Of a stretch of 64,000 bases of DNA, positions 1 through 64,000 are shown in pieces. Location of the stretch: assembly GCA_965208105.1 (NCBI GenBank), contig OZ242318.1, positions 2,112,001 through 2,176,000 on the forward strand, in the 5' to 3' direction. The notes under the pieces were generated by a model, which was not told where the DNA came from, made no database searches, and saw only the letters and a program-made list of their open reading frames with translations. The position numbers and the translations under genes are program-made. The stretch's first letter is position 1. Each line of letters begins with the position of its first letter. This DNA comes from Candidatus Latescibacterota bacterium. GTDB lineage: Bacteria; Latescibacterota; UBA2968; UBA8231.

Positions 1-78
1 CTGGGCGACGACGCCCAGAAACCCGCCTACCTCTTCAACGAAGCTCGGGTCGGCTATCGGTTGGGAGGGGCTGAATAG
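1..78 (+). CDS. 3' end of an OmpR/KdpE-type response regulator (winged-helix DNA-binding domain), partial at window edge
   Basis: Frame 1 reads LGDDAQKPAYLFNEARVGYRLGGAE*, matching the LGDD..P.Y..TE.GVGYR C-terminal motif of KdpE/OmpR regulators. Confidence 0.7.
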   Translation: MGDDAQKPAYLFNEARVGYRLGGAE

Positions 79-867
79 GAAAAATCTGCGGGCAGGCGAC
101 CCCTCGTCACCCGCTCACCCATCCGGTCGAATGATCGGAAAATCCACCGCTGTCCCGATGGCCGGAAAGGAGGATCGAGGCCGCTTCGATCTGGGCGAAA
201 TGGCCCAAGCTCCGAAGGCTCACCAAGTTCATTGGAGACCCATAAAACGCCTTCGGTGCCGATCATCTTCCCCCAGGTCCCCTTTGGCTGTTTCGAATCC
301 AGGTTAACCAGGCATCCTCTCCAATGACCGTCTTCCTGTCCTGAATCGCACCGCCCTCCTACGACCCCGTACCGGGCTCCCTTCAGCATCCGGGTGGGGC
401 ATCTGGACCGCAGTATACCCCCACTTCAAAGATGTACAGGCCGACCTCGCTCCATCGAGAAGGCCCACCGGCAGCGCAAGGTTTTCTCGTTCGAGCTCCT
501 TGGCCGGCCTCCATTAGCTCCTCTTGGCCGAGGGTCCTGCCCTTAGGGGCTCCACCCTCGGATAGGGATTCGGAGGCCACCTGGAATACCCCATCGTGTG
601 GAAGGGGCAATTCTAAACAGGCGGATTTAAATTTTCCACCAAAACACCATCAAAATAAAGCTAATTCCACCAATATTTCACTTAAAGATATGTATCTTAG
701 ATTGACGATAATTTCTGGCTACGCCCAAGAGATTAGACCTTGAGGAAGAAGCTGGAGACCTGGAAGAGCCCCATTCCCCTTTCGGTCCATATCATGTGCG
801 CCGGGGAGGGCAAAATGGGGGATTTGTGGCCTGGGTCGAACGAGTTGATCCGAAAAACATACGGAGG

Positions 868-1458
868 ATGAAAATCACCATGAAATCAATCCCCATCCTG
901 ATGGTCATGCTTCTTTCCCTCGCCGTGGAAGTCCTCGCCCGAGATTCTGAACTGGTGGGACGATGGGAGACACGCACTGAGGAGGAGGCCGGAATCCTTT
1001 CAAGTATTATGAGCCTGGGGCCGGACGGCGCATACAAGCTCGAGCTGTTTGCCCAAGATGAAACCGGCGGTGCGCTCCCTCACACTATCGAGGTCCTCGA
1101 TGGTCGGGTATTCACCGGCGAATGGAATACCACAGACAGCCTGCTCGTCATCCACATTGAACTGACCCCGGATGTAGCCATGTTTTTTGCTTTGGTGGTA
1201 GCCGGTCTGCAGATGGATCTCACTGGCGAGGAGGTCAGTCCGGAGGAATTGCAGGAATTGGCGGCCCAGGTCGAGGCCGACCTGCGGAGTTTCATCGAGG
1301 AGACGGGTAGCAGTCTGGTGCCCTTCATGGAAATCACCTACGAGCTTTCAGGCGATACGCTCGTTTTCCATGACGAGGACGGCCCTACCATCTGGCATCG
1401 ACTATCGCGGACGGCGGTTCAGAGGGCAAGCTGGGGCCAAATCAAGGCGGATTGGTAG
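868..1458 (+). CDS. Secreted protein, lipocalin-like beta domain, with C-terminal SWGQIK tail
   Basis: ORF 796..1458. Likely start 868 or 880 after GGAGG. Signal-peptide-like N-terminus, LVGRW motif, ends TAVQRASWGQIKADW. Confidence 0.8.
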   Translation: MKITMKSIPILMVMLLSLAVEVLARDSELVGRWETRTEEEAGILSSIMSLGPDGAYKLELFAQDETGGALPHTIEVLDGRVFTGEWNTTDSLLVIHIELTPDVAMFFALVVAGLQMDLTGEEVSPEELQELAAQVEADLRSFIEETGSSLVPFMEITYELSGDTLVFHDEDGPTIWHRLSRTAVQRASWGQIKADW

Positions 1459-2081
1459 GAAAAAGGCATGCAAGGGTCCCATTCGAAGTGCTCCGGTAGG
1501 GCCGATTTGGTGGGCCTCCTAACCGTCGGTCGCGCTGAGGGTCGCGGTCCGGAGCACGGCAATCTCTGATGGTCAATGTGTTCAAGCCTCGCTTCTGTCT
1601 GCGTTGCCAAAGGGATATTACTTACTCGCACGGCAACGCAAAGTATTGCACTCGGTGTAGACCAATAATAAAGCTGGAACAGGTGTGGAAAAATCGATCC
1701 CTCAAGAGGCCAAAGAAACAAGAGTGAACATTTGAAAACCAGGGGTGGTTTTGAGGGGACTCCCAAAGCTGAATCACCTTGGATGTGAGGGTGGAGGTAT
1801 TTTGCTTATTCCGTTTACAATTCTCTGGTTGATCGAGGCCATGGCCATATTGACCAGAAATGGCATGTATACGAGGAAAATCTGCTCGAGAAGGCAAGGT
1901 GCGATCCAAGCAAGCATGCCCTGATGATCGACCTGAAGCCAAATAGCGAAGAAATTGACATGTATCGGATTCGGAATGTATGAGGAGATTCCGATGAATT
2001 CTGGAATCCAATACTGCTTGAATGGTAACAGCCTTCAGGGCCGCTTTCTTTTGGCTCAAGGACAGAAAAGGAGGGGATGAT

Positions 2082-2660
2082 ATGTGCACCATTCTGTTAC
2101 TTTTGTTTTTACCTCTGAGCGCCGCCTGGGCTCAGGCAGGGTTTATCGGCACCTGGACGGGAGTAGTTGACACGGAAGACGTGGGGGTGGATGAGGTGGA
2201 AATCCAGTTCAAGGAAGATGGCGTTCTGGTCTACATCCAGAAGGTCACATTGGACGACGAGGGTTCCGAGCCGGTCGAACTGGCTCTGGAAGGCACCGGC
2301 ACTTGGCGCACCGCCGGCGAGAATATCTGGTTGGAAGTAACCGAGATCGTCCTCGACGACCACACTCTGGCTCTGTTGACCGAGTTCGCCAAAGGCATAG
2401 CTCGAGCTGTGGCCGACATCCTGGGCATCTCAGACGAGGATTATCCGGCTTTCGAGGCGGACGCTGTGGCGGAGTTCATGGCTGAGTTTGAGCAAACGGC
2501 AGAGGGAGTGACCGCCTCCGGGACCTTTGCCGTGGAAGGCCATACCCTGACCCTGGAAATGACCGACGAGGAGGGGAGCCACTACACCTTCGAACTCCAA
2601 CGAAAGTTGACGGCCGTCAGGAAAATCAGTTGGGGCCAGATCAAATTATCGAGGAATTGA
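2082..2660 (+). CDS. Secreted protein, probable paralog of 868..1458, with C-terminal SWGQIK tail
   Basis: AGGAGG RBS before ATG 2082. Signal peptide ending AWA, FIGTW motif, ends TAVRKISWGQIKLSRN. Confidence 0.8.
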   Translation: MCTILLLLFLPLSAAWAQAGFIGTWTGVVDTEDVGVDEVEIQFKEDGVLVYIQKVTLDDEGSEPVELALEGTGTWRTAGENIWLEVTEIVLDDHTLALLTEFAKGIARAVADILGISDEDYPAFEADAVAEFMAEFEQTAEGVTASGTFAVEGHTLTLEMTDEEGSHYTFELQRKLTAVRKISWGQIKLSRN

Positions 2661-2720
2661 ATTATACAAGCTATGAAACCAAGCGGACTGTGGTGGACGT
2701 GCTGGCAAGTGGTTTGACCG

Positions 2721-2778
2721 GAGGAATCATCACGTCTCGCACCGTGAAAGGCACCTGGAAGGTGCCCAAGTAATGCAT
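2721..2778 (+). repeat. 58-bp direct repeat, copy 1
   Basis: 52/58 identical to 6257..6314 by manual alignment. Confidence 0.85.
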
Positions 2779-2885
2779 AAAGCAGCACATCTCAACAGAT
2801 GGGGCTAGTCGAGCGGCGCGTCACGTAATCTCGAATCCTCGTCTCCATTGACGGGAATTGTGGCTTGCCGAAGACCCCTTATGTC

Positions 2886-2958
2886 GCGTCCCGGTAGGGC
2901 GATATCCTTGCAGCGCCACCTATAACGCAAATCCTGGCGGGAGCGACCGGGACGCTTT
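2886..2958 (+). promoter_or_regulatory. Structured leader (possible attenuator) upstream of the coiled-coil gene
   Basis: 10-bp stem GCGTCCCGGT/ACCGGGACGC encloses a CGCCA/TGGCG stem. It is followed by TTT and then the AGGAGG RBS. Confidence 0.4.
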
Positions 2959-2991
2959 AACAACCCTACCTATTTTCAAGGAGGAAATCCA

Positions 2992-3282
2992 ATGGACGTG
3001 ATTCCCTATCTAACCCCCGTCCTCGTCCTGGCCGTCGGTCTTTTTCTGTGGCAAGTGATGGGAAGACGGATGGACGACATCAGTGCCGGTCTGAATACAC
3101 GACTCGACGATATCAGCACTGGGCTGAACAAGCGCCACGACGATACTACCCGGTATTTGCAAGACTTGCGCTCCGATATGCAGGATTTGCGAACCGAGCT
3201 GCATGGCCTGCACTCCAACCATACGCGGCATCTGGAATCCCATATACAACAGCTCGAACGAAGAAAGGAAACAGGGGGTTAA
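2992..3282 (+). CDS. Small membrane-anchored coiled-coil protein
   Basis: AAGGAGG RBS, N-terminal hydrophobic helix, 11-residue repeats DDISAGLNTRL/DDISTGLNKRH. Confidence 0.75.
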   Translation: MDVIPYLTPVLVLAVGLFLWQVMGRRMDDISAGLNTRLDDISTGLNKRHDDTTRYLQDLRSDMQDLRTELHGLHSNHTRHLESHIQQLERRKETGG

Positions 3283-3689
3283 TGAAAGGGTAGGGTATAG
3301 TCGCGGCGGTGCGAGAAGGCCTATCAGGTGTCCTATTTGCGCACTCGCACCGCCAGGCGTCCCAATTCAGATGAAAGGTATTGCTGGTCTCATCGGCTTG
3401 GTGTTGAGCGTCACCTGGAGGGGCACCCGTGAAAACGATCATCGAACTCATTTTGCTGTGGACCTTGCCTGCGGCCGTCATCAGGAATGAAGTGGTATTA
3501 AGTAGGAAGAACTACCATCTCACTCCGGCCCGCCTGACGGGAGGGTGCGGGTAGCAATCCGGACGAGAATGACATCGGTAACGAACAACATGGCGGGTCC
3601 GCCGATACCCAAGCGCGGAAGCGAGCTGGCCATCGGCTGGATGCAACGGGCTCTGGAGGCCACGGGCGGGACCGCCCGCCATCACAGAC

Positions 3690-4385
3690 ATGCTGATGGA
3701 GGACATCGGCACCGGATCGGGTGCCCTGGCCGAAATCCCGCGCTGCACCATGGAGTACCGGCAAGATGGGGGAGAGGCGCCCGGGTCGTGGTCAAGCTGT
3801 GCAGTTCGGACAGGAGAAACGCCCATGTCGCCAGATTGTTCGACATGTACAGGCGGGAGTACGGCTGTTTCCGCCTGCTTGCGCCTCACATTCCAATCCG
3901 TCTGGGTGGGACCGCAAATAGGCGCAACCAACGAAGGAGGGCTTCGGTGGTCACAAAACTCTCTCAATGAACATGAGGACGTGGGAAATCCCGAGATCTA
4001 CACCAAGACCCGAATGAGATACTGCTATCCAAGTGTGAACGAAGACGCCTGGGATGCGTTCAAGGAGAAATTTCTCTTCGAGGACGTAAACGACGAGGAC
4101 AAGTGGTACAACTTCTCCGGCTACGGACTTCAAATCTATGACCATGCTTCAGAAGAGTGTGATTGGCCCAACTGGAGCAAAAACAGCAAGAAGGACCATG
4201 CCAAAATAGCTGTGTGGGGGGAGGATCTCGGGGCCAATCCCGACGACAAGGTGGCCAAGTGGATCAAAGTGGCGACCGAAACTCCTGTAACCGGGCGTCA
4301 TCTTACCAAAACGGATTTTCTTCTGGAGAGGAATACCGGGTGGCCCTATCCGGGCGTCGGGAACGACGGGGACCCTGACAATTGA
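3690..4385 (+). CDS. Hypothetical protein, 5' part possibly degraded
   Basis: The C-terminal ~140 aa look protein-like and the stop overlaps the next start (TTGA). The true start is unclear. Confidence 0.45.
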   Translation: MLMEDIGTGSGALAEIPRCTMEYRQDGGEAPGSWSSCAVRTGETPMSPDCSTCTGGSTAVSACLRLTFQSVWVGPQIGATNEGGLRWSQNSLNEHEDVGNPEIYTKTRMRYCYPSVNEDAWDAFKEKFLFEDVNDEDKWYNFSGYGLQIYDHASEECDWPNWSKNSKKDHAKIAVWGEDLGANPDDKVAKWIKVATETPVTGRHLTKTDFLLERNTGWPYPGVGNDGDPDN

Positions 4386-5317
4386 AAGCCGCGGGGTTGG
4401 TACTCGTGCTGGTCGGGGGGCTGGCCGCCTCCCGACCAGCGGTCGCCGGATGGTATGTCGGCATGGACAATATCCTGTTCAGGCCCTACGACGGCAGGAT
4501 GCTCTGGTCTCATACGGATCTTCCTCTGGAGTGCGATCAGTGGTTCCCAGGCCACCTGGAGCTCAACGACAGCCATTGCCGCCCGAAAAGCGACATCTAC
4601 GTCAATCATCCAGAGAGTTTTCACTCGAACAGCCTGTTCCACGGCCTCCACGCGGGGTATCGATGGAGCCACTTCCGCCTCGAGCTCGAGTACTATTTCC
4701 GCGAACACCATGCCTACGAAAGGATGGCTCCGTTCCACCGGGCCGGGACCCACATAGACGTATTGGGGTACGACGACGAGGACCATCCGTGGAGGCGGGG
4801 TCTTTCGCAGGAGCTCTACTTCTCCGTCGAACGCATCGCCGAGGTCTGGGCGCATTGCAGCTTTTTAAACGTCTACTACAATTTCGAGGGGCTCCCAGGG
4901 CCTTTGCTGCCGTATGTCGGCATGGGCGCCGGATGGGCCTACCAGCACGTATACTACTGGGGACTGCTTCAACGCAGCCACGACGAGGAAGCCATCGAGA
5001 GCCTGGGCGAGCCGGCGGCTGCCGCCGGCACCCTGACAATGACCTACAATGACCTGTATGATCACAACTGGGCCTACCAGTTCGTCTTGGGCATGGACTG
5101 GAACATGCGTCCGAAAGTACAACTGGGCCTGAAGGTCGGCCTTATGGATATTCCAGGAGAATTCTCCGACAGCGCATCGTTTCGGCTGCTCCGGTCCCAC
5201 GAATCCCTCCGGGAGCCAGGGGCCCGGCCCGAGTACGAAGAGCCCATCCAGTACACTCTGCAGTTGAACGAATGGCGGACCTGGCGCTTTGCTCTCAACG
5301 TGAAAGCCCTATTTTGA
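4382..5317 (+). CDS. Outer-membrane beta-barrel protein (opacity/surface-antigen-like)
   Basis: Signal peptide; GWYVG, FRLELEY, NVYYNF, PYVGMGAG and AYQFVLG strands; terminal Phe. Confidence 0.75.
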   Translation: MKAAGLVLVLVGGLAASRPAVAGWYVGMDNILFRPYDGRMLWSHTDLPLECDQWFPGHLELNDSHCRPKSDIYVNHPESFHSNSLFHGLHAGYRWSHFRLELEYYFREHHAYERMAPFHRAGTHIDVLGYDDEDHPWRRGLSQELYFSVERIAEVWAHCSFLNVYYNFEGLPGPLLPYVGMGAGWAYQHVYYWGLLQRSHDEEAIESLGEPAAAAGTLTMTYNDLYDHNWAYQFVLGMDWNMRPKVQLGLKVGLMDIPGEFSDSASFRLLRSHESLREPGARPEYEEPIQYTLQLNEWRTWRFALNVKALF

Positions 5318-5389
5318 AAAGAATGTCCTGTACCAATCTTCATCTCCATTGGCCAATGGAGATAGCGCCATGACGGAACAAACCGTAAC

Positions 5390-5610
5390 GGGCGGAGCAC
5401 AAGCAGCCGGGAGCATTCGCACCCTTCGGCCTCGGCACGCATCGGTGCCTGGGCAGCGGTTTCGCGGAGACTCAAATCGCCTTGACGCTCCTGACCATCG
5501 TACGCGATGTGGAAGTCGCGTTGTCCCCGCCTGGCTACAAACTGAAGACGAAACATACGCCCACCCCCGCACCCGGACCTCGTTCAGGTTCCGCGTCAAG
5601 GACCGCGAAG
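5390..5610 (+). pseudogene. Cytochrome P450 C-terminal remnant
   Basis: Reads EHKQPGAFAPFGLGTHRCLGSGFAETQIALTLLTIV, the FGxGxHxCxG heme-thiolate signature. No intact upstream ORF. Confidence 0.7.
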
Positions 5611-5686
5611 CGGACCCGGACAAATCCTGGCGGAATGGCAGCAGGGCGCACAATGCACACAATGTACACGAAAGGAAGGAGGGGAG

Positions 5687-6160
5687 ATGAAAGTCCATTT
5701 CAGACCGGTTGAAATCAGGCGGATGGCGCTCCTGATGGGGTTTCTCGCCGTGTACGGATGCGGCGAAGACGAATCGGCACTTGAGCCGTCTCCCCCCGAG
5801 GTCAATGTGGTGGTCGCTGACGGGCGCGACTGGGGCGACGACCCCTACGTCGTGAACTCGGCCGCCATCGACGGGCACCTGCTGACCATCGTAGTCTCAT
5901 TCAGTGGCGGCTGCCGGAGGCATGACTTCACTCTGGTGATCTCGGAAACGTTCAGGGAATCTAATCCGGTGCAGCTTCCTGCTGTGCTCGCTCATGATGC
6001 GAACGGGGACACCTGCGAGGCGTATCCGACCGAATCCCGCGTTTTCGACCTCGCCCCGGTCAGGACGCGCTATCAGCAGTTCTACGGACCCGGTCCGGGC
6101 CAAGTCGCTCTGCACATCGCGGGCGTTTCCGGCGACGACCTCCTCTACGAATTCGACTAA
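5687..6160 (+). CDS. Lipoprotein with NigD-C-like domain
   Basis: Lipobox-like LAVYGC; GGCRRHDF and LAHDANGDTCEA motifs; GGAGG RBS. Confidence 0.65.
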   Translation: MKVHFRPVEIRRMALLMGFLAVYGCGEDESALEPSPPEVNVVVADGRDWGDDPYVVNSAAIDGHLLTIVVSFSGGCRRHDFTLVISETFRESNPVQLPAVLAHDANGDTCEAYPTESRVFDLAPVRTRYQQFYGPGPGQVALHIAGVSGDDLLYEFD

Positions 6161-6256
6161 CGGGCCAGACGCGGAGGCGCATGGGGAAAACTCCTGCACG
6201 AGTTCCCCATTCTCATGAGCGCATTATCACCTATATCCTTCCCACTCAACGGTTAA

Positions 6257-6314
6257 GAGGAATCATCACGGCTCGCACCGTGAAAGTCACCAAGAAGGCG
6301 CCCAAGTGATGCAT
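6257..6314 (+). repeat. 58-bp direct repeat, copy 2
   Basis: Matches 2721..2778 at 52/58. Confidence 0.85.
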
Positions 6315-6450
6315 CATAGGAAGGGGCTTCGTGCTGCCATCACTTTCGCAAAAATCTCAGGAGTTGACCGCGGTTGACCCTCACGTTCCGGGGTTCAGAG
6401 GAAAATACGCCAGGTGACTGGTATTGCTCGTGGGGGAGGCCGAGGAAGCC

Positions 6451-9400
6451 ATGAGAAATTTTACACCCATCCTATCCCTTGTGCTCTGGTCATTGAGTTG
6501 GCCTGCGTTCTCCTTGGCCGAAAACCCGCACTTCCACCAGCCGCTCGATCCGGAGAGGCTCGAGCGGCTTCTGCAACACGCTGCGGCCAAGCCTGCTCTC
6601 CAGGATGCAGGAGAACCACGCACCGTGCGAATGATCTACTTCCTGTCCGATCCGCAGGGCTTCCGGCAGGAAGTGGTGGACCGAATGAAGACAACGATCC
6701 GGGAGGTACAGCGCATTTTTGCCGATCAGATACGGGCGCACGGATTTGAGGAAACTACATTCCGTTATGAGAAGGATGCACAGGACGAGCCCATGGTTCA
6801 CCTCATATATGGGACCGGAGGCCATTACGACCCTTGGCGCGCCCTTGGACGTATTCATCAGGAATTCGATCTCAACGCGAACGTCTATTTCATCGTCCTT
6901 GGCAGCGAGGAAGATCTTCCATCTCGAAACACCATAGGAGGACTGGGACAGCAGTATACAAGGACCGGGGGCTGGGCGATGTTGAGGCAGGATCTCTTCC
7001 CCGATTTCGTTGCCTCGGCGGCCCATGAACTGGGGCACGCTTTCGGATTGAAGCACAATTTCAATGACGGGGAGTACATCATGTCCTATGGCCCCGGACA
7101 AAACAGGTTATCCGAGCTCAGCGCAGGCCACCTGGCCGTACACCCCTATTTCAACCCGGCCAGTCCCACGGACCAAGAATGGTACACCGAGTTGCCCACG
7201 GGGCAAGTTGTTTCCTCGCGTACCTACCCGACAGATGCGACAAGCGTCCCCATCCGGCTCGAGTTCAGCGACCCGGACGGTCTTCAGCAGGTATCTCTAT
7301 TGGTTACCACGCCGGAATCCCACTTTTCCGCGGGCTTTTTCGAATTGAAGACAGGCCGCCTGCTGAGGGGCGCGACGGAGGCCGTCGTCGACTTCGAGTA
7401 TGACGGGATCATTCCATCGGACAGGGACTCTACGAGTCTCTCCGCCCTCCTCACGCACAGGATAGAGTTCGAGGTCGTGGACATGCTCGGAAATATCGGC
7501 AGGATAGGCCTGTCGCTGCTGCATGAGTCGACCCACAAGCTCGTCATCCCCCTGGACCGGCGGGAAAGGATCGGAGCCTATGGGGTGACCTATTCTCCCG
7601 ATGGCAAAATTCTTGCCTCAGGGCTGGAGAACCAGACCGTTGCCTTGTGGAACGCCGAGACCGGGGAACATCTGACCACACTAGCGAGGTATGAAGGGAT
7701 GGTCTGGTCCCTGGCCTTTTCCCCTGATGGGACGGTTCTCGCCACGGGGACCTGGGAAGGCACCATCAAGCTATGGGACACGGCGACGTGGACGGAGATC
7801 GTCACCCTACGGCATGGAGGCGAGGCAGGTCGGATCTATTCCCTGGCCTTTTCCCCCGATGGCAGGACCCTCGCCTCCGCGTTGACGGATGAATGGACGA
7901 GTCCGGCCAACACGATCAAGCTGTGGGAGGTGTCCACATGGGCCGAGGTCGCCGAGCTGAAAGGGCATGAGTATGGTGTCAGGACCGTAGCGTTCTCGCC
8001 GGATGGAGGGACCCTGGCCTCAGGTGCTTTCGACGGCACGATCAGGCTGTGGGACGTGGCCACAGGAGCGCAGGTCGGATATATCCCCTATGAGGCCGCG
8101 GTCACTTCCGTGGCCTTCTCGCCGGATGGAAAAACCCTCGTTTCGGGAGCTTTCAACAACATGGTCGCCTTCTGGGACGTTGAGCAGAGGACCTTCAAGG
8201 CTCAGTTCGAGGTAGCCAGACAGAATCTCCTGCGCTATGTCTCCTTCACCTCCGATGGCGGGAAAGTCGTCTCCGCGACACAGGGAGGGGCCATCGAGCT
8301 CTGGGAGGCGGATCTGCAGGCCGGGAGAATAGAGAGAGTCGCGGCCTTTCAGGCGGCCAGCGGCGACCAGCTGTACAACACTTCGGGGGCATTTTCTCCC
8401 GACGGCACGATCCTGGCCACGGCCCTGGGCAATTGGGGACAGGGGGATTACACCATCATCCTGTGGGACCTGTCCCCTTACGTCACCCCCGTTGTTCACG
8501 TGGCCGACTTCAACCTCAAGGCGGCGGTTCGAGAAGTCCTGGGCAAGTCCGATTTCGGCCCCCTCTTCAGGGAAGACATGGAGCGGTTGACCACACTCGA
8601 CCTGAGGAACCGGGAGATTCGCGATCTCCTCGGTCTCGAGTGGGCCACGCGACTGACGCGCCTCGATCTCAGGGGCAATCCTCTGAACACATCTGCCCTC
8701 AGCGCCTATATTCCAGCTCTGGAAGCCAGGGGCGTAGAGGTTTTGTTCCCACCTACCCCGCTGGTGGTGGCCAAGCTCTCGGACGACGGCCAGCAGGCAC
8801 GGTCGGGCCGTCGAGTTCAGGATCCTCTTGTCGTCGAGGTGCTTGATCAGAACGGGCGGCTCCTGCCGGGAGTGGTCGTGGAGTTTTCGGTTACCGAGGG
8901 GGAGGGCTCCCTTTCGGCATCCACTGACACCACCGACGCCATGGGCCGCGCCTCCACGGTCCTGACCATCGGGGAGGGGACAGGTACCCTCACCGTGGCG
9001 GTGAGGGTGAACGGCCTTGACCCGGAAGTCTTCACCGTCACGGCTTTTCCCATGGGAGACTTCAATGGCGACGGAGTAACCAGTTATGACGACTTCTTCC
9101 TCTTTGCCAAGGCGTTCGGCAGCAGCGACCCCCGCTTCGACCTGGACGGAAATGGCAAGGTGGGTATTTCCGACTTCTTTATCTTTGCCGATCATTTTGA
9201 GCAAGGACCCCGGTCGAAGCTTGTTGCCCTTGCGCGGGAGTTGATCGGTCTGCCTGAGTCAGCTACTCTGCACCAGAACACACCCAATCCATTCAACAGC
9301 CAGACCGTGATTTCCTGGTTCCAGCCGGTGCCGGGGACGGCGCGCCTTGAGGTGTTTTCCCTTGCAGGCCAAAGGATAGCGGTGCTAAGTAGGGGAATCC

Positions 9401-9534
9401 GAAAGGCAGGCACTCACCGGTTGCCCTGGGACGGCCGGGATGATCAGGGACGCCCGGTTGCTACCGGCGTCTATTTGTGTCGCCTGGTGACCGTCGATGG
9501 GGTGCAGACGCGCAAGCTGTCCCTGCTACGGTAA
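6451..9534 (+). CDS. Secreted multidomain protein: zincin metalloprotease, WD40 propeller, LRR, Big_1 Ig, dockerin/EF-hand-like, FlgD/T9SS-type C-terminal domain
   Basis: HELGHAFGLKH plus IMSY Met-turn; repeated AFSPDG..LAS...TIKLWD; LTTLDLRN; DFNGDG/DLDGNG; LHQNTPNPFNSQT...WDGRDDQGRPVATGVY. Confidence 0.9.
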   Translation: MRNFTPILSLVLWSLSWPAFSLAENPHFHQPLDPERLERLLQHAAAKPALQDAGEPRTVRMIYFLSDPQGFRQEVVDRMKTTIREVQRIFADQIRAHGFEETTFRYEKDAQDEPMVHLIYGTGGHYDPWRALGRIHQEFDLNANVYFIVLGSEEDLPSRNTIGGLGQQYTRTGGWAMLRQDLFPDFVASAAHELGHAFGLKHNFNDGEYIMSYGPGQNRLSELSAGHLAVHPYFNPASPTDQEWYTELPTGQVVSSRTYPTDATSVPIRLEFSDPDGLQQVSLLVTTPESHFSAGFFELKTGRLLRGATEAVVDFEYDGIIPSDRDSTSLSALLTHRIEFEVVDMLGNIGRIGLSLLHESTHKLVIPLDRRERIGAYGVTYSPDGKILASGLENQTVALWNAETGEHLTTLARYEGMVWSLAFSPDGTVLATGTWEGTIKLWDTATWTEIVTLRHGGEAGRIYSLAFSPDGRTLASALTDEWTSPANTIKLWEVSTWAEVAELKGHEYGVRTVAFSPDGGTLASGAFDGTIRLWDVATGAQVGYIPYEAAVTSVAFSPDGKTLVSGAFNNMVAFWDVEQRTFKAQFEVARQNLLRYVSFTSDGGKVVSATQGGAIELWEADLQAGRIERVAAFQAASGDQLYNTSGAFSPDGTILATALGNWGQGDYTIILWDLSPYVTPVVHVADFNLKAAVREVLGKSDFGPLFREDMERLTTLDLRNREIRDLLGLEWATRLTRLDLRGNPLNTSALSAYIPALEARGVEVLFPPTPLVVAKLSDDGQQARSGRRVQDPLVVEVLDQNGRLLPGVVVEFSVTEGEGSLSASTDTTDAMGRASTVLTIGEGTGTLTVAVRVNGLDPEVFTVTAFPMGDFNGDGVTSYDDFFLFAKAFGSSDPRFDLDGNGKVGISDFFIFADHFEQGPRSKLVALARELIGLPESATLHQNTPNPFNSQTVISWFQPVPGTARLEVFSLAGQRIAVLSRGIRKAGTHRLPWDGRDDQGRPVATGVYLCRLVTVDGVQTRKLSLLR

Positions 9535-9678
9535 AATCGATAACCTTTGGAAGTTTAACGATCCCTGCTTGAAGAGGAAGGGCTTGTGAGTTTCCGAGGA
9601 AGAGCAGCCATACTACCTCAACAAGGGGAAAGAGGACCTGATAGGTTCCTGAACCAGCTCTGGAGCCGGCTTTTCAGT

Positions 9679-10146
9679 ATGTTGCTGATTGTAGGGTTCA
9701 TCGGGATTTTGGTAGGGTCTCTGCCCGGCCAGGAATTACACAAAGACCATGTATTGGGAGACCTGGAGCTCGTGGAAGGCAGTATGCGGCTCGAATATAC
9801 AGGGTACACGAATGGGAATCACCGATTTTTCTGCTCTGCGCGGCTGGTCAACAAAACCAATGCGGTCGTTCAATGGGTCCGCGGAACTTTGATTTTATTC
9901 AGAACAGATGGGAAGAAGATGTGGTCCGAGGTCTGGGTAAACGAACCCGTCGACCAGGAACTTGCTCCAGGAGAGACCCTGCCATTCCATCTGGATTTTT
10001 CTGTCCCCCCGGAGGCGGTCGGGAGAGGGGGCATTCCCACTCCCCTGAAGTACTCTACCGTTTTCTGGTTTTGGCCTGTGCGATGGGTGAACCCCACATC
10101 CGTTGCCTCCACCAGTTGGGGAAGGCTGAAAGGAGCGGTCAAGTGA
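9679..10146 (+). CDS. Secreted protein with FxLYD-like domain and C-terminal SWGRLK tail
   Basis: Hydrophobic N-terminus; N...V....ILF..DGK...LAPGET..F pattern; ends TSVASTSWGRLKGAVK. Confidence 0.7.
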   Translation: MLLIVGFIGILVGSLPGQELHKDHVLGDLELVEGSMRLEYTGYTNGNHRFFCSARLVNKTNAVVQWVRGTLILFRTDGKKMWSEVWVNEPVDQELAPGETLPFHLDFSVPPEAVGRGGIPTPLKYSTVFWFWPVRWVNPTSVASTSWGRLKGAVK

Positions 10147-10256
10147 TGATGAGTTTGAATTGCCGAATGATGATATTGACGGCTTCGGTCCTTATAGTGT
10201 GGAAACTGTCCCGGAGCGAACCTTATGTACTCTTGGTTTTCTTGTTCTTCATGTGG

Positions 10257-10898
10257 GGTAGTGTCTCAGTTTGAAATTGGCCTATGGGTTAGGCAATAGC
10301 AAAGTGGCAAAGACCTTTACTATTTTCTTATTCCTGGTTTCTTGGAACAGCGTCCAAGGAGAGGAATGGAACGGCCTAAACGTGGCCCCAGAGGATAGAT
10401 GCAGTCGGTATGACCGCAGAGACTATCCGTATCCACAATCAATTGAGCTTGCCCTCATTGAGCGCGACGGCCTTATTTCTCGCTACACAGGGCGGGTTTT
10501 CGCATCGCGTGATTCGTCAAATATAGAGCATATCGTAGCCACCAGTGAGGCCCATGATTCGGGCCTATGTGCCGCCTCCGATTCGACGAAGAGGGCATTT
10601 AGTCGCGACTTGCTCAACTTGGCACTGGCCAGTCCACAATTAAACCGCTATGAAAAGAGAGATAAAGACGCGGCTGACTGGCTTCCGCCTCTAAATCAAT
10701 GCTGGTTCGTCCAGACCATCATAGCGGTGAAACAGAAGTACATGTTGACCGTATACGAAGCGGAGCGTGACGCATTGCAAGCCGTCTTGGACGAGTGCTC
10801 CGCCACCACTACAAGCTTTAATAGCTGGGGTCGCCTAAAAGCATGGTTCAGACGCTTGATGCCAAACCCATAGGCCAATTTCAAACTGAGACACTACC
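10257..10898. mobile_element. Non-autonomous cassette bounded by IS1-family terminal inverted repeats
   Basis: GGTAGTGTCTCAGTTTGAAATTGGCCTATGGGTT at 10257 and its exact reverse complement ending at 10898. The first 22 bp equal the IS1 end at 25466. Confidence 0.8.
10271..10873 (+). CDS. Secreted HNH/DUF1524-like (GmrSD C-terminal-like) nuclease with SWGRLK tail
   Basis: IEHIVATSEAHDSG, DLLNLAL, N..EKRDKDAADWLPP motifs; signal peptide (start possibly GTG 10304). Confidence 0.75.
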   Translation: MKLAYGLGNSKVAKTFTIFLFLVSWNSVQGEEWNGLNVAPEDRCSRYDRRDYPYPQSIELALIERDGLISRYTGRVFASRDSSNIEHIVATSEAHDSGLCAASDSTKRAFSRDLLNLALASPQLNRYEKRDKDAADWLPPLNQCWFVQTIIAVKQKYMLTVYEAERDALQAVLDECSATTTSFNSWGRLKAWFRRLMPNP

Positions 10899-10934
10899 AG
10901 GAAGAATGTCTCCCACCCAAGGAAGGATGAATTT

Positions 10935-11657
10935 ATGATCAGACGTTGTTTTATTTTCGTCGTATTTGTAGCAATCACGCCGCTTTTCGCCCACCAGATG
11001 GAAGATGTAGTTTACCTGAAGAATGGAAGCATCGTTCGGGGCACTATCGTCGAGGAGGTTCAGGGCAGATCGCTGAAGATCCAGATGCAAGACGGCAGCG
11101 TATTCGCATATGAGGAACACGAGATCGCCAGAATCGGAAGGAAGCCTGCGGCGAGGACGGTAGAGGGGGACAATGGGATCGAAATCGGCACGTTATTCGG
11201 GTTCTTTGATCTCTCTGGAGGTGGAGGAACTATGATTGGAGCGCCAGGTGGAGGGTTAATAGGTGATTTGATTGGAGTCCCCTCACTTTACGTTATGTGG
11301 TTTTCGGATAAGAAGCTGTCCCTTGGGCCGGAATTCAATCTTATTCGTATGTCAGACAGAGGAAATTTAACTTCCCTATATTTGGGGGGTCGAATTTCAG
11401 TTTTCCGCAAAACCAATGCGGTGTCCGGTGCCTACATGTCGGGACAGGTTGCTCTACGTCACCTGAGGGTTGAAAACTCTGTGGGTCTGGACGATTCCGA
11501 CACCGATTTCTCCATGGGAGCCGGTCTGGGTTATCAGTGGCGCATTAGATCTGCATTTGTCCTAGGGATGGAAGGCCGGTATGGACGATGGTTTGAGGAA
11601 CAGGTTAATGTATTCTCGCTCCTTCTCAGGATGAGTACCCGGCTTGGAGGAAGGTAG
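10935..11657 (+). CDS. Outer-membrane protein (DVVYLKNG N-domain plus beta-barrel)
   Basis: Signal peptide; DVVYLKNGSIVRGTIVE domain; amphipathic strands GAGLGYQW and MEGRY. Confidence 0.7.
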   Translation: MIRRCFIFVVFVAITPLFAHQMEDVVYLKNGSIVRGTIVEEVQGRSLKIQMQDGSVFAYEEHEIARIGRKPAARTVEGDNGIEIGTLFGFFDLSGGGGTMIGAPGGGLIGDLIGVPSLYVMWFSDKKLSLGPEFNLIRMSDRGNLTSLYLGGRISVFRKTNAVSGAYMSGQVALRHLRVENSVGLDDSDTDFSMGAGLGYQWRIRSAFVLGMEGRYGRWFEEQVNVFSLLLRMSTRLGGR

Positions 11658-11675
11658 ACAATTTCAAATCGTCCC

Positions 11676-14375
11676 ATGGCCAATCTCCGCGAAGAAACCC
11701 TGAACACCCATCTTGCCCTGCTGCTCGACCAGTATGACGGGATCTCCGCGACCGCGGAGCGCCGTTCCGGACAACAAGCGATTGACATAACGGTGACTCA
11801 CGAGCACGCGACCGCCGCTATACCCATCTTCATAGAAGCCAAAGTGGGCGATTCCCCGTCCAAGCGCCGGGCGGCCGAGAAGCAGGCGCGTAAACGATTA
11901 TCTCCCCGGCCACGTGCGCTCGCTTGGGGCCTTTGTTATCCGGTCCACCTGCAGGACGGCTCGATCTCGGCTCGAGCTACCCAAAAGGCTCTCGCCAAAG
12001 CAGAGATTGCCTTCGCGCCCGTGTCGCGCTTGCCTCAGACCCTTTCCTGGCGCAAAGGCACGGTTGCCGACCTGGCCGACGAGCTGCTGAACTCCGAATT
12101 GTCCCAAAAGCACGTGGCCGATGCCATTGAGTACACCGTCCACAAGGCGGCGGAGATACTCTTCAGCGCCGGATCGGCTCCCGCCCTCGCCGAGGCCCTG
12201 GCCCTCCCCAAAACGTCTAAGGAGCTTCGCGCAGCGGCTCTCATCGCGTCGCTGATGTTGTCCAACGCGGCCCTGCTCCACCACCGTCTGCGGCTCGTGG
12301 AGCATCTCAGCCATATCGTTTCCCTTAAAGAAACCCTCCTGCATCCTCCGATCTTCGATCAAGAGGACATGGCGCCGAAGGCCCTCCAGGCGGCCTGGGA
12401 GGCCATACTCCGCATTGACTACCATCCTGTCTTTGTCCCGGCTCTGGCCGTTTTGAAGGTCCTGGCCGACGAGCTGGCTTCGTTGCGCTTCGACCATGCC
12501 GGCCCGCTCTATCACCGGCTGCTGGCCTCCGCCAAATACGACGGTTCCTTCTATACGAACAATGTGTCGGCGCTACTGCTGGCAAGGCTGGCGCTCAACG
12601 AAGGCGCGGCCGAATGGCAGGACGCCAACGCGATAGCCAAGCTCAAGGTGATCGACCCGGCCTGCGGCACGGGGACGCTGCTGATGGCGGCAATGCACAC
12701 CATGCGCGACCGCCACCAGCGCACTGCGGAGACGGATCTCGACCTGCTGCACCTGGCCCTGGTGGAAGACGTGCTGCATGGTTTCGACATCAATCGCCAC
12801 GGCATTCAGCTGGCCGCCTGCAATTTGACCCTGGGAAATCCTCGGGTCGATTATTCGCGTATGAACCTGTTTACGATGAAACACGGCCCCCTGCCCGACG
12901 ACGGGACCACCAAAGCCGGGTCCCTGGAGCTGCTAGCGACGGCCAGAGACGAAACAGACGTGGCCAGCCTCACGTCACCGCTGCCGACGACAGGTGCTCT
13001 GGGCGCGGAGCACATCGAGGCGGGAGGGGCGGGACCGACCGAAAAGCTCCTCGGGGAGTTCGACCTGGTCATTATGAATCCGCCCTTCACCCGGAACGAT
13101 ATCCGCAACCGCCAATACGACAAACGCGCTCGCCGAGCTGTCCAAAAGCGGGAAATTCAAATCGCCCAATCCGTCAAAACCTGGGAAAACGAACTGGCGT
13201 TCAAGGCTATCGACCAGACGAGTGTGAGGACATTTTTCTCCCCCCTGGCTGACGTACTGTTAAAGGAAAAAGGCGCTGGACTGGCGGAGGTTGTACCGAC
13301 GACGGCTTTGACCAGCTCCTCGGGCATTCCGGAGAGGCAATTCCTTGCCCATCGCTTTCAGATCGAGACCATCGTCACCAGCCATGACCCGACGTGCATC
13401 AACTTCTCGGAGAACACGAGCATCCACGAATCGCTGATGATCGCTCGGCGCCCAGAAGCCGAACGCAAGCCCACGCGGTTTATTTCGCTCGCCCGGATGC
13501 CCCGTGACGCCCACGAGGCGCTGCAGCTTGCCGATGTAATCAATGGAGACCAGCCGCTCGACGATTGGGGCACCCAACATCAGTGGCCGTGGCCGCGCAT
13601 TCGCGAAGGCGACTGGAGCGCCGCGCAATTCTATGATGGAACGCTCGCTCATGCCGTCCGCGACCTTGAAGCCCTGGCCGGAACAACGCTCAGGGCGGCC
13701 GGGGAGCTATGCCATATCGAGCCGGAAGGGCGGAGAGTTCGCGATGCTTTCCAGCGCGATCCGCCCAAAAACGCGCCATGGACTGCGCCTATTCTTTGGG
13801 ATCACTCGACGGATATTCAGGTGTCGATGGAAGCTGAACCTGACGTTGTGGGTGCTCCCAAGCCCGGCAAGGAGGACTACGCGCGGGGGAGGCTCACCGG
13901 GAAAGCCAGCCGGTTGCTGGTCGCTAGCCGGCTACGAACGAACCTGGTGCGTATCGCGGCGTGTTACGCGGCAGTGCCTCTGCTGGGTTCGGCCTGGGTT
14001 CCGGTGCGGCCCATAGCGCCGGATCTCACCTTTGAGCAAGCCCTCTGCGCATGGTGGAATTCCACGCCTGGCATTCTCACACTGCTACATTGCCGGGCCA
14101 AAGCTCTGGACTATCCACGGTACGCCCTCGAATCGCTCCGCTCCTTGCTCGTCCCGGATCCAAAGCGTGTCGATCTCGCGCCCCTAATGGACGCCTTCGC
14201 CCAAACTCGCGCGGAAACGCTACTGCCCTGGCCGCACATGCACGAATGCCCGGCCCGCGCCGTCCTCGATCAGGCCACCGCGCAGGTCCTTGGCATCGAC
14301 GGCCGCCTGGTCGCCAGCTGGCGTGAGCGTATCGCCGGCGAACCCACGGTATGCAATCGCCGGCCCTTAAAATAA
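11676..14375 (+). CDS. Fused type IIG restriction-modification enzyme (PD-(D/E)xK nuclease, N6-adenine MTase, TRD)
   Basis: N-terminal IDI...IEAK; motif I VIDPACGTGTLL; motif IV NPPF; 899 aa. Confidence 0.85.
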   Translation: MANLREETLNTHLALLLDQYDGISATAERRSGQQAIDITVTHEHATAAIPIFIEAKVGDSPSKRRAAEKQARKRLSPRPRALAWGLCYPVHLQDGSISARATQKALAKAEIAFAPVSRLPQTLSWRKGTVADLADELLNSELSQKHVADAIEYTVHKAAEILFSAGSAPALAEALALPKTSKELRAAALIASLMLSNAALLHHRLRLVEHLSHIVSLKETLLHPPIFDQEDMAPKALQAAWEAILRIDYHPVFVPALAVLKVLADELASLRFDHAGPLYHRLLASAKYDGSFYTNNVSALLLARLALNEGAAEWQDANAIAKLKVIDPACGTGTLLMAAMHTMRDRHQRTAETDLDLLHLALVEDVLHGFDINRHGIQLAACNLTLGNPRVDYSRMNLFTMKHGPLPDDGTTKAGSLELLATARDETDVASLTSPLPTTGALGAEHIEAGGAGPTEKLLGEFDLVIMNPPFTRNDIRNRQYDKRARRAVQKREIQIAQSVKTWENELAFKAIDQTSVRTFFSPLADVLLKEKGAGLAEVVPTTALTSSSGIPERQFLAHRFQIETIVTSHDPTCINFSENTSIHESLMIARRPEAERKPTRFISLARMPRDAHEALQLADVINGDQPLDDWGTQHQWPWPRIREGDWSAAQFYDGTLAHAVRDLEALAGTTLRAAGELCHIEPEGRRVRDAFQRDPPKNAPWTAPILWDHSTDIQVSMEAEPDVVGAPKPGKEDYARGRLTGKASRLLVASRLRTNLVRIAACYAAVPLLGSAWVPVRPIAPDLTFEQALCAWWNSTPGILTLLHCRAKALDYPRYALESLRSLLVPDPKRVDLAPLMDAFAQTRAETLLPWPHMHECPARAVLDQATAQVLGIDGRLVASWRERIAGEPTVCNRRPLK

Positions 14376-14496
14376 ATTGACACAGCCCACTGATGGTTAA
14401 TTATATTGGGTGCGATATTGGAAGGAGGAACATGTCAGGCAGGGTGGCGGTGGCCGGAAGCTATGCTTGGAGTGCTTGGATCATAGAGGTTGAATC

Positions 14497-14871
14497 ATGC
14501 CAAATTATTGGTTGGTAAGTGCTACTTTAGACCGAGAACCGTACGCACAATTATGGGTCCCTAATGGAGTATGGATGGTGTGGTATAGTGAAAATGAAGG
14601 CATTGACTTTTACAAAATGGCTAAAAGGATAAGGCCGGGAGATCGTTTTGCCCTAAAAAGTCAAAATATCCATGAGGAGGTGTTGATCATTCAGCATCTA
14701 GGTATAGTTAAGGAAATATTGACGGTAGAATCCTATATGGCCGCATTTGCCGTAGATTGGCTTCAGGAAAATTTAAATCGCGCCATTCCAATCAAAGGAA
14801 TTCAGAGTTCCTGGAGACTGTATGGCATTCCAGAGGGTCACCCTCGAATCCAGGAAATTTTCCATCTTTAG
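14497..14871 (+). CDS. Stand-alone McrB N-terminal-like (EVE/PUA-like) domain protein
   Basis: NYWLVSA...GVW...IRPGDRFALKS...LGIVK...VDW pattern resembles N-domains of McrB-like GTPases. GAGGT RBS. Confidence 0.5.
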   Translation: MPNYWLVSATLDREPYAQLWVPNGVWMVWYSENEGIDFYKMAKRIRPGDRFALKSQNIHEEVLIIQHLGIVKEILTVESYMAAFAVDWLQENLNRAIPIKGIQSSWRLYGIPEGHPRIQEIFHL

Positions 14872-15162
14872 GAAAATGCGGTGGTCACATGGCCTCTCCT
14901 TTCATCCCAGCATCAATTATTGCATCGACATAAATTTCCATATTCCCTCTCCCACATAATTCCCAAAAAACGCGGCCCGGATGTATCTAAGGCCGTGTTT
15001 TTGCAGCTGAAGATTCCTGATTTGGGGTCCGCAAGCTACGGGGAAGGTTCCAAAGGCTACTAAGAGGCCATAATCAGATCTACCTGGGGAGATTTTTTAC
15101 AGCGAATTCATCTCAGAGGACTTTAACACCCCGGTCCCCCGGCAATGATGCGACGGGTAGGA

Positions 15163-15333
15163 TTAGGAACCGTGTTTCCCGTATTGCTCCAGGCCCATGC
15201 GGATCAGCCGCATGGCTGTTCTCGACATCGAGCGATCTTCCTCCTTGGCAATCTTGACAATCCGATTATAGGTCTCCGTCTCGATCATGAGATACAACTT
15301 TTTGGTTTTGGATTCCTCTTTGGATTGGTCCAT
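15163..15333 (-). CDS. Ribbon-helix-helix (Arc/CopG-like) regulator, 56 aa
   Basis: Not in the ORF track. MDQSKEESKTKKLYLMIETETYNRIVKIAKEEDRSMSRTAMRLIRMGLEQYGKHGS*, with GGAGGG RBS. Confidence 0.75.
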   Translation of the reverse strand: MDQSKEESKTKKLYLMIETETYNRIVKIAKEEDRSMSRTAMRLIRMGLEQYGKHGS

Positions 15334-15371
15334 CGGTCCCTCCAGTAGAAAATCTTCCGAAAGCGATTCGG

Positions 15372-15436
15372 CGTTGCTCGTCAGTGCAGGCGCAACCTGC
15401 AGACCAGGGCCCTAGATAATGGCCCTGGTCTCTACT
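15372..15436 (-). ncRNA. Type II hammerhead-ribozyme-like element, copy 1 (degenerate)
   Basis: Minus strand: GAGAC, 7-bp stem III, GUC, 6-bp stem I, CUGACGA. GAAA is changed to GAGA and stem II is poor. Confidence 0.45.
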
Positions 15437-15523
15437 CAAAGTTGCTGGAACAACTGCCGAAGCAGCATATTAGAGGCATACCGCTCGAAGGCGCGCCTGC
15501 GGTATTCAATCCGGCTCTGTAGC

Positions 15524-16012
15524 CTACTGCTCGGGGTGCTGCGACACCAGGCCCTCGTGATAAAGCCTTGCCCGCAGGAAACTCCCGATCTCGGCGGCGG
15601 GCAGCTCCCACTCGTCGTCCCACAAGGCCACGTACTGGCGCTTGAAGTCGTGGTAGTAGCGGAACACGAAGCGATGGATGCCCACTTCACCTTCCTCGTC
15701 AAAAACGGCAGCCTCCTTGCCGATGGGGTCGCGCAGGTCCTCGTCCATCGGCAGGTCCTGGTCGAGAATGTAGTCAAGCAAGAGCGTCAGGGCGAGTTGC
15801 GACGGCCCCGATCCGCTGTATCCCCACTTGAACCCGGTGGGCGAATGGTTCGCAGACTTTCTGGGATGGCTTGGGGTCCAGGACCTCTCCGTTGGGCCGC
15901 AGGACCTCGACCTCGGGCATACCCTGCCCCTTGACTTCGACCCTGCGGCCTGGCACAGCCACCAGAAGCACCGCAGCGGGCTTTCTACGGTCGTCTGCTC
16001 CGCTCTTCTCAT
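15524..16012 (-). CDS. DUF6166-like phage protein with apparent compensating frameshifts
   Basis: NHSPTGFKWGYSGSGPSQLALTLL motif. The expected upstream LDPKPSQKV lies in another frame. AGGAGG RBS. Confidence 0.65.
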   Translation of the reverse strand: MRRAEQTTVESPLRCFWWLCQAAGSKSRGRVCPRSRSCGPTERSWTPSHPRKSANHSPTGFKWGYSGSGPSQLALTLLLDYILDQDLPMDEDLRDPIGKEAAVFDEEGEVGIHRFVFRYYHDFKRQYVALWDDEWELPAAEIGSFLRARLYHEGLVSQHPEQ

Positions 16013-16099
16013 TTCACCTCCTAGTTGAGTGTGGACGTTCCCATCAGGGCGCACAGCCTCTCGCCCTGCCTCACCTTCCCCTCCCAGTGCTCCGCGTGT

Positions 16100-16534
16100 C
16101 TATCCCAGAGTGCGGCCAGCGCCTCCTGGTAGGCTTTGTCGTCTCCCAGGGCTCTTTTGTTTCTGGCTCGACGGGGCTTCTCTGCGACAGAAGGCAGCCT
16201 GCCTGCGCCTCAGCGCCATATCTGGCCTCTTCCTCATACGACTAACCTCCCTGAGGTGCGCTTGCGCGCCACTCTGGCAGGACCTCGCGCACAACCAGCC
16301 CATAGCGCCTCTCGCAATCCTTTTGCAACACAAACCCCTAGCTGCGCTTACTTCGCCGCACAACCCTATTCGGAGCATCCAGCGAAGCCTGGAAGCACTC
16401 AGCGTCCTTACGAGCCAGGGCCGCCGCATGAGGGTTTCTGCGCGCATGAGCCTCCGCGTAGGGCCCAGCCAGCTCCGCGCCAGCCGCTCCATCTGCTGGT
16501 CGTCCTTGGCCCGTCTCGCGAAAGCTGTCCGCAT
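16100..16534 (-). CDS. Hypothetical Arg-rich protein
   Basis: AAGGA RBS and position in the operon; no recognisable motif. Confidence 0.35.
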   Translation of the reverse strand: MRTAFARRAKDDQQMERLARSWLGPTRRLMRAETLMRRPWLVRTLSASRLRWMLRIGLCGEVSAARGLCCKRIARGAMGWLCARSCQSGAQAHLREVSRMRKRPDMALRRRQAAFCRREAPSSQKQKSPGRRQSLPGGAGRTLG

Positions 16535-16568
16535 AGGTCTCTTCCTTTCTGCCGGTAAGGACCCGGCG

Positions 16569-16635
16569 TAGCGTCATCAGTGCGGTTGCGGTCCGCAGAC
16601 TCAGGGCCCTGGGGTAGTGGCTTTGGTTTCTGCTA
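16569..16635 (-). ncRNA. Type II hammerhead-ribozyme-like element, copy 2
   Basis: Minus strand: UAGC-A-GAAAC, stem III, GUC, 5-bp stem I, CUGAUGA-C-GCUA. The core is complete; A-C mismatches in stems II and III. Confidence 0.55.
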
Positions 16636-16827
16636 AAGCGGAGGTAGCCTGAGCGTCTCCAGCTTATCCATCAGCCGTCGAAGCTCCTCCTGGGTCTGGT
16701 AGTATTCGCCATCCGGTCTCAGGTTGTGGGTCTGCAGGGTAACGAGCACAGGGTTATCCAGGCTCTCGATCCCCTCGCGCTACTCCTTCGCCCTGCGCCG
16801 CACAGCGCTCAGCCTCATTCTCATCAT
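16633..16827 (-). pseudogene. Small hypothetical gene with in-frame TAG
   Basis: MMRMRLSAVRRRAKE*REGIESLDNPVLVTLQ...LETLRLPPL*. Its start overlaps the previous stop. Confidence 0.5.
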
Positions 16828-17477
16828 GTCCTCGACCCTTTCTTCGAGTTGTTGTAGGACCACACGGCCTTGCCGGTCCTGGCGCAGAAGCGCAGCCCAT
16901 GCCCCGGACAGCGGATCACGCCATGCTCGTCCGGCTCGATCTCCGATAGGTCCACGGCCCAATGGGGGCATATCTTCGTCCGCAGATCCAGCTGAGCGTC
17001 CTGGTATTCCTCCCGGAGCATCCCCCCAGCCTCGATTCCTGCGATGGGCAGCCCGGCCACGGTCTCAGATATGTCCGCTTCATCTTTCGTATCCAGGTCC
17101 TCCGCTCGAACTTCGACAGCCAAGCCAGGATTTTCCGGTTCTGCTTGGGGTAGTGGTCCGGCTCGCTGCGATACAGGCACAGGTCCTCATATCTTGGTCT
17201 CCTCGCCCTCGGGGACGATCAGCCGTCCCATCAGGGGCGCATGGTAGCAGGCCGTCGGAATAGGCTTTCCGTTGCTGCCGTTGGCCTCCACCCTCGATTT
17301 CAGCGCCTGCGGCTCCGTCAGAAACCGATAGTCCACATGGTAGTGGATCGGCGGAAAGTCCTGGCTCTCGTCCGTGTGAAACGAACCCATCACCGGCCAC
17401 CAGTGCGGGTTGTAATTCGCGCCCGGCGTCCAGATGGCCCGCACACACAGGACCTCGACCTTATCTTCTATCTCCAC
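16824..17477 (-). pseudogene. Phage-type Rieske [2Fe-2S] domain protein split by one in-frame TGA
   Basis: ORFs 17187..17477 and 16824..17180 share a frame. CPH and CPGHG boxes; N-terminal WPVMG..HTD...HYHVDYRF motif. Confidence 0.7.
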
Positions 17478-17922
17478 GACTCCCCCCTTTCCACGGCAGC
17501 ACCGGATTGATCTCCTGGCAGTGAAAGCACTCCACGCCTCTGCCTCCGTCCCTGGCAGCCCGTATCCCCGCCAGCGACACGTCGAACCAGCGCATACAGC
17601 CTTTCACGCACTGGAACTTGTTCAGGAACGCCTCTTGCGAGGTCTCCCACACGATGACCTCGATGCTGCCCCTCGGCCTCGCCAGTAGCTCATCCCGGCC
17701 TACCGCGTCGTCGAACTGCGTCATGAACAGAATCAGCGTATCCGGCGTAGGGGCCTGGTAATACACGCCTTCGATACTCCCCGAGATGATCGAGTAATGC
17801 ACCGAAGGACACCACACGCCCGCCGCCTCCATCGAGAGCGCTCCAGGGCAATGCTGATTGTCGCAGTCAGCCCCGGTCCGGATCATCTGCTCTGTGATCG
17901 TGAAGGTGATGTGATTGCTCAA
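17461..17922 (-). CDS. Phage-type CxxxxCP family protein (paralog 3) with C-terminal Zn-finger-like motif
   Basis: ITEQMIRTGADCDNQHCPGA...FMTQFDD; CVKGC and CFHC; AGGAGG RBS. Confidence 0.7.
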   Translation of the reverse strand: MSNHITFTITEQMIRTGADCDNQHCPGALSMEAAGVWCPSVHYSIISGSIEGVYYQAPTPDTLILFMTQFDDAVGRDELLARPRGSIEVIVWETSQEAFLNKFQCVKGCMRWFDVSLAGIRAARDGGRGVECFHCQEINPVLPWKGGSRGDRR

Positions 17923-18329
17923 GCGGCCACCTCCTTTCCCTGGCGGGGTGTAACTACATTCAGCTTCCGATTCAGCGGCAGCCGCACCGTCGCCACCTTG
18001 TAGGTCGATGGGGCTCCTTGGCTGTCAAACTGGTCGGCCCAACCGATGCCCACGATTCGATGGCAGGTCTCCCCCACCCAGATCACCCGGCCCATCTGCG
18101 CCTGTTCCGTAGCCACGGAAAAATTGCCCTCGCTCCCTGGGTTTGATTGCAGGATGCGTATCCACCGCTCCACCCTCGACAACTGATCGAGCAGGAACGA
18201 TGCCTTCTCGCCCGCGTGCGCCGCCAGATCCATGTCTCCCTGGCGTCGGTGGCGCCGATACTCTCGGAGCACTCGAGCTCGCTCCCCCCGGTAGTAGCGC
18301 CGCAATGGATGTGCCTCTCGTAGCTCCAT
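17919..18329 (-). CDS. Hypothetical protein
   Basis: AAGGAG RBS; stop overlaps the next start. Confidence 0.65.
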   Translation of the reverse strand: MELREAHPLRRYYRGERARVLREYRRHRRQGDMDLAAHAGEKASFLLDQLSRVERWIRILQSNPGSEGNFSVATEQAQMGRVIWVGETCHRIVGIGWADQFDSQGAPSTYKVATVRLPLNRKLNVVTPRQGKEVAA

Positions 18330-18428
18330 AGCCTATCTCCTTGTGTGATTGTGTGCGACGGGACGTGAACCCCGGCAGAAGGCTTAACCGCAGAGGAGCC
18401 ATATACGACTCTCTGCGGCCCCTCACCG

Positions 18429-19109
18429 TTACCACAGTATCTTCGCTAAGTGCTGCTCCCTCGACCTCTCCGCGATCTCCACCACCGTCAGGCCCTCCTT
18501 CTCCACCCGGTCGGCCACAGCGGCCCACCACGAGTAGAAATCCAGAAGGTTCATGTCCTGCTCCGGCGTCCGCCCGAATGCATGACGCGAACCGAACATC
18601 ATATCCCCACCCTCGCAGCCCCACAGATGGGCATTGCGCCTGGCCCACTCCATCAACTGAAGGTCGGTTTCCAGGCCCAAGTCCCGCGCCATTGCATACG
18701 AACCCCGGTGATAGCTGGCGTCCGTGTGCGTCTGCGTATCCCGCAGCACTCGCGGCCGCTTCGGATTGTCGCAAGGGAAATCAGGCAGCTCGAAGGCCCA
18801 ATCATGCACCCCGCCGCACTCCTCGATCTCCTCCAGGGTAGACAGGAAGTAGTAGCCCGCATGACAAGCCACCGTTCCGCACAGCGCCTCGAAGCGCAGG
18901 AAGTAGCGGTTGATGGTCCCCGTGCTCATGTCCACTTCTGCGTCCGGATTCCTCTCGTGCATGTCTTTGAATCGCGCCGCGACACGGCGGATCGCCGCAA
19001 CTCCTGGACGGAAACAAGCCATGCAAACCCGCTCCTCCTTGCCCTCGCACTCGACCTTCACCACGGTCTGGCAAGGTCTCAGTATCTCGCACCTGCTACA
19101 CAACAACAT
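18429..19109 (-). CDS. Phage-type protein with N-terminal CxxC...CxxC and CGTVACHAG motif
   Basis: GAGGAG RBS; CSRC and CMAC; CGTVACHAG. Confidence 0.7.
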   Translation of the reverse strand: MLLCSRCEILRPCQTVVKVECEGKEERVCMACFRPGVAAIRRVAARFKDMHERNPDAEVDMSTGTINRYFLRFEALCGTVACHAGYYFLSTLEEIEECGGVHDWAFELPDFPCDNPKRPRVLRDTQTHTDASYHRGSYAMARDLGLETDLQLMEWARRNAHLWGCEGGDMMFGSRHAFGRTPEQDMNLLDFYSWWAAVADRVEKEGLTVVEIAERSREQHLAKILW

Positions 19110-19162
19110 GTCTTCTCCTCGATGTGAAGCTGGGGACGGCTACCCACCGCCCCCGGCAGTTT

Positions 19163-19504
19163 CTACGGATGGAACAGCCGCGCCAGGCCCAAGCGCCGGA
19201 ATGCCTGCTCCACCTCAGAATTGAGCAGTGTATCAATCCCCAGCCAGTAGCCCAGCCCCGAAGTCCACTCGTGCAGCTTCTCCAGCGTTTTCGCGAACTC
19301 CTCCGGGGTCTCGCACTCCTGAACCTCAAGGTCCCCCTCCTGGAACTTCACGACCTTCAAGGCCATAGGGTTGGCCCACTGCCCGAAGTAGCTGGCATCC
19401 TGCGTTGTGTCGATCTGTGCATAGCCCTTGGAGACATGACACGCGCCGAAGTCGAAGCGGTAGCGGTCCCCGTGCGGCTCCAAGTGCTGCCGTGTGATCT
19501 TCAT
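19163..19504 (-). CDS. Conserved-looking mobile-element hypothetical protein
   Basis: DRYRFDF...GYAQIDTTQDASYFGQWANP...EGD pattern recalled from plasmid/phage proteins; ATGA overlap. Confidence 0.75.
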   Translation of the reverse strand: MKITRQHLEPHGDRYRFDFGACHVSKGYAQIDTTQDASYFGQWANPMALKVVKFQEGDLEVQECETPEEFAKTLEKLHEWTSGLGYWLGIDTLLNSEVEQAFRRLGLARLFHP

Positions 19505-19956
19505 GCCTCCCCCTCCTCGACACGAGCAAGGAAGTCCTTGTCTGTCTCGATGTGCTCAGGGTAGTCCTCGTCGAACTCGAAGGGCCGGAACACCAGTCGC
19601 GCCTTGATCGGCATCACGGGTTTCACCTCCGAGACAGGGACCCCGCGTTCAGGGTGATAGTCGTCGAAATTGCGAATCCAGGCCCGCAGCTCAGCCGGGA
19701 GCAGGAATGTTGCTATGGTCTCTCGGTTGTATGGGGTGGGAATGTTGAAGTAGATATGGAGGCGCTCCCCACCCACAACCACATTTGATGCGCCTAACGG
19801 TTCGGCCACTCGAAAGGTAGCCCGCGCCGTTGGGCACTCGCCGCTGTCGCACTGAACCCCGTGCTTGATGTCGGATTGCTCAATGCTGATGTCGAGAGAA
19901 CGCGGTATCTTGCGCCGCACTTCTCGATGCACCTGGAGATAAGGGCCATTGCTCAT
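19501..19956 (-). CDS. Phage-type CxxxxCP family protein (paralog 2)
   Basis: ISIEQSDIKHGVQCDSGECPTARA...LPAELRAWIRNFD; GAGGAG RBS. Confidence 0.75.
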   Translation of the reverse strand: MSNGPYLQVHREVRRKIPRSLDISIEQSDIKHGVQCDSGECPTARATFRVAEPLGASNVVVGGERLHIYFNIPTPYNRETIATFLLPAELRAWIRNFDDYHPERGVPVSEVKPVMPIKARLVFRPFEFDEDYPEHIETDKDFLARVEEGEA

Positions 19957-20050
19957 TACTCCTCCTCGTGATGGGTAATAGCGGGGCTTGGGGTACCGGC
20001 TCTGCGCTTTACCCGGCGAGACTGCCCCGACAGTCTCGCCGTCCCCTCAG

Positions 20051-20440
20051 CTACACTACTGGCTCGGGTTCCTCCGGCGACAAATCCCTGAAGGCGACAA
20101 GGTGATAGTTCGATTTCGGAAGCTGTGCCTTGATCGGCTTCACCTGCTGACAGTGATCGAAATTCCTCACCCATTTCCTCAGCACCGCAGGGAGCACGTA
20201 GCACACTCTCAGCCTGTGCCTCGGCTCCACTCCGTCAAAGCCGAACATGACGCTGATGGAGCCCACTGAGACGGTAACGGTGCGGGATTCCAGAATTCTC
20301 ATGGTCCGCAATGCTGCCAGGGCTGTGGGGCATTCACGGCAATCCGCCGTGACTCCGGCGTTGATGTCGTGTAGCTCGATGCTGATCTCAAGCTGCTTCG
20401 GCAGCTCGCTGAACAGCTTTTCGGATGGTGTAGGTTGCAC
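20051..20440 (-). CDS. Phage-type CxxxxCP family protein (paralog 1)
   Basis: ISIELHDINAGVTADCRECPTALA...LPAVLRKWVRNFD; GAGGAGG RBS, GTG start. Confidence 0.75.
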   Translation of the reverse strand: MQPTPSEKLFSELPKQLEISIELHDINAGVTADCRECPTALAALRTMRILESRTVTVSVGSISVMFGFDGVEPRHRLRVCYVLPAVLRKWVRNFDHCQQVKPIKAQLPKSNYHLVAFRDLSPEEPEPVV

Positions 20441-20464
20441 TGTGGTTCCTCCTCGACACGAATT

Positions 20465-20492
20465 GAGGGAGGAGACCGAAGTCTCCTCCCTC
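20465..20492 (-). terminator. Intergenic 12-bp hairpin with cUUCGg tetraloop (terminator or stability element)
   Basis: Minus strand GAGGGAGGAGAC-TTCG-GTCTCCTCCCTC. No strong U-tract. Confidence 0.6.
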
Positions 20493-20496
20493 GGGG

Positions 20497-20970
20497 TTAG
20501 ATGTGGATGCTGATGTGGTCGTAGAGCAGCTTATAGGCTCGTTCGCTCAGGAAGTGCTTGTCTGCCGTGTTGGCCTCGGCCCAACCTTTCTCGGCCTTCA
20601 GATCCAACACGATCCGCACCGGCGATTTGCCCACCTTCAGCGAGACCTTGAAATCCAAGGCGATGGGCTCAAGGTCAAACTTCCGGATACTCCCGTTGTT
20701 CCACTCTGCAGCGGAGATGCTGCTGATGACGTTGCACTCCGTCAGCGGCTTGTCTATAGCCTCCTGCAAGGCTCCATCGACGTGATCGGCGTCAACGATC
20801 TCTCCTACCTGCTCCCAATCGAGATACTTGGTCGTGTTGAATACATCAGCACGATACAGGGTGATTTCCCCTGCGACCCAACCCTCGATCAAGGCAAGGT
20901 CCTCGAAGTAGTCGATAGCCTGACAAGCGTCCTCGGTGGTCATAGGCGCTTGGGCCTGCTTTGTGGTCAT
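20497..20970 (-). CDS. Hypothetical protein
   Basis: AGGAGG RBS before MTTKQAQ; 157 aa. Confidence 0.7.
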   Translation of the reverse strand: MTTKQAQAPMTTEDACQAIDYFEDLALIEGWVAGEITLYRADVFNTTKYLDWEQVGEIVDADHVDGALQEAIDKPLTECNVISSISAAEWNNGSIRKFDLEPIALDFKVSLKVGKSPVRIVLDLKAEKGWAEANTADKHFLSERAYKLLYDHISIHI

Positions 20971-21146
20971 GTGGCGTTCCCTCCTACTATGAACAAGCGA
21001 TTGTAGAGCAGGGCTAAGGCCCACACGACGGGGAAGTAGAACACCGTCATGGGGAGTAGCCACCGCTCCCGGTAGAAGCCCACCGCGACTACCGCAAGGC
21101 GCAGCGGCAGGACCACGGTCAAGGCGAAAATGGCCGAGTGAGGCAT
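20967..21146 (-). CDS. 59-aa two-helix membrane protein, first gene of the early operon
   Basis: Not in the ORF track. MPHSAIFALTVVLPLRLAVVAVGFYRERWLLPMTVFYFPVVWALALLYNRLFIVGGNAT*; AGGAGA RBS; ATGA overlap. Confidence 0.65.
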   Translation of the reverse strand: MPHSAIFALTVVLPLRLAVVAVGFYRERWLLPMTVFYFPVVWALALLYNRLFIVGGNAT

Positions 21147-21203
21147 GGTCTATCTCTCCTGTTTCAGGGGCTGCAGCCTAAGGAATGGTTAACGTTATGC
21201 CAC

Positions 21204-21232
21204 ATAATACCACATTTAGCCACGTTTTGCAA
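21204..21232 (-). promoter_or_regulatory. Sigma70 promoter of the early operon
   Basis: TTGCAA-N17-TATTAT with extended TG, overlapped by 10-bp periodic GTGG repeats. Confidence 0.7.
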
Positions 21233-23347
21233 GGACAATGTTTGGTGCGTGGCAGGAGGGGTTGAACGGGGGTGAAGCGGTAGGGTTTCGTTCGCTAATC
21301 TAACGAGGCATCAGGAGTGCAGGGGCAGGTAGCTTTCTGCAACTTGTGAGGGACCGATTTGTAAAGGGAAGCGGGGGCCTTGCTCGGACGGCGGTGCGGC
21401 GTGGAACTCTCCTGTCCTGCTCTAAACCTCGCGGCCGTGTCGCATGCCATACATTACTCGCGCCCATTTCGGCATCCCTGGGCGAGGGGTGATCGACGGC
21501 CGCTCAGGACGCCTCGACGCCCGCCAAATGACCCAACGAGGCACCGCTTGCGCACCGCAGAGCGGAAGGGGGGTCCGAGGTCGAAGAGAACTCCTGTCTG
21601 GCTCGCTATTCGTGGGGCCGGATTTCCACCAATGTCAACCTTTTTCCACCAAATCCCACCTACAAGGCGACCCCAGGAGTCTCGCACAGGGTGGAAGTAG
21701 GTCTTGCGTCCGACGCTGATACACGCACAGATTTTGCCCCCTGGACCAAAACGCTGTCCAGGAGCTTGCGGATTTGGCTTTGGAACTCCTCATAATAGGG
21801 GTTATCGATACTACTAAAGGGAGAAAAAACAATGGTTTACGGAGCAATTAGGCAAGCATCGGGCAGCTCCTCGGGGCCGATGGACGGCGCACTGAATCCC
21901 AGCCGACGCCCGTTACCCCGTGGGTCATGGCTGATCACTTCCCATAGCCCCGATTAAAGGAAGTGATCGACCAAACCAGCGGCGGCGGCAGCCCGCACGA
22001 CCCGCACGAAATGAACGCACGCCCATCGACGGCGGCCGTGGGGGGGGGGTATCCCCAGATTCGCGCCGGCGCAGCCGCCGCGGAGTCCTAAGAGCCTCTT
22101 GCACAAGGGGATACGGAAATTTTTCAGCCAGGCGAAAATTTTTTTTTGGGGTAGAGAATTGCAGGTTTGGCCGGTTGGGCCGGAGGGCGGGTTTGGACCG
22201 TATCCCACCACTTCCCACCAAAATCAACCACGGAATTGGGGGGTATTTTCACCGGAGGGCCGAAAAGGCCGGATTTTCGACTCGAAGTAGGCTCGGATCT
22301 GGTCGCGGCGCTTCGATTTCAGCAAAATTCCGCCGAGATTGCAGTTTCACCCGCGCCAATCCGGGCAGGCAATTTTCGCCACGGTCGCGGAGGTATTCGA
22401 CAGATGATTTTGGGGCCACAAGCACCTCAAAAACCTCCTCGACACTCCGGCGATCCGGGCCGAGTTTTACCTGCCAGGTCGAGGAGGTTTTCGACAGAGG
22501 AGAGAGGGCAGTGGCCACCGTGGCTGGCACGGAGGCCGAGAGCTATCCGCAACCTAACAGGCAAGGCGGCACGGACTGGCGTAGGAGCTAGACTGATTCC
22601 GCCGAGAGGGGGCCCTTCACCGCGCTGCAGGGGTCTGCAACCCTGGAGTGTCCACTGACCACAAAAACTCCCTCTCCCCATGCAAGAGTTCTCTACATGA
22701 CTCCTTCCGACCAGAAAGGTAAATATCATTCCTTTCTGACCGTCCAGGTTGAATCGCCGTTGCTGTTGATGCTCCAGCAGGCAGAGTGGATAGCCATGGC
22801 TCATGGACAAATGGCGGAGTATCTGGATGGACCCGGCGACGACCCAACGCAGCGCTGATGCGATAGAGACGACCGGCCGTTAGGATCAGGGGATGACCCT
22901 CACCTGCACCTTCTCCAGCGAATCTGGAAGCGGCTTTCCATTGAGATGGTCTTCGAATAAAGTTATGAGAGTGCTTGTCAGCATGTGGACGCGGGGCAGA
23001 TTGTCCAGCGAGTCGTAACGCCCAATAAGCACCGCCGTAACACCTGATGCCTTCATGAAGAAGATGGACACGTCTTGGGCCGGGAACCGCCACCATTCTT
23101 CGGCATACTTGTGCGCGTCTTTCCGATCGCCCTAATTATCCTGATGACGTCCGCTTGTTGTTGAATGGAAAGCAAATTTTGATGCTTTGAAACATTCGCA
23201 GCGTCACGGATCAATCCCGTCACCAATAAGGTACCAGGCTTGGCGCGGTAAGGCTGGTACCTTTATGAAGTTCCGCTCATCGTCCGTGGGATATTTCAGT
23301 CCTTTCTTGGTGGTCCGATCGAAGGCGACCTTGTTGTCGGCGATCAT

Positions 23348-23589
23348 GAACAGCGTCCCGCCGTCTCCGTAGGGGCCCGGTTTTGAGATTGATTTCACCT
23401 TTGCTGCCGTCAGCTTTTCCATAATTTATCCTCACGGTTTAACCGACGGAATAGTAAAGGATATAACGGAATCGTCGGAAAACCGCAGACCAAACGGAGA
23501 TCGACAACTTGTTTATGGGAAAGAAGTTAAGAGCACTAAAGGGAACAGAAGGGAATCGAGAGAACGGGCAGGATGGTGCCGAGGGTCGG
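23348..23589 (-). repeat. 242-bp copy of the integrase 5' end, its upstream region and the tRNA-Leu 3' end (att site plus integrase stub)
   Basis: Near-identical to 37063..37304. Encodes MEKLTAAKVKSISKPGPYGDGGTLF and then diverges. Confidence 0.9.
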
Positions 23590-23679
23590 TGGCAAACACG
23601 CGGGCGAGCAGGGCCACCCGTACCAGGCGATGGGCGCTGGGTGGAGCGCTCAAAGCGCGGTCCGCCACCGTCGATTCGG

Positions 23680-24140
23680 CTACCGTTTGGGCGGGCACGG
23701 CGTTTTGAGCGCGATGGAAAGCTGTTGCGAATTGAGGAGGCGCAGGCGCCCGGCGGACAGAGACGGTCGGGCCACGTAGCAGCATAAGCGTTCGAGCCCA
23801 CGCCGGTCCGGGCCTGCGGTCCGCGTAGCTGCATGCAGGGATAACCCCTTCGAAGCGAAGCACATGGGCGCCGTTCGCACACCGGTGGCCGGATCTTTCA
23901 AGGCGCGTAGCAAGCGCTAGCCGCCGCGTGCCCCGGTGGCGATTGTCCCCCGCACCGAGGCTGCCGTGAGGGCAGCCAGCACGGGCTCCTCACCGACGAG
24001 CCGATCGGCTTGAGTTGTCGTCAAGCAGGCCGCGTTTCGTGCACAAGCGGAGGATGCGGCGCACACTCAACTCCACGATCTGCTGCACAGCTTGGTCGGA
24101 CAACGGCGGGGCCGGAACGAAAACCGGAGCTTCCTCCCCG
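23680..24140 (-). pseudogene. IS91-family (Y2) transposase fragment
   Basis: GLSLHAA...RRGLERLCCYVARP...LKTP and PVFVPAPPLSD segments, with stops and frameshifts. Confidence 0.75.
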
Positions 24141-24186
24141 TCCGAAATAGACCCGCCCCTTCGCTCCCTGAGTGCCCGCTTCCCGC

Positions 24187-25314
24187 CTATCGCGGGGATG
24201 GGTGCCCGCCGCCATATTCGCGATCCAGATCGCGATAGATCGTGTGCACATGATCCACGGGATTGCCGCCCCTGCTGCCTCCCCGCGCGTCATTCGCATA
24301 TTCGATGATGATGGACGGCCCCTGGATGGAATAAGACATATCGCTTCCAGCCACAATGGGGCCGCTCCAGGCGAACCAGGTCTCATCAAGCGCCTCAAAA
24401 AACCGCTCACCCTGCGCTCGGGCATGGCTCCGTGGCATGATCTCGAACCACTGCGAGGCCAGAGCCAGGAGCTTGTCCTTCTGCACCTCATCCAGCGAGT
24501 TGCCGCGGATCCCGATCGGCTCCGGGACGACCCCATCCTGCCCCGCCCCCACCCGCAGGGCCCCGCGCTGCTCGCTGATCACAGCCAAGGTCCGTTGCGC
24601 CGCCGTCAGGCTGTGGACTAACTCATGCGCAAGGTCGGTCGCTCCGGCCATCGGTCGCCTTTCCACACCCGCGACGAAGAACGCCTGCGGAAAGGTGCCG
24701 ATGAAGCTGGGCGACATCGAATAGGCGGCGCCCTCCAACGTCAGGTTCAAGGCAATATGATGCCCATCGAGTTGCACCGCCCATCGGGATGTGACCGACG
24801 GCTCGCCAAAAACGGAGACACGACAGGCCTCGATCCCGACTCCCGCATTGATCTTGCCGTCGATACGGGCGCGGAGATCATCTCCCAGCATCGTGTCTCG
24901 TATCTTGTGGTAGCCGGTCTCACTGAGCACGGCCGCAAGCAGGTCCGAGAAGGCGCGAAGCTGAGCCTCGTTCAGATCGCCCAGGGCAAGGCCCCCCATC
25001 TCCCCACGAGCCGGGGCATTGCTCCACCGGGTTCTTTCAGCACTCGTCAGACGATAGTGCGCCGACCGTCTCTGCCCGTCATTGAGCGACCGAAGGAAAC
25101 GGTTGGCCGCACGCACCCTATGCGCCGGCGAGTGATCCGACCGGGGTGGCCGGTAGGTGCCCAGAAGGGCACCGGCCCGAGAGGCATAACCCGAGGGAGG
25201 GAGGGCGGTGTCCGCGTCGGCGCTCTCGGTTTTGCCTTTTCCGGTAGAGTTGCTGGCCGCGATGGTGAGTGCGAAGCACGGGCAGAGAAAAATCGCTACA
25301 AATAACTGTCTCAT
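24187..25314 (-). CDS. DUF3500-like secreted protein
   Basis: Signal peptide; RWSNAP, FGEPS...WAVQLDGHHIALN, IIIEYAN and HVHTIYRD motifs. Confidence 0.8.
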   Translation of the reverse strand: MRQLFVAIFLCPCFALTIAASNSTGKGKTESADADTALPPSGYASRAGALLGTYRPPRSDHSPAHRVRAANRFLRSLNDGQRRSAHYRLTSAERTRWSNAPARGEMGGLALGDLNEAQLRAFSDLLAAVLSETGYHKIRDTMLGDDLRARIDGKINAGVGIEACRVSVFGEPSVTSRWAVQLDGHHIALNLTLEGAAYSMSPSFIGTFPQAFFVAGVERRPMAGATDLAHELVHSLTAAQRTLAVISEQRGALRVGAGQDGVVPEPIGIRGNSLDEVQKDKLLALASQWFEIMPRSHARAQGERFFEALDETWFAWSGPIVAGSDMSYSIQGPSIIIEYANDARGGSRGGNPVDHVHTIYRDLDREYGGGHPSPR

Positions 25315-25474
25315 TACCCCTCCGGTCGGGCTCGAGCCCTGGTGGCCGAGGCCTTGGGCGACGTGTCGGACCATCTTTCTGGCCTCCGCTAGAAAATGGA
25401 ATTATGTACGTGAGTAACTGGACTTTTGCAAAATGAGGATTTCCTGCTGATAAGTCCAGGTTTTCGGTAGTGTC

Positions 25475-26353
25475 TCAGTTTGAAATTCGGCGCTTGTAAG
25501 TTTTTGGGCGCTTGGGTTTGGGTGCCTTGGCATCTATCAAGCTGATGATCCATCCCATATTGCGCGGGGAGGAGCTGAGTCCAGCCTCCATCGCGGGCGT
25601 CACCCTGAGCGTTTTGTGAATCCGGCAGAAATTGTAGTGCAGAAAATACAGGCTCAGCATATGCAGGTGATTGTCCAGCTTCTTACTAAACGCGTTGGTC
25701 AGCCTGGTAAAGCGACGCATGCCCATCCTCATACTCAGGTTGTGGCGCTCCACATGCGACGTACTGATGGCTGCTTTGTCCGGCTGGCCCTGAATCCGCC
25801 GCTTTCGGGTGCCAGTGCATCGAGATGGGCTGTACCGCTTCTCCTCTTTCGGCGGGTCCTGGAAAAGCTTAATTAGCTGGGCGAAATCTACTGTATCCCC
25901 AAAGGCCTCCTCGACCGCTTCCAGATAGCTATGTAGTCCGTCCGTGGTAAGCTGGACCCTGCCCAATAAACGGCTGCGCAGGTCCAGCATGAAATCCCTG
26001 GCCGTATCCAGCGACCTGTCTCCAATGAGGTAGCACAGGATCATCTTGCTGTCAGAGTCCAGGGCCGTCCAGGTCCAGACATCGCCCGACCCACCAGGGG
26101 CATTTTTGGCCGTCTCGACGTTTTTGTCTTTGGCGTAGCAGAAGGACCAAATCTCATCACACTGCACCCGTTTGGCCTGGATGCCGCGCACCATCTCATC
26201 ATGGTATTCGGCGCATGCCCAACCAGCGTCTACCAGGAGCTTTGTGACTGTGTTGATGGATACGTCAGCCGTGCGGCTGATGGAGCGCATGGACATCCCC
26301 TCGACCAGCATATTGAGGATCATCACGCGCTTGGATAGGGGCAACTGATTCAT
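25475..26353 (-). CDS. IS1-family DDE transposase
   Basis: QCDEIWSF, TTDG, STSHVERHNL..RMGMRRFTRLTNAFSKK, HKTLRVTPAM. Confidence 0.9.
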   Translation of the reverse strand: MNQLPLSKRVMILNMLVEGMSMRSISRTADVSINTVTKLLVDAGWACAEYHDEMVRGIQAKRVQCDEIWSFCYAKDKNVETAKNAPGGSGDVWTWTALDSDSKMILCYLIGDRSLDTARDFMLDLRSRLLGRVQLTTDGLHSYLEAVEEAFGDTVDFAQLIKLFQDPPKEEKRYSPSRCTGTRKRRIQGQPDKAAISTSHVERHNLSMRMGMRRFTRLTNAFSKKLDNHLHMLSLYFLHYNFCRIHKTLRVTPAMEAGLSSSPRNMGWIISLIDAKAPKPKRPKTYKRRISN

Positions 26354-26420
26354 GCCCCTAATATAGGAAAGGAATAGGAAAGGAACCGCTATTTGTCAAG
26401 CATTTATTTCATTTTATTTT

Positions 26421-26987
26421 CTATATTGGGTTAGATCTTCCAATCATCAAATCAGCGGCAGAGTATTCAAACTCGCTGTTCAGCATTCGAACTTGGAGCG
26501 TTTTTTCCTTTTTCTCATTTGGTTCTGATACCGTCAACTGGGCTGCCAGTTCTATGATCCTATCTAATTCTGTTTCACTAACAAACTTTGAAACTGCCGT
26601 CTCAATATCTGTGTCGCTATGAGTCAAATCCACTAATTTTTGCAATACCTTTTTAAGTTCGGAAGAGTAAAATCGAACCTCCTCGCTTAGGTTCCTAGGT
26701 TGATGTATGTGCATATTAACCTCAAACCCACAAGCAACAACAAATGAAAAAAACGTAAAAAGTGACAACTTATCGCTAGTTGCGTCCTCAATCTTTGAAA
26801 TCTGGCTTGGACTAACTCCAAGCCTTTCAGCAAGGCTGGCCTCGTCCAAATTCTTTAAATTGCGCATCTGGAATAGTATGGAACTGAAGTGCTTCTTCGC
26901 ACAGGTGTTCTTAAATTCTTGAACGAAGCTCTCATCGTCCGAAAGTTCTTCGATCATCTCCATAACCGAAGAAAATGATTTACCCAT
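26421..26987 (-). CDS. XRE-family HTH protein, probable HigA-like antitoxin
   Basis: LAERLGVSPSQISKIE HTH; overlaps the upstream toxin-like gene; low GC. Confidence 0.7.
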   Translation of the reverse strand: MGKSFSSVMEMIEELSDDESFVQEFKNTCAKKHFSSILFQMRNLKNLDEASLAERLGVSPSQISKIEDATSDKLSLFTFFSFVVACGFEVNMHIHQPRNLSEEVRFYSSELKKVLQKLVDLTHSDTDIETAVSKFVSETELDRIIELAAQLTVSEPNEKKEKTLQVRMLNSEFEYSAADLMIGRSNPI

Positions 26988-27360
26988 TGTTTTCTTCCTC
27001 TCGTTTCCGGTTTAGCTTTTTGACAAAGGAGCGAGCCTCTGCGATGTCTCTTCTTTTTTGAGTACTCTTATCTCCAATTGTGATCTGCCATAAAATTTCT
27101 TTTTCCAATTCGAGAAATGCGTAAAGTCTGACTGGAGCCGCCACTCTTCCACTTCCCCTACCATCAAAAGCTATAACTCCCTTGCCCTCAGGGCGAATCC
27201 CCTTTTTTTTCGTAATTTCCAGGGAATTTTTGCCCAATATTAGAAGATCAAAGAACTTTCGAAAATTCTCTAAGGCTTGTATGGCCTCGAATCTATGCTT
27301 TTTAATAACTTTTTTATACCGTGACTCGAACTGGTCGGACACCTCTATTCGCCAAGCCAT
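26980..27360 (-). CDS. RelE/HigB-like toxin
   Basis: Basic 126 aa; RLYAF...ITIGDKSTQKRRDI resembles the RelE/Gp49 C-terminus; sits upstream of the HTH gene. Confidence 0.6.
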   Translation of the reverse strand: MAWRIEVSDQFESRYKKVIKKHRFEAIQALENFRKFFDLLILGKNSLEITKKKGIRPEGKGVIAFDGRGSGRVAAPVRLYAFLELEKEILWQITIGDKSTQKRRDIAEARSFVKKLNRKREEENNG

Positions 27361-27383
27361 ATCTTATCAGGTTATTGACGGTA

Positions 27384-27620
27384 CTAATCAGTGGATGCCT
27401 GTGAATCCCATCTAGCCATGGCTGCCTGTCTCGCAATCTCTGAGCGTCTTTTGGGAGATCTTTTCGCTTGGGCAATCGTAGCACCCCGCTTGCCTCCTTT
27501 GACCTTGTTCGGTTGCTTATATCCCTCATCTTCAATCTCGCCAGTTGCGATCTTTGCAACATGCACAGCACAGCCCACTACATCGCCAGGCCTACGTTCT
27601 CCTTTGGGTCCCTTGGGCAT
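27384..27620 (-). CDS. Small conserved basic protein often found beside IS1/IS1595 passenger elements
   Basis: MPKGPKGERRPGDVVGCAVHVAKIATGE...RRSEIARQAAMARW. Confidence 0.75.
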   Translation of the reverse strand: MPKGPKGERRPGDVVGCAVHVAKIATGEIEDEGYKQPNKVKGGKRGATIAQAKRSPKRRSEIARQAAMARWDSQASTD

Positions 27621-28027
27621 AAGAGCTTTCTCCCTTCGCCTGATCTAACCCAATGATGTGATTTATTTTGATGTGGACAAGGACATCCCGCGCAGATTGT
27701 TGATCTGTGGTTCAGATTAGGATGTCCAGGCAATATTAATGGACGGAGGTTACAACTTTATTGGACGCCGCAAGTATTACTTTGTTTCTCTACAACCCAT
27801 TGTGCACTCAAGCCAATAAATTTCAATATGTTGCGCATGGCCTTAATTTCAATGACTAATATACGAAAATTTTCCGCGATTTGTCAACAGCAGTAAACAT
27901 ATTCTTAATTCCTTTAGAATTCAAACTGCGACACTGCCAGGTTTTCGGTAACAGATTTGCCGCCCGAGTAAATTGGCGAGGCAGGGTCTCCCCGCCTTGC
28001 GCGTCCCCTGACACGGTGAAAGGGTTC

Positions 28028-28501
28028 ATGCCGGGTATTGTTGCCTTTCCTACGATCGTCGAGGAAGCCGTGGACGAGTTCGGCTGGATGTTCGCCAACA
28101 CCCCGGAGCGCTGGCACTTTGCCGAATATCTGACCGGGCTGATGGTCGCCGAGCGCAAGAACGTTTCGGCGATCAACGCCGAGTTTGCCCATACCATCAA
28201 TCCATCCTGCCTGAACCGCTGGATCACCCAGATGCCGTGGGGCGTGGGACAACCCAACGACCATCGTTTGGCCTGGTTGCAGGGTCATTGACCCGCTGTT
28301 CAGCGCGGGGGTGATCGCCAATTACGTGTGTTCGTCAGGGGAACATGATCCTTTGGAGTTTCGCCATTTTCGCAAGCGGTAAGAGGGCGTCGAAGGCGAG
28401 TCGGCTAAGCCCTTCAAGAATCACACGGACCTGTTCAAGGAATTGATAGACTGGGTGATGGAGCGAAAGATTCCGAGTGATTTCGCCTTTGACTGCTACT
28501 T
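28028..28501 (+). pseudogene. IS701-family transposase remnant, interrupted by IS5
   Basis: HFAEYLTGLMVAERKNVS...CLNRW and FAFDCY segments. Confidence 0.65.
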
Positions 28502-28503
28502 TA

Positions 28504-29371
28504 GAAGTTATCTCAAAAATAGGACTATATTTTTTGGCCACACTTAATTATAGAAAGGAGGAGACCGTAACCAAGGAGGCCCACGTTGGATCTTACCGAC
28601 GAGCAGTGGAACGTGCTTGGACCTTTGATCAAGGAGCCCCCGCGCCGTGCGGATGTCCGGGGCCGCCCGCAGGTGCCGCCTCGACCGATCATAGACGCTA
28701 TCTTGTGGGTGCTGCGCACGGGGGCGCCGTGGGCCGATCTGCCGGCTCGTTATCCGCCCTATCAGACCTGTCATCGCCGTTTCCAACAATGGGCGCGCGA
28801 CGGGACGTTGGAGCGGCTCTTGCGCGCGTTGGCCGAGGACCTGCGCGAGCGCGGTGGGATTGACCTCAACGAGTCTTTCATCGACGGGACGTTCGCGCCC
28901 GCCAAAAAAGGGGGCGGCAGGTGGGAAAAACCCGTCGGGGCAAGGGCACCAAGATCATGGCCATTGCAGACGGCGCTGGTCTTCCTGTCGCCCTGTGCAC
29001 GGAAAGCGCTTCGCCCCACGAAGTGACCCTCGTCGAGAGAACGCTCGATGCCCGCTTCCTCGGCGAAGAGCCCCAGCGGCTGATCGGTGACAAAGCCTAT
29101 GACAGCGATCGGCTGGACGCCCATCTCAGGCATCAGCGTGGCATCGAACTCATCGCGCCGAATATCCGCAACGCCGCACGTCGCGCGCCACGACAGAATG
29201 GCCGTCCCCTGCGCCGCTATCGACGGCGATGGAAGGTCGAACGCCTCTTTGCATGGCTTCAAAACTTCCGCCGCTTGGTTGTGCGTTACGAATACCACGT
29301 CGAGAACTTCCTCGGTTTCCTCAGGCTTGGTTGCGTCGTCATACTCCTTCGACGCTTTTTGAGATAACTTC
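28504..29371 (+). mobile_element. Complete IS5-family (IS427-like) element, two ORFs joined by a -1 frameshift
   Basis: 16-bp TIRs GAAGTTATCTCAAAAA, TA target duplication; ORFs 28586..29026 and 28921..29367; A6G slippery site at 28904; GDKAYD and [11 protein letters not shown]. Confidence 0.9.
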
Positions 29372-29457
29372 TATGCACCCTCCCCCAGGGGACCACTGCC
29401 CACATGCGCCTTCAGCCCGAAATGCCAATTCTTCCCTTTCCTCGTTGAGCCCATCTA

Positions 29458-29640
29458 AGGGTCCCCTCGCCGAGCAGCAACCCGCGCTCGGACAAAATCT
29501 TTTCTGTAGGCCGAAACAAGGCTGAGGTCAACCCATGGCGCTCGAGAAAGTGTGGCGAAACTTGCAGATCGTGGTCTCATCCGGAATGTGGTCCGGATCT
29601 CCCCCCAAGCGACGCATCGATTCCACGTCATACAGACTAT
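29458..29640 (-). pseudogene. IS5-family (IS5 subgroup) transposase fragment
   Basis: IPDETTICKFRH/FLERHGL...ERGLLLGEGT across a frameshift. Confidence 0.7.
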
Positions 29641-29929
29641 CTTCCATCGCCGGTCAGGTCCTGCACTTTGATGGGCGTTTTTATCACTCCGCCCGTGCCT
29701 CCCGTTGTTGTCGGAGGCCTCGGCCTCCTGGCCTTTCAGCACCATCAGGGTAGAAGCCAGACCCACCTGCTCACTGAAAGTCTGAATTTCGTTGCGTAGT
29801 CGATCGCTGGGTTGTATTATGCGCATGATAGCGTGAACTCCTTCCTGCCCATCGTGGGCACCAAAGGTTATGGGATTATTCTCTTGGAAGGTACTTCACG
29901 CGGTCACTTTTTGCAGAAAATCTCCAGCG

Positions 29930-30646
29930 CAACCGTCCGGGAAGTGCGCCGACGGGGCATGGCCGTCAACCCGAAGCGCATCCAGCGTATCATGCAAGAG
30001 GAAAAGTTCCAGTCCTGGTCAAACGCTATGTGCGTACTACCTATTCAGCCCGGGGTCTGGCTCCCTATCCCGACCTGATCAAAAGGCTCATCCCCAGCCA
30101 TCCCAACCAGATTTGGTGTGGCGACATCACCTACATTCGGCTGCCCTCCGAGTGGGGCTATCTGGCCGTTTTGTTGGATCTGTTTACCTGCGGCATTCGC
30201 GGCTGGCACCTGGGCCGCAGCTTGACCGAAGAGCTGGTCTATGTCGCTCTGGAACAGGCCCTGGCGCACCATCAGGCGCCGCAGATCTATCACTCCGACC
30301 AGGGTATCCAGTATCTGGCCAACGGCTACGTGAACCGGCTCCAGCCCCAGCAAGTACGGATCAATCTAGCCGCCAAAGGCCGCCCTACGGAGAATGCCTT
30401 TGCCGAGCGCCTCATTCGTACCCTCAAAGGAGAGGAGGTTTATCTCAACGAGTATCGGTCCTTCCAGGAAGCCGATCAGCACATCGGCTAATTTCTGGAA
30501 GAGGTCTACATGAACAAGCGAATCCATTCTGCTCTGGCGTATCGGACGCCGGCTGAATTCGAGGCCCAGTTTAATGCCCGGGGTTAGTTATAATTCCGGG
30601 TCAACTCCATTCCACTAAATGTGTCTAGCTATATGGGGGCACTTCA
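29930..30646 (+). pseudogene. IS3-family OrfB fragment with right end
   Basis: WCGDITYI, HSDQGIQY, ENAFAER; premature stop; terminus ends ...CACTTCA. Confidence 0.8.
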
Positions 30647-31426
30647 ACTTCCGCTGGAGGTGTCTCATCCCAATGAACACGGTCCGCAGCCCTATCAATT
30701 ATTTCCAGAGAATGGCTGTATCTTATGTTCTTTGCCACGGAAGTCCAGGCCTACCCATGTGGATCTATGGCTCCCCTTGCTTACCAATTTTCCATCTGCT
30801 ACAAACCATTCGCCTGCACCGATAGATTCAAGCTCTTGGTAGTACCCATAGGCGCTGCGGTAGGTGCGGTCCTCATGAAGCGTGATGCCGGAGATCACGA
30901 CGCTTTGTGAGTTGAGTTCATCTTTACGAACCCATAGTCCAACACCTGATCTTCCAGGTTTCTTTCTTTTTGTGAAGACCAGGGGTCTTATCCGCAAGCA
31001 ATCAAACCCCATAAGCTCCAATTTGCTACGAAAAATATGATGAATTTCACAGCAAGTCCTCCTCTTAAAATATACAGGTGCCCCAACCGGGGAGAAATTG
31101 GGGCACCTGCACAGAGAGATTTACGGGCACTCTTTACAACAATATCGACCGTTCTGGCCCAATCGCCGCCGTCAGCCGATGGAAAAGCCGAATATTATGC
31201 ACAGAATGGCGAGATAGAAGCCAATGCCCGCTACCGTCGCCCATACTACGTTCAAACGCTCTTGGGGGGTACGCATAATGGGGTCTCCTTCTTTGTGGTA
31301 CGCAGGTTGCCCAATGCCCGTCTTGCCAACCAAGGACCATTATCCCCCTGGTCGGCGGGGCTTATCCAACTCGCTGAGAATCAGAAATGTGGATTGGGCG
31401 AGAAAGAAGGAGAGGAAAGTTTGTGC

Positions 31427-31572
31427 TTGACAAAGCTCCAAACTATCCGTAACTTGGCAGGAATTCATACTAAACCCTCCGTCTAAGGGTTAAGTATTCG
31501 GGCTGGAGGCGCTTTGCCCGCGCTTCCAGCCTTCTTTGTACCCAAGGTAGTATCTGCGCTGGCGCAGGTCAA
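31427..31572. promoter_or_regulatory. Convergent promoter pair defining a leader and a ~75-nt antisense RNA
   Basis: Plus: TTGACA-N17-TAACTT and terminator 31501..31537. Minus: TTGACC-N17-TACCTT, GGAGGG RBS, ATG at 31468. Confidence 0.55.
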
Positions 31573-31798
31573 GTTCTTTTTGGGTACTTTAGCATTTTAA
31601 TAGAACCGGGGCGCCCAACTCCCCAATAGAGCGCCTCGCACAAAGGGCCTAGCAGTCGCGCTCAATGAGGGCAAGCTCAATTGATTGTAGATACGGATAG
31701 TCTCAGCGGTCATACGGACTGCGTCTATCCTCTGGGGCCACGATTAAGCCGTTCCATTCCTCATCCAATGGATCACCAAACGCGGCCGATCCGCCCGG

Positions 31799-32490
31799 GT
31801 GGGTCTGGAAGCCACCGGGGTCTACAGCTTGGAGGTGGCCTTGGCCCTGGACCGCCATCCCCGGACCGAGGTGATGGTCGTCAATCCCAGGGCGATCAAA
31901 AACTATGCAGGCGCTCGTCTGCAGCGCGCCAAGACCGACCCCGTCGACGCCCAACTGATCCTTGATTTTGTCCAGCGCATGGACTTTGTACCCTGGCAAC
32001 CGCCCCTCGACGAGGTTCTGCAGTTACAGGCCATCACACGGCGCATGAACCAACTGAAGGTCGAGGTCAACCGCGAAGCCAATCGTCTACATGCCGAAGG
32101 ATATCGCTCCAGCTCCTCCGCACTGATCGAGCGCGATATCCACGTCCATATCCGCCACATGCAAAGTCGCATCCGGCTGTTGGAAGAAGAAGGGGTCGCG
32201 CTGGTCCTCTCGGTGCCCGAGCTGAGTGAAAAATTTCACCATCTGCTCTCCATCCCCGGCATAGCCCAAACCAGTGCGCTGCGCCTGATCGCTGAGTTGG
32301 CGGTGTTACCCGCCGATATGAAAGCACCCCAATGGGTCGCGCAGGCCGGCTTGGATCCGCGGCCCAAGGAGTCGGGAAACTCCATCCATCCACCGAGACG
32401 CATCACCAAGGCCGGAAATAAATATCTGCGTGCTGCTCTATATATGCCCGCCCTGGTGGCCATTCGTTTTCAGCCCCAGGTCAAAGACGT
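31799..32490 (+). pseudogene. IS110-family transposase, truncated at both ends
   Basis: GLEATGVY, VVNP, AKTDPVDA, SIPGI, AGLDP..ESG.S, KAGNKYLRAALY. Confidence 0.85.
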
Positions 32491-32516
32491 GGTAGGATTT
32501 CCTAAGGGGAGATCTG

Positions 32517-32575
32517 TAGTTGAGCGAAACTGTGGTTAGGCAAATCAATTACCTAACCACAGTTTCGCTCAACTA
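32517..32575. repeat. Perfect 24-bp inverted repeat with 11-nt spacer
   Basis: TAGTTGAGCGAAACTGTGGTTAGG-caaatcaatta-CCTAACCACAGTTTCGCTCAACTA. Confidence 0.9.
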
Positions 32576-32755
32576 GGATGTCCTTCTAGATGGCGGTCTA
32601 TATTTCCATCAAGGCGATCCAGTCGTTCATCAAAGCGTTGTACTGCTCGGTCAATCTCGCCTTTCAAATCTCTCCCGACAAATAGAATAAACCAACTCGA
32701 TTTCCCCTGAAAGATTTATTGATGCGTCCTACGAGATAGGAGCTTCCAAAGAATC

Positions 32756-32956
32756 TCACTCAGCGGGACGGTCGCCGGTTGCGCGCGGCCTGGATTTAAG
32801 CCAGCGTTCGACTTCGGAGGCCTTCCATCGGACCGCTCGATGCCCGATCCGCAGGGGTAGGGGGAATTCACCTTGCCTTAGCAGCCGATAAAGTGCGGAT
32901 CGGCGAAGTCGGATACGGTCTTCGACCTCTTTCCTGGTCATTAACTTGTCTTCCAT
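32756..32956 (-). CDS. AlpA-family regulator/excisionase
   Basis: LMTRKEVEDRIRLRRSALYRLLRQGEFPLPLRIGHRAVRWKASEVERW; AGGAGG RBS. Confidence 0.9.
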   Translation of the reverse strand: MEDKLMTRKEVEDRIRLRRSALYRLLRQGEFPLPLRIGHRAVRWKASEVERWLKSRPRATGDRPAE

Positions 32957-33224
32957 TTCACCTCCTCCTTTGTTGGTTTCTTCCCCCAAGATGCCGAAAA
33001 CAGATGTAATAACAAGGTTAAAAAATACGTCTATTTTTTTACTACGAAATAAGTAAAATTTGACTTGCTGGATTCCCCATGCCGCTTAGTATACCACGAG
33101 TCAACTGCAAAAAATCTTTAAAGCAGGAGGCTTTATAATGCACCACGCACTTATAGCCGTAATTTTGATAGGATGCACCGCTATGAACGTAACGACCCGA
33201 GGCAATTCCATAGTGCTTGGTGAG

Positions 33225-34333
33225 TGGAGTTACCCCGGTTTGGTGGACAGTTTTGCACCTGAGATTTCCGGGCGTTCCTTCCATCTCATTTCATAGCTGA
33301 TGGGCGACAAATAGTCTATGGCCGAGTGGCTACGATGGGGGTTGTACCAACCCTCGAAAAACGGAAAAGGGCGATGGAGGTGTATTGGCAGCCTTGATCG
33401 GAATGATGAATCACGTCCTGCGGTCGACGCTGAGCCAGGGCCATATTGAGGGCATCCAGCACCAACTCGGCACCTAAATGGGCGGCCATAGCCCAGCCGA
33501 TGATGCGCCGACTGAAGGCATCCAGGACGACGGCCAGGTAGGTGGAAGCCCGCCCAGGTAGCCACGTAGGTGATGTCGGCCACCCACAAACGATCGGGGC
33601 CGTCCGCGCTGAAATCCCGGTCCACCAGATCAGGGGCTGGACGCCGATCTTTGGCCCGGCGGGTGGTGGTAACCCAGGGACGACGACTCACCCCTTGCAA
33701 GCCCGCTTGGCGCAACAGGCGCGCCACCCTCTTGGCGCCCACGTGAACGCCTTCCTGACGCAACTGAGCAAGGATGCGCGGGGTGCCATAGGTGCCATCC
33801 GACCAGGCATGGATCGCCTCGATGTGGGCTTGGAGCCGGGCATCGGCTTGGCGACGAGCTGAAGGATGCCGTACGCGCCACGCATAGTAGCCGCTGGTGG
33901 AGACACCCAGCACACGGCACAGCGTGGTCACCGGATAGAGGGCCTGATACGCCTTCACGAATTCGAAGGCTCTGTGGGCATCGAATCGGTCTCCCGAGCG
34001 AACCAGGCCGCTGCTTTTGCCAGGATGTCGCGCTCGGTGCGCAACTGCTTGATCTGGCGACGCAGGCGTCCGTATTTCGGCGCGTTCGGAGGTGGTCAAG
34101 CCATCGTGGCGCCGGCCGCTCCGGCCGCTATCGAGGTCGGCCTGTTTTACCCAGGTTTGGATCGTCTGAGCGGAGGGCTCGAACTCTTTGGCCAAGGAGC
34201 CAGGCGAGCGTCCGGAGCGGACCAGCTCGATCATCTGCTGGCGAAATTCGGGGGGATAGGGAATACGTGATTTAGGCATGGGGGGCTCCTTTTCATCAAG
34301 TGATAAGGTACCCACCAAACCGGGTCAGCTCCG
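33225..34333 (-). mobile_element. IS3-family element with frameshifts and internal deletion
   Basis: Imperfect TIRs TGGAGTTACCCCGGTTTGGTGG / CCACCAAACCGGGTCAGCTCCG; YPPEFRQQMIEL and WVADITYV motifs. Confidence 0.85.
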
Positions 34334-34975
34334 GGGGCATGACCTGCCCGGCATTGCGGTAAGCAAAATATTCATCGGTGACCAGGGCGGATTTTGCAAC
34401 CTTGGACTTCTCCTTGATGAAGCCCAGTAGGGTGCGGCTCTTGGTGTCGTGGGTCACCCTGGCTTGACTTCCCCGCCGCGCGGGACGGCACCGGCCACGG
34501 AAGCCTTGCCCGAAGCGCCCGGCGGCGCATGGTGCGGGAATTCTTGTAGCAGACCTTCCCGCCCACCTATTTCGATAATGCCTTGGACCAATCCGCCCTC
34601 GTCTGTGACCATTGCGGACCGAATGCACTGTTGCATCCTCCATGCGGTTTTCTGGTTCAACTCCAGACCCCGGGCAAGCTCATAGCTGGACAGGCTTTCA
34701 CTTTCATTGGGGTCGGCCATAAGGGCTATGGCCAGGAACCACTTTTTTAGTTCAATATGGGTCCCCTGGAAAATGGTCCCTGTAAGCACATTGAAACTGT
34801 TGGTGCACTCGTTGCAGTTCCACCGACCCAACCGGTTGCTTTCGTTCTTCTGTCTCACCCTTTCACTGCCACAGAAGGGGCAATAAGCCTGCATGGGCCA
34901 ACGGACTTTTTCAAGGTGATCGATGCAGGCTTGCTGGTCGGGGAACTGTTGAAAAATGGTAGTCAGGCTCATCAT
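34334..34975 (-). pseudogene. IS1595-family transposase remnant cut by IS3
   Basis: CPFCG/CNEC Zn ribbon, TGTIFQGTHI.L.KWF, LVTDEYFAY. Confidence 0.8.
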
Positions 34976-35378
34976 TACCCCTTCAACTACTACAAATATA
35001 CTATCCAAAGGGGTTGTGTTAAATCATTTTCTCCTTATTTCCTTTTACTAAAAAAGAAAGAACCTATTTGCTTGCTATAGCGCTCTCGTTGACCATTGCC
35101 ATCCTGCCATGCTTTCTGTCTTGACGCATTCAACCATGGTCTTCGGAATCCTGCAACAAGCCATCCAGAGCTCGCCCTATGGAAGTACGGCAAATTGGGT
35201 CGGTAAATTAGGCTGTTTGAAAGGGGACCTCGATAGACGAGAGAGTGTTCGCATCCTGGAAGTCGGCAACGGACCGCAAGGGAGTAGACATAAATTTTAC
35301 AGTAAGGTTGGCCGATCCTTGCCTCCTGTCCAATCCAGGGCTCCCAAAACCAGGTGGGTGATGGGCCTTCCATCCTGA

Positions 35379-35984
35379 TCAATAGAAAATTGCAAATCCA
35401 GACCTCCCCATACAGTAAAGAGTGTGTTCTTCCACCCCTGGGGGTGGTCCTACCGAAGCCATGGAGTAGCCATATCCGGGCCGCTTCATCGAGGGGAGGC
35501 GGTCCTTCTTCACCTTTTGGATAGCCGCCCGGACCGCATCGGGGGATAGGTATAATACCTCCGCTATTCTCTCGATCGCTTCCTCACCCGTGAGTCCATC
35601 TGCCCGTAGCAGCCGATGGCCATACACAATTCGATCGTTGCGATCATCATTTTCGGGCCGACCACGCGTCTTCGGCTTTTGTAGTTTTCCCACGGTTACC
35701 CAAAGGGACCAACCCACCAAGATTTTGGGTACCCTTTCTCTTCGTTCTAAGAGCCTGGATATCAGATTGACCAAACCTTCCCAAGCCCAGATCTTGGTAA
35801 GTGCCCATTCCATGTACCAGACCAGCAGGTCATGGCGAACGAGACAATGTGGCTCCTCGGCGTAGCACTGGTTGGGTGGGATTCGCAAATACCGCGTGGG
35901 CAGATCCGCCAGGGTCGGGTACCAAATATTCTCCATGCGTAAAAATGCGCGCATGTCCTCGTCCAATTCCCTCTTTTTATCCAT
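35379..35984 (-). CDS. Hypothetical protein with possible C-terminal HTH, coupled to the integrase
   Basis: Overlaps the integrase stop; RGRP...EEAIERIAEVLYLSPDAVRAAI. Confidence 0.7.
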   Translation of the reverse strand: MDKKRELDEDMRAFLRMENIWYPTLADLPTRYLRIPPNQCYAEEPHCLVRHDLLVWYMEWALTKIWAWEGLVNLISRLLERRERVPKILVGWSLWVTVGKLQKPKTRGRPENDDRNDRIVYGHRLLRADGLTGEEAIERIAEVLYLSPDAVRAAIQKVKKDRLPSMKRPGYGYSMASVGPPPGVEEHTLYCMGRSGFAIFY

Positions 35985-37137
35985 AATTGTGCTCCAGAAA
36001 AGCCGCCCACTTATCCATCAACACCCGGCGCCGGTCACGCAGATCACTTCGCGCGTAAGCTCTTTCGACGGGGCTTCCCGCCAAGTGGGAAAGTGCCAGC
36101 TCCATGACGGCGTTCTCGGTATCCGTGCGCTCGGCGGCCCAATCCCTGAAGGTCGAGCGAAATCCGTGGACCGTCGCCCGCTCGGCGAGCCCGTTATCCC
36201 TTAATACCTTGGTCAGGGTCATATTGCTCAGTGGGTTTCCTGGTCGCGTGGGAGACGGAAAGATCAGCCCGCTGCCTTCGTCAAGGACCTGGGCCTGATC
36301 GAGCACGTCCATCGCCGCATCGCTCAGCGGCTGACGATGCTCAACAGGCCTCTTCATCCGCTCGGCGGGGATCCGCCATTCCCGAGCCTCGAGATCGATC
36401 TCCCCCCAGGTTGCTCCCCGTGCCTCCCCGGACCTTGCCGCGGTCAATACGAGGAACCGAAGACACAGCTTCGCCGCCGGAGAAGCCCTCGACTCCGCAA
36501 TCACACGCAACGCCTCGGCGGCTTCCCTGTAGGGAAGCGCCCGGTGGTGCTGATTGACGGCTCTCATGGTTGGCAGGGCGCCGTCAATGGCCTCGCCGGC
36601 CGGGTTGTGGTCGACGAACCCGTGAGCCTGGCACCAGCGCAACGTGGCCTTGATGGTCCGTCGCACCCGTCGCGCAGTTTCCGGCTTGACGGACCAGATC
36701 GGCGTCAAGACGGCCAGCACATCCTCGCCCCGGATCTGGTCCACCGCCATATCCCCCAGACGCCCGAAGGCATGGCGCTCCAGTTGCTGCATCCAGTTGG
36801 TCGCCACTTTGGCGCTGCGCCAGCTCGGCTTTTTCGCCTCGAAGGTCCGCACGGCCGCTTGTCTGAAGGTCGGAGTTAGAGCCCTTCGCTTTAGAACGAG
36901 CGGGTCTCCTCCCGAGCGGGCGAGCCGGCGATTATCAAACGCCTTGTCGCGAGCCTCAGCCAGACTCACCAAGGGATAGCCGCCCAGCCCGAGGTCCCTG
37001 CGGCGGCCTCCGATGGTTAGTCGCTGTATCCAGGACTTGGACCCGCCCGGTGCGACGTACAGGAACAGCGTCCCGCCGTCTCCGTACCGGCCCGGTTTTG
37101 AGATTGATTTCACCTTTGCTGCCGTCAGCTTTCCCAT
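35977..37137 (-). CDS. P4-family tyrosine integrase with arm-binding domain
   Basis: DGGTLFL..GLGGYPLVSLAEAR; intact ARSGE, RMK, HGFR, LSH and RAY catalytic set. Confidence 0.95.
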   Translation of the reverse strand: MGKLTAAKVKSISKPGRYGDGGTLFLYVAPGGSKSWIQRLTIGGRRRDLGLGGYPLVSLAEARDKAFDNRRLARSGGDPLVLKRRALTPTFRQAAVRTFEAKKPSWRSAKVATNWMQQLERHAFGRLGDMAVDQIRGEDVLAVLTPIWSVKPETARRVRRTIKATLRWCQAHGFVDHNPAGEAIDGALPTMRAVNQHHRALPYREAAEALRVIAESRASPAAKLCLRFLVLTAARSGEARGATWGEIDLEAREWRIPAERMKRPVEHRQPLSDAAMDVLDQAQVLDEGSGLIFPSPTRPGNPLSNMTLTKVLRDNGLAERATVHGFRSTFRDWAAERTDTENAVMELALSHLAGSPVERAYARSDLRDRRRVLMDKWAAFLEHNYG

Positions 37138-37288
37138 AATTTTTCCCCACAATTTAACCCACGTAATAGTAAGGAATATAACGGAATCGTCGGAAAACCG
37201 CAAACCGAACGGAGAACGACAACTTATTTATGGAAAAGAAGTTAAGAGCGCTAAAGGGAACAGAAGGGAATCGTGAGAACGATCAGGA

Positions 37289-37377
37289 TGGTGCCGAGGG
37301 CCGGACTCGAACCGGCACGGCCGATTGCGGCCAACGGATTTTAAGTCCGTCGCGTCTACCAATTCCGCCACCCCGGC
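37289..37377 (-). tRNA. tRNA-Leu(TAA)
   Basis: GCCGGGGTGGCGGAATTGGTAGACGCG...CT-TAA-AA...GTTCGAGTCC...CCA; long variable arm. Confidence 0.97.
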
Positions 37378-37395
37378 GCCGGCTCTGACGAAAAA

Positions 37396-37470
37396 TGGAG
37401 GCGACGCCCGGACTCGAACCGGGGAATAAGGGCTTTGCAGGCCCCTGCCTTACCACTTGGCCACGCCGCC
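37396..37470 (-). tRNA. tRNA-Cys(GCA)
   Basis: GGCGGCGTGGCCAAGTGGTAAGGC...CT-GCA-AA...GTTCGAGTCC...TCCA. Confidence 0.97.
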
Positions 37471-37503
37471 TCGTCAAGATATCTTCAACCGCTGGCGACC
37501 GAA

Positions 37504-37532
37504 AACATATGGAGTGGGCCGTACTCTGTCAA
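37504..37532 (-). promoter_or_regulatory. Promoter of the tRNA-Cys/Leu pair
   Basis: TTGACA-N17-TATGTT. Confidence 0.6.
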
Positions 37533-37614
37533 CCTTCCCGCGCTTTGCCCTCTTCCAATTTTTGCTATATTTGAGCCGGACGAAATGACCCATCCGCCCG
37601 GGGAGCCCCTATCC

Positions 37615-38409
37615 ATGCAGCAATACCTGGATCTTGTCCGTTATGTCCTTGACAACGGCATCGAGAAGGACGACCGCACCTGCGTCGGCGCCCTGACCGT
37701 CTTCGGTTACCAGATGCGCTTCGACCTCTCTGCGGGCTTCCCCTGCCTGACCACCAAGAAAATCCACCTCAGGTCCATCATTCGAGAACTGCTGTGGTTT
37801 CTCAAGGGCGATACCAATGTCGCCTACCTGCAAAAGCACGGGGTCAGCATCTGGGACGAATGGGCCGATCCCGGCGGCGACCTGGGACCGATCTACGGCA
37901 AGCAGTGGCGCGCGTGGGAATGCGGCGACGGCCGCTCCATCGACCAGATCGGGCACGTCGTCGACCTCATCAGGAACGACCCCGCCAGCCGCCGCCTGGT
38001 CGTCAGCGCCTGGAATGTGGGCGATCTCGATCACATGACCCTCACCCCCTGCCACTGCCTCTTTCAGTTCTCCGTCCACGGCGGCCAGCTGAGTTGTCAG
38101 CTCTACCAGCGCAGCTGTGACGTGGGCCTCGGGGTGCCTTTCAACATCGCCAGCTACAGCCTCCTCACCATGATGGTGGCCCAGGTCTGCGGCCTGGAAC
38201 CGGGCCATTTCATCTGGACCGGCGGAGATACTCATATCTATCTCAACCACGTGGAAGCGCTACGTGAGCAACTCGAACGCCAACCCAGACCCTTGCCCAC
38301 AATGCTCATCAATGATCGCGGCCAGGATATCTTCCACTTTCGCTACGACGACTTTCAGCTCCTCGACTACAATCCACATCCCCCCATATCCATGGAAATA
38401 GCCGTCTGA
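37615..38409 (+). CDS. thyA: Thymidylate synthase
   Basis: [38 protein letters not shown]. Confidence 0.97.
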
Positions 38410-38438
38410 GCACCACCCTCCTTCATCGCGACATCACC

Positions 38439-39296
38439 GTGGCTGTCCAGGGCGAGATGGGCTCGTACAGCGAGCTTGCCGCCTACGAGTTCTTCTCCCC
38501 CAAGGTCTCCATCCTGCCCTGCGAAACCTTCGAAACGCTGTTCGACGCCGTCCAGTCGGGCAAGGCAGACTTCGGCATGGCACCGGTCGAGAACTCCCTG
38601 GCCGGCAGCATTCATCCGGTCTGGAATCTCCTGGGCAGTAGAGGACTGCCCATCGCCGGCGAGATCAGCATGCGCATCGTACACTGTCTCCTGGGGCATC
38701 CGGGCGCCCGCATGCGGGATATCCGCCGAGTCTTCTCCCATCCACAAGCCCTGGCCCAGTGCCGGGAATACCTCTCGGGCCTTGCGGGTGTAAAGCAGGA
38801 AGAGGTCTACGATACGGCCGGTGCGGTCAAGATCATCCGTAAAAGAGGGAGAAAAGCAGAAGCGGCCATCGCCTCGGCTCAGGCCGCCGTGGATTACGAC
38901 ATGGAGGTCCTGGCTGAAAGCATCCAGACCCACAACGAGAATTTCACCCGCTTTCTGGTCCTCAGCCATCAGCCCCGCCACTTCGAAGAAGAACCCCTGA
39001 AGACCACCCTGGTCCTCACCCTGGAGGATGGAGCCCGGAACCTGCCCGCGGTCCTCGGCAGCCTCGCCCGGCGCAACGTCGACATTCTCAGGATCGACTC
39101 GCACAAGCGCGTCGGCTACCCCTATGAATACCTGTACTATCTGGAGTTCAGGGGGAGCCCTGCCGATCCGGAACAGGAAGCCGCCCTGCAGGAAATCGCC
39201 CGACAGGTTGCCACTCTGAATCTCATCGGTTCATTTCCTCCCGGCCGCAGCTGCGAAGCCCGCCCGCATCAGCGCCGGCAGGATTCCGCCTCCTAA
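38439..39296 (+). CDS. pheA: Prephenate dehydratase (PDT plus ACT)
   Basis: QGEMGSYSE, PVENSLAGSI, SHPQALAQC, NFTRF. Confidence 0.92.
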   Translation: MAVQGEMGSYSELAAYEFFSPKVSILPCETFETLFDAVQSGKADFGMAPVENSLAGSIHPVWNLLGSRGLPIAGEISMRIVHCLLGHPGARMRDIRRVFSHPQALAQCREYLSGLAGVKQEEVYDTAGAVKIIRKRGRKAEAAIASAQAAVDYDMEVLAESIQTHNENFTRFLVLSHQPRHFEEEPLKTTLVLTLEDGARNLPAVLGSLARRNVDILRIDSHKRVGYPYEYLYYLEFRGSPADPEQEAALQEIARQVATLNLIGSFPPGRSCEARPHQRRQDSAS

Positions 39297-39658
39297 TCCT
39301 CCACCAGCGTCCGCACCCCGGGTTCTTCATGGTCAATGCGCCAGATACCCACCTTGCCGTCCCCGTCCAGGTCCGCCCTCACGTCGATCCTGTAGGCCGC
39401 ATCCCGAACCTCCACATCCCAATGGTATACGTCAATCCAATTCCATTCCAACCCGAAGGATGCATCCGTTGGGTCGAAGTAGCGGTTATGCTCCCTGAAA
39501 TACGCTGCCTCCAGCTGGCTGAGCTGTTCCAGGCCCGTTACCAGTTCGATCTCGCGCTGCTGCTCCAGTGTGATGCGGGAAAACTCTGCAATCCCAAGAC
39601 CGATTAGAACCAGCAGGAGGACCAGAATCTCCAGTCGCAGGTACCAGTTTGAAGACAT
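39293..39658 (-). CDS. Pilin-like membrane-anchored hypothetical protein
   Basis: N-terminal hydrophobic helix; E.AYF.EHNRY; ADLDGDG..WRID. Confidence 0.6.
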   Translation of the reverse strand: MSSNWYLRLEILVLLLVLIGLGIAEFSRITLEQQREIELVTGLEQLSQLEAAYFREHNRYFDPTDASFGLEWNWIDVYHWDVEVRDAAYRIDVRADLDGDGKVGIWRIDHEEPGVRTLVED

Positions 39659-39673
39659 TGAGTCGGCCGCCTT

Positions 39674-41260
39674 CTACCTGAATTGCAGATCGATTTCGGT
39701 AGCACTTTCACCCTCGGCCAGGTTGACCGTCTGGGGGAAGAGAGAGTAGGGCTCGGACGCTCTCGGGGGATCGAGGCGTCCCGGGTCCAGAACCTCGTTC
39801 CCGTTCCGGTCGACGAAGGCATGAACCGTGTAGGATCCGGGAAGCAACCCCTCCATCAGGAAATTTCCGGCCCCGTCGGCGCGGGCGCGGTATGACCTGT
39901 CGTGCCCCCGGTGCCGCGCTACCACCCATGCATCTCCTTCCTGGGCGCTCCCCGCCAGAGACCCCATCTCCTGTTCTCCCATCACCTCGAACTCGAATAC
40001 CACCAGGCTGTCACCCGGGCTCAATCCACTCAGGTCCTCAAACCTCTCGCCGCGGCCCCTCAGGCTGTAGACTCCCGGCTGCAGGGGAGATGTGGGCACG
40101 AAGGCCGCCACGGTTCCATCCTCCCAGTACCAGCTTCCCTCCAGAAACCGGGTCGAGTCGCTCTCTATCCAGAAGTCCTCGGGCGCCACCTGCCGCATGG
40201 CCTCGCTGTAGACCAGCCTGAGGGTATCGCCGGCGGCGATTTTTCCACCCCGGGGAAACTGATCGTACAACTCCGGTGGGACTCGATCGGGCCGGCCGCT
40301 GCCGCGAACCGGCTCTTCCCAGTCCAGGGGCTGCCCTCCCACCCTGAGCTCGGCGAAGGAATAGGCCTTGCCCGCCTCCTGCGGCGCGGTGAGGATATAG
40401 ATCTTGCGGCCGTCGGCGGGTCCTCCGTACAACCCCTGGACGTCCAGCCCGTCGAACTCTACCTCCACCTCTTTCGCCTCCACCTCCGCACTGAAGTAAA
40501 GGAGTACCCTTTCCCGGTTCAGGGCCTGGACCCGTTGCAGACGCGGCGCCGTTCCCGGAATCCTGAAGAGCGCCAGATCCCCGCATCGCACCCCGCCGCC
40601 CTCCTCCAGCAGCAAATCCCCGGAGGCCAGCGCCAACCATTCGCCTTCTCCGTAGCGTTTGTTCCTGTTCTCGTCCACGAAGGCCATAATCCGGTAGCGG
40701 CCAGGGGAGAGCCATGAGAACTCGTAGGCACCATCCCCCCCGGTCTGAGTGCGGTATTGCGGAGCATCCTCGCCCACCAATCCGGTGAAGCCCTCCAGAT
40801 CGTAGGCCCACACGTGCACCCCGCCGAGGGGTTGGTGGTCCTTGAACACGTGACCGTATATGCGCCCCTGGTTGAGCCGGTCCCCGGTGGCAAAGGCGAA
40901 GGTGAAGGACTGCTCCAGGGGATTGCCCCGCAAATCGCGCGCCCCTGTCCCCACCGTGACCACATAGGTGCGGTTGGCGCTCAGGCCTTCTCCCGCCTCC
41001 AGCACCAGCCGCCGCCCCCTCCATCGAAACCTGGCATCGAGCTCGGGCGCAAGGAAGATCGCCTCCTGGGTCAGCGTCCTCTCCATGCCCTCGCTGAAGA
41101 CGATCTCCACCCGCGCATCGAGCTTCACCCCGATGGCGTCAGCCGCCGGAAGGTGCTCGATAATCCGCGGCGGCAGTCGATCCGCCTCTCCTCCCTGGGG
41201 GGGGCCGACCTTGGCACACCCAATCAGGAGCCCCAAGAAAATGTGGATCAAATAGATCAC
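39674..41260 (-). CDS. Ig-like (Big_5/SbsA) domain lipoprotein
   Basis: LIGCAKVGPPQGG..D..PP lipobox; FSE; DLRGN; AFVDENRN. Confidence 0.85.
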   Translation of the reverse strand: MIYLIHIFLGLLIGCAKVGPPQGGEADRLPPRIIEHLPAADAIGVKLDARVEIVFSEGMERTLTQEAIFLAPELDARFRWRGRRLVLEAGEGLSANRTYVVTVGTGARDLRGNPLEQSFTFAFATGDRLNQGRIYGHVFKDHQPLGGVHVWAYDLEGFTGLVGEDAPQYRTQTGGDGAYEFSWLSPGRYRIMAFVDENRNKRYGEGEWLALASGDLLLEEGGGVRCGDLALFRIPGTAPRLQRVQALNRERVLLYFSAEVEAKEVEVEFDGLDVQGLYGGPADGRKIYILTAPQEAGKAYSFAELRVGGQPLDWEEPVRGSGRPDRVPPELYDQFPRGGKIAAGDTLRLVYSEAMRQVAPEDFWIESDSTRFLEGSWYWEDGTVAAFVPTSPLQPGVYSLRGRGERFEDLSGLSPGDSLVVFEFEVMGEQEMGSLAGSAQEGDAWVVARHRGHDRSYRARADGAGNFLMEGLLPGSYTVHAFVDRNGNEVLDPGRLDPPRASEPYSLFPQTVNLAEGESATEIDLQFR

Positions 41261-41279
41261 CGGCGCAGGCTTTTGCGGT

Positions 41280-42608
41280 TCAGAGGATATAGCGGCTCAT
41301 GTCTTCGTCCTCGAGAATCTTCTCCAGCTTCCTGGACACGTACTTCCTGGTAATGCGCATGGTCTTCTGTTTGAGGGCCGGCGCATCGAAGAGGACCTGG
41401 TCGAGCAGTGCGGACATGACCGTATGCAGCCGCCGGGCGCCGATGTTTTCCATGCGCATATTGATTACGTAGGCGATGCGGGCGATCTCGTCGATTGCCT
41501 CCGGTAGGAAGGAAAGCTTCAGGCCTTCGGTGGACAGCAGGGCCACGTATTGCTTGATGAGAGCATTCCGGGGGGCCGTCAGGATCTGCACGAAATCCTC
41601 CTGCCCCAGGCTGTCCAGCTCGACCCGTATCGGAAAGCGGCCCTGGAGTTCGGGAATCATATCCGCGGGCTTGGAAATGTGAAATGCACCGGCGGCGATG
41701 AACAGAACGTGGTCGGTGCGCACCATGCCGTAGCGCGTGGCCACGGTGCACCCTTCGATGATCGGCAGAAGATCGCGCTGCACCCCCTCACGCGATATGT
41801 CCGGACCGCTCTTGGCGTGCTCTCCGGCGATCTTGTCGATCTCGTCGAGAAAGACGATCCCCGAATTCTCTACGCGGTCAATGGCCTCGGCCACCACGCG
41901 GTCCTTGTCGATGAGTTTCTGGGTCTCCTCCTGCAGTAAAAACCGGTGGGCTTCCACCAGGGTAAGCTGGCGCTCCTTGTTCACCGCCGGCACCATATCG
42001 GTAAGAACCTCCTGAATATTGATGCTCATTTCCTCAAGGCTCCCCACCGGAGAAAGCACCTCGATCATTGGAAGACGCTCGCGCGGAACCTCCAGCTCAA
42101 CCAGGCGTCCGTCCAGCTTTCCGGAGCGCAACTGCCTCCGCAGTCTCTCTCTCCGCTGCTTCACCTCCTTGGAAGGAGGGCCGTCCTGGGGCAGGGAACC
42201 GCCCAGCAGATCCAGCAATCTTTCCTCCACCCTCTCCTCGGCCTGTCCCGCCACCGCGGCCCCATACTCCTCCTTGACCATGTTGAAGCTCAGGTCCACC
42301 AAGTCGCGGATGATGGATTCCACGTCGCGTCCCACGTAGCCAACCTCGGTGAACTTGGAGGCTTCAACCTTGATGAAGGGGGCATGAGTCAGGGCGGCCA
42401 GCCGGCGGGCGATCTCTGTCTTTCCCACCCCGGTGGGACCGATCATCACGATATTGTTGGGCGCAATCTCGCCGCGGAGGTGCCTGGCCACTTGCTGCCG
42501 CCGCCAGCGGTTGCGCAGTGCGATGGCGACCGAACGCTTGGCGCTCTCCTGGCCGACTATGTAGCGGTCGAGCGCGGAGACGATTTCCTTAGGAGTCAGT
42601 TCCTTCAC
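41280..42608 (-). CDS. hslU: ATP-dependent protease ATPase subunit HslU
   Basis: GPTGVGKTEIARRLA, GYVGRDVES, FLDEIDK, ENIGARRL. Confidence 0.98.
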   Translation of the reverse strand: MKELTPKEIVSALDRYIVGQESAKRSVAIALRNRWRRQQVARHLRGEIAPNNIVMIGPTGVGKTEIARRLAALTHAPFIKVEASKFTEVGYVGRDVESIIRDLVDLSFNMVKEEYGAAVAGQAEERVEERLLDLLGGSLPQDGPPSKEVKQRRERLRRQLRSGKLDGRLVELEVPRERLPMIEVLSPVGSLEEMSINIQEVLTDMVPAVNKERQLTLVEAHRFLLQEETQKLIDKDRVVAEAIDRVENSGIVFLDEIDKIAGEHAKSGPDISREGVQRDLLPIIEGCTVATRYGMVRTDHVLFIAAGAFHISKPADMIPELQGRFPIRVELDSLGQEDFVQILTAPRNALIKQYVALLSTEGLKLSFLPEAIDEIARIAYVINMRMENIGARRLHTVMSALLDQVLFDAPALKQKTMRITRKYVSRKLEKILEDEDMSRYIL

Positions 42609-42620
42609 GCATCACCTTTC

Positions 42621-43157
42621 TCAAATTTCCACAACCTCGATTTCGTCATTGGTGTAGACGCACAACTCGGCTGCAATCTTCATGGACCGGCGCGCTATCT
42701 GCGCCGCGCTCAGCTTTGAAGCATCCAGGTATGCCCGCGCCGCAGCCAGTGCAAAAGACGCGCCCGAGCCGATACTTATCACCTGATCGTCCGGAGACAA
42801 CAGGTCCCCTTCTCCCGAGATTATCAGCGAGCGCTGAGCATCCATGGTGGCAATCATGGCCTCCAGGCGGCGCAAATAGCGGTCCGCGCGCCAGTCCTTT
42901 GCCAGTTCGTGGGCAGCGCGCTCGAGGTTGCCGCTGAATTCCTCCAAACGCATCTCCAGGCGGTCGAGCAGGGTCAGGGCATCGGCCGTACCTCCGGCAA
43001 ATCCAGCCAGGACGGAGTCGTCATAGAGTTTGTGAACCTTCGTGGTCCTGTGCTTGAGCACCACATCCCCCCAGGTCACCTGGCCGTCCCCGGCCATGAC
43101 CACCTTGTTCTTGTGGCGAATGCCCAGAATGGTGGTGCCGTGGAACTTTGGGCTCAT
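42621..43157 (-). CDS. hslV: ATP-dependent protease peptidase subunit HslV
   Basis: HGTTIL, GDGQVT, GFAG.TADA, LAKDWR.DRYLRRLEA. Confidence 0.97.
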   Translation of the reverse strand: MSPKFHGTTILGIRHKNKVVMAGDGQVTWGDVVLKHRTTKVHKLYDDSVLAGFAGGTADALTLLDRLEMRLEEFSGNLERAAHELAKDWRADRYLRRLEAMIATMDAQRSLIISGEGDLLSPDDQVISIGSGASFALAAARAYLDASKLSAAQIARRSMKIAAELCVYTNDEIEVVEI

Positions 43158-43322
43158 AGTGGAATCCTCTTGAAAGCGGTTGAATATTTCTACCAATCCA
43201 TTTGCTTACTTCGATGGCCGCGGCCCTTCCTGCGGGACCGGCCCAGACGGTTGAACCTTGCACAAACCCCTTCGACTCCCACCCAGGCGCAACAGCCTCC
43301 AGGGACACTGCGGTATGGACGC

Positions 43323-44285
43323 TCAGGACCTGGGATGCGAGCGCTCGTAGACCTGGCGCAGGTGCTCCAGGCTGGCCTGACTGTGTGCCGGTGCCGCGGC
43401 AATGGCCACCTGTCCCAGCATTTCCTGTACCGCCCCCAAATCGGCGCCGGCCTCGAGCAGGTGGGCGGCATAGGAATGGCGCAATAGATTCGGACTCAGG
43501 TTATCGCCTTCGCCCACCCTGCTGAGGTATCGCTTGACGATGCGCTGCACCGCGCGCTTGCCCAGGCGGTGGCCCCTCCGGTTGAGGAAGAGCGCACCGG
43601 CGTCCACCTGGGAAATATCCAGGTCAACCAAAAAATCTGTCCGCTTCCCCAGATAGCTCTCCAGGGCTTCGAGCGCCTGACTGCCCAGTGGCACAACCCG
43701 CTCGCGCCCGCCGGAACCGGCGACCCGCACGCTGCCTGCGCCGAGGTCGAAGGCGGACAGGTTCAGCTCCACCAGCTCGCCCAGGCGGATCCCACCGCCG
43801 TAGATGACCTCGAGGATGGCGCGATTGCGGGCTCCCTCGAATTTTTCCACTGGCGGCAGGCCGATTGCCTTTTCGACCTCTTCCAGGGGCATGCTGCGCG
43901 GTGGGCTGCGGACGACCTTCGGCAGGCTGATGGAGCTCGAAGGATTGACCGCGAGCACTCCCTCCCGGCATAGATACCGGAAGAAGGAGCGGATGGCGGC
44001 CAATTTCCTTGCCTTGCTGCTCTGTTTCAGTCCCCGGGAGCCCAGCTCGTTCAGAAATTCGGAGATCGAGGCGGGCTTCACCGTATTCAAAGACAACCGT
44101 CCGGCTTCGATCCTGAGATACAGGTAGCGCACGAACTGGCGCAGGTCCCGCCCATAGGAATCCAGGGTGTGCCGGGTATAATTTCGATCCTCGTTCAAGT
44201 GCTGCAAAAATCGATCGATACCCTCCTCCAGGCTGGAGGAGGAGCTGAAATTCCGGGCAGAAACCGCCCGCCGTGAAGGAAGCAT
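43323..44285 (-). CDS. xerC: XerC-like tyrosine recombinase with a degenerate active site
   Basis: topA-xerC-hslVU synteny; SAM-like N-domain, GIRLGEL, LRHSYA.HLL..GADL, HPRS. The catalytic Tyr position is His. Confidence 0.85.
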   Translation of the reverse strand: MLPSRRAVSARNFSSSSSLEEGIDRFLQHLNEDRNYTRHTLDSYGRDLRQFVRYLYLRIEAGRLSLNTVKPASISEFLNELGSRGLKQSSKARKLAAIRSFFRYLCREGVLAVNPSSSISLPKVVRSPPRSMPLEEVEKAIGLPPVEKFEGARNRAILEVIYGGGIRLGELVELNLSAFDLGAGSVRVAGSGGRERVVPLGSQALEALESYLGKRTDFLVDLDISQVDAGALFLNRRGHRLGKRAVQRIVKRYLSRVGEGDNLSPNLLRHSYAAHLLEAGADLGAVQEMLGQVAIAAAPAHSQASLEHLRQVYERSHPRS

Positions 44286-44423
44286 GCTTCTCCCTGGCTA
44301 TGGTCCGTTCGGTGATGAGGGGGGAGGAAGAAGGGGACTCCCTGGTGAGGATCCCAGCCCGGCGTAAAGCCGGTTGCGGGCTTCCAGGCGGGAAGCCGGA
44401 GACTTGCCTGGGGGGAGGCCCGC

Positions 44424-46643
44424 TCAGGCCACCTGTTTTGCCGGAGGCGAGTACCCGCACTTGCGGCAATAAATCGACCCCTGCTCACTGCGGCCGGCCT
44501 TCTCGTACAGAAGGGACTCCTTGCATTGAGGGCAGGATTGGTTCACCGGTTTTTCCCAGGTGGCGAACTTGCAGTCGGGATAGCGGTTACACCCGTAAAA
44601 AACCTTGCCTTTGCGAGTCTGCTTCTCCACCAACTGGCCATCGCAGGTGTCGCCGGGACAGGGAATCCCCAGGGAAAGCGGTTTCACGCCTTTGCATTTG
44701 GGGTAGCTGCTGCACGCCAGAAAACGGCCGTATCGTCCGGTCTTCACCACCATCGGGGAGCTGCACAAATCGCAATTCTCTCCAACGGGAGGCTGCTCCT
44801 GCTCACCCTCCAGAGGCATGGTATTTCTGCACTGCGGATATCCCGGACAGGCCAGGAAGCGTCCGTTGTAACCCCATTTGATCACCATGTTGCGGCCACA
44901 TTCCCCGCAGACAATGGTCGACTCCTCCTGCAGAGCCCGCTTCAATTCGCCGCGGCGATTGTTGGCATCGCGCAGGACATCGCGCCAGGAAGCGTAAAAT
45001 TCCCTGACCGTATCGACCCAGTTTTCCGAGCTCTCCTCGATGAGATCGAGTTTGTTTTCCATTTGTGCGGTGAATTCCACGTTGAATATGTGGGGAAAGG
45101 TATCTACCAGGAGCTTGTTGACCGTGTGCCCGCGCTCGGTTGCGGTGAAGGACCTCCGGTCGATCTTCTCCACGTACTCGCGGTCCTGAATTGTGGTGAT
45201 AATCTGCGCATAGGTGCTGGGCCGGCCAATGCCCTGGGCTTCCAGTTCCTTTACAAGGGTCGCCTCGGTGTAGCGCGCAGGAGGTTTGGTGAAATGCTGC
45301 TCGGGCAGCAATTCCTGCAACTTGAGCTGATCGCCCCGGGCGATATCCGTAGGGATCTTGGCCGAATTTTCCTCCTCCTTGCTCTCGCTGTAGAGAAGTG
45401 AAAATCCGGCGAACTTGGTCGTACTGCCGGAGGCCCGGAAAAGGTAGTCCCCGGCCTGGATATCCACCCCAATCAGGTCGAGGATCTGGGGTTTCATCTG
45501 CGAAGCTACGAATCGCTTCCATATCAGCTCGTAGACACGCGCTTGATCCGGATTGAGCAAATTTTTTGCCTGGTCCGGCCCCAGGCTGGAATCGGTGGGC
45601 CGAATAGCCTCGTGCGCGTCCTGCGCTCCGCGCCTGGTCTTGTAGCGGTTCGGGCTTTGGGGCACGTACTCGGCTCCGTAGCGTTCGCCGATCTGGGTTC
45701 GCACTTCGCTTATGGCTTCGCCGGAGACTCGCACCGAATCGGTGCGCATGTAGGTAATCAGGCCGCGGGTTTCCCCTTCTACTTCCACTCCTTCGTAGAG
45801 TTGTTGGGCTACCGAATCCGTTCGTCTGACCGAGAAGCGCAGCCGCCTGGCACACTCCTGCTGCAGGGTGCTGGTGGTAAAGGGCGGAGCAGGCCGGCGC
45901 TTCTGTTCCCGCCTTTTTACCTCCTTGACCTCGTACCCCTCCCGCCGCAATGACGCCAGGATTTTCTCAGTCTCCTCCTCCGTGCCGATTTCGATTTTCT
46001 CGCCGTTGCACTTGAAAAGACGGGCGGTCAAGGACCCGCCTTCCCCTCTCTCGAGCCGGGCGTCAATGGTCCAGTACTCGACCGGCTCGAAGGCCTCGAT
46101 TTCCTTGTCCCGTTCGCAGATAATCCGCAAGGCAACGGACTGCACCCGGCCGGCAGACAGGCCCGAGTGGATGACTTTCCACAGCAGCGGGCTGATTTCA
46201 TATCCCACCAGGCGATCCAGGACCCGCCGTGCCTGCTGCGCGTTGACTTTCTCCATGTTAAGATCGGCGGATTTCTGGATCGAGTCGCGCACCGCCCTCG
46301 GGGTTATCTCGTTGAAGAGGATGCGCCTGACAACGGCGTCCTTGCGGGCTATGGCATGGGCTACGTGCCAGGCGATGGCTTCTCCTTCACGATCGGGATC
46401 GGTAGCCAGATAGACCACCTCCGCGCGCTTGGCAACCCTGCGCAGTTCGGCGAGAATCTTGCCCTTGCCGCGAATGGTCACGTATCTCGGTTTGAAACCG
46501 TTGTCAATATCGACCCCCAACTCCTTGGGAGGCAGATCGCGCACGTGCCCCATGCACGACTTTACCACGAAATCCGCTCCCAGGATTTTGTTGATCGTCT
46601 TTGCCTTTGCGGGTGACTCGACCACTACCAGCGATTTTCCCAT
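44424..46643 (-). CDS. topA: DNA topoisomerase I
   Basis: VVESPAKAKTI, ATDPDREGE, SAGRVQS, ITYMRTDS, C-terminal Zn ribbons. Confidence 0.98.
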   Translation of the reverse strand: MGKSLVVVESPAKAKTINKILGADFVVKSCMGHVRDLPPKELGVDIDNGFKPRYVTIRGKGKILAELRRVAKRAEVVYLATDPDREGEAIAWHVAHAIARKDAVVRRILFNEITPRAVRDSIQKSADLNMEKVNAQQARRVLDRLVGYEISPLLWKVIHSGLSAGRVQSVALRIICERDKEIEAFEPVEYWTIDARLERGEGGSLTARLFKCNGEKIEIGTEEETEKILASLRREGYEVKEVKRREQKRRPAPPFTTSTLQQECARRLRFSVRRTDSVAQQLYEGVEVEGETRGLITYMRTDSVRVSGEAISEVRTQIGERYGAEYVPQSPNRYKTRRGAQDAHEAIRPTDSSLGPDQAKNLLNPDQARVYELIWKRFVASQMKPQILDLIGVDIQAGDYLFRASGSTTKFAGFSLLYSESKEEENSAKIPTDIARGDQLKLQELLPEQHFTKPPARYTEATLVKELEAQGIGRPSTYAQIITTIQDREYVEKIDRRSFTATERGHTVNKLLVDTFPHIFNVEFTAQMENKLDLIEESSENWVDTVREFYASWRDVLRDANNRRGELKRALQEESTIVCGECGRNMVIKWGYNGRFLACPGYPQCRNTMPLEGEQEQPPVGENCDLCSSPMVVKTGRYGRFLACSSYPKCKGVKPLSLGIPCPGDTCDGQLVEKQTRKGKVFYGCNRYPDCKFATWEKPVNQSCPQCKESLLYEKAGRSEQGSIYCRKCGYSPPAKQVA

Positions 46644-46809
46644 GTCGGAACTCTCTGTCTGAGTTTGTGCGATCCCGGATCTCCACTGTTTCCGGGTTGA
46701 CCATAGATAATTAAATCATGGCTTCATCAATTGCAACTGCATCTGCCTTGACAAACCATTCCATCGACCTTTTCGTAGGCAACCAATCCGATCGGAGAAC
46801 GGGTATTTC

Positions 46810-47601
46810 ATGGCCATTGAAATAAAAGGTCCTGCAGAAATCGAGCGCATTCGCGCCAGTTGTCAGATCGTCTATCAGGTCCAGAGGGCCATCGAATCAG
46901 CTCTCGAGCCGGGAATTACGACTCTCGAGCTGGATGCTATCGCCGCACGCACCATACGGGACCACGGGGCCGTGGCAGCCTTCAAGGGATACCGCGGCTT
47001 CCCCTCATCCATCTGTACTTCGATCAATGCGGAGGCAGTCCATGGACTTCCCGGCGAAACCCGCCTGCGCCAGGGCGATATTATCAGCGTCGACGTTGGC
47101 GTCCTGCTCGAAGGCTACTACGGCGATGGCGCCTTCACACTGGGGATCGAGCCGATCGACTCCCCCGTCCAGAGTTTGATTTCAACGACCCGGACCTGCC
47201 TCCACATCGGCATCGAGCAGGCGCGGACCGGCCACAGGGTATCGGACATCTCACATGCCATTCAAGAACACGCCGAAGGGAACGGATTCAGCGTGATCCG
47301 CGAATTCGGCGGGCATGGCATTGGTCTCTCCCTGCACGAGGACCCCAGCATCCTCAACCACGGGCCTCCCGGAAAGGGTCCCCGTCTGCGCGCTGGATTC
47401 GTGCTGGCCATCGAGCCCATTCTCACCTGGGGCAGTCCCCAACTGGTCACGGCCTCCGACGGGTGGACTGCCGCCACTCGTTCCGGAACTCCGGCGGCAC
47501 ATTTCGAACACACCATCGCCGTGACGGGCACTGCGCCTGACATCCTGACCCTCCCTCCGGACCACCCGGTGTCCCCTGCCTTGTTCACCCTCCAGCCTTG
47601 A
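46810..47601 (+). CDS. map: Methionine aminopeptidase type I
   Basis: GFPSSICTSIN, DVG...YGD, GHGIG..LHEDP, AIEP, HFEHT. Confidence 0.96.
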   Translation: MAIEIKGPAEIERIRASCQIVYQVQRAIESALEPGITTLELDAIAARTIRDHGAVAAFKGYRGFPSSICTSINAEAVHGLPGETRLRQGDIISVDVGVLLEGYYGDGAFTLGIEPIDSPVQSLISTTRTCLHIGIEQARTGHRVSDISHAIQEHAEGNGFSVIREFGGHGIGLSLHEDPSILNHGPPGKGPRLRAGFVLAIEPILTWGSPQLVTASDGWTAATRSGTPAAHFEHTIAVTGTAPDILTLPPDHPVSPALFTLQP

Positions 47602-47611
47602 GGCCTGCGGA

Positions 47612-48370
47612 ATGAAGATAACCTTTCTGGGCACAGGGACTTCCGTAGGCGTTCCACGCATAGGCTGCTCATGCCCCGTTTGCCTGTCCGACGATCCCAG
47701 GAACAACCGCTTGCGCTCTTCCATTCTCATTGAATACAGGGGGCGCAACGTTCTCGTGGACACAGGTCCCGACCTGAGGACGCAGGCCCTGCGCTACCGC
47801 ATAGACAAACTCGATGCCGTACTCTTTACCCACGGCCATGCCGACCATCTGCATGGGCTGGACGATGTCCGCGCATTCTGCTTTGACATGGAGAATCCGC
47901 TTCCCTGTTACGGAGACTCCTTCACTGTAGAACGGATTGGCCGCGTCTTCGACTATGCCTTCAACTCACCTTACAGGTACGCCCTGCCCCAGCTCAGCCT
48001 GCACCTGATCGAAGGACCTTTCAATCTCTTCGGCGAATGGGTCGAACCGATATCCGTCTACCACGGGAAGCTCCCGGTGTTTGGATTCCGCCTTGGCAGA
48101 TTTGCCTACCTGACCGATTGCAACTCCATACCGGATGCTTCCATGGACAAGCTCCGGGACCTCGACGTCCTCGTCCTCGATGCCCTGCGCTACAAAGAAC
48201 ATCCTACCCATTTCAACGTGGAGCAGGCCCTGGTCGTCATTGAAGCCCTGCGACCCGGAAAGACCTTTCTGACTCACATCGCTCACGAATTGGACCACCG
48301 GGGCACCAACAGAAGACTGCCCCCGCAGGTGGAACTGGCCTATGACGGCCTCGTGCTTGAAGTCAATTGA
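47612..48370 (+). CDS. MBL-fold metallo-hydrolase (PhnP-like)
   Basis: LGTGTSVGVP.IGC.C..C, THGHADHLHG, AYDG. Confidence 0.92.
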   Translation: MKITFLGTGTSVGVPRIGCSCPVCLSDDPRNNRLRSSILIEYRGRNVLVDTGPDLRTQALRYRIDKLDAVLFTHGHADHLHGLDDVRAFCFDMENPLPCYGDSFTVERIGRVFDYAFNSPYRYALPQLSLHLIEGPFNLFGEWVEPISVYHGKLPVFGFRLGRFAYLTDCNSIPDASMDKLRDLDVLVLDALRYKEHPTHFNVEQALVVIEALRPGKTFLTHIAHELDHRGTNRRLPPQVELAYDGLVLEVN

Positions 48371-48605
48371 GGGATTCACAGGAAGGTTCACCGGCTCGTT
48401 GCAAACCCAGGGGCGCCGAATGGGACTGCGCGGGCCTCCGGCGGGCAAGCCGGCCTCAGGGACCGCCGGTTTCGTTAGCCTGCCCGCAACTCCAGAGCAA
48501 ATGGAGCGAGTCTCTCCCATGCACATCCCCAAAGAGCCAGGAAAAGAGGGACGCGGCAACTGCCAGCCACGTCCCTCTCACTTTCCGTAGAAACCCGGTC
48601 TCAGC

Positions 48606-48772
48606 CTAGGGTCCCGCCGCGGAGACAGGTTGGCAAAATCGGGCCGAGGAGGCGCCCGGCTCACCAGGCGCCTGAGCGAGTCGTACCTGTGGCCTACGGC
48701 GAGTGAAGGCAACGCCGTGGGCCGGGATGGATCGGCGGATCAATGGCGGCATATCTCCGCGACGGGATCCTA
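48606..48772. mobile_element. MITE-like palindromic element
   Basis: 20-bp inverted ends CTAGGGTCCCGCCGCGGAGA / TCTCCGCGACGGGATCCTAG (18/20). Overlaps the nrdJ stop. Confidence 0.55.
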
Positions 48773-51136
48773 GCATTTGGACCAGCCGCAGTGTCTGCAG
48801 GTGAGACAACCCGCTTCGTGTGCAACCGTGGCCCCACATTCCGGACATGTGGTCAGGATTTTCCCCTCTCCACCCAGGTGCTGTCCAGGGGGAGCCTGCC
48901 CCTGATCTCCGGGAATCTGCAGTTCGCCGGAGCGCCGCTGCATATAGCGCTCCAGCGCCTTGCCGATGGCGTCCGGCGTGGAAAGGATGAGGTCGCCGTT
49001 CTCCCAGATCGGATTAGGACCTGAAATCCCCTTCAGCTCGCTGATGATTTCCTCCGGATCACACCCCGACCGCAAGGCCAGGGAAATCAATCGGCTGATG
49101 GCCTCGGACTGGGCGGCGGCATTGCCTCCCGCCTTGCCGATTGCACTGAAAACCTCGCACAAGCCTTTGTCATCCTCGTTGATGGTAACGTAGATATTGC
49201 CCTCACCTGTGCGAATCCGCTCGGTAACCCCGCTCGTGACGGTCGGACGCTGACGCCGGCGCAGCGGGGGCCTTACTCCCTCTTCCTCATTCTCCTTCTT
49301 TTCACCCTGCGAGGTTTCGGTCTGGAGGATACCCTGCCGGCTACCTTCCCGGTATACTGTCACCCCCTTCAGGCCCTCTTTGTAGGCCGTGATGTAGATG
49401 TCGGCCACCGTCTCGATCGGGATGTCTTCAGGCAGATTGATAGTGGATGAAATGCTGCTGTCGGTGTACTTCTGGATGACCCCCTGCATCTTGACGCGAA
49501 AGTAGGGATCGATCTGGTGCGCGCTCACCACGTACTCCGGAAGGTTCTCATCGTCGCCGAACACTTCTTTGATCAACGGGTGATAGACCTTGTACTCGCG
49601 GAAGGTTTCACCGTCGGCCTGCTTGACGCGCCGTTTGTAGCTGGTGCAGAAGATCGGCTCGATCCCCGAAGTGGTCTGGGCCACGATGGAACCCGTGCCA
49701 ACCGGGGGCATGGTAACCAGGGTGGAATTGCGCATTCCGAACTTTTCGATTTTTTCCTGGAGCTGCGCGGGCAGACTCTGAATAAACTTGCTCTTCGATA
49801 CCCCCTTCCAGTCAAAGACCGGGAAGGCACCCTTTTCCTGAGCCAGATCGATTGAAGTTTCATAGGCGCTGTAACAGACAGTCTGCACGATCCGGTCAAC
49901 GACCTCGAGCGCCTCGCTGGAGTCGTACTTGAGGCCCATGAGCACCAGGGCGTCGGCCAACCCCGTGATTCCAAGACCGACCCGGCGGTCCGAGGCCACG
50001 GCCTCGCGGATGACCGGCAGGGCGTGGCAGTCCATGTTGTATTCGATCACATTGTCGAGAAAGCGGGTTGCGAGCCGTGCGCTTTCGCCCAGGTCGTCGA
50101 AGTCGAAAGCACCGTCTTCCCCTACGAATTTGAGGAGGTTGAGATTGCCGAGGTTGCAGGCGGTATAGGACGCCAATGGCTGCTCTCCGCAGGGATTCGT
50201 GCTGGTGAGCGGATTGGCGTATTCGACATTGTGATGCTCCTTCATCGTGTCCCAGAAAATGATCCCCGGCTCGGCGCTGGAGTAGGCATTGGCGATGATC
50301 TTGTCCCACAACTCCCGCGCCCGGACTGTGCGAAACACCTTTCCATCCCAGCGCAAATCGAAGTCCCCGTCGTCGAACACGGCCTTCATGAATTCGTGGG
50401 TGATCAACACGCTGATATTGGCGTGCTGGACCTTGGTGCGGCCCGAGTCGTTTTTGATGGTGATGAAATCCTCGATGTCGGGGTGGTCCACCCGCAGAGT
50501 CAGCATGAGGGCGCCGCGACGGCCTGCCTGGGAGACCGCATTGGTGCTCTCACTCAGAAGGTTCATAAATGCGGTACACCCTGGCGATGAATCCACGGTA
50601 GCGTTGACCGGGGCTCCCTTGGGACGCAGGATCGACAAATCCGTGCCCACTCCACCCCCCGTCCGGTAGACCATGGCCGACTCGCTCAGGCAACGGTAGA
50701 TCCCCTCGAGGCTGTCTTCTTCAATCGGGATGACGTAACAGTTGGAAAGAGTGGGCTTCCGGCGCGCCTCCTCGCGGCCGGCTCCGTGCATTACGCGGCC
50801 GCCGGGAATGAATTTGAAGTCTATCAGCAGGGAAAAGAAGCGGCCGTACCAGTACTCCTTGTCAGCCTCGACGGAAGCCATCGCCCGGGCGACCCGATCC
50901 CACACCTGCAAGGGGCCTTTTTCTCCCGGAGCCAGGTATTTGTTGCGCAGAACATCGATAGCCAACTCGTTGTCGCCGTAATAGATTTCAGCATCGACCG
51001 AGCGCGCCAGCAATTCGTCATGGCCATTGCGTTCCAGCCCCCGGCCTTCCAGCTGTGCCAGCAAATCCTTAAGGGAATGGGAATTGGCTGGGGCATCAGA
51101 AGAACCAATGGCTCTCTGGGGGCGATCAAATGGCAT
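48770..51136 (-). CDS. nrdJ: Class II adenosylcobalamin-dependent ribonucleotide reductase
   Basis: TLSNCYV, RRGALM, TNPCGEQ, ACNLG, PPVGTGS, KGVTVYR, C-terminal TSCPD/Zn ribbon. Confidence 0.93.
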   Translation of the reverse strand: MPFDRPQRAIGSSDAPANSHSLKDLLAQLEGRGLERNGHDELLARSVDAEIYYGDNELAIDVLRNKYLAPGEKGPLQVWDRVARAMASVEADKEYWYGRFFSLLIDFKFIPGGRVMHGAGREEARRKPTLSNCYVIPIEEDSLEGIYRCLSESAMVYRTGGGVGTDLSILRPKGAPVNATVDSSPGCTAFMNLLSESTNAVSQAGRRGALMLTLRVDHPDIEDFITIKNDSGRTKVQHANISVLITHEFMKAVFDDGDFDLRWDGKVFRTVRARELWDKIIANAYSSAEPGIIFWDTMKEHHNVEYANPLTSTNPCGEQPLASYTACNLGNLNLLKFVGEDGAFDFDDLGESARLATRFLDNVIEYNMDCHALPVIREAVASDRRVGLGITGLADALVLMGLKYDSSEALEVVDRIVQTVCYSAYETSIDLAQEKGAFPVFDWKGVSKSKFIQSLPAQLQEKIEKFGMRNSTLVTMPPVGTGSIVAQTTSGIEPIFCTSYKRRVKQADGETFREYKVYHPLIKEVFGDDENLPEYVVSAHQIDPYFRVKMQGVIQKYTDSSISSTINLPEDIPIETVADIYITAYKEGLKGVTVYREGSRQGILQTETSQGEKKENEEEGVRPPLRRRQRPTVTSGVTERIRTGEGNIYVTINEDDKGLCEVFSAIGKAGGNAAAQSEAISRLISLALRSGCDPEEIISELKGISGPNPIWENGDLILSTPDAIGKALERYMQRRSGELQIPGDQGQAPPGQHLGGEGKILTTCPECGATVAHEAGCLTCRHCGWSKC

Positions 51137-51279
51137 GACACTCTCCCTTTGGTGACACTCTCGCTTTGGGCAAAAATAATCCCCGCCGTACCTGGGGAAG
51201 ATACGCAAAAAGTCGGGGAAATCCCTGTAAATGAAAGATATGCAGTGAGAACTGGAAAATACAGGCTGATTCTCCAGGA

Positions 51280-51366
51280 CCACACTATCTCAGGGCGTTA
51301 AATCTGCGACCTACAATATCTTGTAGGAAGCTCCCCTAAGATATCAGCCCATGCCGGGCTTGTCAA
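51280..51366 (-). promoter_or_regulatory. nrdJ promoter with tandem NrdR boxes
   Basis: TTGACA-N17-TATCTT (51366-51338); box CTACAATATCTTGTAG (51311) and a weaker box 31 bp away (51280). Confidence 0.75.
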
Positions 51367-51398
51367 GCAGTTTTTTCGCACCGCGGGGCGGGCCGGAC

Positions 51399-51848
51399 TC
51401 ACCGGGTCAATTGCTCCAATTCGCGCACGAAATCGCTCTTGTCCTTGAACTGGCGGTAGACGGAAGCGAAGCGCACATAGGCCACCTCGTTGAAATTGCG
51501 CAGGTGTTCCATGGTGCGTTCTCCAACCTCCTTGGAATCCACTTCCTTTTCCGACAGGTTTCCCAGTTCGGTCTCTATCCGGTCCACCAGCCCCTCGATC
51601 TGATCGACCGATACCGTAGTTTTGTAGCAGGCAAGGCGGATCTTCTCGAGCAACTTGCTGCGGTCGAAGGGTTCTCTCCGGCCATCGGCCTTGATGATGG
51701 TCAATGGCACATTTTCGATATATTCGTAGGTAGTGAACCGCCGGCTGCAATTGATGCACTCCCGCCGCCTCCGGATAGCCATGCCCTCCCGGCACGAACG
51801 AGAATCCACGACTTTATCGTCCTGATGACTGCAAAATGGGCAACGCAT
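51399..51848 (-). CDS. nrdR: Transcriptional repressor NrdR
   Basis: MRCPFC..DKVVDSR, IRRRREC..C..RFTTYE, VAYVRFASVY. Confidence 0.98.
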   Translation of the reverse strand: MRCPFCSHQDDKVVDSRSCREGMAIRRRRECINCSRRFTTYEYIENVPLTIIKADGRREPFDRSKLLEKIRLACYKTTVSVDQIEGLVDRIETELGNLSEKEVDSKEVGERTMEHLRNFNEVAYVRFASVYRQFKDKSDFVRELEQLTR

Positions 51849-52047
51849 GAGACAAAACCTCCAGCCCGCAACCAGAAGAGGGTGGTGGCAGGCACCAAGG
51901 AGTAGTTGAACAGTGGTGGGCTGTTCGGGGAGTAGTTCGGGGATTGGGTTGTGAAATAGAAGAAGGGGGAATTACCGGAGAATTTGCGCTTTTAGATATA
52001 AGGTAGAAAATCCGGGGGAATATGTCACCTTATTTTTGTTGTCCGTA

Positions 52048-52698
52048 TCATTTGAGTTTGAAAGTAAAGGGCAGGCTGACCCAGACTCGTACCGGCTTGT
52101 CGTTTTGCATGGCCGGCGAAAACACCCATTTCCATGCCGCGGCCTTTGCCGCCTCGTGAAATACCTCCGGTCCGGTTACCTTGCCGACCTGCTCGACCTT
52201 CCCGTCCTTGCCAACCAGAGCGAGGACGAAAACCCGGCCCTCGATGTTTGCCTTGAGTGCAATCTCCGGATAATCGGGCTTGGCGCTCTCAATCACCTCC
52301 GGCTGCTTCTCCACCTTCCACAACTCCACCACTTCCTCCTCCTCTTCCAACTCCACCTCTTGGAGCTCTTCGAGAGGTGGCGGTGGCAGCAGGTCGTCCA
52401 AGTCAAGGTCCAGGTCGGTTGTTTCTATGGTGGCATCGTCCGGCACGTTTGGATCTTCGGTCGCGATAGGCACTACCGGCCGAGGCGGCGGCGGCGGACG
52501 TCGTTCCTGGCGGGTTTCGGGGATCTCCTCCAGCTGAATGATAATCTGCTCTTGCTGCTTGGAGTAGGCGGAGACATCAATGTTGGGGAACAGGACAAAA
52601 ACGACCAAGTGCAGCAAGGCGGAAATCCCCACCGAAGTCCAGAATATCTTTCGGTAGCGGAGCTTCAAGTTGGCTTCGGGCTGCTTGCCGCGGATCAT
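52048..52698 (-). CDS. tonB: Energy transducer TonB
   Basis: TM helix, Pro-rich linker, YPEIA..ANIEG.V, W.FSPA. Confidence 0.9.
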   Translation of the reverse strand: MIRGKQPEANLKLRYRKIFWTSVGISALLHLVVFVLFPNIDVSAYSKQQEQIIIQLEEIPETRQERRPPPPPRPVVPIATEDPNVPDDATIETTDLDLDLDDLLPPPPLEELQEVELEEEEEVVELWKVEKQPEVIESAKPDYPEIALKANIEGRVFVLALVGKDGKVEQVGKVTGPEVFHEAAKAAAWKWVFSPAMQNDKPVRVWVSLPFTFKLK

Positions 52699-53108
52699 AG
52701 GTCCCGCTCCCTGTCGGTAGCGAAGTTGACTCGCAAGGCCTCCACCTTGCGCAGCTCCTGCAGAACATCGGAAATCAGGCCAAATTGCGCCCCACCGTCA
52801 CCCTTGATTGAAATAACCGTGCGAGGGTTTGCACGCATCTTGGCATGGATCATGGGTCCCACCTGGTCCAAAGGCACGTTCTGGTCGTCGATGTTGATGA
52901 TTCCTTGAGGGCCGACCCAGATGTTGGTCACATCCCGACGGCTCTCGAGCTTTTCTATCTTCTCGGCCGCGGGAAGATCGACCGGGATGCCTCGATAGCG
53001 CACGAAAACGGTCGATACCATGAAAAAGACCAGAAGCAGAAAGGAGATATCGGCCATCGACGCGGTTGGCACTGCACTGCCCACTCTGGATTTGCGTCCG
53101 AATTTCAC
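52695..53108 (-). CDS. exbD: Biopolymer transporter ExbD
   Basis: PTASMADISFLLLVFFMV. Confidence 0.9.
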   Translation of the reverse strand: MKFGRKSRVGSAVPTASMADISFLLLVFFMVSTVFVRYRGIPVDLPAAEKIEKLESRRDVTNIWVGPQGIINIDDQNVPLDQVGPMIHAKMRANPRTVISIKGDGGAQFGLISDVLQELRKVEALRVNFATDRERDL

Positions 53109-53111
53109 GGT

Positions 53112-53525
53112 CTACTCTTCCGGATTTGCAATCGAAATCCTCGTGGCTCCTGCCAGCTTGAGCTCGTCGAGGACGTCGACAAACATGCGGTAGGTTGCGC
53201 CGCGCTCGGATTTGACCGAGACGATCAGCTTGTCGTTCGCGGCGAGGCGCCTCTCGATCTCCGCCCTGAGGCCTGTAAACTCGATCGGGGTCAACTGAGC
53301 GTCTTCAAAGAAGGCAATCTGGTCGCGGGCATTGATCCAGATATTGCAGATGTTCTTCTGGGGAATTTCCTTGCTCTCGGATACAGGGGGCAACTGAAGG
53401 GACAGACCCTTGTCCTGGTTCATGGTGGTGGTCACCAGAAAGAATGCGATCAGCAAAAATGCGATGTCCGCCATTGAGGCGGTGGGAATTTCGGGCCCCA
53501 CCCGGCGTTCTCTGGTCTGCAGCAT
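53112..53525 (-). CDS. exbD: Biopolymer transporter ExbD (second copy)
   Basis: PTASMADIAFLLIAFFLVTT. Confidence 0.9.
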   Translation of the reverse strand: MLQTRERRVGPEIPTASMADIAFLLIAFFLVTTTMNQDKGLSLQLPPVSESKEIPQKNICNIWINARDQIAFFEDAQLTPIEFTGLRAEIERRLAANDKLIVSVKSERGATYRMFVDVLDELKLAGATRISIANPEE

Positions 53526-53529
53526 ACCT

Positions 53530-54150
53530 TTATTTCTCAGCCTGGCCCATCTCAGCGAGGACATCGACCAGCGCGGCGGTATGCTCCTGCATATCGGCGA
53601 TGATGCGGTCGATGCGCGAGGCGAAAAGGTTGTGGAAGAACTGAATGAGAATGCCCACGATCAGGCCCGAGGCTGTGGTTATGAGGGCCTCCGAAATACC
53701 TCCGGCAACTTCGGCGGGGACCACGTCCCCTCTCTGCTTGATGGCCTGGAAGGCATTGATCATACCACTGACCGTGCCCAGAAACCCGATCATGGGTGCG
53801 AGGTTGGCCACGGTCGAGAGCCACACCATGCCGCGTTCCAGAAACGCCATCTCGACAGCGCCTGCGTTCTCAATGGCCTTTTCCACATGGTCGATGCCGC
53901 GCTCCAGGCGCAGCAGGCCGGCGTGGATCACGGAAGCTACCGGTCCCTGAGTCTGGGAGCATAGCTCGGCTGCGCTGTCGGGCCCTTCGGATCTCAGCCT
54001 GCCCTCCAGGTCCTCGAAGAATTTCTCGGCGTTAATCGCCGCCTTCGAAAGGTTGTACAGCCGCTCGATGGTTATGGCGATGCCAAAAATGAGCAACACG
54101 AGCAGGGGCCACATGGCCCACCCACCGTCTTGGAAGAGTTGTAGTAACAT
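53530..54150 (-). CDS. exbB: MotA/TolQ/ExbB proton channel protein
   Basis: APMIGFLGTVSGMI, GISEALITTASGL. Confidence 0.92.
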   Translation of the reverse strand: MLLQLFQDGGWAMWPLLVLLIFGIAITIERLYNLSKAAINAEKFFEDLEGRLRSEGPDSAAELCSQTQGPVASVIHAGLLRLERGIDHVEKAIENAGAVEMAFLERGMVWLSTVANLAPMIGFLGTVSGMINAFQAIKQRGDVVPAEVAGGISEALITTASGLIVGILIQFFHNLFASRIDRIIADMQEHTAALVDVLAEMGQAEK

Positions 54151-54185
54151 TTTTCCTCCTTTACCCTACTGATTATCTATTTTAT

Positions 54186-55394
54186 CTATTCTTTATCTTC
54201 TCCATCTCCTCCGAAGAAAGCTTTTTTCAACTTCTCTTCTTCGGTCTCCGGAGGCCGGAGGTTCCAGATGCGCTGTTGCGCAATGCGCTCCCACTCGGGA
54301 TCTCTTCTGGCTATTTCGAATGCGGCCAGGGCCTCTTCTTCTGCCCCTTGGGAGGCCAAGGCGTCTCCCTTCAGCAACTGCAAATGAGCGTTGTCTCCAT
54401 CCAGCCGCAGACCGTGATCCAGTTTCTGCCATGCGGCCTTTCGATCGCCTTCGTTGAGGTGCCATTCCACCAATTTAGCCAGGGTTTCCAGGTCCCCGGG
54501 ATCTGCCCGGAACATCCCCTTCAAGCCCTCGAGTTTCATACTCTCGTCACCGTGCTCTTCGGCCAGGGAAACCATGCGGCTGTAGTATGAATGGCGATTC
54601 AAAGAATCGATCTGGACCAGTTGCATCAGTGTTTCGAAGGCGGCATCGACATCGCCCGTCTCCCGCTGCAGCTCGAATATTGACTCCAGAGTATTGACCC
54701 TCTGATTGACTCCCCTCTCCGAAGACGCGGTCCCCACCGAATCGGGCGCCTCCAGCAGACGCTTGCGCCAGACCAGGGACTGCTCCGCCTCCCCCAGGTC
54801 CCCATAGAGATCGGCAATCAACTTGACCAGTTCCCTGTTGCCCTCCTCGCCCTGGGCAAGCCGGACATAATGACTGGTGGCCAAGCGGATCTCTCCCTTG
54901 TGCTGATAATAGTCGGCCATCTTGCGGAGATACTTCGAGTCATCCGGACGCGCCACCAGTACCCGCTCGAGAAAATAGGCCGCCGAATCGGGCGGGGAGT
55001 CGCCAATCGCCGGGTCATGCTGGTAGTCGCCCTTGTATATCTCGTGGAGAAGGAGGTTGGAATTGACGTGCAGGGTGTCGATGGCCACGGCGCGATGGAG
55101 GGCATCCCGTGCCGCTTCGACGAACTCCTGCTTCTGGTCGGAGTCTATCGAATGGCCGCGGCTCTTTTGATAGTAGATCTGGCCGATGAAGAAATGCGCT
55201 TTATGGTCGCCCGGCCTGTATTTCAAATACTCCTGGTAATATTGCAGGGCTGTATCGTATTCCTTTTTCTGGCGCTTCGTCTTGGCCAAAAAGCGGTATT
55301 TGCGAATGGAATCGGCCTCGACCACTTCCGTTGCAGTGGAACTGCCCGCGAGTCCGACAGCAATTCCTATGATCAGCAAATACAACAAGCTCAT
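54186..55394 (-). CDS. Secreted tetratricopeptide-repeat protein
   Basis: Signal peptide; TPR-like helices (ALQYYQEYLKYRP..AHFFIG..Y). Confidence 0.8.
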   Translation of the reverse strand: MSLLYLLIIGIAVGLAGSSTATEVVEADSIRKYRFLAKTKRQKKEYDTALQYYQEYLKYRPGDHKAHFFIGQIYYQKSRGHSIDSDQKQEFVEAARDALHRAVAIDTLHVNSNLLLHEIYKGDYQHDPAIGDSPPDSAAYFLERVLVARPDDSKYLRKMADYYQHKGEIRLATSHYVRLAQGEEGNRELVKLIADLYGDLGEAEQSLVWRKRLLEAPDSVGTASSERGVNQRVNTLESIFELQRETGDVDAAFETLMQLVQIDSLNRHSYYSRMVSLAEEHGDESMKLEGLKGMFRADPGDLETLAKLVEWHLNEGDRKAAWQKLDHGLRLDGDNAHLQLLKGDALASQGAEEEALAAFEIARRDPEWERIAQQRIWNLRPPETEEEKLKKAFFGGDGEDKE

Positions 55395-55813
55395 AAATCG
55401 CGTTGCCCCAATCGGCTGAAAATTCCCCCTGAGGAAAATCTCGTTCTTCAGGGCGGAAATTCGTTCTAATATAGCAAATGGCGGCTTGCCGTGTCAACAC
55501 GGGTCAAGAGCTCACCACATTCCAATTGTGGTATGTCGAACCTTACTGGAGCAATGTTACAGGTCCGTTTCAGGCTGGTGACTCATGCGCAACAATCTTC
55601 TGCCATCCGCTGCCGCCTGACGGTCCTCACCGGACGCCTGCTTCAGGCCACGCCATGCCCGGGAATGGTTCCCCTGGGCCGACCCCGGGGAAAGGCCCGA
55701 TCCGGCTGCAAGTTGCCGCGCCGCCGAGGCCCCGTTCCTTGACAGCTGCGCTTCCCAGACTCAATTTTTCGAAGAAGTTCGTGGAATCCGGTGTCTCACA
55801 AGGGGATCAGAAC

Positions 55814-56401
55814 ATGAAAATGGAGGTGTTCAAGTCACGGGAAAACCAGCGCGTCCGGCAGATCGTCGCTGGCGATATGGAGGCCTTCCGCGGCCTGGTT
55901 CAGGATTACCACCCACTGGCCTACGACCTGGCCTTCAAGACCCTGAACGATAGTCAAGATGCAGAGGAAGTCGTCCAGGATGCCTTCGTCAAAATCCATC
56001 GGGCTCTCGGCGGTTTTCGGGGCGAGGCCGCTCTCAAGACCTGGATCCTGCGAATCGTCTTGCGCCTGAGCCTGAACCGGCGGCGCGACCGCGCCCGCAG
56101 CTCCTGGCAGCGCCTGGGATTGCACCTGGGTGAAGATGGAGAAACCCGGGATACGGCGACGGTGCCCAATCCCGAGACTCTGTGCATCTCCAGGGAGACC
56201 AGGCAGCTTCTGCTGAGTTGGATCGACGAGTTGCCTGATCATCTGCGCCAGGTCCTCGTCCTGAACAGTCTGGAGGAGCTCTCCTACGAAGAAATTGCGC
56301 GCATTCTGCAAATTCCATTGGGCACCGTGAGTTCGCGCATCTATACGGCCCGCAAGAAGCTTCTGAACCAACTCGAGCAGCATAAGTTGCTGAGTCTGTG
56401 A
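55814..56401 (+). CDS. ECF sigma-70 factor
   Basis: DAEEVVQDAF, KTWILRI, LSYEEIA.IL.IPLGTVSSRI. Confidence 0.92.
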   Translation: MKMEVFKSRENQRVRQIVAGDMEAFRGLVQDYHPLAYDLAFKTLNDSQDAEEVVQDAFVKIHRALGGFRGEAALKTWILRIVLRLSLNRRRDRARSSWQRLGLHLGEDGETRDTATVPNPETLCISRETRQLLLSWIDELPDHLRQVLVLNSLEELSYEEIARILQIPLGTVSSRIYTARKKLLNQLEQHKLLSL

Positions 56402-56512
56402 AAACGCAAATTACCCTTGTCCGCGACACGAGCGAGGAATCCCGTCGGAACCTCCGCCTGGGCACCGCCAATCCGGCCTATTCCTTCCTTTCACCATCGT
56501 AGAGGTAAACTA

Positions 56513-56884
56513 ATGCAGGCTCCGTGGCAGAAACGCAAGACAGAGCGTCGGCTATCCGCCTATATTGACGGAGAGCTGGACGAGAGCGAAGCCGCAGAGG
56601 TGAGAGATCGACTCGTCTTCGATCCAAGCTTCTGCGACCGCATGCAGCGCTATGAGCAGGTCGGCTCCCTCGCCAACGCCGCCCTCGCTCCAGCACAACC
56701 TCCCGATTCGCGCGCCTTTGCCGCCCGTCTCATGGATGCCCTGCATGCGGATCCGGGCTACGACGCCATCGTCTCCGAGCCGTCATCCCCCAGCATGCTC
56801 AGACCCGCCCTCCTGGCTTCCGCCGGAATCCTCCTGACCGCAGGCCTGGCCTTTGCAGGATTGCGGCGTCGCAACCTGATTTGA
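56513..56884 (+). CDS. Anti-sigma factor-like membrane protein
   Basis: LSAYIDGEL motif, C-terminal TM helix, directly downstream of the ECF sigma. Confidence 0.8.
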   Translation: MQAPWQKRKTERRLSAYIDGELDESEAAEVRDRLVFDPSFCDRMQRYEQVGSLANAALAPAQPPDSRAFAARLMDALHADPGYDAIVSEPSSPSMLRPALLASAGILLTAGLAFAGLRRRNLI

Positions 56885-56897
56885 GAGGATCGATTCC

Positions 56898-57794
56898 ATG
56901 AACTGGTTCGAGAGGATGAAGAAGGGATTCAAGTCCCGGATCAAGCGCGAGATCTCCGACAATATCTGGAACAAGTGCACCGGGTGCGGCCACACCAGCT
57001 ACAAAAACACCCTGGAGCGCAATCACTGGATCTGTCCCCAATGCGGCCACTACTTCAGCATGGGGCACGGAGACTACGTCGATCTTCTCGTCGACGCTGG
57101 CTCTTTCGTGGAACTCGACCCCGGCATTAGCGCCGCCGATCCTCTGGGGTTCAAGGACGACAAGCGCTACATCGACCGCATCAAGGCAAGCAAAAAGGCC
57201 AGTGGAATGAACGAGGCGGTCCACACGGGAACGGGACGCATCGGCGGTCATCCCGTAGCCCTGGGCATCATGGACACTCGATTCATCATGGGCAGCCTGG
57301 GAGGCGCAACAGGTGAAAAGATCGTTCGCCTCATCGACAGGGCCATTGCCGATCGCCGCACTCTGATCCTGCTGTCGCAATCGGGAGGTGCGCGCATGCA
57401 GGAAAGCGCCTATTCCCTGATGCAGATGGCCAAGATAAGCGCAAAACTGCACCAGTTGGCGAACGAGGGCCTGCCCTATATCTCCATTTTGACCGATCCC
57501 ACCTACGGAGGCGTCACGGCCAGCTTCGGCATGCTGGGCGACGTCATCATTGCCGAACCTGGAGCCCGAATCGGGTTTGCAGGCCAGTCGGTCATCAAAC
57601 AGTTTCTCAACACCGAATCGCTGCCATCCGGCTTCCAGATCGCAGAGACGGTTCTCGACCACGGATTCATCGACTGCATAGTGGGACGCAAGGAAATGGC
57701 AGCGACCCTCGCCCGGATCATTGCGCTGCTAGCTCCTAAGGGAAAGGGCTCCCGTCCGGCCTTGGCGGGTAAGGCCGCCCCGACTGGTTCCTGA
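56898..57794 (+). CDS. accD: Acetyl-CoA carboxylase carboxyltransferase beta subunit
   Basis: W.KC..C...C..C, FIMGSLG...GEK, SGGARMQE, PTYGGVTASF. Confidence 0.97.
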   Translation: MNWFERMKKGFKSRIKREISDNIWNKCTGCGHTSYKNTLERNHWICPQCGHYFSMGHGDYVDLLVDAGSFVELDPGISAADPLGFKDDKRYIDRIKASKKASGMNEAVHTGTGRIGGHPVALGIMDTRFIMGSLGGATGEKIVRLIDRAIADRRTLILLSQSGGARMQESAYSLMQMAKISAKLHQLANEGLPYISILTDPTYGGVTASFGMLGDVIIAEPGARIGFAGQSVIKQFLNTESLPSGFQIAETVLDHGFIDCIVGRKEMAATLARIIALLAPKGKGSRPALAGKAAPTGS

Positions 57795-57895
57795 AGATCT
57801 CCAATGGCGCCAGTGGTCGAAGTGTGGTGGCTGATGCAACCGGCACTGAACTGCCAGGTGAAATCGGCTCCCCGGCCTCCAGGAGGGAATCTTCA

Positions 57896-59230
57896 TCAGA
57901 AGATGTTGCGGTACTTCAGACCCAGATAGACCTGCTCGGCGGAAAAACCCAGGTCCGCGCGAATTACGAAGTCAGAATTCCAGTAAACCCTCATCCCCAT
58001 CCCCACCGTCCTCTGCATTCCCCTCGGAGTCAGGCGATCCAGGTCCGGCCATACCCTCCCCAAATCCAAAAAGGAAACCCCGTGCCACTCGAAATACTGC
58101 TTGAAGGCCCTCGTGCTGAAAAGTTGACAGCGCAATTCAGTGTTGGAAAAAAAACGGACATCATCGGTAAACCGCTGCCGGTCAAACCCTCGGAGTGAAT
58201 CGCTGCCACCCAGTCCCTTTACCCTCCTGCTTCCCCCGACCTCTCCATAAGCGTACAGGGGCACCGAACCATTGAGAACTTCAAAAACCGATCGATGGGC
58301 AAGGTTGAGACGCCGTGAAAGGGGGAAATAGCGCGCGTCCGTAATGGTATACCTCCTGAAGTCGATCTCTTCGAAGATCAGGGCCAGGAGGGAATTGCGC
58401 GAGTTCTCGTAGGACCATTCGTGAAAGACGCCCTTGCGCGCAACGGCGTCGTCGTCGCGGGTATCCCAGTTGAAGGTGAGGCTTCCGAAGCTGGTAAATC
58501 CATCTTTTACCCCGTCCGGGGTGCCTTCCTCGACGTAGAAGGACCTGCGGCCGCGCCTGCTGACCTTGGTTCGCTCGATACCCACTCCAATGGACATGGA
58601 AACCGGGCCACCGAGGTGCCGCAGCAGATTGAAGATGAATCGCGGTGCCTCGAGATTGTAGTGGTAGTAGTTCTCGTCCCTGAAATCCGGGTGATTGCGG
58701 TCAAGGTAGCGCTGGTTTAACCTGCTTTTGTTGCCAAGTCCATAGTAGCGGGTGCGTATGTCGTTTCTGAAGCTGGCCAGCAATTGTACTCCGAAGCCCG
58801 TCCCTGAGATTCGCGGTACCCTTATCCGGTAGTAGAACCTCGCGTCCCCCTCTTCGGAACGCAGGGTGTACAGGGTCATCTTGTAGCGATAGGGCCGGCG
58901 GCGGTAGTCCGCCCACTGCAGACGCCCACCATAATTCCACCCCGTGTTGGGGCTGAAGTAGACAATGGGAAGCCCGGTGAATCCATAGGGCACCCCGTTG
59001 ATGGAAAACTGCCGTCGCCGGGCCATCCAGCGCACCATGTCCGCGGTCTGCTCGGTCACCGCCAGCGGGGCCTTCGTCAAGGTGGCCGCCAAGGCCTCCT
59101 CCCGTCGAACGGAGTCTTCCCGAGCTTCTTCACCCGTCCCCGGGTTGACCCAGAGGAAAGGTGACAGAACCAGGATCATCCACGGCCTTCTGTGACTCGG
59201 CGGTCCTTTCTGCACCTCGACCTTCCTCAA
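57896..59230 (-). CDS. BamA/TamA (Omp85-like) outer-membrane protein
   Basis: WDTRDD, LGG..SLRGF...RF, ELR, FLDLGRVW, terminal Phe. Confidence 0.85.
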   Translation of the reverse strand: MRKVEVQKGPPSHRRPWMILVLSPFLWVNPGTGEEAREDSVRREEALAATLTKAPLAVTEQTADMVRWMARRRQFSINGVPYGFTGLPIVYFSPNTGWNYGGRLQWADYRRRPYRYKMTLYTLRSEEGDARFYYRIRVPRISGTGFGVQLLASFRNDIRTRYYGLGNKSRLNQRYLDRNHPDFRDENYYHYNLEAPRFIFNLLRHLGGPVSMSIGVGIERTKVSRRGRRSFYVEEGTPDGVKDGFTSFGSLTFNWDTRDDDAVARKGVFHEWSYENSRNSLLALIFEEIDFRRYTITDARYFPLSRRLNLAHRSVFEVLNGSVPLYAYGEVGGSRRVKGLGGSDSLRGFDRQRFTDDVRFFSNTELRCQLFSTRAFKQYFEWHGVSFLDLGRVWPDLDRLTPRGMQRTVGMGMRVYWNSDFVIRADLGFSAEQVYLGLKYRNIF

Positions 59231-59240
59231 TGCCGGCTCA

Positions 59241-60053
59241 CTACTTTCCTTCGAATCGCCGGCGGTCCTCCTCCCCGCACTCCGCGGAAAGGGAAAAGCG
59301 AATCGGGGTCATGGCCACCTCACCGCGCTCGAGGGCGGCGATGTCGCCTGGCGTTTCGCATTTCCGGGTCCGCAATTCGACACCACCGTGTTCAACGTAT
59401 CCCGAGCCTTCGTCGAAATCGAAAAACGATCCGTACTCCGTCGGCGTCAATGCAGCGAAGCGCCTGGTCGTATCGGGCGTTGTATGGGGGGGCATGTTCA
59501 CGCTCAACAACGAAACCCCTTGAGGCAGACCCCCTCGGAGAACCTCTTCCACGATCTCGCGGGTCACGAAGGAAGCATTGCGCCACAAGACCTCCAGGGA
59601 CCGGCTCACCTTCCTGTGTCTCCACCACCTTGCGTAATCTTCGGGCCGCAACTGGGCGGAGAACGCGGCGGCGGGCAAACCGCTGAGGACGCCCTCGATG
59701 GCCGCTCCAACCGTGCCCGAACTCAAAAAGTAAGCCAATCCCGCGTTGGCCCCGATGTTTATGCCCGAGACCACCATCGCCGGCCGGGTATCGAACAGGT
59801 TGTGGACCCCCACATTGACGCAATCCGCCGGATATCCATCCAGGGTCCAGACCTGGAAGCCGCCGCATTCCACTTCGCGGAGCTCGAGCCTGGAAACCCT
59901 GCTCAGGATCTTTCCTGTCCAGCTGCACTCACCTGCAGGCACAACCGCCCTCACCTCCACCTTGGAGGAGAATTCCCGCAACAAGGGGACCAGGGCCGGA
60001 GAATCCACCCCGTCGTCATTGGTCAGCAAAACCCATGGTTCTGATGCAGCCAC
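59241..60053 (-). CDS. surE: 5'/3'-nucleotidase SurE
   Basis: LLTNDDG, GYPADCV, VVSGINIGAN, SGTVGAA.EG. Confidence 0.93.
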   Translation of the reverse strand: MAASEPWVLLTNDDGVDSPALVPLLREFSSKVEVRAVVPAGECSWTGKILSRVSRLELREVECGGFQVWTLDGYPADCVNVGVHNLFDTRPAMVVSGINIGANAGLAYFLSSGTVGAAIEGVLSGLPAAAFSAQLRPEDYARWWRHRKVSRSLEVLWRNASFVTREIVEEVLRGGLPQGVSLLSVNMPPHTTPDTTRRFAALTPTEYGSFFDFDEGSGYVEHGGVELRTRKCETPGDIAALERGEVAMTPIRFSLSAECGEEDRRRFEGK

Positions 60054-60193
60054 GGCCTTACCTCAAAATCTTCCCATGGAAGATTTTCTTGTAACATCGA
60101 AATTTCAGAGGGAAAGCAATCCAGTGAAAATAATAATATATCCGTATAATAATATACCCGTGCACAAACAGCCGATTTAATTATTTTTGTAAG

Positions 60194-60466
60194 GTGGACC
60201 AGGTAGCCATTCTGCAAGAACTCGAGACCCTGGCGGCAGATCTCGCCGTGGAAATTCGCTACGAAGAACTGGATGGCCGCGGCGGCTTGTGCAGGTACGG
60301 GGATAAAACCTGCATAATTGCCAACCGCGCGCTGCAAGTATCCGAACGCGTCCACCTGCTCAGCAAGGAACTTTCCCGTTTTCCCCTTGACGACATATTC
60401 ATCCGGCCGCGCATCCGCGAACTCCTCGAGGACCGTGTTCCCGGACCTGCGTCCGGACTTATATAA
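60194..60466 (+). CDS. Conserved hypothetical protein
   Basis: IRYE....GGLC...L..FPLDDIFIRPRIRELL. Confidence 0.75.
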   Translation: MDQVAILQELETLAADLAVEIRYEELDGRGGLCRYGDKTCIIANRALQVSERVHLLSKELSRFPLDDIFIRPRIRELLEDRVPGPASGLI

Positions 60467-60574
60467 CTCCTTGACAATATTGGAATTTTATTGTATTTAG
60501 GAGAAGCCCCCACGCCCGTCCCCTTCCCAATTTGTTCTCCGGTTACCTGGTTTTCAGAGAGGGAGGACTGTTTT

Positions 60575-63500
60575 ATGGTTTTTCGCGCCACCGCTCTGTT
60601 CCTTGTCCTCGGCTTCCTCGTGGTGGTACCCGCCCAGGCGCTGCGCTTCTATGTCGACGGCAGCCCCGCTCTCAACGATACTACTCCCCCCAAGGGGGAC
60701 GATCGTCGAAGCGTGCAGAGCGCGCAAAATGACTCCACCCCTTTCCGCACCATCGCCCATGCCCTTCGGGTTGCCCATCTGGTCAAGGAAGGACGCCCCC
60801 ACGTCATCTCCGTCGAGCGCGGCACCTATTCGCCCAGCCGGGGAGAGGTCTTTCCCCTGGTTTTCACCGAGCCCGATATCTACATAAGCACCAGGGGGCT
60901 GACCATATTCGACGCAGAGGGAAAGTCCAACTTCTTCCACCTCACCGGCTCGACCTCGGACTTCGTCATCTCGGGCATCAACTTCATCAACGGCCGCGCT
61001 CCACAGGGGGGTGCGATTTATGCAAGGTCCTGCTCCTTGCGCGTCGTCGACAGCCGCTTCTTCAACAACCAGGCAACCCGGAACGGCCACGTCGTCTACG
61101 TAAGAAACGGCAGACTCAAATTCATCAACAATGTCGTGCGCAACAGCGGCAGTTCCACGGAATCAATCGGCGTCATCGAAACCCACAATGTCTTCCCCGA
61201 CACGGTCAACCGGGACGAAATTCGCAACAATACCTTTTACCGGAACCCCTCGCCGAACATCCGCAGTTCCAGCACCAGGACCGACATCAACAGCAATATT
61301 TTTCTGGGTGAGGCCACCCTCCTGGACGCCGCCTCCGAAGCAGATCCAATGGTGCGCTACAACCTTTTCTGGGAAACCGATGTCCTCTACATCTCCGACA
61401 AAGGCGACACCATAGGGGTTCATCGCACCGTTTTCGACACTCTGGCCTTTACGGAGGTCGGGATTTCCGTACCCCCGTTCATGACCAATTCCCCGCCCGT
61501 CAAGAAGCTGACTTCAGTCGGGGACACTCTAACCTTCGAAGAGCTCGGGATAATGATTCCGCCCCGGGTGACCAACATTCCCGACACCCTGGCCACGGTG
61601 GGACAGCTCTACACCCATACCATCGAGGTCGAGGGCGACCCCTCCGAGTTCTCCTTCGAATCGCTCACCCTGCCCCCCGGTGCCTCCACCACGGGTCTGC
61701 GCAGCATCGAGTGGAGACCCACATTCAACGACACGGGCAGCCACGCGGTGGTGGTCGAGATCGAGGATCCGGAAGGAAGAGTCGATTCCCTCGACTATTA
61801 CATCACCGTTTACAGCGGCCAGAACTTTCCCGACACCACCGATTTTCTCGCCGTCAGAGACGCCACCGGCAGAATCGTCGGCCAGGCCATAGCGACGACC
61901 AAGGTCGAAGTTCCGATCACCGTGGGGGATCTCCATTCCTTCCGCATCGAGGTGGAGGGCAACCGATCCGCCTACCACTTCCACCCCCTTGTTTTCCCCA
62001 TTGGCACCTCCACTGAAGATGTGGAAAATCTGGGCGAGATCCACTGGACACCGACGATTGCCGACACGGGCAGCAACCAGGTCAGGGTCGAGATTATCGA
62101 TCCAACCGGAGATCTTGGCTACCTCAATTACAATATCAGCGTTTTTACTCCGGAAAGCTTCCCGGACACAACGGCCAAAGGTCCTGTCTTCAGATCCACG
62201 GCGGTCAGGGACACCACGGCTGCGATCGAGGCGCTCAACGCCCTTATCCCCAGTTTTTCGAAGCCGGACAGCGCCATGGGCAACCTGTTCGCCGATCCCG
62301 CCTTCCTCGACACCACCATCAACCGCTTCGAGCTGCTGAACCATTCACCTGCCCGCCACGCGGGCGATCCGGCCACTCATCTTGACAATAGATTCGGCGG
62401 CCGCAACCACATCGGCTCGGAGGGAGGACCGGTGAATCCCGGTTCCCGCCATCCAGGCACCTTTCTTGAACTTGACATCGTCAACGTGCCTGACAGTCTC
62501 GCGGTGGAGGGGCAGGCCTACGGATATGACCCCATTCTGGATCCAGGCGCCAAGATCAGTCTGGTCGATCTGCTCCAGGGGCCTCCCTCCATGTTCGAGG
62601 CTTTCGGGAAACTGCCTCCCATCACCTGGACTCCTACCCTTGCCGATACCGGTACTTATCTGGTAGGAGTCAAAGTATTCACCAATTCCGGCCAGGGCCG
62701 GCAATACTATCCCCTGCGTGTCAGGCCTCTCAACGCAAGTCCGGTCGTCACCAGTGTGCCGGCGCCTGTCGCCTTCGAGGATTCCCTGTATTCATACTCA
62801 GTGGCAGCTACGGACGAGGACGGCGACGCCATTACCTTCAGCCTGACCAGCGGGCCCGAGGGGATGAAGGTGGACAGCCGGACGGGCCTGCTCCAATGGA
62901 CCCCGACCCAAAGCGATGTCGGCAGCATTTCAATTCGGATAAAGGTCGACGATGGAAAAGGGGGTACTTCCCACCAGCAGTTCACCCTGGAGGTGCTCGA
63001 TACCAACGATCCACCTCTGATCACCAGCACTCCCGACAGCACCGCAACGGAGGACTCACCCTATCAGTATGTTCTTGAAGCAACAGACCCGGACCCGGCG
63101 GATACCTTGTCCTACAGCCTGGTGTCAGGACCGAGCAAAATCAGCATAGATTCGCTCGGAGTCATGCGCTGGACTCCGCCGCAGTCCGATGTGGGAACTC
63201 AGACCATCACCTTGCGGGTTTCCGACCGCAGGGGGGGGACTGCAGATCAAAATTTCAGAGTGGTAGTCTCCCAGGTGGACGATCCTCCCGAAATTGTCAG
63301 CCAACCCGGTACCACGGCAACGGAAGATGTCCTCTACCGCTATGACCTTCTGGCCAACGACGAAGAAGGGGGTACCCTCACCTACGTCCTCAGTGTGGCT
63401 CCCGAGGACATGCGCATCGACACCACCGGAGGTGTGGAGTGGACCCCCACTGCTGCCGACACCGGGCTGCACGCCATCCGCATCGAAGTGGCAGATCCGG

Positions 63501-64000
63501 CCGGACAGACCGCCGTCCAGAGCTTCGACCTTCGCGTTCTCTGGGTCAATGATCCACCCCTGATCGTCAGCCGCAGTCCAGGCGATTCCATTCTCGTAAC
63601 CGACCCCGGCGCAGAAGCGGACTTTGTCGTCTCGGTCAGCGATGAAGAGGGCGATCCTCTGACCTACACCTGGACCCTGAACAATGTCCCGCAGCAGGGG
63701 ACATCGGACACGAGCCTGACCTTTCAACCCAGTACGACCGGGGTGGACACCCTGACCTTCCTGGCCGCAGACCCCTCCGGCACCACCGCGGTCTCCTGGT
63801 TTGTCGACGCCCGCAGGATCCCGAGAATCTACCTGCCTACCGAAACTGTCCGTTTCGGCGATGTAGCCCTCTCGGACACGGTCAAGGTGGCGCTCGAGAT
63901 CACCAACAGCGGCCATCTCGATCTCGAAATCACCAGCCTCCAGGTAGGCAATCTGCAATTCGTCGCTACCTTTGGCACCAGCGTGATTTCTCCGGGGACC
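60575..64000 (+). CDS. Giant surface protein (DUF1565/beta-helix plus He_PIG/cadherin-like Ig repeats), runs off the window
   Basis: GGAGG RBS; MVFRATALFLVLG signal; PFRTIAHAL; repeated A.D.DGD...F.L..GP.GM.......WTP units. Confidence 0.85.
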   Translation, partial: MVFRATALFLVLGFLVVVPAQALRFYVDGSPALNDTTPPKGDDRRSVQSAQNDSTPFRTIAHALRVAHLVKEGRPHVISVERGTYSPSRGEVFPLVFTEPDIYISTRGLTIFDAEGKSNFFHLTGSTSDFVISGINFINGRAPQGGAIYARSCSLRVVDSRFFNNQATRNGHVVYVRNGRLKFINNVVRNSGSSTESIGVIETHNVFPDTVNRDEIRNNTFYRNPSPNIRSSSTRTDINSNIFLGEATLLDAASEADPMVRYNLFWETDVLYISDKGDTIGVHRTVFDTLAFTEVGISVPPFMTNSPPVKKLTSVGDTLTFEELGIMIPPRVTNIPDTLATVGQLYTHTIEVEGDPSEFSFESLTLPPGASTTGLRSIEWRPTFNDTGSHAVVVEIEDPEGRVDSLDYYITVYSGQNFPDTTDFLAVRDATGRIVGQAIATTKVEVPITVGDLHSFRIEVEGNRSAYHFHPLVFPIGTSTEDVENLGEIHWTPTIADTGSNQVRVEIIDPTGDLGYLNYNISVFTPESFPDTTAKGPVFRSTAVRDTTAAIEALNALIPSFSKPDSAMGNLFADPAFLDTTINRFELLNHSPARHAGDPATHLDNRFGGRNHIGSEGGPVNPGSRHPGTFLELDIVNVPDSLAVEGQAYGYDPILDPGAKISLVDLLQGPPSMFEAFGKLPPITWTPTLADTGTYLVGVKVFTNSGQGRQYYPLRVRPLNASPVVTSVPAPVAFEDSLYSYSVAATDEDGDAITFSLTSGPEGMKVDSRTGLLQWTPTQSDVGSISIRIKVDDGKGGTSHQQFTLEVLDTNDPPLITSTPDSTATEDSPYQYVLEATDPDPADTLSYSLVSGPSKISIDSLGVMRWTPPQSDVGTQTITLRVSDRRGGTADQNFRVVVSQVDDPPEIVSQPGTTATEDVLYRYDLLANDEEGGTLTYVLSVAPEDMRIDTTGGVEWTPTAADTGLHAIRIEVADPAGQTAVQSFDLRVLWVNDPPLIVSRSPGDSILVTDPGAEADFVVSVSDEEGDPLTYTWTLNNVPQQGTSDTSLTFQPSTTGVDTLTFLAADPSGTTAVSWFVDARRIPRIYLPTETVRFGDVALSDTVKVALEITNSGHLDLEITSLQVGNLQFVATFGTSVISPGT

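Follow-up and report, generated by a model that had tools for sequence, protein, structure and literature searches.

Arrays of type II hammerhead ribozymes that flank small phage and prophage genes have been known since 2011 (Perreault et al. 2011; PMC3088659); what such arrays do has so far been deduced only indirectly. These clustered hammerheads (Rfam RF02276) lie between the small genes of phage-type operons, in more than one copy per operon. Candidate selection, as the text of that study describes it, was strict: any change in the core and any mispair at positions 10.1-11.1 led to rejection of a candidate. According to the same text, natural ribozymes can be active despite a U.U mispair at 10.1/11.1, a stem II of one or two pairs, or a weak stem III. 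Stems I and II make a tertiary contact, commonly through a pseudoknot of at least four pairs that joins loop I to the 3' tail; the share of hammerheads having a pseudoknot is given as approximately 40%. It also mentions "cryptic mutant hammerheads" that were dropped from the 2011 alignments; these carried core changes or near-core mispairs, were taken as non-functional, and were mainly parts of repeated elements. Candidates found in a prophage context were often tested by the authors because some of them had proved active.

The window analyzed here, a 64,000-nucleotide stretch of a Candidatus Latescibacterota genome (contig OZ242318.1), contains two elements of this already-known kind, which belong with a hammerhead family that is very large in phages. 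A sequence-only reading of the window had described them as homologous intergenic elements on the minus strand with the motif order of type II hammerheads, and the sequence bears this out. The elements, each of about 90 nt, lie between genes at approximately 15352-15440 (copy 1) and 16547-16635 (copy 2), align with a mean column identity of 78% over 132 columns, and on the minus strand read GA(A/G)AC, stem III, GUC, stem I, CUGAYGA. With the clustered hammerheads of Perreault et al. (2011), in the form described there, they share the core motifs, the location between small genes of a phage-type operon, and the presence of more than one copy in the operon. Stem I and a hairpin in the 3' tail are intact in both copies; as the earlier reading had also noticed, the copies differ there by compensatory changes only, UGCAGG/CCUGCA in copy 1 versus UGCGG/CCGCA in copy 2 for stem I, and CCGAA/UUCGG versus GCCGG/CCGGC for the tail hairpin.

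A pattern common to both copies, GTCTGCRG-N3-9-CYGCACTGAYGA, has exactly two matches in the window, with 0.00 expected from 100 shuffles, and exactly two in the 4.85-Mb genome, where the reversed control pattern has none and a tolerance of one mismatch adds a single match elsewhere. Over positions 14900-17300 the window agrees letter for letter (no other letters, no gaps) with contigs from separate assemblies of four runs of one sample, so the deviations of the two copies from the family are not errors peculiar to this assembly.

Copy 1 is a degenerate type II hammerhead with a 3' tail hairpin, located just upstream of an Arc-like ribbon-helix-helix repressor gene (15163-15333, minus strand; phrog_3431, E 3.7e-8), whose ribosome-binding site GGAGGG occupies 15338-15343 and whose ATG starts at 15333. 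It carries GAGAC (15428-15432) in place of GAAAC, with G15430 at core position A14. Then follow stem III (15403-15429), a loop of 9 nt closed by nine perfect pairs between 15429-15421 and 15411-15403; the predicted ancestral cleavage site C15402/U15401; the six-pair stem I, UGCAGG-UUGCG-CCUGCA (15385-15401); the core CUGACGA (15378-15384); and the tail hairpin CCGAA-UCGCU-UUCGG (15357-15371). Stem I differs from that of an intact viral hammerhead, L011, at a single loop base. At 10.1/11.1 there is a G.A mispair, and the only possible stem II, formed by two pairs (G-C and U.G), stands behind a bulged A. By sequence reading, GUUGC in loop I could pair with GCAAC in the tail. Position A14 is occupied by A in copy 2 and in all eight other rows of alignment A3. 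The possibility that A14G is a natural variant was rejected: in none of the six viral pattern matches with GAGAC does this motif stand in the place of GAAAC, one of them (L153) being ambiguous. In the minimum-energy fold (RNAfold), stem III of copy 1 is predicted to reach 11 pairs, the outer ones (15431-15430 with 15402-15401) spanning the cleavage site, so that G14 pairs with C17 and A13 with U1.1. To adopt the hammerhead fold, copy 1 would have to pay 9.47 kcal/mol, more than 92 of the 93 family members (median 1.58).

Copy 2 combines an intact core with damaged stems and a tail hairpin of the same kind. It begins at the UAG stop codon (16635-16633) of a short upstream ORF. The GAAAC motif (G12 A13 A14 A15.1 C15.2) occupies 16626-16630, stem III (16599-16627) contains two A.C mispairs and a bulged A, and the predicted cleavage site is C16598/U16597. 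Stem I, UGCGG-ACCGCAA-CCGCA (16581-16597), has five pairs and is followed by the core CUGAUGA (16574-16580). In the 3' strand of stem II (16569-16573), C16573 is mispaired with A16631 at 10.1/11.1, and GCUA then pairs with UAGC (16635-16632). The tail hairpin is GCCGG-GUCCUUA-CCGGC (16551-16567), and no pseudoknot pairing of loop I with the tail was seen by eye in copy 2 or in intact members of its subfamily. The cleavage positions predicted for both copies in the sequence-only reading follow from the positions of GUC, and its caveats, GAGAC for GAAAC in copy 1 and the A.C mispairs in stem III of copy 2, were correct.

Both elements have many viral relatives. A stem I and core pattern derived from the window copies matched at least 123 viral loci. 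Among the 126 distinct matches listed, 100 have GAAAC within 60 nt upstream, and at least two stem II pairs adjoin the core in 96 of these 100. Nearly all of the viral matches listed are canonical type II hammerheads with a stop codon directly before them and a ribosome-binding site and ATG after them, often with several (two to four) on one contig; the window copies have the same placement, as had been proposed. The window copies and the intact viral hammerheads have nearly the same stem I and core. The hammerhead ancestry suggested earlier is upheld by the homologs: the motifs CUGANGA, GAAAC, and GUC are conserved in them, as are stem I, stem III, and the 3' hairpin, with covariation on the minus strand. 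A tblastn comparison of 16 window ORFs with all fetched loci gave no match.

The family model R1 recovers both elements by combined sequence and structure homology to accepted hammerheads, with 36.1 bits (E 1.7e-7) for copy 1 and 25.9 bits (E ~1e-4) for copy 2; the next match in the window has 11.6 bits. The model is partly circular, since the sequences behind it were selected by a pattern taken from the two elements themselves, and therefore only the score beyond the 17-19 bits reached by chance pattern matches is independent evidence. Training members score 48.8-73.7 bits and untrained additional copies in the flanks 43.8-61.1 bits; the window copies lie below these intact members. They also lie below the Rfam gathering cut-off of 37 bits: with RF02276, copy 1 gave 18.4 bits (E 1.2) and copy 2 gave no match at E up to 10. 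The cut-off is strict, as only five matches pass it at 20 viral loci with canonical-looking hammerheads; besides relics, the gathering score misses the majority of this family's intact phage hammerheads.

Elsewhere in the genome, RF02276 produced four matches with 15-17 bits, all of them short of the cut-off; run on 14 control genomes, this search gave matches in 11. R1 found only the two copies among the 150 candidates scored of approximately 2272 in the genome. Across the class, 131 further genomes yielded no hammerhead, two weak matches being rejected because they have CAAGC in place of GAAAC. Additional relics were not found in the other gaps of the operon by R1 and a gap search. That nhmmer matched the two copies themselves carries no weight, as both were part of the alignment used.

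Several relatives also share the tail. A pattern of 24-25 bases that joins the core pattern to the tail GCNACGCC(G) matches only canonical type II hammerheads, three distinct viral ones (L132, L133/L134, and L135) and one from a Gemmatimonadales MAG (L145). These have the same type of stem I as the window copies, the same succession CUGAYGA, G(G)C, (A/U)AC, and the GCCGG...CCGGC hairpin before the ribosome-binding site. In contrast to the window copies, their GAAAC is intact, stem III is short and clean, and stem II is properly paired; the proteins flanking these loci are unrelated to the window proteins. The tail hairpin is 98% paired in a ten-sequence alignment, and three of its five pairs vary on both sides. 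Three further matches from a tail-anchored viral scan were discarded as chance matches in coding regions, and a metagenome scan for more members returned two contigs equal in length to the viral contigs behind L134 and L132.

Comparison with the published criteria shows what each copy has retained. Both have C3 U4 G5 A6 N7 G8 A9, the A15.1-U16.1 pair with H17 (A...GUC, C17), and pair 1.1-2.1 within a regular, loop-closed stem I (U-A, then G-C, C-G). The core segment G12 A13 A14 is kept in copy 2 and reads GAG in copy 1; positions 10.1-11.1 are mispaired in both (G.A in copy 1; C.A, followed by four pairs, in copy 2); and stem III is free of mispairs in copy 1 and has multiple faults in copy 2. 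A14G, the 10.1/11.1 mispairs, and stem III of copy 2 place both elements outside the criteria of Perreault et al. (2011). By the A14G change and absence of a proper stem II in copy 1, and by the 10.1/11.1 mispair and damaged stem III in copy 2, they differ from the clustered type II hammerheads. They resemble the cryptic mutant hammerheads of that study in having core changes or near-core mispairs; as characterized there, those were mainly parts of repeated elements, whereas the window relics lie in a typical prophage gene context.

The surroundings have degraded as well. Between the copies lies a DUF6166 gene (15524-15920, minus strand; Pfam PF19663) with a frameshift near 15850-15860: the PF19663 match begins only at profile position 27 and occupies one frame, and the preceding LDPKPSQKV, in another frame, aligns to residues 32-40 of homolog P0002. 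The island contains four transposase genes and an integrase adjacent to tRNA-Leu. The decay that the sequence-only reading had proposed is supported by the state of the elements, by the gene between them, and by an island full of IS elements. Its label of an early or anti-defence operon has nothing behind it beyond small genes of unknown function and the Arc-like repressor.

Taken together, the two elements are probably paralogous, decayed type II hammerheads from a degrading phage-derived integrated element, copy 1 being dead and copy 2 at best a slow ribozyme. In their intact ancestors, by analogy with the family, each element would have stood between the stop codon of a small gene and the next ribosome-binding site. 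The transcript would have cut itself after GUC during synthesis, so that the downstream message began with a 5'-OH and had the hairpin of stem I as its cap; such cutting would uncouple neighboring genes of one operon. Later the carrier would have been stranded in the chromosome, and the ribozymes would have decayed with it. As judged from known core requirements, present-day self-cleavage of copy 1 is unlikely, because A14G removes a strictly conserved base, stem III covers the scissile bond with two additional pairs, and there is no proper stem II. Self-cleavage of copy 2 is doubtful, because of the C.A mispair at the most conserved pair of stem II and the two A.C mispairs and bulge in stem III. 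For the field this changes little, as such arrays have been on record for phages and prophages since 2011. The two copies provide a worked example of ribozyme decay after stranding of the carrier in a chromosome, in which a single point mutation, A14G, would both kill the core and lock the cleavage site in a helix.

Some residual activity of copy 2 may persist, because its core is complete (CUGAUGA, GAAAC, GUC), its folding cost of 2.85 kcal/mol is within the family range, and Perreault et al. (2011) describe active variants with weak stems III and U.U at 10.1/11.1. From this one could argue that copy 2, or with lower likelihood copy 1, has remained a functional ribozyme and cleaves the operon mRNA before the next gene in the manner of intact phage arrays. 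The five-pair stem I and the four-pair stem II beyond the mispair are in line with this view. Still, it is unlikely to be correct: the C.A mispair and the stem III faults are each disqualifying by the criteria of that paper as given there, the R1 score of copy 2 is only about 7 bits over that of chance pattern matches, and its minimum-energy fold lacks stem III as such and, with a z-score of -0.3, gains no stability over shuffled sequence. In copy 1 the core is mutated and the cleavage site occluded.

Intact stem I and tail hairpins with compensatory differences could reflect continued selection on some function. Two proposals are more speculative. In one, copy 1 would be a ribozyme turned regulatory hairpin, in which A14G stops cutting and zips an 11-pair stem over the scissile bond, the element being kept as a stable leader before the Arc-like gene; in the other, the tail hairpin of the subfamily, with its loop resembling loop I, would be an undescribed peripheral domain replacing the pseudoknot of loop I with the tail. 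These two proposals have a slim chance of being right.

Phage early operons have stable processing or stabilizing hairpins between cistrons, just before ribosome-binding sites; these rely on host RNases and have no hammerhead core. Every other intergenic gap of the operon studied here is similar, with a ribosome-binding site of the GAGGAG type behind a strong hairpin, but the two copies are clearly ribozyme-derived. The elements might have been co-opted as non-catalytic structured leaders that protect the message, direct RNase processing, or adjust how strongly the Arc-like repressor and the neighboring gene are translated. The compensatory differences in intact helices and the minimum-energy fold of copy 1, three strong hairpins with a z-score of -3.7, are consistent with such a role. 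We consider it improbable, however, since the compensatory changes may have arisen while the ribozymes were active, copy 2 folds no more stably than its shuffles, and the neighboring genes are themselves broken. In addition, the 1.6-kb region matches none of 40 relatives by DNA.

The least credible view, that the hammerhead likeness is coincidental or marks a plus-strand or DNA element (repeat, terminator, or binding site), could cite the two A.C mispairs of copy 2 that become G.U pairs on the plus strand, the terminator-like flag on the copy 1 tail hairpin (five pairs, weak U-run), and the Rfam E of 1.2 for copy 1, but it is largely refuted by the absence of the pattern from shuffles, the strand-specific canonical hammerheads, tail included, that make up all of the closest relatives, the minus-strand orientation of the genes, ribosome-binding sites, and promoter-like site (21232-21204), and plus-strand folds no better than minus-strand ones. 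An intrinsic terminator in particular was rejected, as sites of this kind are no more frequent than expected by chance and a U-run is absent from copy 2.

Core-masking tails are present in a fifth of the viral relatives. Together with the tail hairpin of the subfamily, they are the only items possibly worth more study.

On the minus strand, copy 1 (about 15352-15440) reads ...UUUGAGUA-GAGAC-CAGGGCC-[AUUAUCUAG]-GGCCCUG-GUC-UGCAGG-[UUGCG]-CCUGCA-CUGACGA-GC-AAC-GCCGAAUCGCUUUCGG...GGAGGG...AUG, and copy 2 (about 16547-16635) reads ...CUU-UAG-CA-GAAAC-CAAAGCC-[..]-GGCCCUGA-GUC-UGCGG-[ACCGCAA]-CCGCA-CUGAUGA-CGCUAC-GCCGGGUCCUUACCGGC...AGGAAG...AUG. Their mean column identity is 78% in an alignment of 132 columns. 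Comparison of the minus-strand sequences confirms the compensatory changes described in the sequence-only reading, its predicted cleavage positions (15402/15401 and 16598/16597), and its two caveats, GAGAC in copy 1 and A.C mispairs in copy 2. The pattern common to both copies, GTCTGCRG-N3-9-CYGCACTGAYGA, has two matches in the window, both being the copies (0.00 expected from 100 shuffles), and exact matches in the 4.85-Mb genome are likewise found only there. The stretch 14900-17300 is identical in separately assembled contigs (four runs, one sample); therefore, the deviations in the copies are not errors peculiar to this assembly.

At gathering thresholds, Rfam detects two tRNAs in the whole window and nothing else. 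At a permissive threshold, the hammerhead assignment is matched in part: copy 1 aligns to the full Hammerhead_II model (RF02276) with a sub-threshold score of 18.4 bits (cut-off 37; E 1.2 on 1.5 kb), and copy 2 is absent from the hits. By itself, Rfam leaves the hammerhead identity of the copies unsettled, and it is the related sequences that decide it. At the Rfam gathering cut-off (37 bits for Hammerhead_II), four type II matches and one type III match pass among 20 viral loci searched; 18 of these loci carry hammerheads that look canonical in their motifs and stems, scoring 49-74 bits with R1, a covariance model that we built from 91 viral type II sequences. Because few canonical-looking viral loci pass the RF02276 cut-off, annotation pipelines will miss most of this phage family.

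The hammerhead ancestry of the copies is borne out by a loosened pattern, GTCTGCNG-N3-9-CNGCACTGANGA, that matches viral contigs in at least 123 places, mostly of type II. Among the matches listed, GAAAC occurs within 60 nt upstream in 100 of 126 distinct cases, and at least two stem II pairs adjoin the core in 96 of these 100. The usual order in the listed matches is stop codon, four-pair stem II strand, GAAAC, stem III hairpin, GUC, stem I hairpin, CUGANGA, stem II strand, ribosome-binding site, and ATG. Most of the other 26 listed matches have the hairpin and GAAAC downstream, corresponding to a permuted type III-like form, and one such locus passes Rfam Hammerhead_3; a few (such as L012, L051, L052, and L106) resemble chance matches. 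Several viral contigs among those listed contain two to four hammerhead copies spaced by a few hundred bases. Between copy 1 and one viral locus, L011, stem I and core differ at just one loop base. Such an arrangement was already published in 2011, as passages of that paper show (Perreault et al., PMC3088659), and part of a 2017 review treats the biological role of such hammerheads as still open (PMC6155905). The two copies add new, degenerate members to an element type that was already known.

The degeneration is visible in R1 scores, which are all partly circular, since the R1 sequences were picked with a window-derived pattern. Copies 1 and 2 score 36.1 and 25.9 bits, respectively, and the next-best window match scores 11.6 bits. 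Both copies are clearly below the intact members (48.8-73.7 bits for training members; 43.8-61.1 bits for extra, untrained hammerhead copies in the flanks of the loci); permuted forms score 20-37 bits and chance pattern matches 17-19 bits.

A closer subfamily was delineated by a tail-extended pattern with non-core GCNACGCC(G) added after the core (24-25 specified bases). It matches four viral loci representing three distinct sequences, two metagenomic contigs equal in length to the viral contigs that carry L134 and L132, and one Gemmatimonadales MAG. All these matches are canonical type II hammerheads with a stem II of 2-3 pairs, and in all of them the same 3' hairpin, GCCGG-loop-CCGGC, separates the ribozyme from the ribosome-binding site; an equivalent hairpin is present in the looser relatives L059, L062, L109, and L029. 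These four, together with L132, L133, L135, the Gemmatimonadales locus L145, and both copies, form a 10-sequence alignment, in which the named structure is 91% paired, compared with 77.4 +/- 1.7% for shuffled sequences (0 of 500 shuffles reach 91%). The tail hairpin is 98% paired, with both sides changed in three of five pairs. Thus, the downstream hairpin that the sequence-only reading saw in both copies is a conserved, covarying module of a hammerhead subfamily. Its loop, (A/C)(U/C)CGCU, resembles the stem I loop (UCGCU or UCGCA) of the same RNAs; inspection by eye of the subfamily members revealed no pseudoknot between loop I and the tail.

Any change in C3 U4 G5 A6 N7 G8 A9 G12 A13 A14 A15 U16 H17 is disqualifying according to criteria in the 2011 paper (PMC3088659, in part). 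In copy 1, core position A14 (15430) is G, and a regular stem II is missing. In its minimum-energy fold (RNAfold), G14 pairs with C17 and A13 with U1.1, thereby extending stem III over the scissile bond to 11 pairs. Imposing the hammerhead fold takes 9.47 kcal/mol, exceeding 92 of 93 family members (median 1.58). Judged by its sequence and modeled folding, copy 1 appears to be dead and is predicted to be now a plain, very stable stem-loop. GAGAC as a natural variant of GAAAC was rejected, as none of six viral GAGAC-pattern matches substitutes it for GAAAC, one being ambiguous.

The state of copy 2 is less extreme. Biologically meaningful cleavage would be favored by its whole core, by a hammerhead-fold cost of 2.85 kcal/mol, inside the family range, and by natural ribozymes recorded in part of PMC3088659 as active with U.U at 10.1/11.1 or a weak stem III; against it stand C.A at 10.1/11.1, two A.C mispairs and a bulge in stem III, a fold no better than shuffles (z-score -0.3), and the low R1 score. 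We regard such cleavage as unlikely. Copy 2 seems crippled, and the copies are probably relics, copy 2 retaining weak activity at most. It is rather improbable that copy 1 is a ribozyme turned into a regulatory hairpin and the tail hairpin an undescribed peripheral domain. Retention of the copies as non-catalytic leader hairpins is likewise improbable; in its favor, every other intergenic gap of the operon (18330-18428, 19110-19162, 19957-20050, and 20441-20496, minus strand) has a strong G+C-rich hairpin with a GAGGAG-type ribosome-binding site after it, and none of these gaps contains hammerhead core motifs. Least credible, beside so many viral relatives, is chance resemblance or a plus-strand or DNA role, the probability of which is close to negligible.

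For the ancestor of these relics, the family suggests a transcript that would self-cleave after C17 while being made, so that the upstream cistron would be released bearing a 2',3'-cyclic phosphate. On the downstream cistron, stem I would close the 5'-OH end, and the tail hairpin and the ribosome-binding site would come next. Cleavage between cistrons would thereby uncouple neighboring ones. RUCAG occurs within the first 20 nt of the tail past the core in 21 of 92 viral type II hammerheads (e.g., L019:573-641, L046:568-639, L066:565-639, and L079:573-640); shuffled tails gave a mean of 1.27 and a maximum of 5 (500 shuffles). RUCAG and the core bases CUGAN are complementary, with covariation between N7 and R (C with G, U with A); their pairing would make a hairpin masking the catalytic core. 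Neither copy 1 nor copy 2 has this complementary tail sequence.

The operon genes lie on the minus strand downstream of a promoter-like site at 21232-21204, a single consensus match at chance frequency for the region. They include three phrog_19191 paralogs of unknown function (17461-17922, 19501-19956, and 20051-20440), small proteins that all have a Cys-containing motif at the N terminus; a phrog_24512 relative; a Rieske-like ORF; a short ORF whose terminal UAG is part of copy 2 stem II; a broken DUF6166 gene (15524-15920); and an Arc-like repressor gene, listed together with copy 1. The stretch 16030-16534, which separates copy 2 from the DUF6166 gene, has no clean reading frame. The ATG ORF behind the copy 2 ribosome-binding site (16534-16100) is arginine-rich and without a family match, and protein-like pieces occur in the other two frames; several frameshifts may have disrupted a gene here. 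In the DUF6166 gene, the Pfam match starts only at profile position 27. The preceding LDPKPSQKV, in another frame, aligns to residues 32-40 of a homolog, P0002, directly before its NHSPDGFNWGY. The frameshift is located at 15850-15860, where the frame changes from that of LDPKPSQKV to the next, which encodes NHSPTGFKWGYSGSGPSQLA..., and separately assembled contigs have the same sequence there. No result shows the operon to be early or anti-defence, as had been suggested.

The island ends with a tyrosine integrase (35977-37203) beside tRNA-Leu (37289-37377) and tRNA-Cys (37396-37470), and contains IS110, IS3-like, IS1595-like, and IS1-like transposase genes. By DNA, the region was found in 0 of 40 relatives, and R1 detected no real hammerhead over 131 other genomes of the class. 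The broken gene, the IS-bearing island, and the absence from relatives make the island look like a horizontally acquired, degrading element; the decay that the sequence-only reading had proposed is supported by the frameshifted DUF6166 gene and the transposase genes. The segment 25475-37470, with the four transposase genes inside, seems to form the island's end, and its G+C falls to 0.45 at 26-28 kb. Just past the operon, on the plus strand (10271-14375), are defence-type genes: 10271-10873 encodes a protein with a GmrSD_C domain, and the 899-aa product of 11676-14375 combines N6 DNA-methylase and MmeI-like methyltransferase domains.
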